Shown: positions 1 to 64,000 of the stretch, one piece after another
How the letters are laid out: each line of letters starts with the position of its first letter
Numbering within the stretch: position 1 is the stretch's first letter
NCBI RefSeq assembly: GCF_004010195.1
Contig: NC_057749.1
Span: 13,700,543-13,764,542 of the forward strand
Source: Chiloscyllium plagiosum
Taxonomy: Eukaryota
Direction of reading: 5' to 3'
Length of the DNA stretch: 64,000 bases
The notes under the pieces: generated by a model
What the model saw: only the letters and a program-made list of their open reading frames with translations
What the model was told of the DNA's origin: nothing
Database searches by the model: none
Made by a program: the position numbers and the translations under genes

Positions 1-1926
1 TTCTAATAATTGTATGCATAAAGAATCCATATTTAATTCATTAGTGATTATTCAGTTTATGGCCTCTGGTTTTGGTCTTCTCTACAAGTAGTAACTTCTA
101 ATCTACATTTAACATTTCAAACCCTGACATAAATTTTAAGACCTCTATCAGGAAAGTCCCTTGAGAGAAAAGAAACCTACCCTATGCAAACATTGCTGAC
201 AGATTTTATTTCTCAGTTCTCATTCTTGCAAATAATTGGTCACAGTAAAACAAGACAATCAAAAGAAAAGTACATAGCTGATTCTCATTACAGCGGATAA
301 CTGTGAGCAAACATTTATCTGTAGATCATACTTGTATTTTCATGTTTTCATTTTTTTAAATAAATCCATATACTTTGAGGAGGCTTTTAACAAGTTGTGT
401 ATGCAATGAATGGAAGATGAAAAGCAGGTGAGAGCTTAAAGGGGAAGACTTGCTCTTTGATAGCAATGTCAGTGGGAACCGTTCTATATCACACACAAAA
501 CTAACTTTAATGGCTGTCACAGCACAACTGCCTAAATCAACATGAAAGAGTCACATTAACATGACAACGACATAATTTCCAAATTTTATAGGCATGCCAT
601 GGACATATATTGAGGTTTCGTTATTGGCATCTGGTTAAAACATTTTGGAATCATTTGTCTGAAACTATTAAGGAAGCACTATCACCACAAATACTGCACG
701 ATTCTAACAGGAGTCAGTTCCCAATTCTTGAGCGCAAGAGGTCAGCAATGAACATAACCAGCCAGTGCCAATGTTGTCCACATCTGCTGAATAGCTGTTT
801 TTAAAAATGGATTACACAGCTGGTTTCTACAGCCCTGAGACCTAGCGAGAAAATGTCAACCAATGTTTCTGATCACAATCCAATGATACGTTGAGATGAA
901 GGTAGGATTGGGTTTTCTTGCAACAGCCACAGTAGTTAAACTGTCTGCAAACACCTAATGTAACTACATTTAAACACAGAGCACGGTTAAATTAGGCAAA
1001 TTACATTGTGTTGGATGCCCATGAAATTGCTTTCAGAAAAGAGAGAGGGTGACATAATTGGTTAAAACAAAATAAAGAAATGCACACAAGTATTTTCGCA
1101 TGCAAGTGGGTAAAAAGCATCCGGCAGAACAGGACACAAAAAGCTGCAGGCACAGCACACATTTAAAGTACAAGGCTTTCTGTTAGTACTGCGATTGCTT
1201 CTCTATCTATTATTATCTGTCACTGGGCTTAAAACCTATAGAATAAATATTTTCATACAATTAAGTGGTTGGAATCCGATCTCAGTTCTTTGTGCATTAT
1301 TTATAAACATGACAATTTCATTAAGAGACCAGCCATATCGATTTATTTTCGCCTATACCAAGCAACAATTAGAATACTTGATGTACACTACAGCCTTTTG
1401 CAACTTCACAACCAACATTTGGAACAAAATACTTCAAATTGCCTGAAAACAGCTACATTTGCCTCTAATTAAAATATGACAGCAAGCTAACTGATCGTTG
1501 ACTAAATAACTCAGTCCTTCACCAAGAGTAATATAGTTGAGGCTGTGTATTATCACTTCTGCACAGATATTTATCACATAAATCCAAAAACAAAATGCTT
1601 TTTATTCTGTTCCAATTGTTAAGTGAGTAAAGACACTACCCACTCTTCTTCAATAGTGCATCTTGGGTTAAAATCCTGGTCTCATTTGATCTGAATATGG
1701 GCAGAGGCAGGGAGAGAACAATCTGCTGTTGAAGCAGAGAAATAAGAATTTGGCAGAAAAATAGTGGAAACCAAGCTGGAAGTAGTATTGGCATTGGAAT
1801 CTGTGGTCTAGATCATGGGAAAAGAAAACAGCAATGGATGAAGAGTGAATTCACTAATTTATAGTTTTGAGTTTGATTTTCATGAAATATATGCATATTA
1901 ATTGTAAAAACTAATTTAGTGATATA

Positions 1927-2784
1927 CAAAGGAACCTCGATTATCTGAACAAGATGGGCCGGCAGTATTTTGTTCAGATAATTGATTATTCGGCTAATTG
2001 ATTCCATGCCTCTCCTCTGGGCCTCAGTTTTCTGAAGTTTCCATTTTGCTCACTATGCCTGCCTTGCTACCTCTCTCCGTCTCAGGGTTTGTTTCTGAGC
2101 AGAAACACACTTGTGTGTAAGTGACCTGTAGCATTGGTGAAGCCTCCTGCGTCCCGCGTCCCACCCTACCCCCATCAGTTCAATTGGACTGACACAGCAA
2201 GCACTTGCTAAGTCTGCTCCCTGTTCAGGAGACTAAGCAGCAGCACACCGCGCACGAGCCACCATCCCCTCGTGTGCCCCCACCCCTGTCCAACCCTGCA
2301 CCGCCCGTCCGCCCTCACCCTGTCCCCCCAATCCACTGCTGGACTGGACACCAATAGCAAGACTGCTGCTGCCTTTGGGGTGAGTCTCAAAATAGCGCGC
2401 GCGTGTGTGCACACAAACACACATATTTTTACTGCAACTTTTGACAAGTTCCACTGTTGCCCTTTACAGGATATGTTAGAGAGATTAGCTGGGGAAGGGG
2501 GGTTTAGGGTACTCCCCTGTGTAGAACCCCAGGGAAAATGTGGGGGGTGAGAGAGAGGACTGGAGACCAGTCATTTGGAGACGGTGCCTGGGCACCCATC
2601 TATATCCAGGACTGTTCTCAGCAGCATTTCAGTAAGCCAAGTTCACTTTTAATCATTGTAAACAAAACACGCAATCAGTGTTGGAAACACCTCTTTGGTA
2701 TCACGTTTCTATCGGGACCTTGAGTTCTTATTCGGATAATCTGAAATTTGGATAATTGATATTCAGATAATCGAGTTTCCTCTG
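1927..2784. mobile_element. Non-autonomous Tc1/mariner (Tigger/pogo-like) DNA transposon
   Basis: Terminal inverted repeats CAAAGGAACCTCGATTATCTGAA / CAGAGGAAACTCGATTATCTGAA (21/23), flanked by TA on both sides; no transposase ORF. Confidence 0.85.
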
Positions 2785-2851
2785 TACATTAAGTAATTAC
2801 TTCAATATACTTTAACGATCCAGGCAACAGGGTCTTGAGAAGGTTGTTTAA

Positions 2852-2990
2852 CCTGACTTAGAAGGCGTTTGGAGGGATATGGGCCGGGTGCTGGCAGGTG
2901 GGACTAGATTGGGTTGGGATATTTGGTTGGTATGAACAGGTTGGACTGAGGGGTCTGTTTCCATGTTGTACATCTGTATGACTCTATGAC
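2852..2990 (+). mobile_element. CR1 LINE 3' terminal fragment
   Basis: gagggatatgggcc...tgggactagatt...gggtctgtttccatg...tgactctatgact tail, shared with other CR1 copies in the window. Confidence 0.8.
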
Positions 2991-3052
2991 TGTGTGCCTC
3001 CCTTTCATGGTTACATCTGTGCCGAAGGATCCTTGAAGGTAGAGCATGCAGT

Positions 3053-3537
3053 GTAACCAAAATACCTGGGGCCTTCTCAAACTGCTGGGGGACACAGGGG
3101 CTGGTGTGTGTTATCAGCTCCAGGAGTGTTAAGTTTTATTTATAATTTGCTTTTGCTACAGATCCTTTTAAGGAGCAGTTAATTAGTTACTAGGCTAATT
3201 GTTTCTAGTTGACTCAAAAGAGTTTAAGAGATATACTTTTCACAAGAATATGAAGGGCCACTTATTAAGACTTGTGGGGTGGATTGGAAAGTTTGGGGCA
3301 TGCATTTATAATGTCTCGTTTTGTGAATAAATCAGATTGACTTCTGATCTCTTCCTTCAACAACTAGCTTTCAGGAGTTTAACAGTTCACTTGGAAGCAT
3401 CTGAAATTTTCAAGAACATGAACTGACAACCTGCTATGCTATTGGAGAAAAATTGTGATTATTGAATTACTCAAGTCACTTACCGATTGACAAGAGCAAA
3501 GCAAAGCCGACACATACTGTGAAGCAGGGCTGTAACG
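3053..3537 (+). mobile_element. Possible solo LTR
   Basis: Begins tgtaac, ends gggctgtaac, internal aataaa at ~3326; no clear TSD. Confidence 0.25.
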
Positions 3538-4518
3538 TTTTGTAGAAAGGAGGCAATTTTAGGTTGATCATCAACGGGCCCTTGTATTGAGAGGAAACAG
3601 CTATACAACTTATCAGTGAGTCCAGTATATACTACATAGCTGAAAATAAATACAAAGAGCTAAATTAGCATAGATAAGGTTAGTTAAATATAAATTAAAA
3701 TGTTAAAAACTTTTAAGGTTTATGTACATCTCCTAATGTTTTCCATTATAAATTTCTATATCTATTCTTTATAATGGAAACTGATGTAAATTATGCAGGT
3801 TATAATTACACTGTGACATAGGAGATTTTCATGACAAAAACGGAGATAGGATTTCACAACTGAAGTATGAAAGTAAGGCAAGACTGCACTTTAAGATAAG
3901 GAGCAAATTACATCTGTGCTCCATAGTGCAAATATTCCTCAATTCCCTAAGCTCAGTTCACTTGACTATACATGGCTGTTCTTTCTCCATGTGATGTCAT
4001 AGGAAATATACTAATTGGGTGAAAATGTTTATAAGTTTTGTAAGTGTGGAAAAATAGTATGAAAGTACTTAAAAGGTTAGAAATTAATCATTTTATCATT
4101 TCATAAAATAATTTGTAAAGCTGGGAGGTTTTTTCCCCTCTTAGAAGAGACTGGAAATAGGGAGTACTATCTCAGGATAAAGGGTTGGTTACGTTGACAG
4201 AGATGAGGAGGAATTTCTCGCAACTTTTCAGAATTTAAAAAAAAAAATCATTCATGGGATATGGGCATTGCTGGTTGGGCCAGCATTTGTTATCCATCAT
4301 ATTGTCCTTGAGAAGAGGGTGGTGAGCTGTTTCCTTGAATCGCTGCAGTCCATTTTCCAACCTGAGAATTGTGGGTGCTTCGTCACTGAATACGTGGAAG
4401 ACTGAGATTGATAAATGTTTGGAATCAAGGGATAAGAGTAGACAAGCTCATTTAATATTTCAAAACTGCAGCTGGTTCTTTCTTCAACAAACCACTGCCA
4501 TTGGCATTGATCTTTTAA

Positions 4519-6165
4519 TCGTCATTGTCTACAGGAATAGTGCCAGAAGACTGGAGGATAGGAAATGTGGTTCCCCTGTTCAAGAAGGAGAGTAGAGACA
4601 ACCCTGGTAATTATAGACCAGTAAGCCTTACTTCAGTTGTTGGTAAAGTGTTGGAAAAGGTTATAAGAGATAGGATTTATAATCATCTAGAAAAGAATAA
4701 TTTGATTAGGGATAGTCAGCATAGTTTTGTGAAAGGTAGGTTGTGCCTCACAAACCTTATTGAGTTCTTTGAAAAGGTGACCAAACAGGTAGATGAGAGT
4801 AAACCGGTTGATGTGGTGTTTATGGATTTCAGCAAGGCGTTCGATAAGGTTTCCCACAATAGACTATTGTACAAAATGCGGATGAATGGGATTGTGGGAG
4901 ATATAGCAGTTTGGATCAGTAATTGGCTTGCTGAAAGAAGACAGAGGGTAGTGGTTGATGGGAAATGTTCATCCTGGAGTCCAGTTACTAGTGGTGTNNN
5001 NNNNNNNNNNNNNNNNNNNNNNNNNNNNNNNNNNNNNNNNNNNNNNNNNNNNNNNNNNNNNNNNNNNNNNNNNNNNNNNNNNNNNNNNNNNNNNNNNNNN
5101 NNNNNNNNNNNNNNNNNNNNNNNNNNNNNNNNNNNNNNNNNNNNNNNNNNNNNNNNNNNNNNNNNNNNNNNNNNNNNNNNNNNNNNNNNNNNNNNNNNNN
5201 NNNNNNNNNNNNNNNNNNNNNNNNNNNNNNNNNNNNNNNNNNNNNNNNNNNNNNNNNNNNNNNNNNNNNNNNNNNNNNNNNNNNNNNNNNNNNNNNNNNN
5301 NNNNNNNNNNNNNNNNNNNNNNNNNNNNNNNNNNNNNNNNNNNNNNNNNNNNNNNNNNNNNNNNNNNNNNNNNNNNNNNNNNNNNNNNNNNNNNNNNNNN
5401 NNNNNNNNNNNNNNNNNNNNNNNNNNNNNNNNNNNNNNNNNNNNNNNNNNNNNNNNNNNNNNNNNNNNNNNNNNNNNNNNNNNNNNNNNNNNNNNNNNNN
5501 NNNNNNNNNNNNNNNNNNNNNNNNNNNNNNNNNNNNNNNNNNNNNNNNNNNNNNNNNNNNNNNNNNNNNNNNNNNNNNNNNNNNNNNNNNNNNNNNNNNN
5601 NNNNNNNNNNNNNNNNNNNNNNNNNNNNNNNNNNNNNNNNNNNNNNNNNNNNNNNNNNNNNNNNNNNNNNNGTGCAGCCGCACTTGGAGTATTGTGTACA
5701 GTTCTGGTCACCGCATTATAAGAAGGATGTGGAAGCTTTGGAAAGGATGCAGAGGAGATTTACTAGGATGTTGCCTGGTATGGAAGGAAAGTCTTACAAG
5801 GAAAAGCTGAGGGACTTGAGGCTGTTTTCGTTAGAGAGAAGAAGGTTGAGAGGTGACTTAATAGAAACATATAAGATAATCAGAGTGTTAGATAGGGTGG
5901 ACAGGGAGAGCCTTTTTCCAAGCATGGTGACGGCGAACACGAGGAGGCATAGCTTTAAATTGAGGGGTGATAGATATAGGACAGATGTCAGAGGTAGTTT
6001 CTTTACTCAGAGAGTAGTAAGGGTATGGAATGCTTTGCCTGCAACGGTAGTAGATTCGCCAAGTTTAAGTACATTTAAGTCGTCATTGGACAAGCATATG
6101 GACATACATGGAATAGTGTAGGTTAGATGGGCTTCAGATTGGTATGACAGGTTGGCGCAACATTG
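4519..6165 (+). mobile_element. Relatively young CR1 LINE, 5'-truncated, RT region split by an assembly gap
   Basis: Open RT frame VPEDWR...NYRPVSLTSVVGK...DFSKAFDKV...VTSG before the gap and PHLEYCVQFWSP...RLRGDLIE...FFTQRVV..WN.LP after it. Confidence 0.95.
4998..5671. other. Assembly gap (674 N)
   Basis: Run of N. Confidence 1.
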
Positions 6166-9100
6166 AAACTGAACTTTCCAGCTCAGTGAGCAAACCGACA
6201 TCCATGAATGATAGTGTTGGTTTGAATATTGGAGGTCAGGACACTAGAAGTTACTTCTTGATCTTAATTTTGTCATAGGATCTTTAATAACTAACTGAAT
6301 TATCACAGTAGATTCAATTGTTTTGTTACGATAGGACATCAGAGAACAGAAAATCTAAAATGCACCATCTTGCCACATCTGATTTCAACATTGAAGTGTC
6401 AACCTGCATGACAGCACCTCCAAAGTGGGAGTTGATATCCTAATTCCAAGGCGATATAGACTGACCCCCCTTCACCAGCTTTCATCAATTCCCTCTCTCT
6501 CTTCCCCCACAAACCACCACCACCACCATTGACCGGGGTCCATGGCAACTCTAAAGCCTCAAAATGGTATCAAAGGTTTGGGAAGTACGAGTGTACAAGC
6601 TCATGTCCCTTGGTGGAACTTCAACACAACATTGTTTGATCCAAAAGGAACTAGAACTTGTACAAAAATTGATACTTATCAAAAAGCTAAGTCTGCAGGA
6701 GAGTCTCATCTTGAAAATGTGGCACTATGGGACTCCAGTGAATGCACCAAATGATCCACCAAGACGAGGAATTTCAACAGCCTTCCTGCAAAGAATCACT
6801 TAATAATGTGATTACAGCTGGCATCTGTCCAGTTCCTCGTAGGGACAGGTCACAAAATGGTCTGTAATTCAGCAACTATTTTTCTGAAAACCATATCATA
6901 TGCAGATGGGACAAAGAATGGTGATTGCAGAAAATAAAAAAGTCAGATTGGACAACAGAGAACAGCAAGTTTGTTGGCAACTGGGATTGACATTCATGAA
7001 ATGGTGGGGGAGGAGTCAGTCATGGCTCCCCTTCTTTGTTGCACTCACTTAACCTAGTGCAGGACAATGTGTATTTGGGGAAATCCACTGAGCTCAAGTT
7101 TGGTTTGTTTGTGATGCTCTCCAGTTGTTGAATACTGGTAGCTCAATGTCAAACCCCTAATGTGAAGAGTCATCATTTTGTCAAATACCCTAGAGGCAAT
7201 GCTATTTAAGGAACTGTGCACAGAAGTTTCTTGCAGTTGGGAAAATAGGTGGAGAATGAAAATTGATTAGAGAAAATATTGAAATAAAAAGGTGTCGCAG
7301 CAGCTTAAAGAGTTGATATTGTCATCCTCGAGGGAGAAAGAAATCTCATTTAAATTCAGCTTGGTCAACAAAGAAGCCAATTTGATTTAGATTAGAGAGA
7401 GAACAGTTTAACCTTTTCCAACTTACAAAAGCTTTTATCCTTCACATTCAAAAACCCAGTCATTTAATGCAAAACACTATCCTCTAATTTGTACCCTAAA
7501 CACCTGAAGGGAAACTCAATACTTTACCTAACAGGTAGTCTTTCCAGACAGACTTGTCATTATACCATTTCTAATTTGAGACTGAGTCCAAACTGCATTC
7601 TCTTACTGTCCAAAATCTGCATCAAATCGCTCCTAATTGCATCTTCACCCTGTCACAGTTTCTATGGAAGCTCTACGCCCTGCCCATACCCCTACCCCTC
7701 AATGCCATAGGTATTAGACAGTCTCAGCTTACTTTGTGCCTCTGGCATTATTCAAGTTCATTGCACCTGACATCTTCAGAGTACAAACCCATCAATCAGG
7801 AGACCTCCCACCTTTGATTTGCATATTCTGTTGCATTCTTCCAGTTATTTTTCACAACATAGCAAGGGTTCTTTTCTCAACAGCATCTTCATGCTTTTTA
7901 CTCTGATTTCCCCCCTACTTTTTCTGAAGGGCTGACATCCACTGAACTATTTCTCTACTGCTCTGGCGCTTTGTAAAATTGGTTATTCTTCAGAGTAAGT
8001 GTCAACTAACTATTTTCCTTGGGGCTGAAGACTGGGTCAATTATAGTTAAGCTTAACCCTCCCTTGACATCGACCAACATGCTTCTCTTAATCACAGTCA
8101 CTAGATTTTGTCTTGCATTTCTGCCCAATTCTCCCTTCAAAACCCCTGGTTACCAAGGTCGACGATACCTACAAATGAGGGTTAGGGTCACCTCCTGAAA
8201 GGTATACTGACTGTAATTAGCTCAGGGTGCATTTACACTACAACATTAGCACTGTTCAGCACTAAAGATTTAAGCCTGGAGTCAGAAATTAGGTCTGCAA
8301 TAAAAGGGGTGAAAGTAACTTAAGTGTGGTATGAAACAGATTTGAACACATTCAGTGGGCTGATTAGACCTTCTGTGCAGATTTTAATGTTTCAATAGCG
8401 TGGACATTACTGCCACATTGACGAGGCATCTGTATTTTACATGTTTGAAAGTAAGCTCTACATGTATCTCAAGACAAGAAAATGGATATAAAAACAGTTG
8501 TTCCAATTAAGTAGTGTATACAGAAATTTGCTGATCGAACAATGGATACTTGAGTGTACATAGATTGAATCTTTATTCAGCTAATTCAATCAATAAAACA
8601 TTTTAGCATAGTAATGTGGTAAATGTACATCTGGCAAAGGAAGTAGGAGCTGATCGGTCTTCCTCATAGCTTTTTCACAATAATCTGAACAGCATAGGTG
8701 CAAGTAACTTTTCACTTTCACAGACCAGGGTTGAAACTATTCTTAAAATAAAAATGTTCAGATTTGTTATGACATATCTCATTGGCAGATGGGACTTGAA
8801 CCTCGACCAACTGCCTCAGAGGCAGCAGCGCTGTCAACTGCACCTAACGAGCTCTGTGTTTCCCATGTATATGTCCAAATCTTTCCAAAATTAGCATCAG
8901 CTGCCTTTAATCATAACTAGAGCTTGACTGTACATATACTCAATTGTCATAGCAATTTGCAATATTAGCAGAGCATTGAAGAATGGAAGAGCTCTCTCTG
9001 CAGATCCGTCCTTGACTTGTCACTCCCCCACCCCACCCCAGTTTCTTACTCCCTCATGTCTCTTTCTTTGATGTATAGGGATTAGCAGTTATAAAGAAAA

Positions 9101-9849
9101 CAGCAATTAACTGACACAGCAGATAAGATCTGCCTTCAGATCGGCTTTTAAGAAAGCTAATTTTAAGTCTCTCTGCCAATTTTCGAAGACACCAATATCA
9201 CAAAGCTTCTGGAAATGGTGACCAGGTTTCGGAAGCAGGTGATTAGGTTTAATATTTCAGGTTTAGAACTTTTCATTCAAATGACACTAGCTGTTAACAA
9301 TCAACTCTGTGCTCTCTCCACAAATGCTGTCTGACCTGCTGAGTATTTCTAGCATTTTCTCTTTATATGTTCAATTTCCATTATTTGCAATACTTTTCCT
9401 TTGTATTACTGTACTAAACCCTGAAAACAGTTGCCGCTGTTATTTTTCCTTTACTGTTGATGAAAATCTATAAAAAATAATAATCAATGCTCCACGTTAT
9501 TGGGAATGTGATTACACAGTTATGGCAGGCAGCTGTGTTGACTAAGATAAAAAAATCAGACCAAGAGCTGGAGCAGGGCAGAATAGAATCTCTGATCCAG
9601 CCTCTTTTCAACCTGCCAAAGATGAGTCATATTGGACTTTATGTTTTTCTCTCCATAGATGCTGCCAAATCTGTTGAGTTTCTCCAATACTTTGTTGTTA
9701 TTCCTTCCAAGCTTGGCAGTTGGCCCAACAACAGTGACTTTATCTCATAAGAAAAATGAACAGTGTCAATAAAGCCAAGTCAAATGACAGAAGCTTACCT
9801 AGGATTCAATAACGAAGCACTTCTTTTTAACAGAAATGTAAGAGGCAAA

Positions 9850-10578
9850 GACACCTTGGACTGCAGGATCATAGATATTTGAAAGTGCAGTCGCAGTTAG
9901 ATAGGATAGTGAAGGTGTTTGATATGCTTTCCTTTACTGGGCAAAGCATTAAGTATATGAGTTGGGAGGTCATGTTGCAGCTGTACAGGACATTGGTTAG
10001 ACCATTTTTGAAATGTTGTGTGCAATTCTGGCCTCCTTCCTATCAGGACGTGAAAGGTTCAGAAACGATTTACAAGGATGTTGCCAGGGTTGGAGGATTT
10101 GAGCTATGGGGAGAGACTGAATAGGCAAAAGTGAGGACTGCAGATGCTGGAAACCAGAGTTTAGAAACTGAATAGGCTGGGGCTGTTTTCCCTGGAGCAT
10201 CGGAGGCTGAGGGGTGACATTTTGAGGTATATAAAATCATGAGGGGCATGGATAGGGTAAATAGACAAGGTCTTTTCCCTGGGGTGAGGGAGTCCAGAAC
10301 TAGAGGGCATAGGTGAAATTTAAAAGGGACCGAAGGGGCAACTTTTTCGCACAGAGGGTGGTGCATGTATGGAATGACCTGCCAGAGGAAGTGGTGGAGG
10401 CTGGTACAATTACAACATTTAAAAGGCATTTGAATGGGTACATGACTAGGAAGTGTTTGGAGGCTTATGGGCCAAGTGCTGGCAAATGGGACTAGATTAG
10501 ATCAGGATATTTGGTCAGCTTGGACATGTTGTACCAATAGGTCTGTTTCCATGCTGTATGTCTCTATGATTCTATGAT
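9850..10578 (+). mobile_element. CR1 LINE 3' fragment
   Basis: EVMLQLYRTLVRP, FFAQRVVHVWNDLPEEVVEAGT motifs and a ctctatgattctatga tail. Confidence 0.9.
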
Positions 10579-11214
10579 TGATCCTTCCAACTCAATGAGA
10601 ACTTGAAATATTCAAATAACTTACAAATACTGGCAGCTCTGAGAAACCCAATGGTGCAAATCAACACTAATAGAAGAAGCTGCAATAATATCAGAATAGA
10701 ACTGCATTTGTCACTTCACGTATTGTTCTCGGGTTTGAATGTTTCAATCACTTCCTTTCCTTAGGCTACTCAAGTCTGCTTCAATCATTTCTCACCTTAC
10801 TATAGAGTCAGTTGCTCATTCTGCATGAACTCTGACCTCAGCCTTTCTGAATGCTCCTGGCTATGGCTGCCATGCAATACTTTGAATTACTTGCACAGAC
10901 TGCACTAAACAATATTGAGTGAAGACCACAATAGTGACTCAGAGGGAATAATTATTGTCCTTTTCACTTTTGTCCATAATTCAAATACCACCTTTTTCAG
11001 CCTGAAACTACCTTTACATCTCAGGCGAGAAACAAAGATTAGGAAGGTTTACATGCGATTCTTAAAAATAAAATGCATTGACAAATGTGCAATTGAGAAA
11101 CTCAGAATTAAACAACTAGGTGTCTTAAAAAAATGAACTCTATTAAAATTGTACATTAAGTTTTAGAATCTGTAAAACAGATACTCTTAAGACTTGGATT
11201 CAAGTCATAAATAA

Positions 11215-11770
11215 TAATCCTACTGACCATAGGAAATAGGAATAGGAGGACCCTTGAGCCTGCTCTGCCATTTAAAAGAATCTTGGCTGATGTGACAGCC
11301 CTCATATCTACTTTCCTGTGTTTTCCCCATAACGCTTGATTCACTGTCTAAACAAGAATTTATCTACCTAGCCTTAAATATACACAAGGACTCTGCCCCC
11401 TATCTCGCTGTGGTAAGGAGCTCAAATGACACTCAACTATCAGAAAAGAAAGTCCTCCTCATCTCAATCCTAAATTATTCTGAGACTATGCCCTCTGGTC
11501 CTTGACTCTCCCAATAGCAGAAACATCCTCTCACCATTTACCGTCAAGGCCCTTAAGAATCCTATATGTTTCAATGAGATGACCTCTCATTCTTCTAAAT
11601 TCTAATGAGCAAAGTCCCAAGCTGTCCTGCCTTTGCTCATAAAACAATCCCTCCATGCCAAAGATCATCCTAGTGAAAGTTCTCTGAACTGCCTCCAGTA
11701 AAATAATACCTTTCCAGCAAATCTACACTCAGTACTCCACATTTGGTCTTATCAGCATCTTGTACTGTTG
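11215..11770 (-). mobile_element. Older CR1 LINE 3' fragment
   Basis: Reverse-orientation CR1 tail (ataggaaataggaatagg...gagcctgctctgccatt) followed by a degenerate RT C-terminus. Confidence 0.75.
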
Positions 11771-12238
11771 TATTCTTTTGTTGGCATATCATTATATTCC
11801 ATATTTCTAAAAATGTTATCTCATCTAATCTTATTTTTCTCTAATCATGTCGAATTTTTTTTAGTTCAGGATTTTCCACTCGATTATACGCAGTAGGTAC
11901 AGTGACGATGGATTAATGTTCTCACCTTTCACAAAATTCTACTGTTCTAATCCTGGACCTGTATTCCTAAATGTGGGAGCATATAGAAATAATTCAGCCT
12001 TGTTGGCAGACATAATGATCCAATAGGTGAGCCAGTCAGGTCTGCAATGTTTCAGGATGGACTAGCCAGCTTGGCCTATTAATGGAACCGAGAGAGGTAA
12101 ATCTATTTGGTTGGGGTTATCATCATTTGGCTCCTGAAAATGCTGCAACTAAATGCCCTACCGAGTAAACTAATCCTATCTGACAAGCAGCAGGAAACTT
12201 ACAAATTACCTGTACGGTACTGACAATTTACATAGAGA

Positions 12239-13232
12239 CTGGATGTAAGTTTGCTCGCTGAACTGGAAGGTTCATTTTCAGACATTTCGTCACCATACTA
12301 GGTAACATCATCAGTGAGTCTCCAGTGAAGCACTGGTGTTAGTGAACCGATTTTATTTGTGTGTTTAGGTTTCCTTGGGTTGGTGACATCATACCCTCTG
12401 GTACTGTCATTTCCTGTTCTTCTTCTGAGAGGGTGGTAAATGGGATACAAGTCAATGTGTTTGTTGATCGAGTTCCAGTTGGGATATCATGCTTCTAGGA
12501 ATTCTTGTGCGTGTCTCTGTTTGGCTTGTCCGAGGATGGATCTATTGTCTCAGTCAAAGTGGTGTCCTTCCTCATCTGTACGTAAAGATACTAGTGAAAG
12601 GGGTCATGTCTCTTTGTGGCTAGTTGATGTTCATGTAACTTGGTGACTACTTTTCTGCCTGTTTGTCCAATGTAGTGTTTGTTACAGTTCTTGCAAGGTA
12701 TTTTGTAAGAATTGTCTGTATAAACTAATGTCATTTATAAAATACCTTGCAAGAACTGTAACAAACACTACATTGGACAAACAGGCAGAAAACTAGCCAC
12801 CAGGTTACATGAACATCAACTGGCTACAAAAAGACATGACCCACTCTCACTAGTACCCTTACATACAGATGAGGAAGGACACCACTTCAACTGGGACAAT
12901 GCATCCATCCTTGGACATGCCAAACAGAGACACACGCGAGAATTCCTAGAAGCATGGCATTTCAACCAGAACTTTATCAACAAGCACATTGACTTGGACC
13001 CCATTTACCACCCTCTGAGAAAAAGAACAGGAAATGACACCACCAGTAGAAATGATGACACCAACCCAAGGAAACCTAAACACAAAAATAGAAAGCGGGT
13101 TGCTAACACCACTGCTTCACTGGAGGCTCACAAATGATGTTACCTAGTATGGTCTGAAAATGAACCTTCCAGTTCAGCAAGCAAACTTACATCCAGAACC
13201 TCAACCTGAGCTACGAATCTTCTCAAAATCCG
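12239..13232. mobile_element. Fold-back Penelope-like element (two inverted GIY-YIG/pLTR arms)
   Basis: Arms ~12239-12708 and ~12736-13196 are reverse complements. The right arm encodes NVIYKIPCKNCNKHYIGQTGRKLATRLHEH (GIY-YIG). TSD tttacatagagactgg / tttacactgagactgg. Confidence 0.92.
12278..12317 (-). ncRNA. Minimal hammerhead ribozyme motif in a Penelope pLTR
   Basis: Minus strand reads tca-CTGATGA-t-gttacc-tagtat-ggtgac-GAAA-t-GTC-tga: core boxes, stem II, short stem I. Activity untested. Confidence 0.65.
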
Positions 13233-14200
13233 TTTACACTGAGACTGGTTAGATATCTATTGGTTCGCAATTTTGCGAATATATAGGTACACTAAAGACT
13301 GGTTTAACTAACTTGTGCTTAAACTCTCTACCTGGCTAACTGAGGTGCATCCCTGAGAGGGAGAATGTGCACTTGCGTATTAATCATGTGAAATTGTATC
13401 TGTGATTTTATATGAAGTTTCAAATACGATGATGGACAATGAGCTGACCAAAAAGAAACCTAGTGAGGCAAAGATTTATAGGTGAGCTGGTATGAGTTTT
13501 ATACTTGAACTATTGACAGGCCACCTGACAAAGTGATTGGATTAAAATCATCACTGTTTGGTTCTATGATTCTTATGGCCACAGAGGCACATACGTAAAA
13601 GGCATCATAAAGATTGGGATTAGGAAGGCAAGTTGATTTTTCCATTCTTAGCTAACAGACACAAATTCAATCCTTTTTCCTTACTCACCCAACAGAATCA
13701 CAGAAGAGATTGGTTAACTCAGTATGGATTAAGGGTCACAACAAAAACACAGCACATTTACCCATAGAGCTGGCCATGAAGTAACTTGGGTGAACATCAG
13801 AGATTGCTTTTTGGGAAAAAGTGTTGGACAAAAATAAGTAATATGGACATTATATAAGAGTTTACCTTCACACAATGTGTAAAACAGAAAGGAGGAATTT
13901 GTGTACAGCAGAAAATTAAAGTTACAGAAAAACAAATGGATTTTTTTCAGGGTTTCTTATGCCAGGAATTGAATTGGCAAAGCAAATGGATTTAGTGCAG
14001 CATTGCAGAAAGCAAGGAAGTAATGAGTGAAAGATGTGCTTCAGGGTAAATTGGGAATGAAACAGATACCAGAGGGAATGCTGTACAGGCTCTGACTGAC
14101 TGTACAAGGCTGGGCAGGGAGGTAAGTAAGTGTATAATAGAATAAGATATCTACTATTGCGTTTATTTCACTCCTCCTAAAACACAGTCAGTGCTCTCAC

Positions 14201-14433
14201 CTGATGAGATCCTGAACCCTGCTGATGCAGAGCTCACTCTGTGAAAGGTTATATTTTGTTTCTTGCCCAGATTTCTTAGGTGTCCCAGGATGGCTGTTGG
14301 CCTCAGGAAGATGGTTGGCCAAGCACCCAAGCACAGTAGCACAGGTGTGCAGGAGCCCTGTGGTCAGCCCTTCAAATACCTGCTTGCTCACACTCTTTCC
14401 AATGATGGCCTCGTCTTCAGCTGGAACAAAAAG
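14201..14433 (-). CDS. SCAPER: SCAPER internal coding exon (LFVPAEDEAIIGKSVSKQVFEGLTTGLLHTCATVLGCL...ISRVQDLI-S), 233 nt
   Basis: Acceptor tttttcag|CTT, donor AG|gtgaga. KQVFEGLTTGLL and RVQDLI match recalled SCAPER. This is the C-terminal half of ORF 14197..14691. Confidence 0.95.
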
Positions 14434-17400
14434 CTGAAAAATCGGGGAAAAATAGCAAAGCATTAGAATAGAACACTCAAATTCAATCAGGGCTTTCAGG
14501 CATGCAAATTGAACATTTCTACAATGTAAAAGCACTTGTACACATCCTTGGATTTTTGCCCCTGATTTGAGAAAACAAGCTTTGTCCTCCACTCTTTCTC
14601 TAACACTGATGAGTTTCTTAGCATAATATACATATCCAAAGTACAAATGTGCTTTGCCTGTGTTTACTCGCCTTTCTGCAATTGTATTCATTCTTTCACA
14701 CTGTTGAATATAGCTTTTGAGGAGAGAATGGTTTCATTACTTAAATTTGAAATCAAAACATCAAATATTTTAAAGAAATGTGAATTACATTTTCCCATTT
14801 ACTTACAATATGAAACTGAGATTTTCAATGCACTAGCAGAACCAGCAAACTTCATTCCACCACTGAAGGTTATGCAAAAGACTATCTAAGCCCCAAACTC
14901 TAACATCCTTTGTTTTTCTATATCTTTGGGGTGTTTCTTGATCCCCATTCTTTGTCACCACAATATCTCCTTATGTGGCTTAGTATCAAACATTTGATAA
15001 TGTACTTGCAAAATATCTGAGGACATTTTTAAACCAAGGTTAATTGCTAAATTCACATTGTTAAAGGTGCTATACAAATGCAAGTTATTATTTTGCACAT
15101 TTGATAATTCTTCCTCAATGTGAAAGGTCTGATATATCCTCGTGCAGATCTCACTGCCAGCATGTATCCTAGGTCCTTGGTTTACCATCAGAACTCTCTG
15201 CTCCATGGATCTAACCAAGATGCAGAGCGCAGCATTTCCAGGTCCTTCTAGGTGGCACCCCTTTCAGGAACAAGTCACAATGCAAAAGGACCTTTCACCA
15301 ATCTCTAACCATCAGACTTTTGAAGTCTGATGATCATTTCATAGATAATTGCTGATTTTGCTGTTCAGCAGAGACTAAGATTTTTCAGGGGCCTCTCAGG
15401 GATCATGCCATGTCGTTTATGCATAAAACATCTTATTTTTGAATTTCATAAAGTACATATGGTGATGGATAGAAATCTGACCAAAAAGAAACCTAACGTG
15501 GCAATAGTTTTTATATGAGCTAGCATGAGTTTTATGTTTTTGCATCTGTTGTTGATAGACCACCTGACCAAGTGAGATTGTTAAAATTACCACTAATTCA
15601 GGTACATTTGTGATTCACAACTTATAATTCTTAAAATACTTAATCAGAAATTTGAATGCATGATAATAGAGCTTCAACATCAAACTCTCCCAAGAACTTA
15701 CCTATGATAAAGTTGTGATGAAAATGATGCATAGCTCTTTTCTTTTCCCTAAAATAACTTACCATGGAGCCTCAGCCATTTCTTCAATGTTTCCATTTTG
15801 TTTATGTACTTTGATTCCATATCTCAACAGCTGCTCTGTCGTAATGTCTTTTCCTCCCTTTGCAGCTGAATGCAACTTTTTGGTTAGTTTTCACTTTTAA
15901 ACACACCATCTTAAAATGTTTTCTTTCTTCTCCTCCTTCAACAAGTTCTCTTATTTCTCTTTCAAATACTAAACCTTTCTTTTTGTGTTCCACCCCCGCC
16001 TCCTCCTGATTTCAGTAGAAACCACCTTGCCTTTCCTTAAGCTTGGTTAATCTTTCCTCAATTTTGTTTTGACCTTTTGTGACTTCCCTTGTATACTCCA
16101 TTGGCTCTTCTGTACATGAGCTACTGTGTCAATATCCACTGGTCAGAAATAGAACAGCTAGTTCAATAATGTGCAGCTCAAAAAACCAAATTGTAAAATC
16201 CTCAGAATGCTAAATTGCCAGAGTATTACCCACCTTTTTGGTCAATTAGACACTTTGAACTTAGGGAATCAAACCTTTTTCACAAAACCAAAATGCCTAT
16301 TTGGTCTTAAATATGGACCACAATTCCTTTACATTAATCTTTTGCTGTGCCAAGTTCAATTGATGCTCCTAAAAGTTTATTTTTCCATTCCATGAATAAA
16401 ATGATGTGATGACACTTGAAAATACTCAGAAAGTACTCTATTAGCTGTAACGCACTTTGGGATGCCTGAAGTTGTGAAAAGCATGATATGGATATTCGTC
16501 CTTCTCTCTTTGATGTCAATTAAATATCTGCTGCCTACTTCAAATATAAAGGTGTATTTTTTATAATCTAATATTCTTTTCCCTCTGTTTAAGGACATCC
16601 TTGTGAAGTGCTTTGGGATGGTACACTGTTAAAGGTGCTACATAAAGGCAAATTCTTGTTGTGCAAGGTTCTTATCCTGTTTGGGGTCAAGTCTTCTACT
16701 TTTGAACAGATTTATCAGCCACTTCAAAGAACAGTTTTATTTAAGGCCAAAGTTCACTGTTTTTCAGCCTATCGATTATAACCAAGTATCTTCACTGTGA
16801 GTTGTCTGATTCGGTTAAATCTGCTTTTCAATAAATTATTCAAGTACAAAGTGGATCATATCACAGGCCAATTCTATCCTCACTCGGTGTGCAGAGACAA
16901 ATATCCCAAAAATCACTTCACAGTGATCAAAAACCTGAACTGGAGTATTTTTCCCTCTCCAGTCAAGGCACACTGACAGCAATATTCTGCATCTTGCAGA
17001 TGGTTCATAGCAATGGCACCACGTGTCAATGTCATAACAAATCCTACTGAAGGTGTTCTAAGTCCTCTTCCCATTAAACATTTCCAGTGGGGTTTCTTAA
17101 AGCCGCATTATTCATTGCTAAACACACTGAAAAAAGTTTTAGTTCATTATTACCAAGCATCTTTCAAATCTGTAGCTAGTTGGGTTTGCAATCAATTGCT
17201 GACAAAATTACAAATGTGAAACTTTAAATCGTCTATTACCATGGGAATATAGCCAACAGATATCATAATCTACATCAAGGTTGTCAAGCTCGTTTTCACC
17301 ATTCTTTACACTGAGTTGTAAGACATATCACTTAAGGTGCTTGATTCTTATTCTCAGACGCTTTAATGTAATTTCTCTCCATTCCTCTTTTATGGTCTTA

Positions 17401-18928
17401 GTAAGGTAGAGACTCTTCTCTGTCGTACACAATGAGAAGCATCTGTTGCAAAAGTATACAAATCCTTTATGTTTAGGATGATAAGCCAGCTGCAAACCCT
17501 CCTTTAACATTTTATGATCTGTGCTTCATCTTAATGGTTTCACCCTTTAGCTGAAAGGGGGTGGGGAATAAAAGGTATCTTAAAAGGCCAATGCGGGAGA
17601 GTAAGATGAAGCACTTGAATTGTCAAGCACTTATCCTTTATGTACATAACAGTAAGACTTGAAAGGAGAAATATTTTTAAAAATGTATGTATGGACTCCA
17701 AACTATGCAGAATGCAGCAGTTAATTGCAAAGACATACAAAATGAAGATTCTACTGACCAATATATGTGAAACACATGTATGTGCTTTCAGGAAAGATTG
17801 ATTTTCACAACTCTATTTGGCAACTTTACTGCTGACTGCTTTTGCAAAGACATGATACAGAACACATTTTTCCTTACAGTGATGCTTCTCTTTAAATGTT
17901 CACTCACTGAAGGATTACTTAAGGGTTGAATTCTTGCTAATAAATGGAAACAAGAATACTGTTCGACTTAACTTTGGATAAGCTGTATGCTATTATACAA
18001 AATTATCTAATTGTCTTTTAAAAATTACATACTTGCAACATTTGTAAAGAAACCACATTTCTCTGTCAATCAATCCCGTTTGTCCTTCATGACACTTCTA
18101 TTTTGTGAACTTGCTCACTAGATCCCTTATGCCTTTCATGCCCTTGCTCTCAGTAAATCCCTCATGGTCTCCCAGCCCAGACATTCCCTTAGTGTAATCC
18201 CTACATTCATTTCCTTGAATCTGAATGTCACACATTGGAGAACGTTTAGCGTTGTGGTATAGATTTGGATTAACACATCAAGCTCAAGCTCTCTTCCTCC
18301 ATAGCTAACTGCCTCCTCAGATCCCTATCTTGCACCACTCCATCAATACCTAAACCACCAATACCAAGTGCAACAATCACTTGGATCTCTTTATTCCTAA
18401 GATTAACATGGATTCAGTAATTTCTGGCACCATCACCTTTACTGTATGCCTTATATTTCACCGTCTACTCTACAATTACTGCCCATCTTCCTCTGGGCTC
18501 TCTTCTTGCCGATCTCTTTCATCCATATTCTTGCTTTTTGTCATGTCTAGTTTCATTTCTCCAACAATTTACTCGTCTCCCATGCTCCAGATTTTCCATG
18601 CTCTGACTGCCAAAAAAATCAACTGATCAAACCTTGTGCATTACCTATCACCCATCACTGTTATACTTCATGCTTTACCCTAGTCAACTATTGCTTACAA
18701 TATTACACTGAAAATATGTGTCCTCATGTTCTAATCCATCTTTGACGTTACCACAACCACCCATGTATCCCATCATATCATCTGGTCTTGTGACTCTGGC
18801 TTTAATTGCTATTGCCACTCTTACACTCCACTATTGGTGTTTTTTGTTATCTCGGCTCATTTTCTGGATTCTGTCTCCCTGAACTTTTATCCCTTTCCTT
18901 ATAACTTCTTAGAGCCACCTTTTCCAAC

Positions 18929-19515
18929 AAAACAAAAACAGAAGTTGCTGGAAAAACTCAGCAGGTTTGGCAGCATCTGTGCAGAGAAATTAGAGTTATC
19001 ATTTCGGGTCCAGTGACCCTTCATTAGAACTGATGGTAACTAGGAAAATATTGGTTTATAAGCCAAAGACAGGGTTGGGGGAGAGGGAAAGAGTAAATGA
19101 TAGGTGAGGATAGAGCCCAAAGACAGAAGAGCAGTTGGACAAACAAAGGAGTGGATAACAATCTGGCTAGGTGAGTGAATAGCTGTTAATAGAGATTGTT
19201 AGTAGCTAACAATACCTAATGTCCGATGGCAGAATAAGTGACAACAAGGCCTGGTGTGTGGGGTTGGAGGCTAGAACATGGGAGAGTTCAGGCCCTAAAA
19301 TTATTGAACTCAATATTGAGTTTGGAGGGCCGCAGGGTCCCTAAGTGGAACATGAGGTGTCTTTCTTCCAACTTGCACTGAGTTTCGCTGGAGCACTGCA
19401 GCAAGCCTGAGACAGATGTTGGCCAGGGAACATTGTGGTGTGTTGAAGTGGCAGGCAACTGAAATTTCAAGGCAGAACGTGGGTGTTCTGCTAAGTGGTC
19501 ACCCAGTCTACGCTT
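18929..19515 (-). mobile_element. Penelope-like element 3' fragment (second family)
   Basis: Minus frame GLLQCSSETQCKLEERHLMFHLGTLRPSKLNIEFNNFRA* is a GIY-YIG C-terminus; followed by a degenerate hammerhead-like ctaatgaagggtcactggacccgaaa and terminal repeat. Confidence 0.8.
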
Positions 19516-20639
19516 CTAAGCATCCGGTTCTGCAGTTCCAACAAAACATTTGGGCACTCAACTTAAATACCCCTGGTTTGGCGCCTGCTCTTCTATTAAT
19601 TCCATTAATGAAAAACAATGTATTGACTTTACATTGAAAGTAACTGGCATTTTTCTTTTTAAAAAATGAACTTGTGATTGTTGCAGTGCCTCCTTATTGC
19701 TAGGTTAGTTTAATAATGTCACCAATGCTAATCCCACTGGTTATAAAGGAAAACTTTTGCTAGCACAACAGCTGACCTAGAACCATTTGCTCAAATTAAG
19801 CACTTGGAAAATTCAGAGATTACCCTCAATGCACATCTTGGCTACTGATTCTGCCTCTACTGGCTACTGAATCAGACTGATTCCTATCCAATTCTATATC
19901 TTCTCCAATACAAACCAATACTGTCACCTCTGTAATACGACCTGCATCTGCCTTGGCTCAGCCCAGCTGCTGCCAGAACCCTCATTCAAACACAATGCTT
20001 TAAGGGGAGTAAGATAAACGATGTTTTGGTTGAGGGATTGACTGGGATACTGTTGACAAATATAACAAGTTAAGTTACATTTAAAGTACAGCAGGATGCA
20101 CATTTAAAGTACTGAATTATCAGCATGGAACACAAAATGAATTTGTTTTATGGAACTTCCAACTGGAGCACACTGAAATAGTGTTCAGTGAATTTCCGGG
20201 TCAACCAAGGTGACTTCAAATTCCCTTCTCTATTTCCAACCAGTCACAAGGAAATTATAGTTATGGATGGTGGCTATTGTAGCTTATTTACAAGCTCTAT
20301 CTAATTCAACAAGCAGCTGGATAAAGTACACCACTAATTATTCATCTGCAATGCACTAATAGAGCCAAAGTCAATAAGCAGAATATTCCAAAAGTTTGCA
20401 ACATGGTATCTAGGAAGTGAAGACAAAAATAATATTTGCCTGATTAATACACAAACCAAAGGGAAGAAGTTGTCCAAGTACATTGAACAAAGTAAATACA
20501 AATAAAACAGAAATTATTCATACATATTATTCCATTATCTTACATTCTGTGTTTCGAAACACAAAATTACTAAACAATTATGTAATAAGAAAAATTGGTT
20601 GCAGATTCACAGTCTCCCTTTACTCCCTCACTGCCAACG

Positions 20640-20960
20640 GAATGTGGCAGCAATGCATAACAATGCTTCTTAGGTGGTATTTTTCAAACCTCTGATCCCT
20701 ACCGCCAAGAAAGACAAGGGAAGCAGATGCATGAGAACACTACCAATACTAGTTCACCTCTAAATCACATACCATGCTGACTTAGAACTTCATCACTGTT
20801 CCTTTGCTGCCACTGGGTCAAAGTGCTGGCACTCCTTTCCTAACAGCACTGTGGGCTTTTCTGTACCACATAAGCTGCAAAGTTCATGAACGCAGTTCAC
20901 CAACACCTTCTCGGGTACAATTAGTGACAGGCAATAAATGATGACCAATCATGAACAAAT
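20640..20960 (+). mobile_element. 3' fragment of a second LINE family (CR1/L2 group)
   Basis: Homologous to copies at 29304-29670 (-), 50914-51272 (+) and 4245-4350 (-). Confidence 0.7.
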
Positions 20961-23900
20961 TGTCAGAGAACAAATAAATGATAAAAGAAAGCTCCTTTAG
21001 CATTTCAGAACAATTAGGTCCTTAACAAAGGAACTGGGAAAATGACTTTCACAACTGAATTGTGACAGTAATATTAAATTATAATTTTAATAAAATTAGT
21101 ATTGCTTTATGAGAAATTTCTTATTAGCTAATAATAAACTCCTCCTATGGTAGTCTCACAAGAAAAGCATGTGAGATAATGCTGCTTTTTATCTCCTTTA
21201 AGTCAGGGAACCAGGATACTTAAGGTTTTTAAAAAAATGTTTCAGAGCTAAACATGAAAAACATATTGTGTCTAAATCTATCAAATCGACTTGTGCAAAA
21301 ACTATAGACAGACTGCTAGAAATAGTCAAAATTTTTGTTAAGGTACAGGATCACAACATCCTCAAAAAGCAAAGTTAAACAATCATGGTCAAGCTAAGAG
21401 AAGGTTTATCCAAGTGCAAAGTAAATCCAGCAGATTAGGATAGCTAATAAATCGAAAAAGGAATCCAGGAAAATTCTCTTTACTCAAAGATCAATTAAAA
21501 TGTAATACTCATTTGCAGAAGTGCAGTCGATGTGTATAAAATAGATGCATTTATTGGAAAATTAAATAAACACATAATTGTTTATTTGTTCCTTTCTCAA
21601 TCTGGTAAAGTTAAATAAAATAGGATTGGGAGAGAAATGAATGCATAAACGCTAGCATGGAACTGTCGGGCTGAATGGCCTCTGTGCAGTAACGTCTTCA
21701 TAAATCTATGAAGAAGTTAGCTACTTGAAGCTTGTTGTTCAGCATTTAGCACTCATGTGAGTTCTGTCACCGATGAAGTGCTGAAGGATGGCCTCCTCAT
21801 GTGTAATTAGGCATTAAGTACGTGTACTAGTTCAGTCACTGGGGAAAAATGTTTTGGCTGAACCACCAGCAGGTCCATAGTTTTCAATCCATTTAATTAA
21901 AAGTCTAATGTCTGAAACAGTTCTTACCAGCTATAGTGATCTTGATAGTGAACTAAATAAGAAGATTCCAGACTGAGCTGAAATTCCTTCCTTTCTGTAT
22001 CAGCTAACGATCTTTGAAGTTACATTTAATTTATTCAGCATGTATTAAAGTTACAGTGCCCTGTTTGCTTTTTGGTGCCAGCTTTTCCGGTTAATTATTC
22101 AATGTATGGACATAGTTTTCCAATTAAACTACAGTTCAATTCTGGAAATTACACAGCAGACTTTCAAGTGAAGTTTCTTTCTAATTTAAACATTCTTGAC
22201 TAAACATGTTTTGATTCTCTATAAAAATGATTGCAAGCATCATTCATATATACAACTTGTAGCAGGCTGGTCAGGCCAACTGAATTCAACTCTTGCTCTT
22301 ACCTCCATAAAGCCAATTCCATCGCCTCTCCTCCAATCATATTCAATTAAAAGACAGCCAAACTAAAATTAATCCCATTATCTGCAATTGCTTTACTTCT
22401 CCTCTTTCCCTCAAGCCATTGACCCTGCATGATTCCACCTCCCAGGACCTTGGCTAAATAAGTCTGTTATCATAATGTGAGCTGAAACCAAACACAGGGT
22501 GACTATTCAAATGTAACACATTCTGTCCACATCTCTTTCCTTCTAGAATAGGGAACTTAGCAAAATGAAAGCAGGCTTCTTGCTCATTTCCCTCTTTCAC
22601 CAGTCGTCCAAGGTCATTTGCAGCTGCCTAATCGAGAGCAATTAAATCACCTTAGACTGTTATTACAATCTGGTCTTTGTATAAACTTGATAGTATTCTT
22701 ACTCATCAGTTCCATGGGAAATTCTACTGATTGAGACCACCGGTTCTTGACTCTAGTACAATTCAAGTATATTTTTAATTACATTTAACATGTTTAGCTT
22801 TCTTATTGAAAAGAATTACAACAGATCAGCTCTTAGGAACAATCTCAGTACAGACGACCATTTACAGGTACAGTACTCTCAAACCCGACTTCCCAAACTG
22901 GTTACAGAAATATTTTACAGAATTATAAATGCAGAATTGAATACATTTCAACTCCCACCGGATAACTTAACATATGGCCCTTTTCTTACATCAATACCAT
23001 ATTATTTGCTCTATGCCCTACATCTTAACAGTGACTGCACATCAAAAAGCAATTCATTGTCTGCAAAGTGCTTTAGAACATCTTAAAATCAGGAAAGGTG
23101 CTATATAAATGCAACACATTGCTCCCATAAGAGCCAAAAAGATGTCAGGTTTATTTACTAGTCTCCAAAGAGTGAGCGGACCTCAGCTCGGGGAGCAATG
23201 AAGGTGCTTCGTTTTGTCAGAGAACTTGGGTTATGCAAGGGATGAGAGCTAGGGCTTTCCGATGGCTAACTGCTTTCAGGAAAATGAAGCTTTTTTGAAT
23301 GCTTTTGTAACAGCCTCATCTGCCAGCACAGCAACCAAAGAATAGCCTAACGCTCATTATGGATTACGGACAGGAGCAATGACTGAGACATGGATGGAAT
23401 GTTAGAGGTGACCAGGACCCATGAAACAGCTTCCTTGCAAGAAGCAGTAGCTTTGTGAAATAGGACAGAAAATCAAGTGAATAAACACAACTTCTTAGCT
23501 TTTGTTGAACAAATTTCCAAACTGAAATATTCCTATAGAAAACACTCAAAGCGTCTTACATAGAATACAACAGAAATTTTAATTCCTGAGCAAGGGGAAT
23601 AGAAAATATTTCACAGTCAGAGATGAAAAGTTATACGTGGTGTGAGAAACCACTGCTTCCACAGAGACATTCATCATAAACAGTACATTGTGATTAACAG
23701 CAGTATAAAATATATTAAACAATTGATATTAAATGATATTAAACAATTGGGGGAATACATACTTTATTGCATTAGGAAAAGTAATCCTTTAGCAATAATA
23801 ACATTTCATTTCTGCGAGTTTAACCCATTGCCATCTGGGTACATCATCCATGAATGTGGAATCATTGGTTCAGGTACACTGCTATAAATGGATATTTTAT

Positions 23901-24279
23901 ACAGTTAAATAAACAAGAACTTAAAAAATGTGACTGTTAACTCTTCGAATTGCCTTTTCAGCAATGAATCATTGAGACATGGAAATCACAGCTATGATAC
24001 TAGCGTGCTAACTGCTTTCAGTCACGTCAGCAGTAAGCTGTCATTACAATGGGCTCAACATTCCGAGACTAAGGAAAGAAAAAAAATGCAGCTTGGGCTC
24101 TTATTTCTGACCTCTGTACTGTGACACGCTGCTTTCAGCTGTGTAACCTCAGTCTTTCAAATGGCAGCCACCACTTAACATCCAGGCTCACACTTAAAGA
24201 ATATAGTTCAGGAAGGCTGATGATGCCTTTAGAACTGCACCCTAAGAGGAAGTGGGCAATAACATGGGAAATTGAGGCA

Positions 24280-24408
24280 AAATCTGTGGCAGCATCTGTA
24301 AAGAGAAATCTGAGTTAATGTTTCAGGTCCAGTGACCCTTTCTCTGAGGAAGGGTCACCAGACCTGAAAAATTAACTCTGATTTCTCTTCACTGATGCTG
24401 CCAGATTT
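24280..24408. mobile_element. Short palindromic Penelope-derived element
   Basis: ggcagcatc...gagttaatgtttcaggtccagtgaccctt / gaagggtcaccagacctgaaaaattaactc...gatgctgcc arms; same sequence as the terminus of the 18929-19515 element. Confidence 0.8.
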
Positions 24409-25745
24409 GATGCAGAGAAGTTGAACATGCAGTAATTGGATTATGCAAATTTTATTCTTTATATGTTAAATCATTTCCCTATTCCAATGATTTAAATAAT
24501 GCTTATTTTGCAACAATAATTTTTAAGTAATAATTATTTGAGTATTTTGATCATCACATGCTGCTCGTTTTTGTAATTCTGATTTCTTTGCAAACAATCA
24601 AGCAGCTTATTGAACATGGTAGGATTTCTTTTGCTCAATAATCTAGCACCAGACTCTCACCTCCACATTCCCTCAAAGAGGTCTGCAGTGAAAGAATATT
24701 TCCATTAAATGACGGAGCAAGAAATTTAAATTTAGAATCTAACCTGTCTAGGAGGAAACTGACAGGGTAGGATCAGCTACTTGTTTCACACTTCATGCTA
24801 TTCTACTTTCTGATCCTATTCCTTCCCTGCTGGACAGGTTAGGCTAAAATTGGTATAAAGCCTGTATGAATGAAAAGAGAATGAATTTTGCAAATCTGAG
24901 TAGGCAGCAAGGGACACCAGTCAAACATTTAATTGGCAATAGCTTTCTGAGAGCCAATGGGAACATGGGAAATAGAAGATCACATTGGTGCAACAGTGGT
25001 CCTCCATTGAGACTACATTGTTAGGCCCAAAGTGGAGAGAACTTTAGCCTACACCTAATTGTGCTACCTGTAATCTGGAAATAATTAATGCAGGTGCTGA
25101 GTATCTATAAAACTAGATAACTCATATTGAAGGCAAAACCTATCACCTCTGCACTTGCTGAACCACATAACTCTTTGCATCATTATTTTAAAACTTTCAT
25201 CTTTACCTTCACTTTCCCCCACTATTTCACCCTTCCCTACCTCTTTAACCTTGAGTCTTAAAACCCTCAGCCATTTTAATATTGTACTCCAAAACTACCT
25301 CCCTAAACACTTGCATGTTCAAAAGTCTCAAAACCTACTTCCATGTCTCAGTCACCTCTTCCCATTCTCCTCCTGCTGCTCACAATCCATTTATAGCCTT
25401 GGCATAACCCAATCAAATAATTTACAATGTTAAAAGTGTTGTATAATTAAAAGATATCCGTAATATTGTACTATTCTTATGCTCTCTATGCTCAGACACA
25501 CAACATATAAAGAGATTGGCAGGCAAGTCAAAAATATAACAATATCTGGGATGAAGAAGGTCAAATGCCTGGAATATGACATTTTTACAGAAATAACCAA
25601 GGCAAGTTAAATCAAAAACAGAAAATACATGCTCCATTAAACATACTGGTTCCCAGCTACATGGATGAAAACAACAGCTTTTAAGCATCTTTATAAGAAC
25701 ACAAAAGTATATCAATGGCAGGTACGTGCAGGTACTGACTCCTAC

Positions 25746-25869
25746 CGTCAATTGATGCATCAGCAGTTCCATTAAAAAGGTGATCTTGTTACTGAACAGA
25801 ACATAGAAGCAGTTGTCATAGCAGCCACGACAGGCAAAGCAGTATGCATTAATCACATTGCACAGGGAT
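25746..25869 (-). CDS. SCAPER: SCAPER internal coding exon (SLCNVINAYCFACRGCYDNCFYVLFSNKITFLMELLMHQLT), 124 nt
   Basis: Acceptor ttttctttttgcag|A, donor ACG|gtagga; 1+123 nt keeps frame with both neighbours. VLFSNKITFLMxLLxHQLT is characteristic of SCAPER. Confidence 0.95.
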
Positions 25870-26299
25870 CTGCAAAAAGAAAAAGTCAGTTGAGCTTGTA
25901 TTTGCTTCAAGACAATATCACAAGGCGATATTTGATTGTTAAAATATGAGCTGTATTAGTAAGACTTTTGTCCCACTCCATACCTCTCTCCCTCAACACT
26001 CTTCCCATCTCTCCTACAGTTGCTTGAAGCTTGCTGGGAAGTACTTCCATGGGTATCATTTAATTGTTCACTGTGTACTTCAGCCTAACCTAAATGTCTT
26101 TGGAAGCTTTATGATCAAGAAAGCATTAGTTCAGGCCAATTCTTGTTTGTATCTGACTTGGCAGAAATTATTGGATATCCATCTCGCCATGAATTAGATT
26201 CTGAGCTTTTATTTTCTCTGAACCTTCTTGATACCACCCCTCAGCCTAAAGTTCTCAGAAGTCAAGCCAGTGGTAGAATCTGTTATTTCCATGATTTAA

Positions 26300-26870
26300 T
26301 ATCCTTCATTAGTCAGAACATCAAGTATAGGAATTGGGATGTCATGTTGCTGTTATACAGGACATTGAGACCACTTGTAGAATACGGCGTACAATTCTGG
26401 AAAGATGCTGCTAAACTTGAGAGAGTGCAAAAAAGATTTACAAGAATGTTGCTGTGATTGGAAGACTTGGGTTATAAGGAAAGGCTGAATAGGCTGGGGC
26501 ATTTTTTCCTGGAGCTGTGGAGGCTGAAAGGTGACCTGAAGAGGTTTATAAAATCAGGAGAGGCATGGATAGGTGGAATAGCCAAGGCCTTTGCCAAGGG
26601 TGGGGAAAGCCCAAAACAGAGGGCATAAGAGGGGAAAGATTTAAAAAAGGATCTGAAAGCAGAGAGGAGCGGGGAAATGAGCTGTCAGAGGACGTAGTGG
26701 AGGCACGCACTGTTACAACATTTAAAATGCTGGATGAGTATATGAATAGGAAGACTTTAAAGGGATTTGGGCCAAATGTTGGCAATTGGGACTCTGTCAG
26801 ATTGGGATGTCTGGTCAGCGTGGATGAGTTGGACCCAAAGGGTCTGTTTCCATGTTGTATGACTCTATGA
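26300..26870 (+). mobile_element. CR1 LINE 3' fragment
   Basis: DVMLLLYRTL, KLERVQKRFTRML motifs and a tgtatgactctatga tail. Confidence 0.9.
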
Positions 26871-27534
26871 CCAACACCCTCCACCTACATGCATAAACAG
26901 TCAATGATTTCCTCTTCACTCCTGAAATACTTTGATTGCACTAAAATTCCATTAGCATCTGCTCTCCTACACAGTTTGCTATTAATGACTCCTGACATAA
27001 ACTTAGACAGAGTAAGTTGGCAGGACTTTTTGGGTGCCATCATATCTAATCTTGATCTCATCCCAGTTGCCAGAAAGGCACCTGTTTCAGTAGGGGTTGC
27101 TGGATGGTGATCAAAAGTAACAATTCTAGCCAAACATTTCCTTCTTAGCCCAAGAACACCAGAAGTAAGTTGCTGTGATTTCAACGGTCACCCTCTCTTG
27201 AGATAAATACAGATAATGAATGAAAACCGATAGCTCAGTTACATGCCTGTCAGAAAACATCAAGTATACTTTTGAACGACAAACTAAAGCATCTGGTGAA
27301 AGAATAGCTTTTGTACGTCCTGTTAATAAGTGATGAATATTTTAAGTCTCCCTTACTCCATAAATCAGCAGTTATAATAAATTTTTACACAGATGAGGTT
27401 TGCGTTACAGAATGTATCTTTATATTCATTCTTGTGATGTATGCTGTAGGTATACCCCATTCTTTGGCCTGCAGTATTTTAAAACAGGATTCAGAATGCT
27501 AGAAAATTATATTACAAAAGTCATGTAATTTTCT

Positions 27535-27740
27535 AGGAGAAGGGGAGAACTGCAGATGCTGGAGATCAGAGTCGAGAGTGTGGTACTGGAAAAGCACAGC
27601 AGGTCAGGCAGTATCAGAGGAGCAGGAGAATCAACGTTTTGGGCATAAGCCCTTCATCATGCTTATGCCCAATACTTTGATTCTCCTGCTCCTCGGATGC
27701 TACCTGACCTGCTGTGCTTTACCAGCACCACACTCTCAAC
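27535..27740. mobile_element. Short palindromic Penelope-derived element with TSD
   Basis: Inverted arms gagagtgtgg...gggcataagc / gcttatgccc...ccacactctc; centre carries a partial hammerhead (minus: tgatgaagggcttatgcccaaaacgt); 14-bp TSD tcatgtaatt(t/c)tct. Confidence 0.85.
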
Positions 27741-27916
27741 TCATGTAATTCTCTGACAAGCAACAAAAGTTAGAGCAACGCTGGAGCAAAAAGCTAACAG
27801 CAACAGAAGGAATGGAAAAGTAAAAGTCTGAATTGAAACAATTTTTCACAGGTGTATGTTGTTCAAAACAGCTTTATTGCCATTGAAGTACTTTAAGTGT
27901 GATCACTGCTGTAATA

Positions 27917-28262
27917 CAGCAAACCTTTTATTAACCTGCACTTATGGGATCAGGAGTGAACCAGTTAATCAAATATTCTGGATGGTCAAGAGATTTGCTT
28001 AACCACAGAAAACACTGACCAAGCAAAGCTTCAAGACATCAAAATCCTTCAAAAAAAATCAATGCAATCTTCTGAAATCAATTTAAATCACACACAGTTA
28101 GTACTAGAAATGTAATGCAGGGGTGTACACAGCACTGTTATACTTTATTGACAGCATAAGTTTTTGGACATTACAGTAGATCTCAGTATCTGAGGAGTAT
28201 AATTTTTGCCGATTTATCAAGAATGTTGGTCGATAAGGCTCTGGTTAAAACAAAGTTTGCTG
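27917..28262. mobile_element. Tigger/pogo-like MITE
   Basis: TIRs cagcaaaccttttattaacc / cagcaaactttgttttaacc with TA on both sides. Confidence 0.75.
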
Positions 28263-28289
28263 TATGAGAAAATTCAGAAGCAAATATGT

Positions 28290-28560
28290 GCACAGTAAGG
28301 TTTCACTTCAACAAGAATTTTCTAATATATGTCTGCCTGGTACTAGTTGAGGGATGAACATTTATCACAGCAACACAGCAATCCTCTGCTCTTCCTCAAA
28401 TAGTACCATAAGATCTTTGACACAACCCCAACAGGATAGATGGGACTCCATTTTGACATTGTATCCAAAACTTGACAGCCTTCAACAGTGCTCTTTGTGC
28501 TCCCTCTGAAGTATCAGCCTGGATTACGTGCTCAAGTCATTGGAGTGAGAAACTGAATGA
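28290..28560 (-). mobile_element. Ancient Deu-type SINE fragment (AmnSINE/SacSINE-like)
   Basis: gttgagggatgaacatt...ctgctcttcctcaaatagtaccataagatcttt core recurring degenerately at ~6215-6450 and ~53855-54290. Confidence 0.55.
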
Positions 28561-29303
28561 AGGTACACTGTAGTAATCAATCTCAGGTCTTACCAGTGAA
28601 ATTGTGATTACAGTCTTCAAATCAGATCTGAAATATTAGCACCCATCTGGAACTGACATATGGAAAATATATATTTAACTTCCTCTATGATGGGCAAAAC
28701 TACTTCCCATGATAATATCAAGCCACGTTGAACAAGTTTGACCACTGGAACCAACTTACTCAGTGTAATAGCTGAAGCAGATAACATGGTATAAGTGGAT
28801 TCATAATCTGGCTTGGAAGCAAAAATGAATAGCAAATCAAATGAAGGAGATGGAGAGGTCAAGACATTCTATAACCTTAACACCCATTTAACAATCCCAA
28901 TACCTTTATGTTCAGAGTCGAATTTACCTGCCAATACTTGTTATCAAAAGTTTTACTATGTTAAATGTGCAAAATAAATGAAGGTTGTTCTTGCTATTGA
29001 TCACTCTCCAGTGAATCCTAATGGACAGTATGTTTACTTTTTTTCCTGGACCGTACTTACAAGAGGACAGGATCAGACTCAGCTGTGGTTTCATTTATGG
29101 TTTATTGGACTCCTGTCAGTCATTGTCTAGTGTTCTAAGGATGGGCATGTCATTAAATATCAGAGTATTCAGGAACAGCACTCCAATGATAGTTAAAGCT
29201 TTTGACAAACAAAGGAAGAAAATGTATGCTGTGATCAGTGGTAGTATTCTTGCCTCAGATCCACTCAAAATGTGGGCATAAACCAGACTGATTTTCTTTT
29301 ACG

Positions 29304-29670
29304 TTTATTCACTCGTGGATGTGGGCTTTGTTGGCTGGCCAGCATTTATTGCCAATCCCTGGCTGTCCTTGAGAAGGTGGTGTTGAGCTGCCTTCTTGAA
29401 CCGCTGCATGCCACATGCACTCCTGTCCATAAGGGAATTCCTGGATTTTCTGACAGTGAAAGAACAGTGATATACTTCCAAGTCAGGATGTTGAGTAGCT
29501 TAGAAAGGAACTTGCAGAGGTGGTGTTCCTGTGTACCTCGATTCTTATCTTTCTAGATGGAAGTGGTTATGGGTTTGGAAGGTGCTGTGTGAGGATCTTT
29601 GGGAAGTTTTGCAGTGCATCTTGTAGATAGTACACATTGCTGCTACTGAGTGTTGGTGATGGAGGAACAG
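29304..29670 (-). mobile_element. LINE (CR1/L2 group) 3' fragment; about 110 bp of it repeated at 29851-29972
   Basis: Reverse tail tttattcactcgtggatgtggg...ccttgagaaggtggtg; minus frame YYLQDALQNFPKILTQHLPNP. Confidence 0.8.
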
Positions 29671-32269
29671 GAACAGTGGAGCAATAGTAATCATTCCAAT
29701 TTGCTTCAGCTATTTTGTGATTCTGGATGGCAAATTCATTGCCAAATGCCAACATCCTTCAAGAGATTTGCAAAAGGTACTTTGGTATACTTAGTTTCAA
29801 AAACATTTCCATATTAATGCTGAAACAAAAAGATTAAATATCAGCACATAGGTCATGTGCTTGGAAGGAGCTGTCTAAGGATCTTTGGTGAATTTCTGCA
29901 GTGCATCTTGTAGATAGTACACACTGCTGCTACTGAGCATTGGTGGTGGAGGGAGTGGACACTTGTGGATGTTTCATTACAGTAGTGAGGTGGTGCTGTA
30001 TTGAAGCCATATGTGATCAGGAAGAAAAATGTAAAATAATCTAGGCAAGTATTCTCATGAAGGGCGTGAAGTCTTCCAATTGTTCTTGTTGATATTTATC
30101 CTATAGTCGCCACCAAGAAAGTCAGGTTATTTGGTAATTTATCACATTTACTTGTTGCTGTGATATGTAAAATGGCTGCTAAGTCTGCCTACGGCATAAT
30201 AACATCAGTGACTACTGTCAAAAGTAATGAACAAGTTGTGAAGAGATTTAAGACATACTTTATTATGGGTATGAAAGATATAAGTACAAGTTAGTTAATT
30301 TGGTTTTCATCATTAATGCTAATATGCTGTGGAGAATTCCTTCTCTCACATTTTTATAGATGAAATTCAGGACTGTTAACCAAACCACTAATTAATGACT
30401 ATATTAATCCTTCAATTGGTTTCCCATCAATGCAAGGCAAAAAGATTATTTGTTTTGGAATATTTCAATGCTGGATGTGTATTACACAGCAAATATGTTA
30501 TTAAATAGATCAGCAGAACAAGTATGACTTCCAGCTTCACAATGGTCATAAAGGAATTAGATAAATTAATATATGACTGACTACATTGAAGTGAATCATC
30601 ACTGTGAAAATGTCTCGCAAAAGTAAGAATAAAATTGTTAACGTCTCAATACAAGTGTAATGATTCAGCATTTCCAGAGATTAAAGCTCAACCGAATCAA
30701 ACTCTGATATGTGCAACAGTTGCTATGACCCATTGACTTTACAATTTTGCCTACACAGGTTTCTTGTGTACAAGTCTAACTAATTAATACATTCTTCCTT
30801 CCTCATTCACAACAGTACAAGGTATTTTATACTTTAAATGGTTAGATAACTCTTAAGAATGATAACAATAATTAATATATATTAATTACACTTGTTTTTC
30901 TTTAAATGAATAAGGTCTGCATACTGGCAAAATGTGAATATGTCATGCAACAGATGGAGGATTCTGTTTACTAATCCCTGGTCGTATAAATGGTCAAACT
31001 TGGCAATGTGTTTAGAGACAAATTACAAAGTAGCATTCTAGAAAATCCTTTTCAACAAAGACACTTTTTATTTCTTAAACATGGCATGAGTGATTTTGAA
31101 CATAAGTTTACCACTTTGGTCTTTCAAGTTTTGAACCTTACATTCACTTTTGAATATCTCAGACTCTTTCTGCTCCATGTTTCTGCAAGTCTATCCTGCA
31201 ACATCTCTATTTAAAGCATCTTCAAATAGATTCTACGTTAAAGATATTGGGGTCTCCTTTTGGAGACCCTTTGCAAACGTGACCATTGGTGCATCTTTAA
31301 GATTGTGCTGTTCCTGGCTCTGCCCTTTCCTAATATCAGGAGGTGGTCATGTACAGGCCATAAATAGTAAAAGTATGAGCTCAGAGGCTAAGGCTGGATG
31401 CAAAAAGGCAGAAATAACACTAAGTGCAAGTGGCAGAAAGCACCTTCAGTCAGAGGATCACTCATAAGAACTGCAGTGGTTCAAATTGTAGGTTCAGCAG
31501 TATGTCTTATGGCAACAGGGGATAGAAAATTCAATGCAACAATTCAAGTGTCACCGACATCTTGTGAACAAAATACATTAGAGTATTCTGCCAACATTCA
31601 TTGCTGAGGCTCACACAAAGCACCACTGCTTGCGTACTTGAGAAATAATACCGAAGAAAAGGCTCAAACACATTCAACAGGAAAATTTTAAAATAAAACA
31701 CACAGCAACAAAAAAGGAAGAAACATGGAAGAATTCCATTAGCAAAATACAACATTTGAGGGAACAAGGTTTTCTTCAGTTAATGAAGCCAAACAGACAT
31801 CTTATTCCTTGGTGGATTCTGTCCATAAAACTAACATAGAAATGCTGCATAAACAGAATAAAGCATGCCCCAGGTGGTTTCCAGTGTTAAATGGTAGATT
31901 AAAACCAGTACAACTAATTTCTTTATTTTAATCTTATTAGAATAACAACAGCTGTCAACTGTCACAATTTACTCACAAGCCCTAAATGACAAGCCCAAAG
32001 TACTTGTGAATTTAGATAAGGTTCATTGCTAAAGACCAAAACATCGTTTCTCAAAATTGTCTCTATAAATTAAACAGCATTATTATGGATTTTTATATTA
32101 ATGATAAAAAGAATAAAATGATTTCTTAAGATAATAATGCTTTGTGGCTTCTCTCAGTTAACACTTACATTGAGGTCCTCCAGCAAATTTTCATCCTTCC
32201 TTGGATTGAATTACACTTCAGGGAGGCGGTGATGCAGTCATCCAGAACCTCCAGGCTAACGTTGAATGA

Positions 32270-32625
32270 GAGGGGATGTCATTGAAATACTGACAATTCT
32301 GACAGGGCTGAGCAAACTAGATGGAGGAACAATGTTTCCCCTGACTGTGGGGCCCAGAACAACTGGTTGCGCTTTCAGGACATGCAATGGGCCATTATGG
32401 TCTAAGGATTAAATTCTTCATTCAGAGTTGTGAACCTCTGGAATTCTCTATCACATAAGACTGCAAAGGCAAGTACTAAATATATTTAACAAAGAAAACT
32501 AAATGTGTTAAGAGGTATGGGGAGAGATTGGGAGTATTGTGTTGAGATACAGGACATGGCCATGTTGAACAGTGGAGCTGACTATATGGGTTGAATGGCC
32601 CACTGACCTATTTTCTATGCTTCAA
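32270..32625 (+). mobile_element. CR1 LINE 3' fragment, degenerate
   Basis: ttcttcattcagagttgtgaacctctggaattctct...ggttgaatggcc tail. Confidence 0.65.
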
Positions 32626-32689
32626 TATAAGCTCTGGAAACAAAATAATGGTCATTGCAGGGTGGTGAGGAGCATTATTTAAGTCACTT

Positions 32690-34603
<1,914 letters not shown>

Positions 34604-35189
34604 AATGTTGAAGGGTTTAAGAGATATTATAAGATTCTATCAGACTTGAAAAAGAAGGCGGAGTAAGAATGATTGGATATAAGTCTTGTTTTCTTCTTGA
34701 CTGAATATAACATATCTTGAGATGAAATGAATTTTTTTAAACTGAATTTCAGATTTACCAAGGGTAAAGATATACAAGGATCACATACTTTTTTTTTCCC
34801 TTTACAGTCAGATTATACCACTTTAAAACAAGGAGACTGTGCAAATTCATGGTTGCAGTTTTAAACATGTTTACCAGAACAGAGTTATACACAGTGTATA
34901 ACGGAGTATATGACTGCAAAAAGAGATGCCACAGAGTTGACAGGTTCTGAACTAAAGGGGATAATTGCTTGAAAAGAATATTAAACAATATCATCTTGAA
35001 TGACTCTTGACCAAGTCATCATGGCTTGTATGGACCTAGTACATGAAACAAGTACCTAGCCTGAAAGAGAAATAATTGTGTGGAGGTATCATAAAGTCTA
35101 CTACCATTAACAGCTAGCTGTCTTCCACTTGTCTTTCTCTGTAAAACCCCCATTGAAGGGAGAATAAAATACCTTCAAAAGATAGTGAA

Positions 35190-35575
35190 ACTGACCCTGA
35201 TGAAATGCATCCCAGGGTACTAAAAGAGATGGCTGGAGTAATAGCAAATGCACTTGTGGTAATTTTCCAAAATTCCCTGGTTTCTGGGGCAATTCCAGCA
35301 GATTGGAAAATAGCAAATGCGATGTCACTGTTTTAAAAAGGAAGTAGACAAAAGATGGGGAATTATAGACAGGTTAGCTTAACCTCTGTAGTGGGGAAAA
35401 TACTTGAGTCTATTATCAAGGAAGAAGATGATTTAAAGGTGGGACCATGTGTAATGTGTGAAAGTTTGCAGATGACACAAAGATTAGTGGTAGAGCTAAG
35501 TGTGTAGAGGACTGTGAAACTTTGCAAAGGGACATAGATAGCTTAAGTGAGTGGGCAAAGGGCTAGCAGATGGAG
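35190..35575 (+). mobile_element. Internally deleted CR1 RT fragment
   Basis: NYRQVSLTSVVGKILESIIKE joined to KFADDTKI. Confidence 0.8.
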
Positions 35576-35579
35576 CCAT

Positions 35580-35888
35580 TTCCATGATCAGTTAAGAGTG
35601 AACAACAACGGTATAGGTCTGTAGTCACATGTACATTAGAACAGGCAAAACTGGCAGATAGTTAAATAATAGCCATTAAGAACAGCAGTGTTATAGTAAT
35701 AAGAAGTTATAGTTCAACAAGAGTTATGGCCACCATGACTGAGGCTAGCTTTTAATTCCAGATTTTATTAACTGAATTTAAATTCCATCAGCTGCTATAG
35801 TGGGATTTGGACCCATGCTTCCAATGCATTAACCTGGGCTGCTGGATTACTAATCCAGCAATATTACCAATGTGTTACCACCTTCCCA
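35580..35888 (-). mobile_element. tRNA-headed SINE
   Basis: Minus strand head tggtaatattgctggattagtaatccag...gggtccaaatccc (A/B-box-like) followed by a LINE-like tail. Confidence 0.55.
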
Positions 35889-35948
35889 AGTTTATCAAGT
35901 TTGGGAAAAAATGGCTCTCGCAATAGTAAATCACTGCACTTCTATATA

Positions 35949-36117
35949 CAGGTCATTCTGCTATATTGGGGGACATTATTTTTATAGCATGATCTTTAAA
36001 GTGTATACTGGTTGTAACCCGTGTCTGGCCCCATCAGTTTAAATACTAATATGTGATTTTTTTTATAACGTGGGGTTGCACGAGAATGAAACTACCGCGT
36101 TAAAGCAGAACCGACTA
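35949..36117. mobile_element. Small Tigger-like MITE
   Basis: Degenerate TIRs caggtcattctgctata / tagtcggttctgcttta, TA-flanked. Confidence 0.6.
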
Positions 36118-36643
36118 TACAACTCATTGAGCATGGAATGCTTGTTCATTTCCTGAAAAAAATGAAACAAAGTGTCTTTTTGTTATTTGGTTTTGTTACA
36201 AATGCAGAGTCGCAAGGCCAGTCTGTTGACTGATCATTAATGCTTTGAGGATTTTCACTGCCTGATGGGCACTCTGTAATTACAAAGCTGAAACACAAAT
36301 CTGTTAAATTAGAAGCTTCTATCTAACTGAGAAAACCTTAAGCCAGTCCATGCCTAACAACCTACTCTGAAAACTCTACTCACATTTGACAGCAGTGACA
36401 AATTCCACCAAAACAGCTGAGACAATCCATAACAGTCTTAAACAATGAATATTCCAAATAAACATGGCAGAAAAGTGCAGATTACAGAGTGACATGTTTC
36501 AAATAATGAAAGTATTGTTTAGGTTTACAGAGACAAACTTTCCAGTAGTTATTGAGCACCAACTTTAGAGTCAAAAGTATGACTGTCTGATCCGTATGGC
36601 TTTATGCAGCACTCTGCAATGCCTATGTGCAACAGACCAACAA

Positions 36644-36965
36644 GGGAACGGCACGGTGGCTAGCACTGCTGCCTCACAGCGCCTGAGACCCGGGTTCAAT
36701 TCCCGCCTCAGGCGATTGACTGTGTGGAGTTTGCACGTTCTCCCAGTGTCTGTGTGGGTTTCCTCCGGGTGCTCCGGTTTCCTCCCACAGTCCAAAGATG
36801 TGCAGGTCAGGTGAATTGGCCATGCTAAATTGCCCGTAGAGTTAGGTAAGGGGTAAATGTAGGGGTATGGGTGGGTTGCGCTTCGGCGGGTCGGTGTGGA
36901 CTTGTTGGGCCGAAGGGCCTGTTTCCACACTGTAAGTAATCTAATCTAATCTAATCTAAAAAAAA
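36644..36965 (+). mobile_element. HE1-type V-SINE, near full length
   Basis: tRNA head ggcacggtggc...gggttcaattccc; V-domain tgtgtggagtttgcacgttctcc...ggtttcctcccacagtccaaagatgtgc; CR1-like tail ending in (taatc)n and an A-run. Confidence 0.92.
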
Positions 36966-38269
36966 GTCATGTAGGAGCTTTTCAACCTGCAACAGAGTAG
37001 CTAATTAAGGTAAAAATCACAGACAACATGGCAATTTAATAATACTATGACAGCTTCCTCAAACTTCAAAGATAGAGCATTTATAATGATCAGATCTCAT
37101 GAGTATCGTGCTTTTGGTAATAAATGCTAAATGCTTAAACATGACAAACGACATGTACAAGACTACATGTGATTGGAAACGACACAAGGAAACTCTCACC
37201 ATTCCTTGCATACTTGAAGTTAAACACACAACTGCTTACTACTGTTCTATTTGAAGCAAGTAAATGTTGAGAGTCTTAAGTGTGTTATTTTTTAGTATTT
37301 TTTAAAATTACTCCGCATTTAGGTTGACTGAATTTCCGATTAACTGAAAGATTTGTACAAGCATAGCCATATACATCACATTCCCTGAGTTACTTTGAAA
37401 TGTAATCAAATCATTTTTAACTGAATTGGAAGTTTTTAGGTATAGCAATATCATGGCAAATATTGAAGTGCACAGACAAAATATACATTAATAAAATCAA
37501 ATTCATACTGCTTATATGGTAGAACATCTTGCTCCCTCTTTTCCTCTGCCATTGATACAAGTAAGCTTTCTACAAGTCAAAGCCTATTAATGAAATAAAG
37601 ATTTTGCATAAATATAATGGATCAAATAAGGGTCAAATCTGAATACAATTGCTGTGATCTTTAAATTGCCAAGTTTTAAAGGGTTGCTCCACAGCTGCCA
37701 CCATTACTTAAAGGTTTCTACATCCCCAGTGTGTTCCCAGCTGGCTTTAAACTGGTGAAATACTAGTTCTGCCCAGAGGGATCAATCCTGCCATTACTGA
37801 TCATCATGTTTTCTGTCTCTCACCAAATGTACTAAAGATCATTGGAAAAATAATGAGCAAACTCTGTTCAAGTGCTGTTATGGTTTCATTGTCATAGAAA
37901 GTGAATAGGTTAGTATTTACCCATGTCCATATATTGACCTTCATTAATTACGGGAATTTATATGTACTTTGGATAAAGGGGAAAGCAGTGTATAGCTCAG
38001 AGGTCTATTGAACAGGTGCCACCATGTCTTGGTTGCAGGCTGGAATCAAACAAATCCCGTATTTTGATTCTATCATGAAGCTAGACCCAATAACAGCAAG
38101 ACTTGGAAGCAATACTTCATTGACAGCCTAGTAAACGCAGACATCTCAGAGGGCAACATCTATAACCTCGCAATTTTTAATTCCCAAGATGATATAGTAT
38201 TAGGAAAGCTAAGAAATGAATTGCACAGTCAAATTCAGCAATGTTTATGAAATTGTGATCTTCAAAGAG

Positions 38270-38805
38270 CTGTACAGCATGGAAACAGGCCCTTTAGTCC
38301 AACCTATTCGTGCTGACCAAATATCCTAAATTAATCTTGTTCCATTTGCCAGCACTTGGCCGATATCCCTCTAAACCCTTCCTATTCATATACCCATTCA
38401 GATGCTTTTTAAATGTTATAGTTGTACTAGCCTCCACCACTTTATCTGGGAGCTCGTTTGATACATGTACAACCTTCTGCATGAAAAAAATTGCTCCTTC
38501 GGTCCCTTATAAATCATCCCCTCTCACCCCAAAGCTATGCCCTCTAGTTTTGGACTCCCTCATCTTGGGAAAAACACCTTGGCTATTCTTTCTATCCACA
38601 TCCCTCATGATTTTATAAATCTCTATAGACATCACCCCTTAGCCTCTGATGGTCCAGGGAAAATAGCCCCAGCTTATTCAGCCTCTCTATAGCCATCACC
38701 CCTCCCACCCCCCAAAGAAAACCTGGCAATATCCTTGTAAATCTTTTCTGAACGCTTTCAAGTTTCACAACATCCCTCCTATAACAAGGAGGCCAGAATT
38801 TCACT
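38270..38805 (-). mobile_element. CR1 LINE 3' fragment
   Basis: Minus frames KLESVQKRFTRILPG and ELPDKVVEAST. Confidence 0.9.
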
Positions 38806-39124
38806 TTTCTGTTTTGGGATATCCACTGCTAATATTAATGCACTCACCCCAAGGATCCTGTGCATTTGTGAAGATACTGACATTTCCAGAAATGGTATCG
38901 AATAATGAATTCATGAGCCTCTGTGCTCACATTGCTTTCCATGTCCAATCTAGCAATCTACAGTACTCACTTTAGGATCTTTTAGAATCACATGAATCTC
39001 AGATTAAAAGTCTGCATTTTGAAACATACACTAAAGCAGAAATATATTAAAATACAACTATTTAAATTGTAGTTTTCTTGTTTCAAGAAATAAGCAATAT
39101 AAGTCAATGGTCCAGTGCAAATCA

Positions 39125-39445
39125 GACTATGCGGGATAGATGCAGGGAGGATGTTTCTCCCGATTGGGAAGTCTAGAGGTAGGCCATTTAGGACTGAGAT
39201 GAGGATGTGTTTCTTCACTCAGAAGGTAATCAAGCTGTGGAATTTGCAACCACAGATGGCTGTGGAGGCTCAGTCACTGAGTATATTCAACAAAGAAATT
39301 AATAACATTTTAGGTATTAAAGGCAACAAAGGGTAAGGAGAGAAAGTGGGAATATGGCTTTGAGATAGAGGATAAGTCATGATAATATTAAATGGTGCAG
39401 CAGGCTCAAAGGGCTGAATGGCCTACTCTTGCTCCTAGTTTCTGT
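39125..39445 (+). mobile_element. CR1 LINE 3' fragment
   Basis: FRTEMRMCFFTQKVIKLWNL and a gggctgaatggcctactcttgctcct tail. Confidence 0.85.
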
Positions 39446-42400
39446 GAAGAAAATGTTGACAATCACTGACAAACGGTTTCAGTTGTTAAATCCTTTTTTA
39501 AATGGAGTAGTAATTAAGGACCTCTCCTTAATATTATACTAAATTATGAAACTTCGGCATTATGAGTGTTTCACAAAAGTTTTCATGAAAACATTTATTT
39601 ACAAGTCACAAACAGACGTGGTGAACTTTGTATCATTTAAAGCATTTCTTCTGTTCATACACTCTTCCCCGATGAGATAGTCAGCTATTTAGGCTCTGCA
39701 TTCATGGGGGCCAAATCTATCACAACCTTCACCAAGTATGCTTCTGACTGCCTGCAGAAACACTTTTACATTATTTTTCAGACTCCCCAGAATGTCTCTA
39801 CTGATTAGATAAATAACAAACTGAATCGAGCTTGAGTCTGATTGACATTCGGTGGGAAAAGACACAAGCTCTCCCTGAATAACAATAGAATTGATATTAA
39901 TACTTTGAGAAGCATGTTATTTACTCTGCCTAATCAGAGATACTTGACACATTTTGAAAACAAATTAAAGTATTGCACTTATATAGTTCATCATGTCATC
40001 AGGATGACCCAAGCATTTTACAGTCAATGTAATATTTTATTTCAAAATAATTGTAATGAGCATAGTCAAAATTATTGTGTGTCCAGGGAACAATAATAAA
40101 AACAAGGATAAACAGATAACCTAAGCACTTATCAACATCAAATATATCCTATGATGTGCATGATACAAATTCCTTAAAAACCACTGCAAGGTAGTTTGAT
40201 AAAGCAAAAGACTATTTTCATGCTAGAAGACATAAAAAACTTGCCATTGAGGTTGAATGTCAAAGACAGCAGGATTCTTAGGCGCAGTGTGTGAAAGTTA
40301 TCTAAGTCCCCTATTTATGTCACCTTGTGACTAACTCTAGATATGGGAGATGAGTTGGCGACTGGTGCTTTTTACAGTGATTTCTGAAGACAACACATCA
40401 ATAACTGAAAAAGTCATTAGCCTACTCTCTCGATGAAAGGAACGTTTGGTTGCAGAGTTCTAAATTAGCAGTTAATGGCTGCACAAAAGTACACTAAAAA
40501 CTTGTTAATTACTGAACCCACTTTATCAAAGCATGTTACATAATTAAAACCCTGTAATCATTTTTACTGTTTGGTACATAGTTTCTTATGTATTAAATAA
40601 TGTAACTGCATGTTACACAATTAACTGAAATGTTACATGATTATAAAAGATCCATTGCCATGTCTTGCTTTCTTGCTGACTTTGGACTGCCATTAATGTA
40701 ATAGAAATGTATGCTGTTTTGTAATAAGGATTTATCCTTTTAAGACCACAGGCTCAGGATTAATCTTCTGAGCTGCTCCATGCTTCTGGGATTTCAGGCG
40801 TGAGATGTGGATAATAAACCATGTAAACTCCTTGTCCTATTTGTATGGCTTAACCTCATAAGAGGCTGTAAACTGAGCCCCAAAGTGACAGAAATGAGCC
40901 CTATTTTCTACAAATGCTTATCAAACATGACTAATAATTTCATCCACCTATAAAAGAGACAACTATCTGTTGATTGGTCTTCACTTAACAACTGCTGCAC
41001 CACATCACACCCCCAAAAAGAAAATTTCTGAATTCTTAGCGTGTGCCAAGACCGTACTGCAGGGTCACATTGCTGTCAACAGTAAAAAGATCACAAGCTG
41101 GAAGATATAATCTACATCAAGGTCTCGAATATGCTTAATTGGCAGGAGTACTCAATGTTTTGCATGTAGTTCAACAATTTGCATATGATCTACATAAAAA
41201 TCAACACCCACCAGATTCCTTCAAAAAGGATTTCTGTTGTGATGAATTCACAGTACTTTCAAGTGCTTTGTTCAGTATGTTTATATTTTTTAATTCTTCA
41301 GATTTAAGTGAATCATGCTGAAAGATATCAAGGGTCCTGGGAGATAGGAATTATGAGGAGTGTCAAGGATTTGAATGGGTTTGGAATAAAACCCTTTGAT
41401 TATCTTCCGCTAAAAGCACTTGCTGAATGAAAAAAGTTGTAACTTGTGTAATCAATTTATTTTGTCCATCAAAAACATCTTAGTAACCCTGAAGGGTAGG
41501 AATTAGAATGTATTTTCCAAGCTTAAAGTGTGCATGATGCTAACTAATTTAGTGGGATTACCTGCGCCCAAACTGCAACTAAATGCTAAATTCTATAGAC
41601 CCCCTTTTGCAAAGGTGCCTCAGGCAACTGCCTAGAATAGACATTAGGCCTGATTTTGATTCTCGAAGCACGATGAACTTTATAACTTTAACGAAATTCT
41701 GCCTTCTAAACAATTTATGAAAACCAAAGAACTCAGAAGGTGAACTGAGATGTCAGAATGTCCTCTGACATTCCACAAGATTGAAGGCAGCTGTTCTGCA
41801 AGGTCTTCGGACACTGTGGGAACATTGGAAAGCTTCTTTAGCATCAAAAACAGAGAGGGAAGGATGGAAATTTACAGAAAAATCTAGTTTGCCAGCAGCC
41901 AGAAGGTCTGTTTAAGATGAGAAAAGTTTGGAGGGGCAAGAGTCTCCAATTACTCATGAAAGATAATTACAGATGTACTGTACTCCAAGACACGGTTAAT
42001 CCTGTGTTTTGGGTGTCATCAGGCATTGTTTGTAAAGTGGCATTATTGTTACAGTAACTTTTACTGAATCATTAGTACAAAAGAAAAACAGAGTTGATGG
42101 CAAAGGGAGTAAAATCCTGAACGACAAAATTTGTTTGTGACAAGTACGACAATGCAAGCCCTTCCATATACATCATTCCTTTACCCACTACTGAGTTTCA
42201 AATACCTGCATATGGAACCAGGATGACAAGTGTGTTGTCCCAACTCCTCACTCATTACAATCCCCTCCGCTGTAGTCTCACAGCTCAACTCACAAACTTG
42301 TCTCATGACTGTTACTAGAGGTAGGATATATGACTCAAAGTTTGTTACCCACACTGCATGCTTCCTGAAAATGGGCCCAGATAAAGTGATATTCAGATTT

Positions 42401-44891
42401 ACCCCAGCTAGATATACAGAAATAGACTTGGTAAAGAGAAGCAGATATAAATATTATTTGTAATGACAGTTTAGCAAAATGAAGCTTGGAATTTGATGAA
42501 GCAATGAAGAAGCTGCCATTTCTCAAAAGTTTACTTATATGAATATTAAAATATTGATGCTCCTTCTAATAATGCACAGATCCGCTTATTAGTAGCACAG
42601 TAACTCGCCTACGTGTATCATTTACAGGAAGTGTTCTGAAAGAATTCCAAGAGATGTTTGCAAAGTGTGTGATGTAATAACAAATGGTTGAAAACATTTT
42701 CAGAATGTGCAGTGTTTCCTAAAACACGGGATTGAAATATATGACGATATCACCTCACTACTTATGGCCCAAAACTCTTCAGAAAATGCCAGGAGTTCAG
42801 TTAAATATGGTTTCTAGTTCTATTAGGTTGGTGCAACACAGTGAAGCCGTGGGTACAAATTCCAGGTGGAAATTGATGGGTTGCAGGTGCAAGTTTTAGA
42901 CAGTGAGAGCACATTTGCTGCCCCAACTGAGGAACATTCTTGTTTGCTCAAATTAAGCAAAATTAACAGTATTAGGGTAACAGGAACACTGAAACGTTTC
43001 AAGAACTTCACCTTGGCAGTACAGTGAAGACGAATTTCTCTAGCTACATTACCTGGACCACTGGAATGTGCATATATGGTAGGTCCTATAAGTCACAATA
43101 AGTTGAAGTCTACACTACATTAATCACCTTCAGTGGAGGACTTAGATGAAACATTGGCTCATAGCCTTTCACTGAATTGTCCACAGCAATTAACAACTAG
43201 AAGACTCAGACATCTTGTAATCAGACACTAATCATAGATCTGGAGGACAGTAACAAACTTTGTCTTGATTGAAGAACATTTTGTTTTTATATTGCCTGTC
43301 TGTGATTGTGTTTACTTTCAGTTGAATTCCAGAACTCCTCTGAGTTTTTTAAAAAAGATATCTTGAATTAGTTCTGGAGTACTTCATCTTTCCTTTGGAA
43401 GTGAAAAATGTGACAAGTATGCATATTCATCTGGTGTGTGAATCATCATCACATGACTGGGATCCTTCCATTTTCTCTTCTCAGTCTGCTTGGTCCAGTG
43501 ATACAGCAGACTAAGGTACTCCTGAATCTTTCTAAGTTTATGCACAGATTTAACAAAATATTTATATGCTTTCTGGTAACATACAGCTCCGTCTACTAAA
43601 GAGGTACCAACATACGATACCCTGTACTCAGAAGTTCTGCATACAGAGGATGTCTTCATCTTTTGAATTCCTTGACTTATTCTCAAAAGAAAGTTCAACA
43701 TGAAGAGGTAGAAAGAGATTAGGTGGCATGCATCATGTGCAATTTAAGATTGCGACTTAATGAAAAAAAAATCCACCATTAGAGAGATCGTATGATTCAC
43801 TCACTCAAATCTTCAGTCTGAGTTAGGTGGCATGATACTTGGTGAATTACAAATGCTCTATAATTTCATCTTTCTCCTTTCCTTATATAACTCTAGCAAA
43901 CATCCCAAAGCACTTCAGCAGGAACGTTAGAATTTAAGAAACCAGACTCTCTGACTAACACCTAGCCACTCAAGTATGCTAATAAAAGTGCTCAAACAAG
44001 TATGTTTTAGAGTGTCTTAGGGAAAGTCAGAGAGCTATAGGGGAGGAGTTCTAGACCTGAGGGCCTAGACAGTTGAAAGCATTGCTACTAATGTTGAAAT
44101 GACAAAAATCGAGGATGTGTAATATGTCAGAATTTGAAAAGCACAGAGACTTCAAAGAGTTGTAGGACTGGAAGATGTTAGAGATGCGAAAGGACAAGGC
44201 TACAGAAAATTAAACATTTAATAAGCTGTGTTTTTATATCAGTTTTGTGCAGTTCCAGATAAATACCTGTTGCAAATTCACAGTGAGGCCAAAATGAAGT
44301 TGCTGAATATGTTAAGATTGCGGCTGGGAATACCTGGGAATTAAAATAAAATATTCCTAGCTGTTGATCTTAGTGAATCCTGCAATTTTATCAGCTGTGT
44401 GAAACCTGTGAAGAAGGAGCCAGCTGCACTAACACGGCATGCAGCCAATATAAAAGCTGCTACTGAAGCAATATTTCAGGAATTAAGAAGCACACCACTT
44501 AGGCTGATTAATACAGTTGCTTTAAAACATTTAGTGAAGTGAGGAAAAGCAAACTCCAGAAGTACTTCCCCATCTATTAGGATTAAGAGCCATGGGGGAG
44601 GTTTCCAGCAGCTGCAACTACAGCTTGTGGAGCCCAGGGCAGGTCTAGAGAAGTGCACTAAACATTATTTACAATTCCCTGTTGTTAGCATTCTAACAAA
44701 AATAAAAGGTTCTTCATCCTATTTTATTCCAGTCAACACTTTGACAAAGAAATTAAAAGATGAAGAAGCCACAGCATTGGTACCTACTCACACTGCTACA
44801 GCATGCTGAGCAAGGAAAAAGAAAATTCTGTAGAACTAATCTTCATTTTAAGGGAATTTTCTGTTATGCTAAAAACCAACAACCTAAAGCA

Positions 44892-45025
44892 CAAATAAAA
44901 GCAAAATAATGTCAATGCTGGAAATCTGAAATAAACAGAAAATGCTGGAGAAACTCACCAGGTCTGGTAGCATCTGTGGAGAGAGAAACAGAATTAAAGT
45001 TGAGTCTGCTAAGACTTCTCTTCAG
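44892..45025 (-). mobile_element. Truncated Penelope-derived terminal fragment with TSD
   Basis: Homologous to the 18929-19030 terminus; flanked by aacctaaagca (44881-44891 / 45026-45036). Confidence 0.7.
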
Positions 45026-48000
45026 AACCTAAAGCATGAACCTGTTTACTAGTGTACTGACTGCTGCTCTGATGACCATAAAGACATAGGAGCAAATATT
45101 AGATCATTCTGCCATCATGCCTGCTCCACCATTCAATCATGGCTGATAAGTTTCTCAACTCCATTCTCCCACTTTCTCCCTGTAACTCTTGAAAATGGTG
45201 GGCCTTTCTGCCTCTAGCTAGAGTCAGCTTTGTTTCTTTGCTCATCCTGTTGGCTAGCTAGCTATACTGTGCGGCAGAATTATGCAAATAGTGTAAAATT
45301 TAATGCCTGTACCAGACTGGTGGTCCATGGAGGCCTGCTGCCATGTCCTGTCCCAAGCTTGATGTAGAGTGATGTACCTCACGCTATGCAACCATTTGTC
45401 TCTCACGAACAAAGAGGTATGTCTGCAGCCCGTTATGGACTATGGCTAATTACCTGATACCTGCAATGCACGAAGAGACATACAAGAATGAAAGTCTAGT
45501 GTACTAGTTCAAAACTGATGAAAATCAAAAGCAGAAAACCTAAGAATGTACTAATGAAACAGAAACCTACAACAATTTAGAGATCTTCTAATGCAGTTCT
45601 TTCAGTTGTGCAAGTCATTGTAAAGAAAATCATAATTTATTCATCTGAACAAGGAGACTGAATTGAAAGGGAGATCTCCTCTTTAAGGAATACACCAGCA
45701 CCATGCAAGGACACATGTGAGAGAGTAGCAAATTCAAATGATCAAACGGTAAGGATGACCAGTCATTCTGCTTGTTACAACAAGCAAGAACAGTTTTGAT
45801 CTCCCACTGAAGAATCCTGGAAACATGGAGTACTGCCAGCATGCCTTTATGATTGCTAGCTGAGTGTACTGAAGCTTAATTTTTTTTTCCTTTTCTTTTT
45901 GTTGACAAACTGAACTGAAATCCAAATTTCCATCAGTTAATTTGAAACATTAACTTCATATTCCTTATTTGTACTAACATACTCTGCCACCTTTTCAGAA
46001 CTCAAGGTGGAAAAAGGAGAATTTTGGCTGTTGAGGGTTTAATTTATGAAACTGAAAATAAACATCAATACTACAAGTGGATCAAGCTCATTGGCAGGGA
46101 CCAATTTTTCTTTATATACCAGGTAACACTGCAGCCATGTAGACAATGAGCTTGCCATAGGGTCAATCATTCCTTTCCTCAGATGCTGAAAGCTGCATTG
46201 GTGTACTGGAAGTAATGCTAAATTTCATTGTTGACGTCTGCCCTCACAGGAGAAGGTTCCCAAGTTGAGATTTCTTTATGTCTTTGTAATTGTTATAGAG
46301 CCCAAACACAATGAATTACTGTTACAATTATAAGCAAAAGATTTCCAACCCCTTTGCATTAGTTTCACTGATGACCTATAATTGAGTCTTTTTATAAAAA
46401 GTGGGGTACCTACATTCAAATATAAATTATACAAATTTCTGGTGTCAATGGTCCAATCCTGTCTCTCCAACACAGGGAAGGAGGAGAGAGGGCATAGATC
46501 TTCTATCAGTTGTGGAAGCACTGGCGACACCCAATGGCTCCCTTCCCAGGGAGACCCAAGTATGAACATAATTGTGGAAGTAAGGCAGTCAGTTGAGTCA
46601 AACAATCACCCAGATTGCCAGCTGCCTAGGACTGTGGGTAGCCATGTTGCTCAGGCCCATGAGCAGTCTTATGAGATTCTCCAATCTGCCCACTTCTCTC
46701 CACCTATTTTTGGATGAGACTGAAGTACAGCTAAACTTTTAGGGGCAGGGACACAAATAGTGGAAGAATAGCTAAAATCTCTCACACTCCAAGAGAAACA
46801 CAGATGCATACATCCAGGCCACAGAAATGATAATCGGCCTAGGAGTCTCAAAACTATTTAAAAATATATTGTAAAAGACAATTGTATGCTACATTATACA
46901 TGCTAAATCCCCAAACGGATACAGATTTACAAAGGGCTTTAAAACAAAAGATCAGGTCTGTTTTGATGGGGCATTTTAATATTCCTGGAATTCAGTGACA
47001 CAATGCTTTACATTTCATTGTGATCGGAAGTGCACCTGAAAAATTTATTGACTCAACATGCTAATAAGCTTAATTCTTCTACCTCAGCGGAAGCACTTTC
47101 AAACTTTAAAGTTCTAACAGTACATGCAATAAACAATCTAAATGAGTGTTTATTAGCTCTATAAGATAGATTACTGTCATGTATGGATGAAGCACAGGCT
47201 GACTTCAAAAACCTCATCAATCTCACATCTTTAGTCAAGGACACAAGTTGCTGAGTGAATTAAGCTCACATGACTAAGCAAGAAGCCTTTGCATCAAATA
47301 TTGCTATCAAAATTAAAATATAAACTGTTACTTTGACAACAGCAAATGTAAATCAGTTACTTGCATACACAATTCATGGAATCAAGTTGCTCAATTCATT
47401 TCAGTTAGAAGTTTCACACAGTTGGCAGAGATGGCAGAGAATGAAAGATCTGAGTTACCCTTCTAAAGATAATTACATGTTATTTTAGAAGAATCAGTTG
47501 GATGGACCAAACAGTCTCTATTATTTTTATGCATCGTTGCTTTCCAGATTTACCCATATGCTGCTCAGAGAGGGAAGACCTGTTCCTCAGGCTTACAGCA
47601 ATGTATCCTTTATGTCTATTGCTAGCAAAGCAAACCAATGCCCAGGCAGGATTAACCAATCGTAATTCCTTCCTGCCCTAGATACTTACACTGTGCACTT
47701 CAAGATGCGAGGTTCAGGTATGACTATAATAGAAGAGCAAGAGGACTCATCATGAGGACTTTGAATGCTGAAATAATGGAGATGGGCTTTCTCTAGAAAA
47801 TTTAAAATGATCTGATCGAGGTCTGTAAGATCACAGAAGACATTGCCACATGTAGGAGAGAGTAAAACCAGGGGTCATAAATATAAGACAATGTATCAGG
47901 TAATGAATCCAAGAACAAAACATCTTTAACTGGAGAGTGGTGCGGACTATTAGCCTATGTGTATTTAAGGAGAAGCTAGATAAATGTATGAAGGAGAAAG

Positions 48001-49034
48001 GAATATAATGTATTCATGACAGGCTTGTGAATCATATAGAACATAAACATCTACATGGTTTAGCTGGATCTGTTCTGATAAAAGACTGTTGATCGGAAAC
48101 ATTAACTCGGTTTCTCTCTCTACAGGTGCGGTCAGAATTTCTGAGTATTTTCAATATTGTTTTGTGTTTCTGTGTGTGTATAAAAAATTATCCTCAACTT
48201 TCCAACTTAAGCATTTAGCTTCACTATTTGAATGCTCAGCACTACCACTGTGAGCAACATTTTTAAATAAAGATAGAGACTTTGTCTATTGTGCCTTGAC
48301 CAAACCATGAAGTACCATGGAACACACACAATGACGTGCCTGACATGAATAAGGTGATTTGGCGGGACTATTTGTAAGTGTCACTTCGAATATGAGCTTT
48401 TAAACCCTGGAAATAGAATTATATGTACACATGCGAGACAGAGAAACTGGAGGTGGAAAAATTAGATCTGAGTAGACTGTGTTCTGAATTGGAAGCCAGT
48501 AGGAAGGACAGTGCCTGAGCTTGAGGGAATAAACCAAGAAAAGCAGCATCACGATCTGACTTGGCTTGGATATCCACTGTAAGTTGATAATCTTTCAGTA
48601 ATTCTCTGGAGTTACAGTGTCAAAAAAATATTGAACATAGTTAAGAAGCTGCTTGCATGGGGGTAGGCCAGAGAAAAAAAACTGTCATGTGATTTATTTG
48701 GGGTTGCCCTGACTGCTACTCAAAGTCTGAATTTCCACATATGTTTTATGACACATTTAGCTTTCATTATAAATTTATTTATTTCAAGAATCAAAAGTGA
48801 ATGAAATAGGTTTCTCTATAAACCAGACAGAACTTCCACTTCATTTGTCTTACCAATGTCTTCTGCGGGTGGGCAAATCTACTCGGTCATCAGTTATTGG
48901 CAATTCTGATCATAATCCGTGTTGTGGTAGACTAAGAATTTGACTTCATCAGAACAATGAACAAAACAACAAGCAATTAGGACACATCAATAGTAATCTT
49001 TTAATCCTTGGGGAGCCACCAGTTACTGAAATAG

Positions 49035-50510
49035 AATCTCTAGGGAAAAGACAACTATCATTACCTTGGTCTATACCCCTCATTATTTTATCAACTTCTA
49101 CCAGATCGTCTCTCAACCTCCTATGTTCCAGTGCAAAATGTCCCAGCCTATCTAGTCTTTCTTTATAACTGTAACCTTCCATACCTGGCAACATCCTGGT
49201 AAATCTCTTCTGAACCCTCTCCAGCCCATTAAAATCCTTGTTATAGCTTGGCAACCAGAATTTGACACAGTATGCCAGAAGAATAAGTCCTTGAAAGTAG
49301 AGTCGCAGATAGATAGATAGTGAACAATGCATTTGGTATGTTTTCCTTTATTGGTCAGAGTATAGAGTATAGGAGCTGGGAGATCATGTTGCGGCTGTAC
49401 AGGATGTTGGTTAGAGCAGTTTTGGAATATTGCATGCAATTCTGATCACCTTCCTATTGGAAAGATATTGAGAAACTTGAAAGGGCTCAGAAAAGATTTA
49501 CAAGGATGTTGCCAAGACTGGAGGATTGGAGCTAAAGGGAGAGGCTGAATAGGCTGGGGCTGTTTTCCCTGGAGCAGAGGCTGAGGTCTATAAAAGCATG
49601 GATAGCATAAATAGAGAAAGTCTTTTCCTTGGGTGGAGGAGTCCAGAACTAGAGGGCATAGGTTTAGGGTGAGAGGGGAAAGATATAAAAGAGACCTATG
49701 GGGCAACTTTTTCATGCAGAGCATTGCGCATTTATGGAATGAGCTGCCAGAGGAAGTAGTGGAGGCTGGTACAATTGCCACGTTTAAAAGGCACCTGAAT
49801 GGGTATATGAATAGGAAAGGTTTAGAGGGATATGGGCTAAGTGCTGGCAAATGGGACTAGATTAGGTTAGGATATCTAGTTGGCATGGGCAAGTTGGACT
49901 GAAGGGTCTGTTTCAGTGCTGTATCTCTGTGACTCTAACAGGCCTCATCAATGTCCTGTACAACTCAACATGACTTCCCAACTCTCACACTCAAAGGACT
50001 GAGGAATGAAAACAAGTGTGCCAAATGCCTTTTTCACCACCCTGTGATGCAAACTTCAAAGAATTATGTACGCGCATCCCTATGTTCCTCTGCCCTACAA
50101 CACAACCCAAGGCCCTACCATTGATTGTGCAAGCCCCTAAATGCAATACCTCTCATTTATCCAGATTGAACGCCATCTGTCATTTTTTCAGCCCATTGAC
50201 CCATTTGATCAAGATCCCGTTGTAATCTTAGAAAGTCTTCTTCATTGTCTACAATGCCATCAATTTGGTGCCGTCCACAAACTTACTAACCGTGTCTTCT
50301 ATATTCTCACCCAAATCATTTATATAAATGACAAACAAAGGAGGACCCAGAACCGATGGCCGTGGAACACCACTGGTCACAGGCTTCCAGTCCAAAAGCA
50401 CCCTCCACGATTACTCTTTTTTCTGCCATTAAGCCAATTGGCAAGCTCACCCTGAATTCCATATGACCTAATTTTACTAATTAGTCCACCACGCACAACT
50501 TTGTCAAAAA
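49035..50510 (-). mobile_element. Minus-strand CR1 interrupted by a plus-strand CR1 (~49285-49937)
   Basis: The minus CR1 breaks at ...cacagtatgccagaaga and resumes at ggcctcatcaatgtcctgtac. The intervening segment is a plus-strand CR1 3' end (LWNELPEEVVEAGT). Confidence 0.85.
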
Positions 50511-50913
50511 CTAATGAATTTAGTTGCAAGTGAGCAATATCTATTAATTTTTTTTTAAATTGAGAAGAACCTTAATTTATAACAAAACCTTGCATGATTT
50601 CTATTAGATTGACAGCTAGAAAGGTCAACTGGGAATGGGCAAACACCCATATCCCATGAGTGAATAAAATATGGTCATAAATCAGCCATTGTGTTACAGA
50701 ATAGTGAAAAAGATTCAAAGGCTGAAATGCCCTGACCGGATTTGATCTTTTTGTTTCAGCATTAACATGGAAATGGTTTTGAAACAAAGTGTACCAAAGC
50801 ACCCCGTGCAAACCTCTTGAAGGATGGTGGCAGTTGGTAATGAATTTGCCATCCAGCTGATGCAAATGGGAATGAATATTGTTGCTCCATTGGTGATGGG
50901 AGAGCAGGACCAA

Positions 50914-51272
50914 AGCTCAGTAGTAGCAGTGTGCACTATCTAGAAGATGCACTGAAGAAATTGACCAAATATCCTCAAAGAGCACTTTCCAGACCCATGA
51001 CCACTTCCATCTAGAGACACAAGAGCAGCAGATATACAGGGAGCTCAGAAGTTTTCCTCCAAGCCAGTCACCATCCTGACTTGGAAATATATCTCTATTC
51101 CTTCGGTTGTTGGGTCACAATCTTGGAATTTCCACCTTACTGGCAATTTGGGTCAACTCACAGCAGGTAGACTACAGCAGATCAAGAAGGTAGCTCAAGG
51201 GCAACTTGGATGGGCAACAAACGCTGGCCAGCCAGAAACACCTACATCCCACAAATGAATACGAAAAAAAAA
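50914..51272 (+). mobile_element. LINE (CR1/L2 group) 3' fragment with A-tail
   Basis: ctcagtagtagcagtgtgcactatctagaagatgcactg...cacctacatcccacaaatgaatacgaaaaaaaaa; homologous to 29304-29670. Confidence 0.8.
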
Positions 51273-54002
51273 CTAGGCCTTCTCATTCATTGATGGTGCT
51301 GTACTCTTTTGAACATTGCACTTCAAAAGCTGAATTCTCCCTTTTTGATTTTCATTCTAATAGAATGCGGTTACTTCAGATGCCAACAGACAATCTATAT
51401 GTAACAAAGGTCCCTCCAATGCCTGCTGCACAGACATAAACCAAATAAAAACCTGTATACTCTCAACATCTAGTCTGTTTAGCGGAGTAGCTGCCAAAGT
51501 ATCCATGGAGAACAGACAGCAAAGTGGATCATGTAACTCCCTTAATAAAATACAAATCTGATTAAATGCAGGATTTGTTGATAAATTGGGAATTTCTCAA
51601 CTGTTGTAGAGTCATTGAACAGGAATACTGAATACTACACTTGAATTAATAAGCTTTATAACATTTGTCATGATTCAGGAGCCTTTAGCTTCAACAGAAG
51701 CATTAAAAGGATTATGATGGGGTGGGTCATGGCTTGCTATTTGTTACTGTTAACTAAATCAAATTCTCAGGAAGCTAAATTTTTCAGAACAGAGTGATTT
51801 GTTTTTAAAAACCAGATCATAAAATGCAACAAAACCAAAAACAATTTCTCTGCCTTCTGTGAAATGAGGAAAATTTAAAAGTTTCAAAAGTGTTTATTAT
51901 TTGGCATTAAGCACCAAAAGGGTTAAAAGTATAATTTTTCTTTGCAAAGCTTTGTCCATTCAGCAACTGCATAAACTTTAAAGATGGAAGAAGCTATTTT
52001 TCTCAATCCCTCTCTGATGGGACACAACAAACCTTTTGAAGTTCAGTTCTATAACACAAGAATCCAAGCCAGGAATCCAATTTTAGGAATGCTTTATGCC
52101 TACTAATTATATAAAATAAACCACCATGAGTCAGTCAGTGAAAATAAAGATTTCACTGTATGTTAAACTCTTATGATAATTCCAAACTGTAGCTGGAATG
52201 CAGAACTCCATGGCTGAGTGATACATTTTGCCTCTGAACAAAGGCTAGGGTTTGAAGTCCAAGAATGGAAGCTAGAAGACAAGGATTTTGTTATATTAGT
52301 GTGTATGATTAGAAACAAATGATTTAAAAGTGTACCTGAGAGACTTTGCCAGTCAGGCAAATGCTGGAAGTGAAAAAGTAAAAATGAAAAACGATGGAAA
52401 TGCACACTGATTTTGTTAGCATCTCAAAACCAATGGGGAAGATTAACAAATCTTAAACGATCTTTTTTTCTTTAGATGCTATTAGACTCACCTCAGAAAT
52501 GTCCAATGGAATGAATGCATATAAACTATAAACAGGCGGGGCTGTTCAAACCCAGTCTATTAAGCTGCAATTCAATTCTCCTAGCTTAGTCATTCTAAAC
52601 ATGTTCACAGTTTGTCTTGCTACCCTGTTTTGTTCCAGGCAATGAGCACTCATTGCCTGAAGATGCTCTTTCTTACATCTCTTCAGAAAGCATTTCTCAT
52701 GGGTTTTGTTTACAAATACACCCATTGTTTAAGTGATGGAGAATAAAACTCTATTTTACTTGGTCAAGAAACAAACTTGGGTGAACAAACAAAAATTTGT
52801 AACAAACAAATGCTGGGATAATTTTTCGACCAATTTCCCCTTACAGTCATTGGGAATTTAGTTCATTATTAGCTGAAATCACAAATTCATTTACGAATGG
52901 CTAACATCTGCCTGCATCCAATCACACAGATAATGCAACACTATGATAATCAATTTTGAATTACTTATTTAGAATTATTTTTGAAATCCACGTGACAATT
53001 TTATTTTTGTGTAAAATGATTGTTGCGCAAACAGCAAATACAACTGTACATGGTTTCAAAACAGCAAACCAATTGCTTCATAACAGCAGTATCAGACAAA
53101 ATCTCAAGTCACATAAAGACACATTAGGCCAGGTGACCAAAAGCTTGGTCAAAGTGTAGGGAGGGTTTAAGAAAAGTAACAAAGGAGGAGAAATAGAGAG
53201 ATGTGCATGTGGAGGGAGAGAATTCCATAGCTGAGGGCTCATGCAGTTGAAAGTAAGGTTGCCAACAGTTGAGAGAAGGAAATCAGGGATCCAGATGAAA
53301 CTAGAATTGGAGAAAGATACTATTCAACTGCATAACTAGTTATAAAAAAGAACACGGTGAGATCATGGAGAGATTTCAACACAAAGGTATCAATGACAAT
53401 AATAATTAACAATAATAAAGCTTGTGCAGGAAGACAAAGGGATGAATATTAATTTGGGCTGATACAGCTCTACATATTTGAATGGAAATAATGATTGTAC
53501 ACTGGCACAGGATGCTAGTGTGCCTACCTGTTAAACTGCACAACTGCAGCTTTGTACCATCTACTGTTGATATGCCAAGTTCCTAATGACACCGGAATCA
53601 GAGGAAAGTGATAAGAGATACTTCTGAATTTTCTATAGTGGAATGAACAACTCAAAATTCAACATCTTTAATGTACCCAGCAGCAGGACTGAGAGAGTTC
53701 GGCACAAAAAATTAATGAAACAATGATGCACGGGGTAAGAAAATCTAATCCACTTGTTCTTTAAGACATTAAGCAGCACACTAATTTCAGGTACAGGATT
53801 GATTGCAAGTATGAAAGTCTCCTCGTCGTGTTACATAACAAAAAGGCAGTAAAAGAAAATAACATGCATTTATGAGTGCCTCAAGTTCCTGGGATGTTTC
53901 AAAATTTTTTCCCATGTAATATATTACACTTTCACATGAAGATATTTTTATTCAGGCAAACCCAGCAGCCAAATTGCACGCAGCAGGTTTAATAAACAGT
54001 GA

Positions 54003-55016
54003 ACTAATAATCACTTAGATATATTTCTACTGTGGACATTTCGTGACAGTTTGATAAACACAAACCTATTTCATGCAGGATCTTTACCACTTACAGACAG
54101 GAAAATCTGTGACAGATCTACTTCCAGGTCAATAGGTGAACATTATCCAACTGTACTTGATAATGTACAGGTGATAAACTATTTAATCTATTGATTGAGG
54201 GAAGAACTTTGATTAGGATAATGGGATAACTTCCTACTCTTCTGTGAATGGCATGAAGGGATTTTTTACATTAGTCTCCAGATTCAGTCTTCATTCAACA
54301 ATTCATTCAACAAAGGTGATGCCCCAATCCCCTGTTTGTTTATACCCAGAAACAGACAATCAATGTAGAAAGACTCGTTTTGAAAAGCAAGCTTTAGAGC
54401 AAGGTACTAACTTGACTGGAATCCGAGGAGAAATATTAGGGCTGGAAACTGTATTCACAACTTGAAGGATTTGCTCAAGAGCAGTTAGACCTCCACCAAC
54501 TTGGAATCCGATTTGATCTGCATTATTCTGCAATAGAAGGAAAAGGAACATTAGTCAGAAACCTCACATTGTCATGTACTCAAGCTCCACTCACTAAGCC
54601 TCTTCCCTTTCTAATGAGATTTATATGACAAATGGTCGACAAGAAGACCAAGAGTCCTGCTGAAAGAAGAAAGGAGCTGAGTTATTCTCAAAGACAATTA
54701 CACTCCCACACTAGCCATTCTGAATTTCTTGTCCTTTTATTTGCAAAACAGCGCAATCTATCATTTGAAGTCTTTTTGACTTTATTATGATATGTAGAAC
54801 ATTGTTGGTGAATCCAAACGTTTGTGCATTAAATGTGACCATTAGGTCACCTATTGCTCAAAGTACAGTTGGATAATGTTCACCTATTGACCTGGAAGTA
54901 GATCTGTCACAGATTTTCCTGTCTGTAAGTGGTAAAGATCCTGCATGAAATAGGTTTGTGTTTATCAAACTGTCACGAAATGTCCACAGTAGAAATATAT
55001 CTAAGTGATTATTAGT
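54003..55016. repeat. Perfect 156-bp inverted repeat (54003-54158 / 54861-55016)
   Basis: Base-by-base reverse complement from actaataatcacttag...ctgtactt to aagtacag...ctaagtgattattagt; no mismatch seen. Confidence 0.97.
54412..54527 (-). CDS. SCAPER: SCAPER internal coding exon (NNADQIGFQVGGGLTALEQILQVVNTVSSPNISPRIPV-K), 116 nt, phase 0 to 2
   Basis: Minus strand has acceptor ttccttctattgcag|AAT and donor AA|gttagt, with a branch-like ctgactaa upstream. The peptide matches recalled vertebrate SCAPER NVADQIAFQAAGGLTALEHILQ...RIPPK. The split Lys codon joins the next exon in frame. Confidence 0.93.
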
Positions 55017-57079
55017 ACTAATTTAATAACAAGACTTCAGGCATAAGAAAAGTGAAATAATGTAACTGTTCAACAAACAAATAATGTATATCGTTAGACC
55101 AATATGTGACATGTTATATTACAACTAATTAGTGCAATATAGTTGGCTAAGTCTCTATTGCCATGTTTAGTAACACAACTGTTTTTCATGAATTCAAAAT
55201 TTATGGAAAAAAAATTGGAATTGTGTGCCTTTGAAGAGGAAGTGCGTTACTAACTAATAAGAACAGGGCCTCAGCTTCAGATCAACACCACATTCCTTTT
55301 GGCATATGGTTTAATTTTTACAAGGTGAAACATGTTATATCTTTTGTTGATTTATTGTTCTTTGTTATAACATTCTAGGTTATAATTCTCGGGGCTGTAG
55401 AATGAGTGGCAAGAAACTCTTAGCTGGCACGTGTTACATAGAAAACACCATAATCAAAGAGATACTTGGTTTTCAAAGCTGATGATTAATTTATGACTAC
55501 AATCCAGAAAATAAATTATTTTGAAAGTTGTGAGTAATGTGTGTCCAGTCTGTACACATCCTACTTAAGCTTGAGAGGCACTATACTTGAAGAAGAGAGC
55601 TATTCAGAAAGCCGAGTGACTGAAGTCAAATGAGGTCAGGACAACATCTGCAAAGTTGACAATGAACTAACATGATGATTGACACATACTGGAGAGGGAT
55701 TGATTTAATTTGATTTATTACCGTTACATGTACCTAGACACAGTGAAAAGTTTTGTTTTGCATTGAGTACAGGCAGATCAATACTATACAAAGTGCATTA
55801 GGGTAATAGAGAGAAGAATACAATGCTATGGTTGTAGAAAAAGTGTACAAAGAGCAAGATCAACATTAAATTTGAAATTTGAGAGGTCCATTCAGTGGGA
55901 AAGCAGCTTTCTTGAATCTGCTGCTATGGTATGCCAGCCAAACACAACCAACTGACCTTAGTGCCCTGTCCCTCTATTTATTTTTCTGTTTGCTACTAAA
56001 CCAAGTGTAATGTTTTCAAAATCATAATATTACTGAAACTTTGTTACAGCTGCCATTAACCATTTGTACCAATACCAATTTAGAATCGAAAACCAATTTA
56101 GAACAAAAAGTACGGATGAAATGCTTCACTTTCACATATTGCACATTATAATAGAGCATGCAATAAACAGTTAATTGTGCTGTTGCACTTTAATAGCTCA
56201 GCTATAAAATAGTCACTTCAGGTTTATCATTCTTAAAACAAGCCACCTTCAAAAAGCAACAGAAGTTCTAGGTCTACTCTGCCAGATGCACTACTGGGTG
56301 CTCTTGGCATCTTGAGATGGCAGATCACCAGCTGCTACACATCCAGGAGTACAGGGCAGACAAAATATGCACAGCTTTATGAAAGCAGTGAGGCAAGAAG
56401 GTGCATCAAACAGAAAAGCAGTAGTTGCAACATAAAAATAGGCAATTTATCCCAACTAATATACATTTTCCTCTTTATATATAAAATAATTTCAAACATA
56501 TTTATGCATTTCATTTTCAAACTCCCCTAACTGCTATTCTTTCATCCCCCTCAATTAAATTTCCACAGGCAAAACACTTCTCGTCTTTTGTTCTAAATCT
56601 CAAATTTAATCTTGTAACCATGGCCCATTGTTCTGGGCCACTCAAATACTGGAAATAGCTTTAAGATGCTTTTATGTTATAAAAAGGCAGCTGATGACAC
56701 TTGTTCAGTTTTCCCAAGGGCCAATTTATATTGGCCCAGAGGCAGAAGAATCCACTTTATGACTGGAATTGTCATGGGAATCACTGCCTTAAACTTCCGG
56801 ATGTGTAGCTGATGGAGATTAGCAGAAAATGGAAGCATCAAAAAGAGTAAGTGGCATAAAGATGCTAGTATTGTACATTCCCCTTAAAATGGCAATGGTA
56901 AAATGCTTGCATATGGAGGTATCACTGACCTGGTTTTTAGACTGGACAGTTTAGTTTTGAGTGCCCTGTTAGGCCATTATCCAGTATTATTTAGGACAGG
57001 GCTGACCAAAACATGGTTCAGAATCTAAAATGGGATGTGAGCTAAAGGTTTGGGGACCTGAGCTCCAAGCAGCAATGGG

Positions 57080-58595
57080 AGAGCATAAAGGGGACATGAA
57101 GTAGCTTTGACAAATAGGGTAAAGGAGAATTCAGAGAGATTCTACGAATACATTAAAGTCAAAAGAGTAATAAGGGAGAAAATAGAGCCCCTTAAAGATC
57201 AACGCGATGTCAATGCATGGAACTAAAAGAGATGGCTGAAATACTAAACGAATATTTTGTATCAGTGTTTATTGTGAAGAAGGACTTGGAAGCTAGGGAA
57301 TTTGGGGAAATAAATAGTGATGTCTTGAAAAGGGTCCACATTACAGAACAGGAGGCCTTAAAATGCATAAAGGTAGATAAATCCCAGGATCTGACAGGCA
57401 TAACTCCAAACTTTGTGGGAAGCTAGGGAACAGATTGCTGGGTCCCTTGTTTGCATCAACAACAACCGGCACGGTGGCTCAGTGGTTAGTAGGGTCCCAG
57501 GTTCAATTCCAGCCTTGGGCGATTGTGTGGAGTTTGCACGTTCTTCCCGTGTCTGCGTGGGTTTCCTCTGGGTGCTCCGGTTTCCTCCCACAGTCCAAAG
57601 ATGTGCAGGTCAGGTGTATTGGCCATGCTAAATTGCCCATAGTGTTAGATGCATTAGTCAGAGGGAAGTGGGTCTGGGTGGGTTACTCTTTGGAGGGTCC
57701 GTGTAAACTGGTTGGGCCGAAGGGCCTGTTCCCACGCTGTAGGTAATCCAATCTCCAAAACCACCATGGGTAAGGTACCAGAAGACTGGAGGGTGGCGAA
57801 TGTGTTGGCATTATTTAAGAAAGGTGGTATGGAAAAGCTAGGGAACTGCAGAAGATTATCTCAGAATGCAATGGGACCTTAATCAGATGGAACAATGGGT
57901 TGAGGAGTGGCAGATAGAGTTTAATTTAGATAAATGTGAAGTGTTACATTTTGGTCGGGAAAATGTGGGCAGGACTTATACAGTTAATCACAGGGCCCTG
58001 GGGAGATGTTACCAAACAAAGAGACCTTGGTTGCAGGTTCATAGTTCCTTGAAAGTGAAGTGGCAGGTAAACAGGGTGGTGAAGAAAGCCTTTTGTATGC
58101 TTGCCTCCAGTGGTCAGTGCATTAAGTAAATGAGTTGGGAGGTCATGTTGCAACTGTACAGGATATTGGTGAAACTTTTAGGTAAGATGTTGTGAAACTT
58201 GAAAGGGTTCAGAAATGATTTGCCTGGATTGGAAGGTTTGAACAGTAGGGAGGGGCTGAATTGGCTGGGGCTTTTTCCCTAGAGGGTCAGAGGCTGAGGA
58301 GTGACCCTTACAGAAGTTTATAAAATTATGAAGGGCATGCAAGAGGGTGAATAGCCAAGGCCTTTTTCCCAGGGCATGAGAGGCCAAACGTAGAGGGGAT
58401 AGGGTTTAAGGTAATTGGGGAACGACTTAAAGGAGATCCAAGGAGCAAATTTTTCATGCAGAGGTGAGTGGAGGGAGGTGCGTGTATGGAACAGGTTGTC
58501 AGCAGATGTGGTGGAGGCTGGTACAATTATAACATGTATAAGGCATCTGGATGGGTACATAAATACGAAGGGTTTAGAGGAATATTGGTCAAATG
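57080..58595 (+). mobile_element. Internally deleted CR1 LINE containing an HE1 SINE
   Basis: EMAEILNEYFVSVF, WQIEFNLDKCEVLHFGR and VWNRLSADVVEAGT motifs; RT core missing near 57850. Confidence 0.88.
57468..57755 (+). mobile_element. HE1-type V-SINE nested in CR1
   Basis: ggcacggtggctcagtggttag head and the same V-domain as the 36644 copy. Confidence 0.9.
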
Positions 58596-60883
58596 GCACC
58601 AAAAAGATATTCTGTCCAATGGGGTCACAGAAGGAAAAGATTTGGGAAGCAAATTAAAGCATTCAGCCAAACTCGCCCTTGCCAGAACATGTAAATGTAA
58701 AATATTTGAACACAACATACGGACACATGACACCAAATTTAGATTTGTAAAACACAATTCCATTTTTGCCTTTTTATCTCCAGCTTTATATGGTGGGTTC
58801 ATTCATGATCAAGATTCCTCAGCTTCTTAATTTAGCTCCACGAACAAATTGAATACACTTAATTGTTCCTTCCACTGTCAATCCTCAGTTTTAATGTCCC
58901 ACCTTTGGCAGTCTCACGTTCAGCTACTGGAGCACTAAGCTCTGGGATGCTCTCCCTAAATCTGTCTGTTTCTCCACCCATCCCTCTTTGTTCTTTTAAC
59001 AAGTTCCTTAAAACTTATTTCTTTAACAGAGAAATTTGCCCTAATATCCTCTCAGTGTGCCTGTATCAAACTTTCATTGATAACAGTCCTGTGAAGTGCC
59101 TCAAGATACTTTGTGTGAAAGGTGTTATGTAAATGCAAGTTGAAGTTGTTCCACTCGGGTGCAATGCTGGATGTCAAGTCTCAAGATAACAAAAAACATA
59201 ACAGATGAAAAAAATAAATAAGTAAATTAGAATAAATGAGCCAAGTTGACACTCACTCAAAATGAAAATAAACTGAACATAATGACAGACAGGATGGAAA
59301 AGATTTAAATGCTGTAATCCCTTCTGCAGACTTAGGGAACTGTTAGAATTGCGCAAGTGCATTTTTTTTGCAGGTTTGCAGTGTTTTCTTTGTAACCAAG
59401 CCAGCAGGAGGTGCATGAGCATCAAGTGGAACTTTTCTTTGTGTGGAAACTTTTGGGCCTCTATACTCTGTCACTTAAGTGATCAGACAGATGAAGTTGG
59501 GGGGGGAGGGGGGTCACAACACAGGTGAAGCTGCAGCCACAAGGGTGCATCCTACAGTATGCCCATGGTACACAGAATTGGAGCTGTTTCAAATGATTGG
59601 AATGAGGTAATTTCAATGAAACTTGAAAAACATCGTGAGAGTAAGTATCAAAGAGAACATTTTTGAGGAATTGCTAAGGTAAAACATATGAACACTTTTG
59701 CTATTTTAGCAAAACTGCCATTTTCATTTTGGTTTCTCAGGTGGGCTCATGGTTGATGCTCAATTGCAGTCCAACTTTATTTTTACATCAGTCTCCTTAT
59801 TGTGTTTGGCATCATTTCTAACTCCAAGGGACAGCAGAATCCATTGGGCATTGACTGAGTCAAGAATGATTATCTCAGAATCAGTTTTCATTTAGAAAAT
59901 GATTGATACATCATGTTTAAATATTCCGAAAAAACATTATAGGCATGTTATTAAATCCTGGCAATCATTGAATATTAGAAAGGCTAATTTAATATTTCAG
60001 ATATCTTAACTCAAGAGACTCAAATTATACAGACGAATACATTCACTGCCTGGAAAGGTGGTAAAAGTACGTTAAATAATAACTTTCAAAAAATAATTGG
60101 GGAGTGAAATTGCAGGATTGTGGAAAAAGAAGCAAAAAAATGGGGACCAACTGCTAACTCATTTTAAGAGCTGGCATAGTTATGATGAGATGTAGGGTCT
60201 CCTTATGTTCTATATAATTCCATGATTCTACAATACTGCCATCTCCTGATCAAAAGAACAGATTTTACTCACATTCAACTATTTACAACTTCCCCTGTTA
60301 CAGACTATGTAAAGGTAATGCTCTCTAATGATCTCAGCAGAATGGTTTACACTAATTCATTTGAATAAAAAACTCCATTTCAATATGAATACCTCAACAT
60401 AAGGTTTACTAAATTATACAAGAAAATGGAATGTTAGCTATTGAACATGTTGTTTTGGTTTGTTAGTCACGGCTATGCTGACATGAAAGAGAATTTATAT
60501 TTTTGGCCTAACCTCCAGCTTGGAAAATTGAGCTACCTTTCACATGTAGCTGAAACTGCATAGCAAAATGCAACACCTTTTTGACCCAACCTATCTTGTG
60601 CTACAGTAATAGGTTTTATATTGGAGAGAAGCATCTTTCTCCCCATGGAAAGTGGTTAAGTATGAACAATTGTTTTTAAAAACTGATTTGAGGAAATATG
60701 TGACATAATAAAATATGGTGCTACATATCAGGATATGTTTCACTGTAATGAGAAACTGAGATGAGATTAAGGTCTGGAAAGCATCCTCGTTTTATTCATA
60801 CTTTTGAAAAAGTCACACTTTGGTTGTACATGTGCAAACTTTAAGCTGTCAAAATTTCCTTTCTGAAAACAGGTAGGGGTTTT

Positions 60884-61544
60884 TGCAAGGTTTGTAGCTC
60901 AAGTTGAGGTTTAGGGTGTAGGATTGCTCGCTGAGCTGTACGTTTGATATCCAGACATTTCATTACCTGGCTAGGTAACATCATCAGTGGTGTCCTCCAA
61001 GTGAAGCGAAGCTGTTGTCTCCTGCTTTCTATTTATATGTTTGTCCTGGATGGGGTTCCTGGGGTTTGTGGTGATGTCATTTCCTGTTCATTTTCTGAGG
61101 GGTTGATAGATGGTATCTAGATCTGTGTGTTTGTTTATGTCAAATTGGTGGTTTTTTTCATCCGGGTGTAGGACTATGAGAGAGAGAGAAGGTCGTGTCT
61201 TTTTGTGGCTAGCTGGTGTTCGTGTATCCTGGGCCTACACCCGGAAGAAAAAAAACCCACCATTTCGACTGGGACAACACATCTATCCTGGGACAGGCTA
61301 AGCAAAGACATGCCAGAGAATTCCTACAGGCCTGGCACTCCAACCATCAACCCCTCAGAAAACGAACAGGAAATGACATCACCACAAACCCCAGGAACCC
61401 CATCCAGGACAAACATATAAATAGAAAGCAGGAGACAACAGCTTCGCTTCACTTGGAGGTCGCCACTGATGATGTTACCCAGCCAGGTCATGAAACGTCT
61501 GGATATCAAACCTACAGCTCAGCGAGCAATCCTACACCCTAAAC
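60884..61544. mobile_element. Fold-back Penelope-like element with rearranged centre
   Basis: Arms ~60909-61107 and ~61346-61544 are near-perfect reverse complements. HHFDWDNTSILGQAKQRHAREFL.AWHSN GIY-YIG remnant. TSD aaacaggt(ag/ca)gggtttt. Confidence 0.92.
61463..61502 (+). ncRNA. Minimal hammerhead ribozyme motif (mirror copy at 60951-60990, minus)
   Basis: cca-CTGATGA-t-gttacc-cagcca-ggtcat-GAAAC-GTC-tgg; stem II carries one mismatch. Confidence 0.65.
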
Positions 61545-61559
61545 AGGTCAGGGTTTTGA

Positions 61560-63060
61560 GCACAATGTATTGTGCTGGAAAGCAAGCGGAGGTCTGTGAT
61601 CTCAGGCTGATGGGAAACAAGGTGGATGAAGGTGTATTACATCTAACAGTATTTCAGAGCTTACGGAGGATGGGAGGCCAGGAGCAAGTAGTTAAATCTG
61701 AAGGTGACAAAGGTTTCTTTAGCAGAGAATGTATGACAGGGACAGGCAACATTACAAAGGTGGCAGCTGAAATCTTGCTAAGTGATTGGAGGAGAAGCTT
61801 AAAGCTCACCAAAGTTTTTGCAAATTATTTGGTCTCAGGATCTGGATGACATTTGAAAAGCCTTGTTCGGTGCCAAATGTTAGCTGCCCTGAGGTTGGGC
61901 TTCTCAACTGTAGTTATGCTGATGTTGTTCATAGGAACAAGAGCAGCCCATGTTAAAACATTTCAAGATATTGACCCTGTAACAACAAAGCAATGATAAT
62001 ATACATCCACGTCAGGATAGTTTGAGAGTTGAAGAGGAACTTGTTGCTGTAGTTGTGATAATTCTTTTCTTGCCCCTTGTAATGACAAACTTTCAATGGT
62101 AATAAAGTGCTGTCAAAGTGAGGCTGAGAGTCATCCAGATTGAAAGTGAGAAAGTCGACAGTAGAGATGGGGCTGGAATCATGTGGTGGGAGGTCAGTGC
62201 TAAACTGGAGGAAGCTGCAACTTATTCAGGACCACACCATGAAACAGAAAGAAAAATATTGAAGATATTTAGAAATAGATGCATGAACATTAAAAAATAT
62301 AAAGGAGTTACATAAATATTGAGAAACTGAAAAAAAGAGAATAAAAAGACAGAAAGAGAAGACAGATCAGCAAGACTTAACGCTTTCTAGTCATGGCTAT
62401 ACTCACATGAAGAGAGTTTACATTTTTTGCCTAACCACTAGCTTGAAAAAGTGAGCTTGTCAGTATTTAAAACTGCACAGCAAAAACAATTGTTCACACT
62501 TACCTTTCTCCCCATGGAAAAACGTTACTTCTCTGCAATATAAAATCTATTATTGTAGTACTAGGTAGGTTGGGTGCATTTTGCTATGCAGTTTTAAATA
62601 TTCATGAAAGGTAGCTCAATTTTCCAAAGTTTTGATAGACAAAGGGCTTTGAGAGCATGACAAATGTGGGAGCTTCATCTGCACAGTTTCAAATGGGAGC
62701 CTAGTCATAAAATATGACAAACACCAATGACCTCGAAACTTGAGGCAAGGAGACTGTCTTCAAAGAGGAATCTCTGGCATTTCCCTCAGAATTGAAGGAC
62801 ACAGAGGGTCAGATATTGCTGAAGAGGGAGTAGAGGGAGGAGTGAGATTGCCTTCAGTGAAACAAAGGAAATTTGGGAGAGAGGTGATAAAGGGAAATAG
62901 GGCAAAGGGGAAAGAAAGATAGAGATACTAAGATACTAAGTCTGATGGTAGTCCAGTAAAAGGTCACCTCTCTTCAACAAAGTAGAGGATTTTTGGAGGA
63001 GAATAATTAATAAACAGCTTAAAGTAATGAAACTGGAGCAATCACAATCAGCAGGGGGGG
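61560..63060 (-). mobile_element. Highly degenerate L2-like LINE remnants (discontinuous)
   Basis: Purine-rich segments resembling reversed L2 RT sequence; no intact motif. Confidence 0.4.
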
Positions 63061-64000
63061 ATAGACAGTTAAGACTTGATTAATCAAAATGAAGTTGGCA
63101 CTTCCTCAAACTCATTTTCAAATTTCGGTTGCTGAAAATTCCCAGAGAGGAAACATATCTAAAAGGAGCAAAATCAAAACAAACACAGCTGCCAAACAGC
63201 AAGGTTATAATAATGAGGTTTCTACCACTCCTTCAATCTTTCCAAAAATGCCAACCTACCTATTAGTAGACAGGTAGGCTGCAAGAGTGAGTTGCAAAAC
63301 AATTTTGGATCCCTCCCATTATACCATTCTAACAGCCTACTAAAACGGATTACAGGCTCAACTTCAATAATGCATTTCAACTACAGGCCAGCAAAAATGG
63401 CACCTTTAGCCTGAATTACATAGCCTGAGAATCATATCCAATTATTAGCTAAAGTAACTATTACACAATCCAATTAAAGGGAAAACAGCTGTTAATCTTC
63501 AGTGGGCCACCATATATTAGTGGCTTTGTTGGCCAGACTGGCTTTGTACTGGCTTCCACTTATAGACTGCAATTCTGTCACTGTGAGCTGTTGGGTGGTA
63601 TTTGCACGACTTGCAGAAACAGGGAACATATGGAGAACAATCAGTTCAATGTCCATTAGGACATCTATTAGCATTGAATTTCAGAGTGTACAGCATCTCC
63701 GACACCTATACAATTACTATTTATGGTACCATCCAGTTTAGCATGACAAACTGCATGCAGAGTTATGATAAGGCTTGAAGAAAATACTTTATTCCCACTA
63801 AATTTGGGGTAATTAAAAACAGCTATGCAGCTACCTTGATGCTTTAGTGTAAGTATTTTAGCTAGTTCCTGTAACCTGCTGCAGACAAAGTCGTGCTCAT
63901 CTAGCAGTACTATTGGTGGGGTGAAAAAGGAGGTGAGGTTAATTTTTATTTGCCCCATTTGGACAGATAATTCAAACTTTTGAAAAACGTAGCCAATTAA

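Follow-up and report, generated by a model that had tools for sequence, protein, structure and literature searches.

The question raised by this locus is whether the perfect inverted repeat that brackets a single coding exon of SCAPER in the assembly of the shark Chiloscyllium plagiosum is a genuine structure, which might act on the splicing of that exon, or whether one of its two arms is a product of the assembly itself. The window, that is, the whole 64,000-nt stretch of DNA that was analysed, corresponds to C40:13700543-13764542 of an assembly of 3.56 Gb in 101,977 contigs. The features on which the argument turns are the following, with positions counted from the first letter of the window.

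25840..25869, minus strand: start of the next downstream SCAPER exon, an exact match of the loose end of the spliced contigs, preceded by a polypyrimidine tract and AG.
53955..54002, plus strand: left part of a degenerate SINE, interrupted by the left arm; read by eye against L004, with approximate boundaries.
54003..54158, no strand: left arm, a perfect reverse complement of 54861-55016 that occurs in the assembly alone, without support from read-derived contigs.
54159..54168, no strand: filler of 10 nt, GATAATGTAC, separating the left arm from the point where the SINE resumes, missing from the read-derived contigs.
54169..54250, plus strand: right part of the degenerate SINE, matching L004 at 51 of 62 positions (82%) in the window interval 54189-54249; 3' boundary approximate.
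54412..54527, minus strand: SCAPER coding exon of 116 nt, with the 3' splice site AG at 54529-54528 and the 5' splice site GTTAGT from 54411.
54861..55016, no strand: right arm, the genuine ancestral source, in the upstream intron.

The comparison of the window sequence with itself revealed that the two arms (54003-54158 and 54861-55016) are 156 nt long each, 100% complementary and separated by a 702-nt spacer, so that, as a description of the assembly, the claim of a perfect 156-bp inverted repeat around a SCAPER exon holds in every element. A 64-nt piece of the arm hits the two arm sites alone in the window (dinucleotide shuffles expect 0.00 hits), and among the ten inverted pairs of at least 40 nt lying within 5 kb of each other in the window the arm pair is the only one with 100% complementarity, the remaining ones being 78-98% complementary. 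The search of the whole 3.56 Gb assembly returned exactly two matches of the arm, both at the SCAPER locus; thus, the arm is no dispersed repeat. The spacer, too, is single-copy in the assembly, except for the SINE fragment that it shares with L004.

The exon enclosed by the arms, whose sequence reads NNADQIGFQVGGGLTALEQILQVVNTVSSPNISPRIPV, is a real one. Indeed, when its 45-aa in-frame reference was used in a protein search, 431 of the 449 scored candidates gave E<=0.01; of the 120 matches listed (out of the 449 scored), almost all bear the name SCAPER (S-phase cyclin A-associated protein in the ER); among the matches listed, shark proteins match the exon reference at 93-98%, and the exon peptide is identical at 37 of 38 positions to residues 1043-1080 of one shark SCAPER. 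The search of a protein atlas with the 38-aa exon peptide gave no usable match, and the listing of open reading frames between 40 and 64 kb contained nothing beyond the exon frame. The transcript side was provided by public sequencing runs, four of which were aligned to 53400-55600, all of them as contig sets: X1 and X5, from Chiloscyllium plagiosum and from two studies; X9, from the same species and guessed to be RNA; and X10, from a sister species. X5 and X9 come from two studies, and the exon occurs in spliced contigs of both with the same loose ends on either side. The downstream loose end places the next SCAPER exon at 25840-25869; the exon is therefore normally spliced in both samples, and the downstream intron, the would-be carrier of the left arm, spans 28,542 nt (from 54411 down to 25870). 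The upstream neighbouring SCAPER exon does not lie within the 64-kb window. Since the exon is 116 nt long, its skipping would shift the reading frame. The kind of library of X5 is unrecorded; its intron contigs have a depth of 8-32 and a spliced exon contig reaches 66, a behaviour like that of RNA rich in pre-mRNA or of a mixed library. Among the runs listed as containing the stretch, none was recorded as RNA.

The analysis of the read-derived contigs at the left arm revealed a different sequence from that of the assembly. In the contigs of three of the four runs (X1, X5 and X10), position 54003 is joined directly to position 54169 with 'TG' (equivalently 'ATG') standing where the window has 54004-54168; the 165 nt skipped by this join comprise the 10-nt filler and all of the left arm except its first base. 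The joining contig of X1 is 4,450 nt long and shows no other difference over 2,036 aligned bases; that of X5 is 405 nt long with one difference; and that of X10 is 4,415 nt long, with 55 substitutions in 2,036 bases (2.7%) and small indels. The read support on which the sequence-only reading had made the left copy depend is not there: within these contig sets, and contigs are the only form in which the reads were consulted, the left-arm junctions 54002|54003 and 54158-54169 have a supporting contig in none of the four runs, with X9 uninformative since it has no contig over 53998-54199 (nor over the right arm). The interval 54066-54139 has zero depth in all four runs, being bridged by the join in X1, X5 and X10, with X9 again uninformative. 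The right arm is crossed unbroken by contigs of X1 and X10 and by record 6 of X5 (54501-55189), a continuity that is unexpected if those reads contained a second, inverted copy.

The word counts are in agreement with these alignments. The best runs, X1 and X2, contain 0.97 of the sampled words, and no listed run reaches a higher value; the 31-mers that touch the left-arm junction or the filler are about 70 of 2,171 (3.2%), so that a run with everything else would be expected to show 0.97. Moreover, the words of a de Bruijn contig must exist in the reads, and the arm-less form is thus a real allele, shown in three runs. As regards the animals represented, X1 may or may not derive from the assembled one, and contigs drop rare variants and can drop a heterozygous one.

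The polarity of the event can be read from the SINE. L004, a second copy of this element located on another scaffold, runs straight through the point equivalent to the left-arm insertion, its upstream continuation, read by eye, being ...CAATGAGATAATGACCAG..., where the window reads ...CAGTGA, then the 156-nt arm and then GATAATGTACAG...; as L004 is uninterrupted at that point, the left copy is the inserted one. The comparison rests on this single copy, since the left SINE flank has no other match in the genome; blastn likewise detected no further SINE copies in the window. In addition, the arm-less form is common to the sister species and is therefore ancestral. The right arm is genuine, old sequence of the upstream intron, present in both species, and X10 differs from the window at seven listed positions inside it; at all seven the left arm is of the Chiloscyllium plagiosum type. 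A copy dating back to the species split would be expected, at 2.7% divergence, to show about four differences in 156 nt, and none was found. The identity of the two arms at this degree of divergence between the two species implies that the copy is either an artefact or very young. The proposed derived status of the left copy, as an insertion into the SINE inverted from the right copy, is thus borne out by the empty site in X1, X5 and X10. The same empty site, occurring in two conspecific runs and in the sister species, contradicts the idea of a lineage-specific fixed feature: the added left copy does not characterise the species.

The ends of the two arms exhibit some short homologies. A 12-nt palindrome, ATTAGT|ACTAAT (55011-55022), is centred on the outer end of the right arm, so that the base following that arm opens the same six letters with which the left arm starts. 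The word TCACCTATTG is present twice, at 54848 and 54880 (32 nt apart, within 54845-54890), on either side of the right arm's inner end, and its complement, AGGTGA, forms the first six bases past the filler, from 54169. These homologies lie exactly where the copy ends and the sequence resumes and could have served as guides for either a polymerase or an assembler.

Taken together, we suggest, with a probability of roughly 0.7, that both the left arm and the 10 bases following it represent a local error of the draft assembly, and we infer that its cause lies in the assembly process rather than in the sequenced animal's own DNA. According to this reading, a reverse-orientation copy of the sequence lying about 0.86 kb downstream would have entered the consensus, for instance through a gap filled in the wrong orientation or a chimeric read, and the erroneous stretch would have displaced 2-3 bases that are truly present. 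The true locus would then be an unbroken degenerate SINE within the 28.5-kb intron that follows an ordinary SCAPER exon of 116 nt, and the sole real copy of the 156 nt would lie 333 nt upstream of the exon; with one arm only, no intronic stem would form, and no driver of back-splicing, skipping or editing would exist. The locus resembles known local inverted misassemblies and chimeric-read insertions in that the junction words are missing from the read contigs whereas a read-supported alternative join is present, and in that the draft is gapped and contains, in mate-read orientation, a copy with 100% identity to its source, which lies within 1 kb. Both the distance of about 0.86 kb and the reverse-complement orientation are those of a mate read, and the complete identity of the arms is what is expected of a copy built from the same reads. 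The assembly is indeed a gapped draft, with runs of N of 674 (window 4998-5671), 576 (C40:13553970-13554545) and 1 (C40:13619837); gaps of estimated size together with a single N mark a scaffolded, gap-closed draft, which bears on the trust to be placed in odd local structures.

Some observations, however, do not fit an assembly error comfortably. The site adjoins no gap, the only run of N in the window being that at 4998-5671, and the junction is blunt, with an 8-nt snap-back match within the 10-nt filler, a pattern that a real template switch of a polymerase also leaves. A second perfect local inverted copy of at least 100 nt was found neither in 200 kb of the same contig (C40:13.5-13.7 Mb) nor in the self-scan of the window, and hence the assembly is probably not riddled with such errors. 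When the arm alone is excised, the resulting window sequence TGA|GATAATG fits L004 (TGAGATAATG) slightly better than the read-supported form does; that the filler restores this SINE-like word is an unexplained coincidence, and it counts against an assembly error. Concerning other representations of the locus in the assembly, no arm-less haplotig or second locus copy was found, the spacer search returning the locus itself and the L004 SINE only, and a pattern with both flanks 0-10 nt apart gave no assembly matches.

The rival explanation is that the insertion is real, namely a very young, private or rare structural variant of the sequenced animal, originated by a long-range template-switch mutation or by a templated insertion during end joining. 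The left arm would then be genuine shark DNA, a new and segregating or private inverted templated insertion of 156 nt: the polymerase would have left its template at 54002, used the opposite strand as template for 156 nt, from 55016 to 54861, made an 8-nt snap-back and returned at 54169, with 2-3 bases replaced. The filler carries the signature of such a snap-back, as its first 8 nt, GATAATGT, are the reverse complement of 54140-54147, 11 nt upstream (the 8-nt match occurs on the minus strand at 54140 and on the plus strand at 54872). A 12-nt match of the filler at window 14994 was also considered as a template; it lies in an unrelated repeat context and was taken as chance. Blunt junctions, the absence of a target-site duplication, an arm that is unique in the genome and a left arm of the Chiloscyllium plagiosum type at seven of the seven listed positions, which places the copy after the split, are all in agreement with this route, and the difference between window and contigs fits the four-point pattern, in which an inverted nearby copy replaces a short segment and a perfect inverted repeat results, as set out by Loytynoja and Goldman 2017 (PMC5453318). 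However, the events described in that work are short-range, whereas the copy discussed here comprises 156 nt taken over a distance of 858 nt and requires a further small switch to explain the filler. It also differs from them in that it occurs in no independent read set: the left-arm allele is seen in the assembly alone, is lacking in X1 and X5, the two conspecific runs with contigs over the site, as well as in the sister species, and no listed run exceeds 0.97 of the words. Local copying has a precedent on this scaffold, where an 88-nt direct repeat of 86% identity (L027) derives from 717 nt away; this old event was also considered as a sign of a systematic artefact and was set aside as a different phenomenon. 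Per genome, private inverted templated insertions of about 150 nt are presumably much less frequent than the local errors of gapped drafts, and we regard a real insertion as unlikely, even though it deserves to be taken seriously. If it were true, carriers, unlike non-carriers, would have a perfect intronic stem of 156 bp enclosing a SCAPER exon whose loss shifts the frame (with both arms transcribed, the full stem appears in the predicted fold of 1,041 nt, at -445.5 kcal/mol), and the locus would offer, in a cartilaginous fish, a natural experiment on whether one new complementary pair is followed by back-splicing, skipping or hyper-editing. It would also represent an unusually long and clean example of a template switch, and a presence/absence polymorphism for the effects of intron pairing on splicing.

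The other two explanations concern the structure as a whole. Reverse-complementary intronic matches, such as inverted Alu pairs, reportedly promote back-splicing and exon skipping (the names usually attached to this finding are Jeck 2013, Zhang 2014, and Liang and Wilusz 2014), and the arms might accordingly form a fixed, functional and lineage-specific inverted repeat that regulates SCAPER via a circRNA, frame-shifting skipping or ADAR editing. The geometry of the window suits this idea, with complementary sequences flanking a single exon at 253 nt and 333 nt from its splice sites, and back-splicing and exon skipping are the effects reported for reverse-complementary intronic matches (PMC8330042). 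However, a pair of this kind has both arms in the flanking introns, and here the left one is missing from X5, X1 and X10, so that the site is empty in both conspecific runs covering the locus and the pair is not fixed. X5 is informative in this respect, as it has an intron contig without the left arm along with spliced SCAPER contigs. Since only one arm exists in the animals that could be examined, the mechanism of the circRNA or NMD switch has nothing to act on; the contigs of X5 and X9 include the exon in the ordinary way, joined to both neighbours, and, among the contigs of the four runs aligned to 53400-55600, no back-splice, exon-skipping or spacer-inversion joint was observed, although contigs cannot show rare RNA forms. 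The known pairs, moreover, usually consist of two independent transposon insertions, whereas the left arm is a local copy that finds no support beyond the assembly. Thus, the lineage-specific circRNA or NMD switch that had been envisaged for this exon does not follow, circRNA formation, exon skipping and editing are not supported by anything in these data, and a fixed regulatory pair appears very improbable. Even less probability, indeed next to none, can be assigned to a fold-back or MITE-like transposon of 1,014 bp with 156-bp terminal inverted repeats that carries or has captured the exon. Its attraction lies in the likeness to fold-back elements and MITEs, which also have two long inverted arms around a short internal segment, and in the fact that fold-back repeats are common in this genome. 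However, the two matches of the arm in 3.56 Gb are both local and the spacer is unique, so that dispersed copies are lacking; there is no target-site duplication at the arms (the flanks are CAGTGA and ACTAAT, the left one ending in ...AACAGTGA and the right one starting with ACTAATTT...); and the interior consists of a conserved exon of the host, still flanked by its native introns and collinear with the sister species. Furthermore, the empty site lacks the left arm only, and not the entire 1,014 bp. The structure of the empty site, the lack of dispersed copies and of a target-site duplication, and the host-exon content refute the transposon, in agreement with the sequence-only reading, which had not recognised one here.

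The inverted repeat is therefore most likely an assembly error, and at best a private variant of one animal. This case also carries a caution, in that a striking symmetric structure around an exon in a draft assembly should be compared with the reads before RNA biology is inferred from it; here, the comparison goes against the inverted-repeat structure.

Other repeats of the surrounding sequence have a different character. The window intervals 12239-13196 and 60520-62627 contain nested or paired inverted repeats of 41-253 nt with 78-98% complementarity, which look like fold-back copies of an abundant repeat family, putatively hammerhead-bearing Penelope-like elements. L028 contains only a 59-nt fold-back pair with 86% identity, likewise an old event and no sign of a systematic artefact. 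A spacerless palindrome of 190 nt, 98.9% self-complementary, lies in L007 at 1753-1942 (C40:13511753-13511942); it is a natural repeat hairpin rather than an assembly fold-back, and its words CTGAAGA...GAAAC are, we presume, typical of the hammerhead-bearing Penelope-like repeat family. Finally, L018 comprises two direct copies of 446 nt (C40:13626710-13627155 and 13629509-13629954) with 99.8% identity and 2,353 nt apart, which may represent either a pair of young LTRs or a duplication that arose locally and recently.
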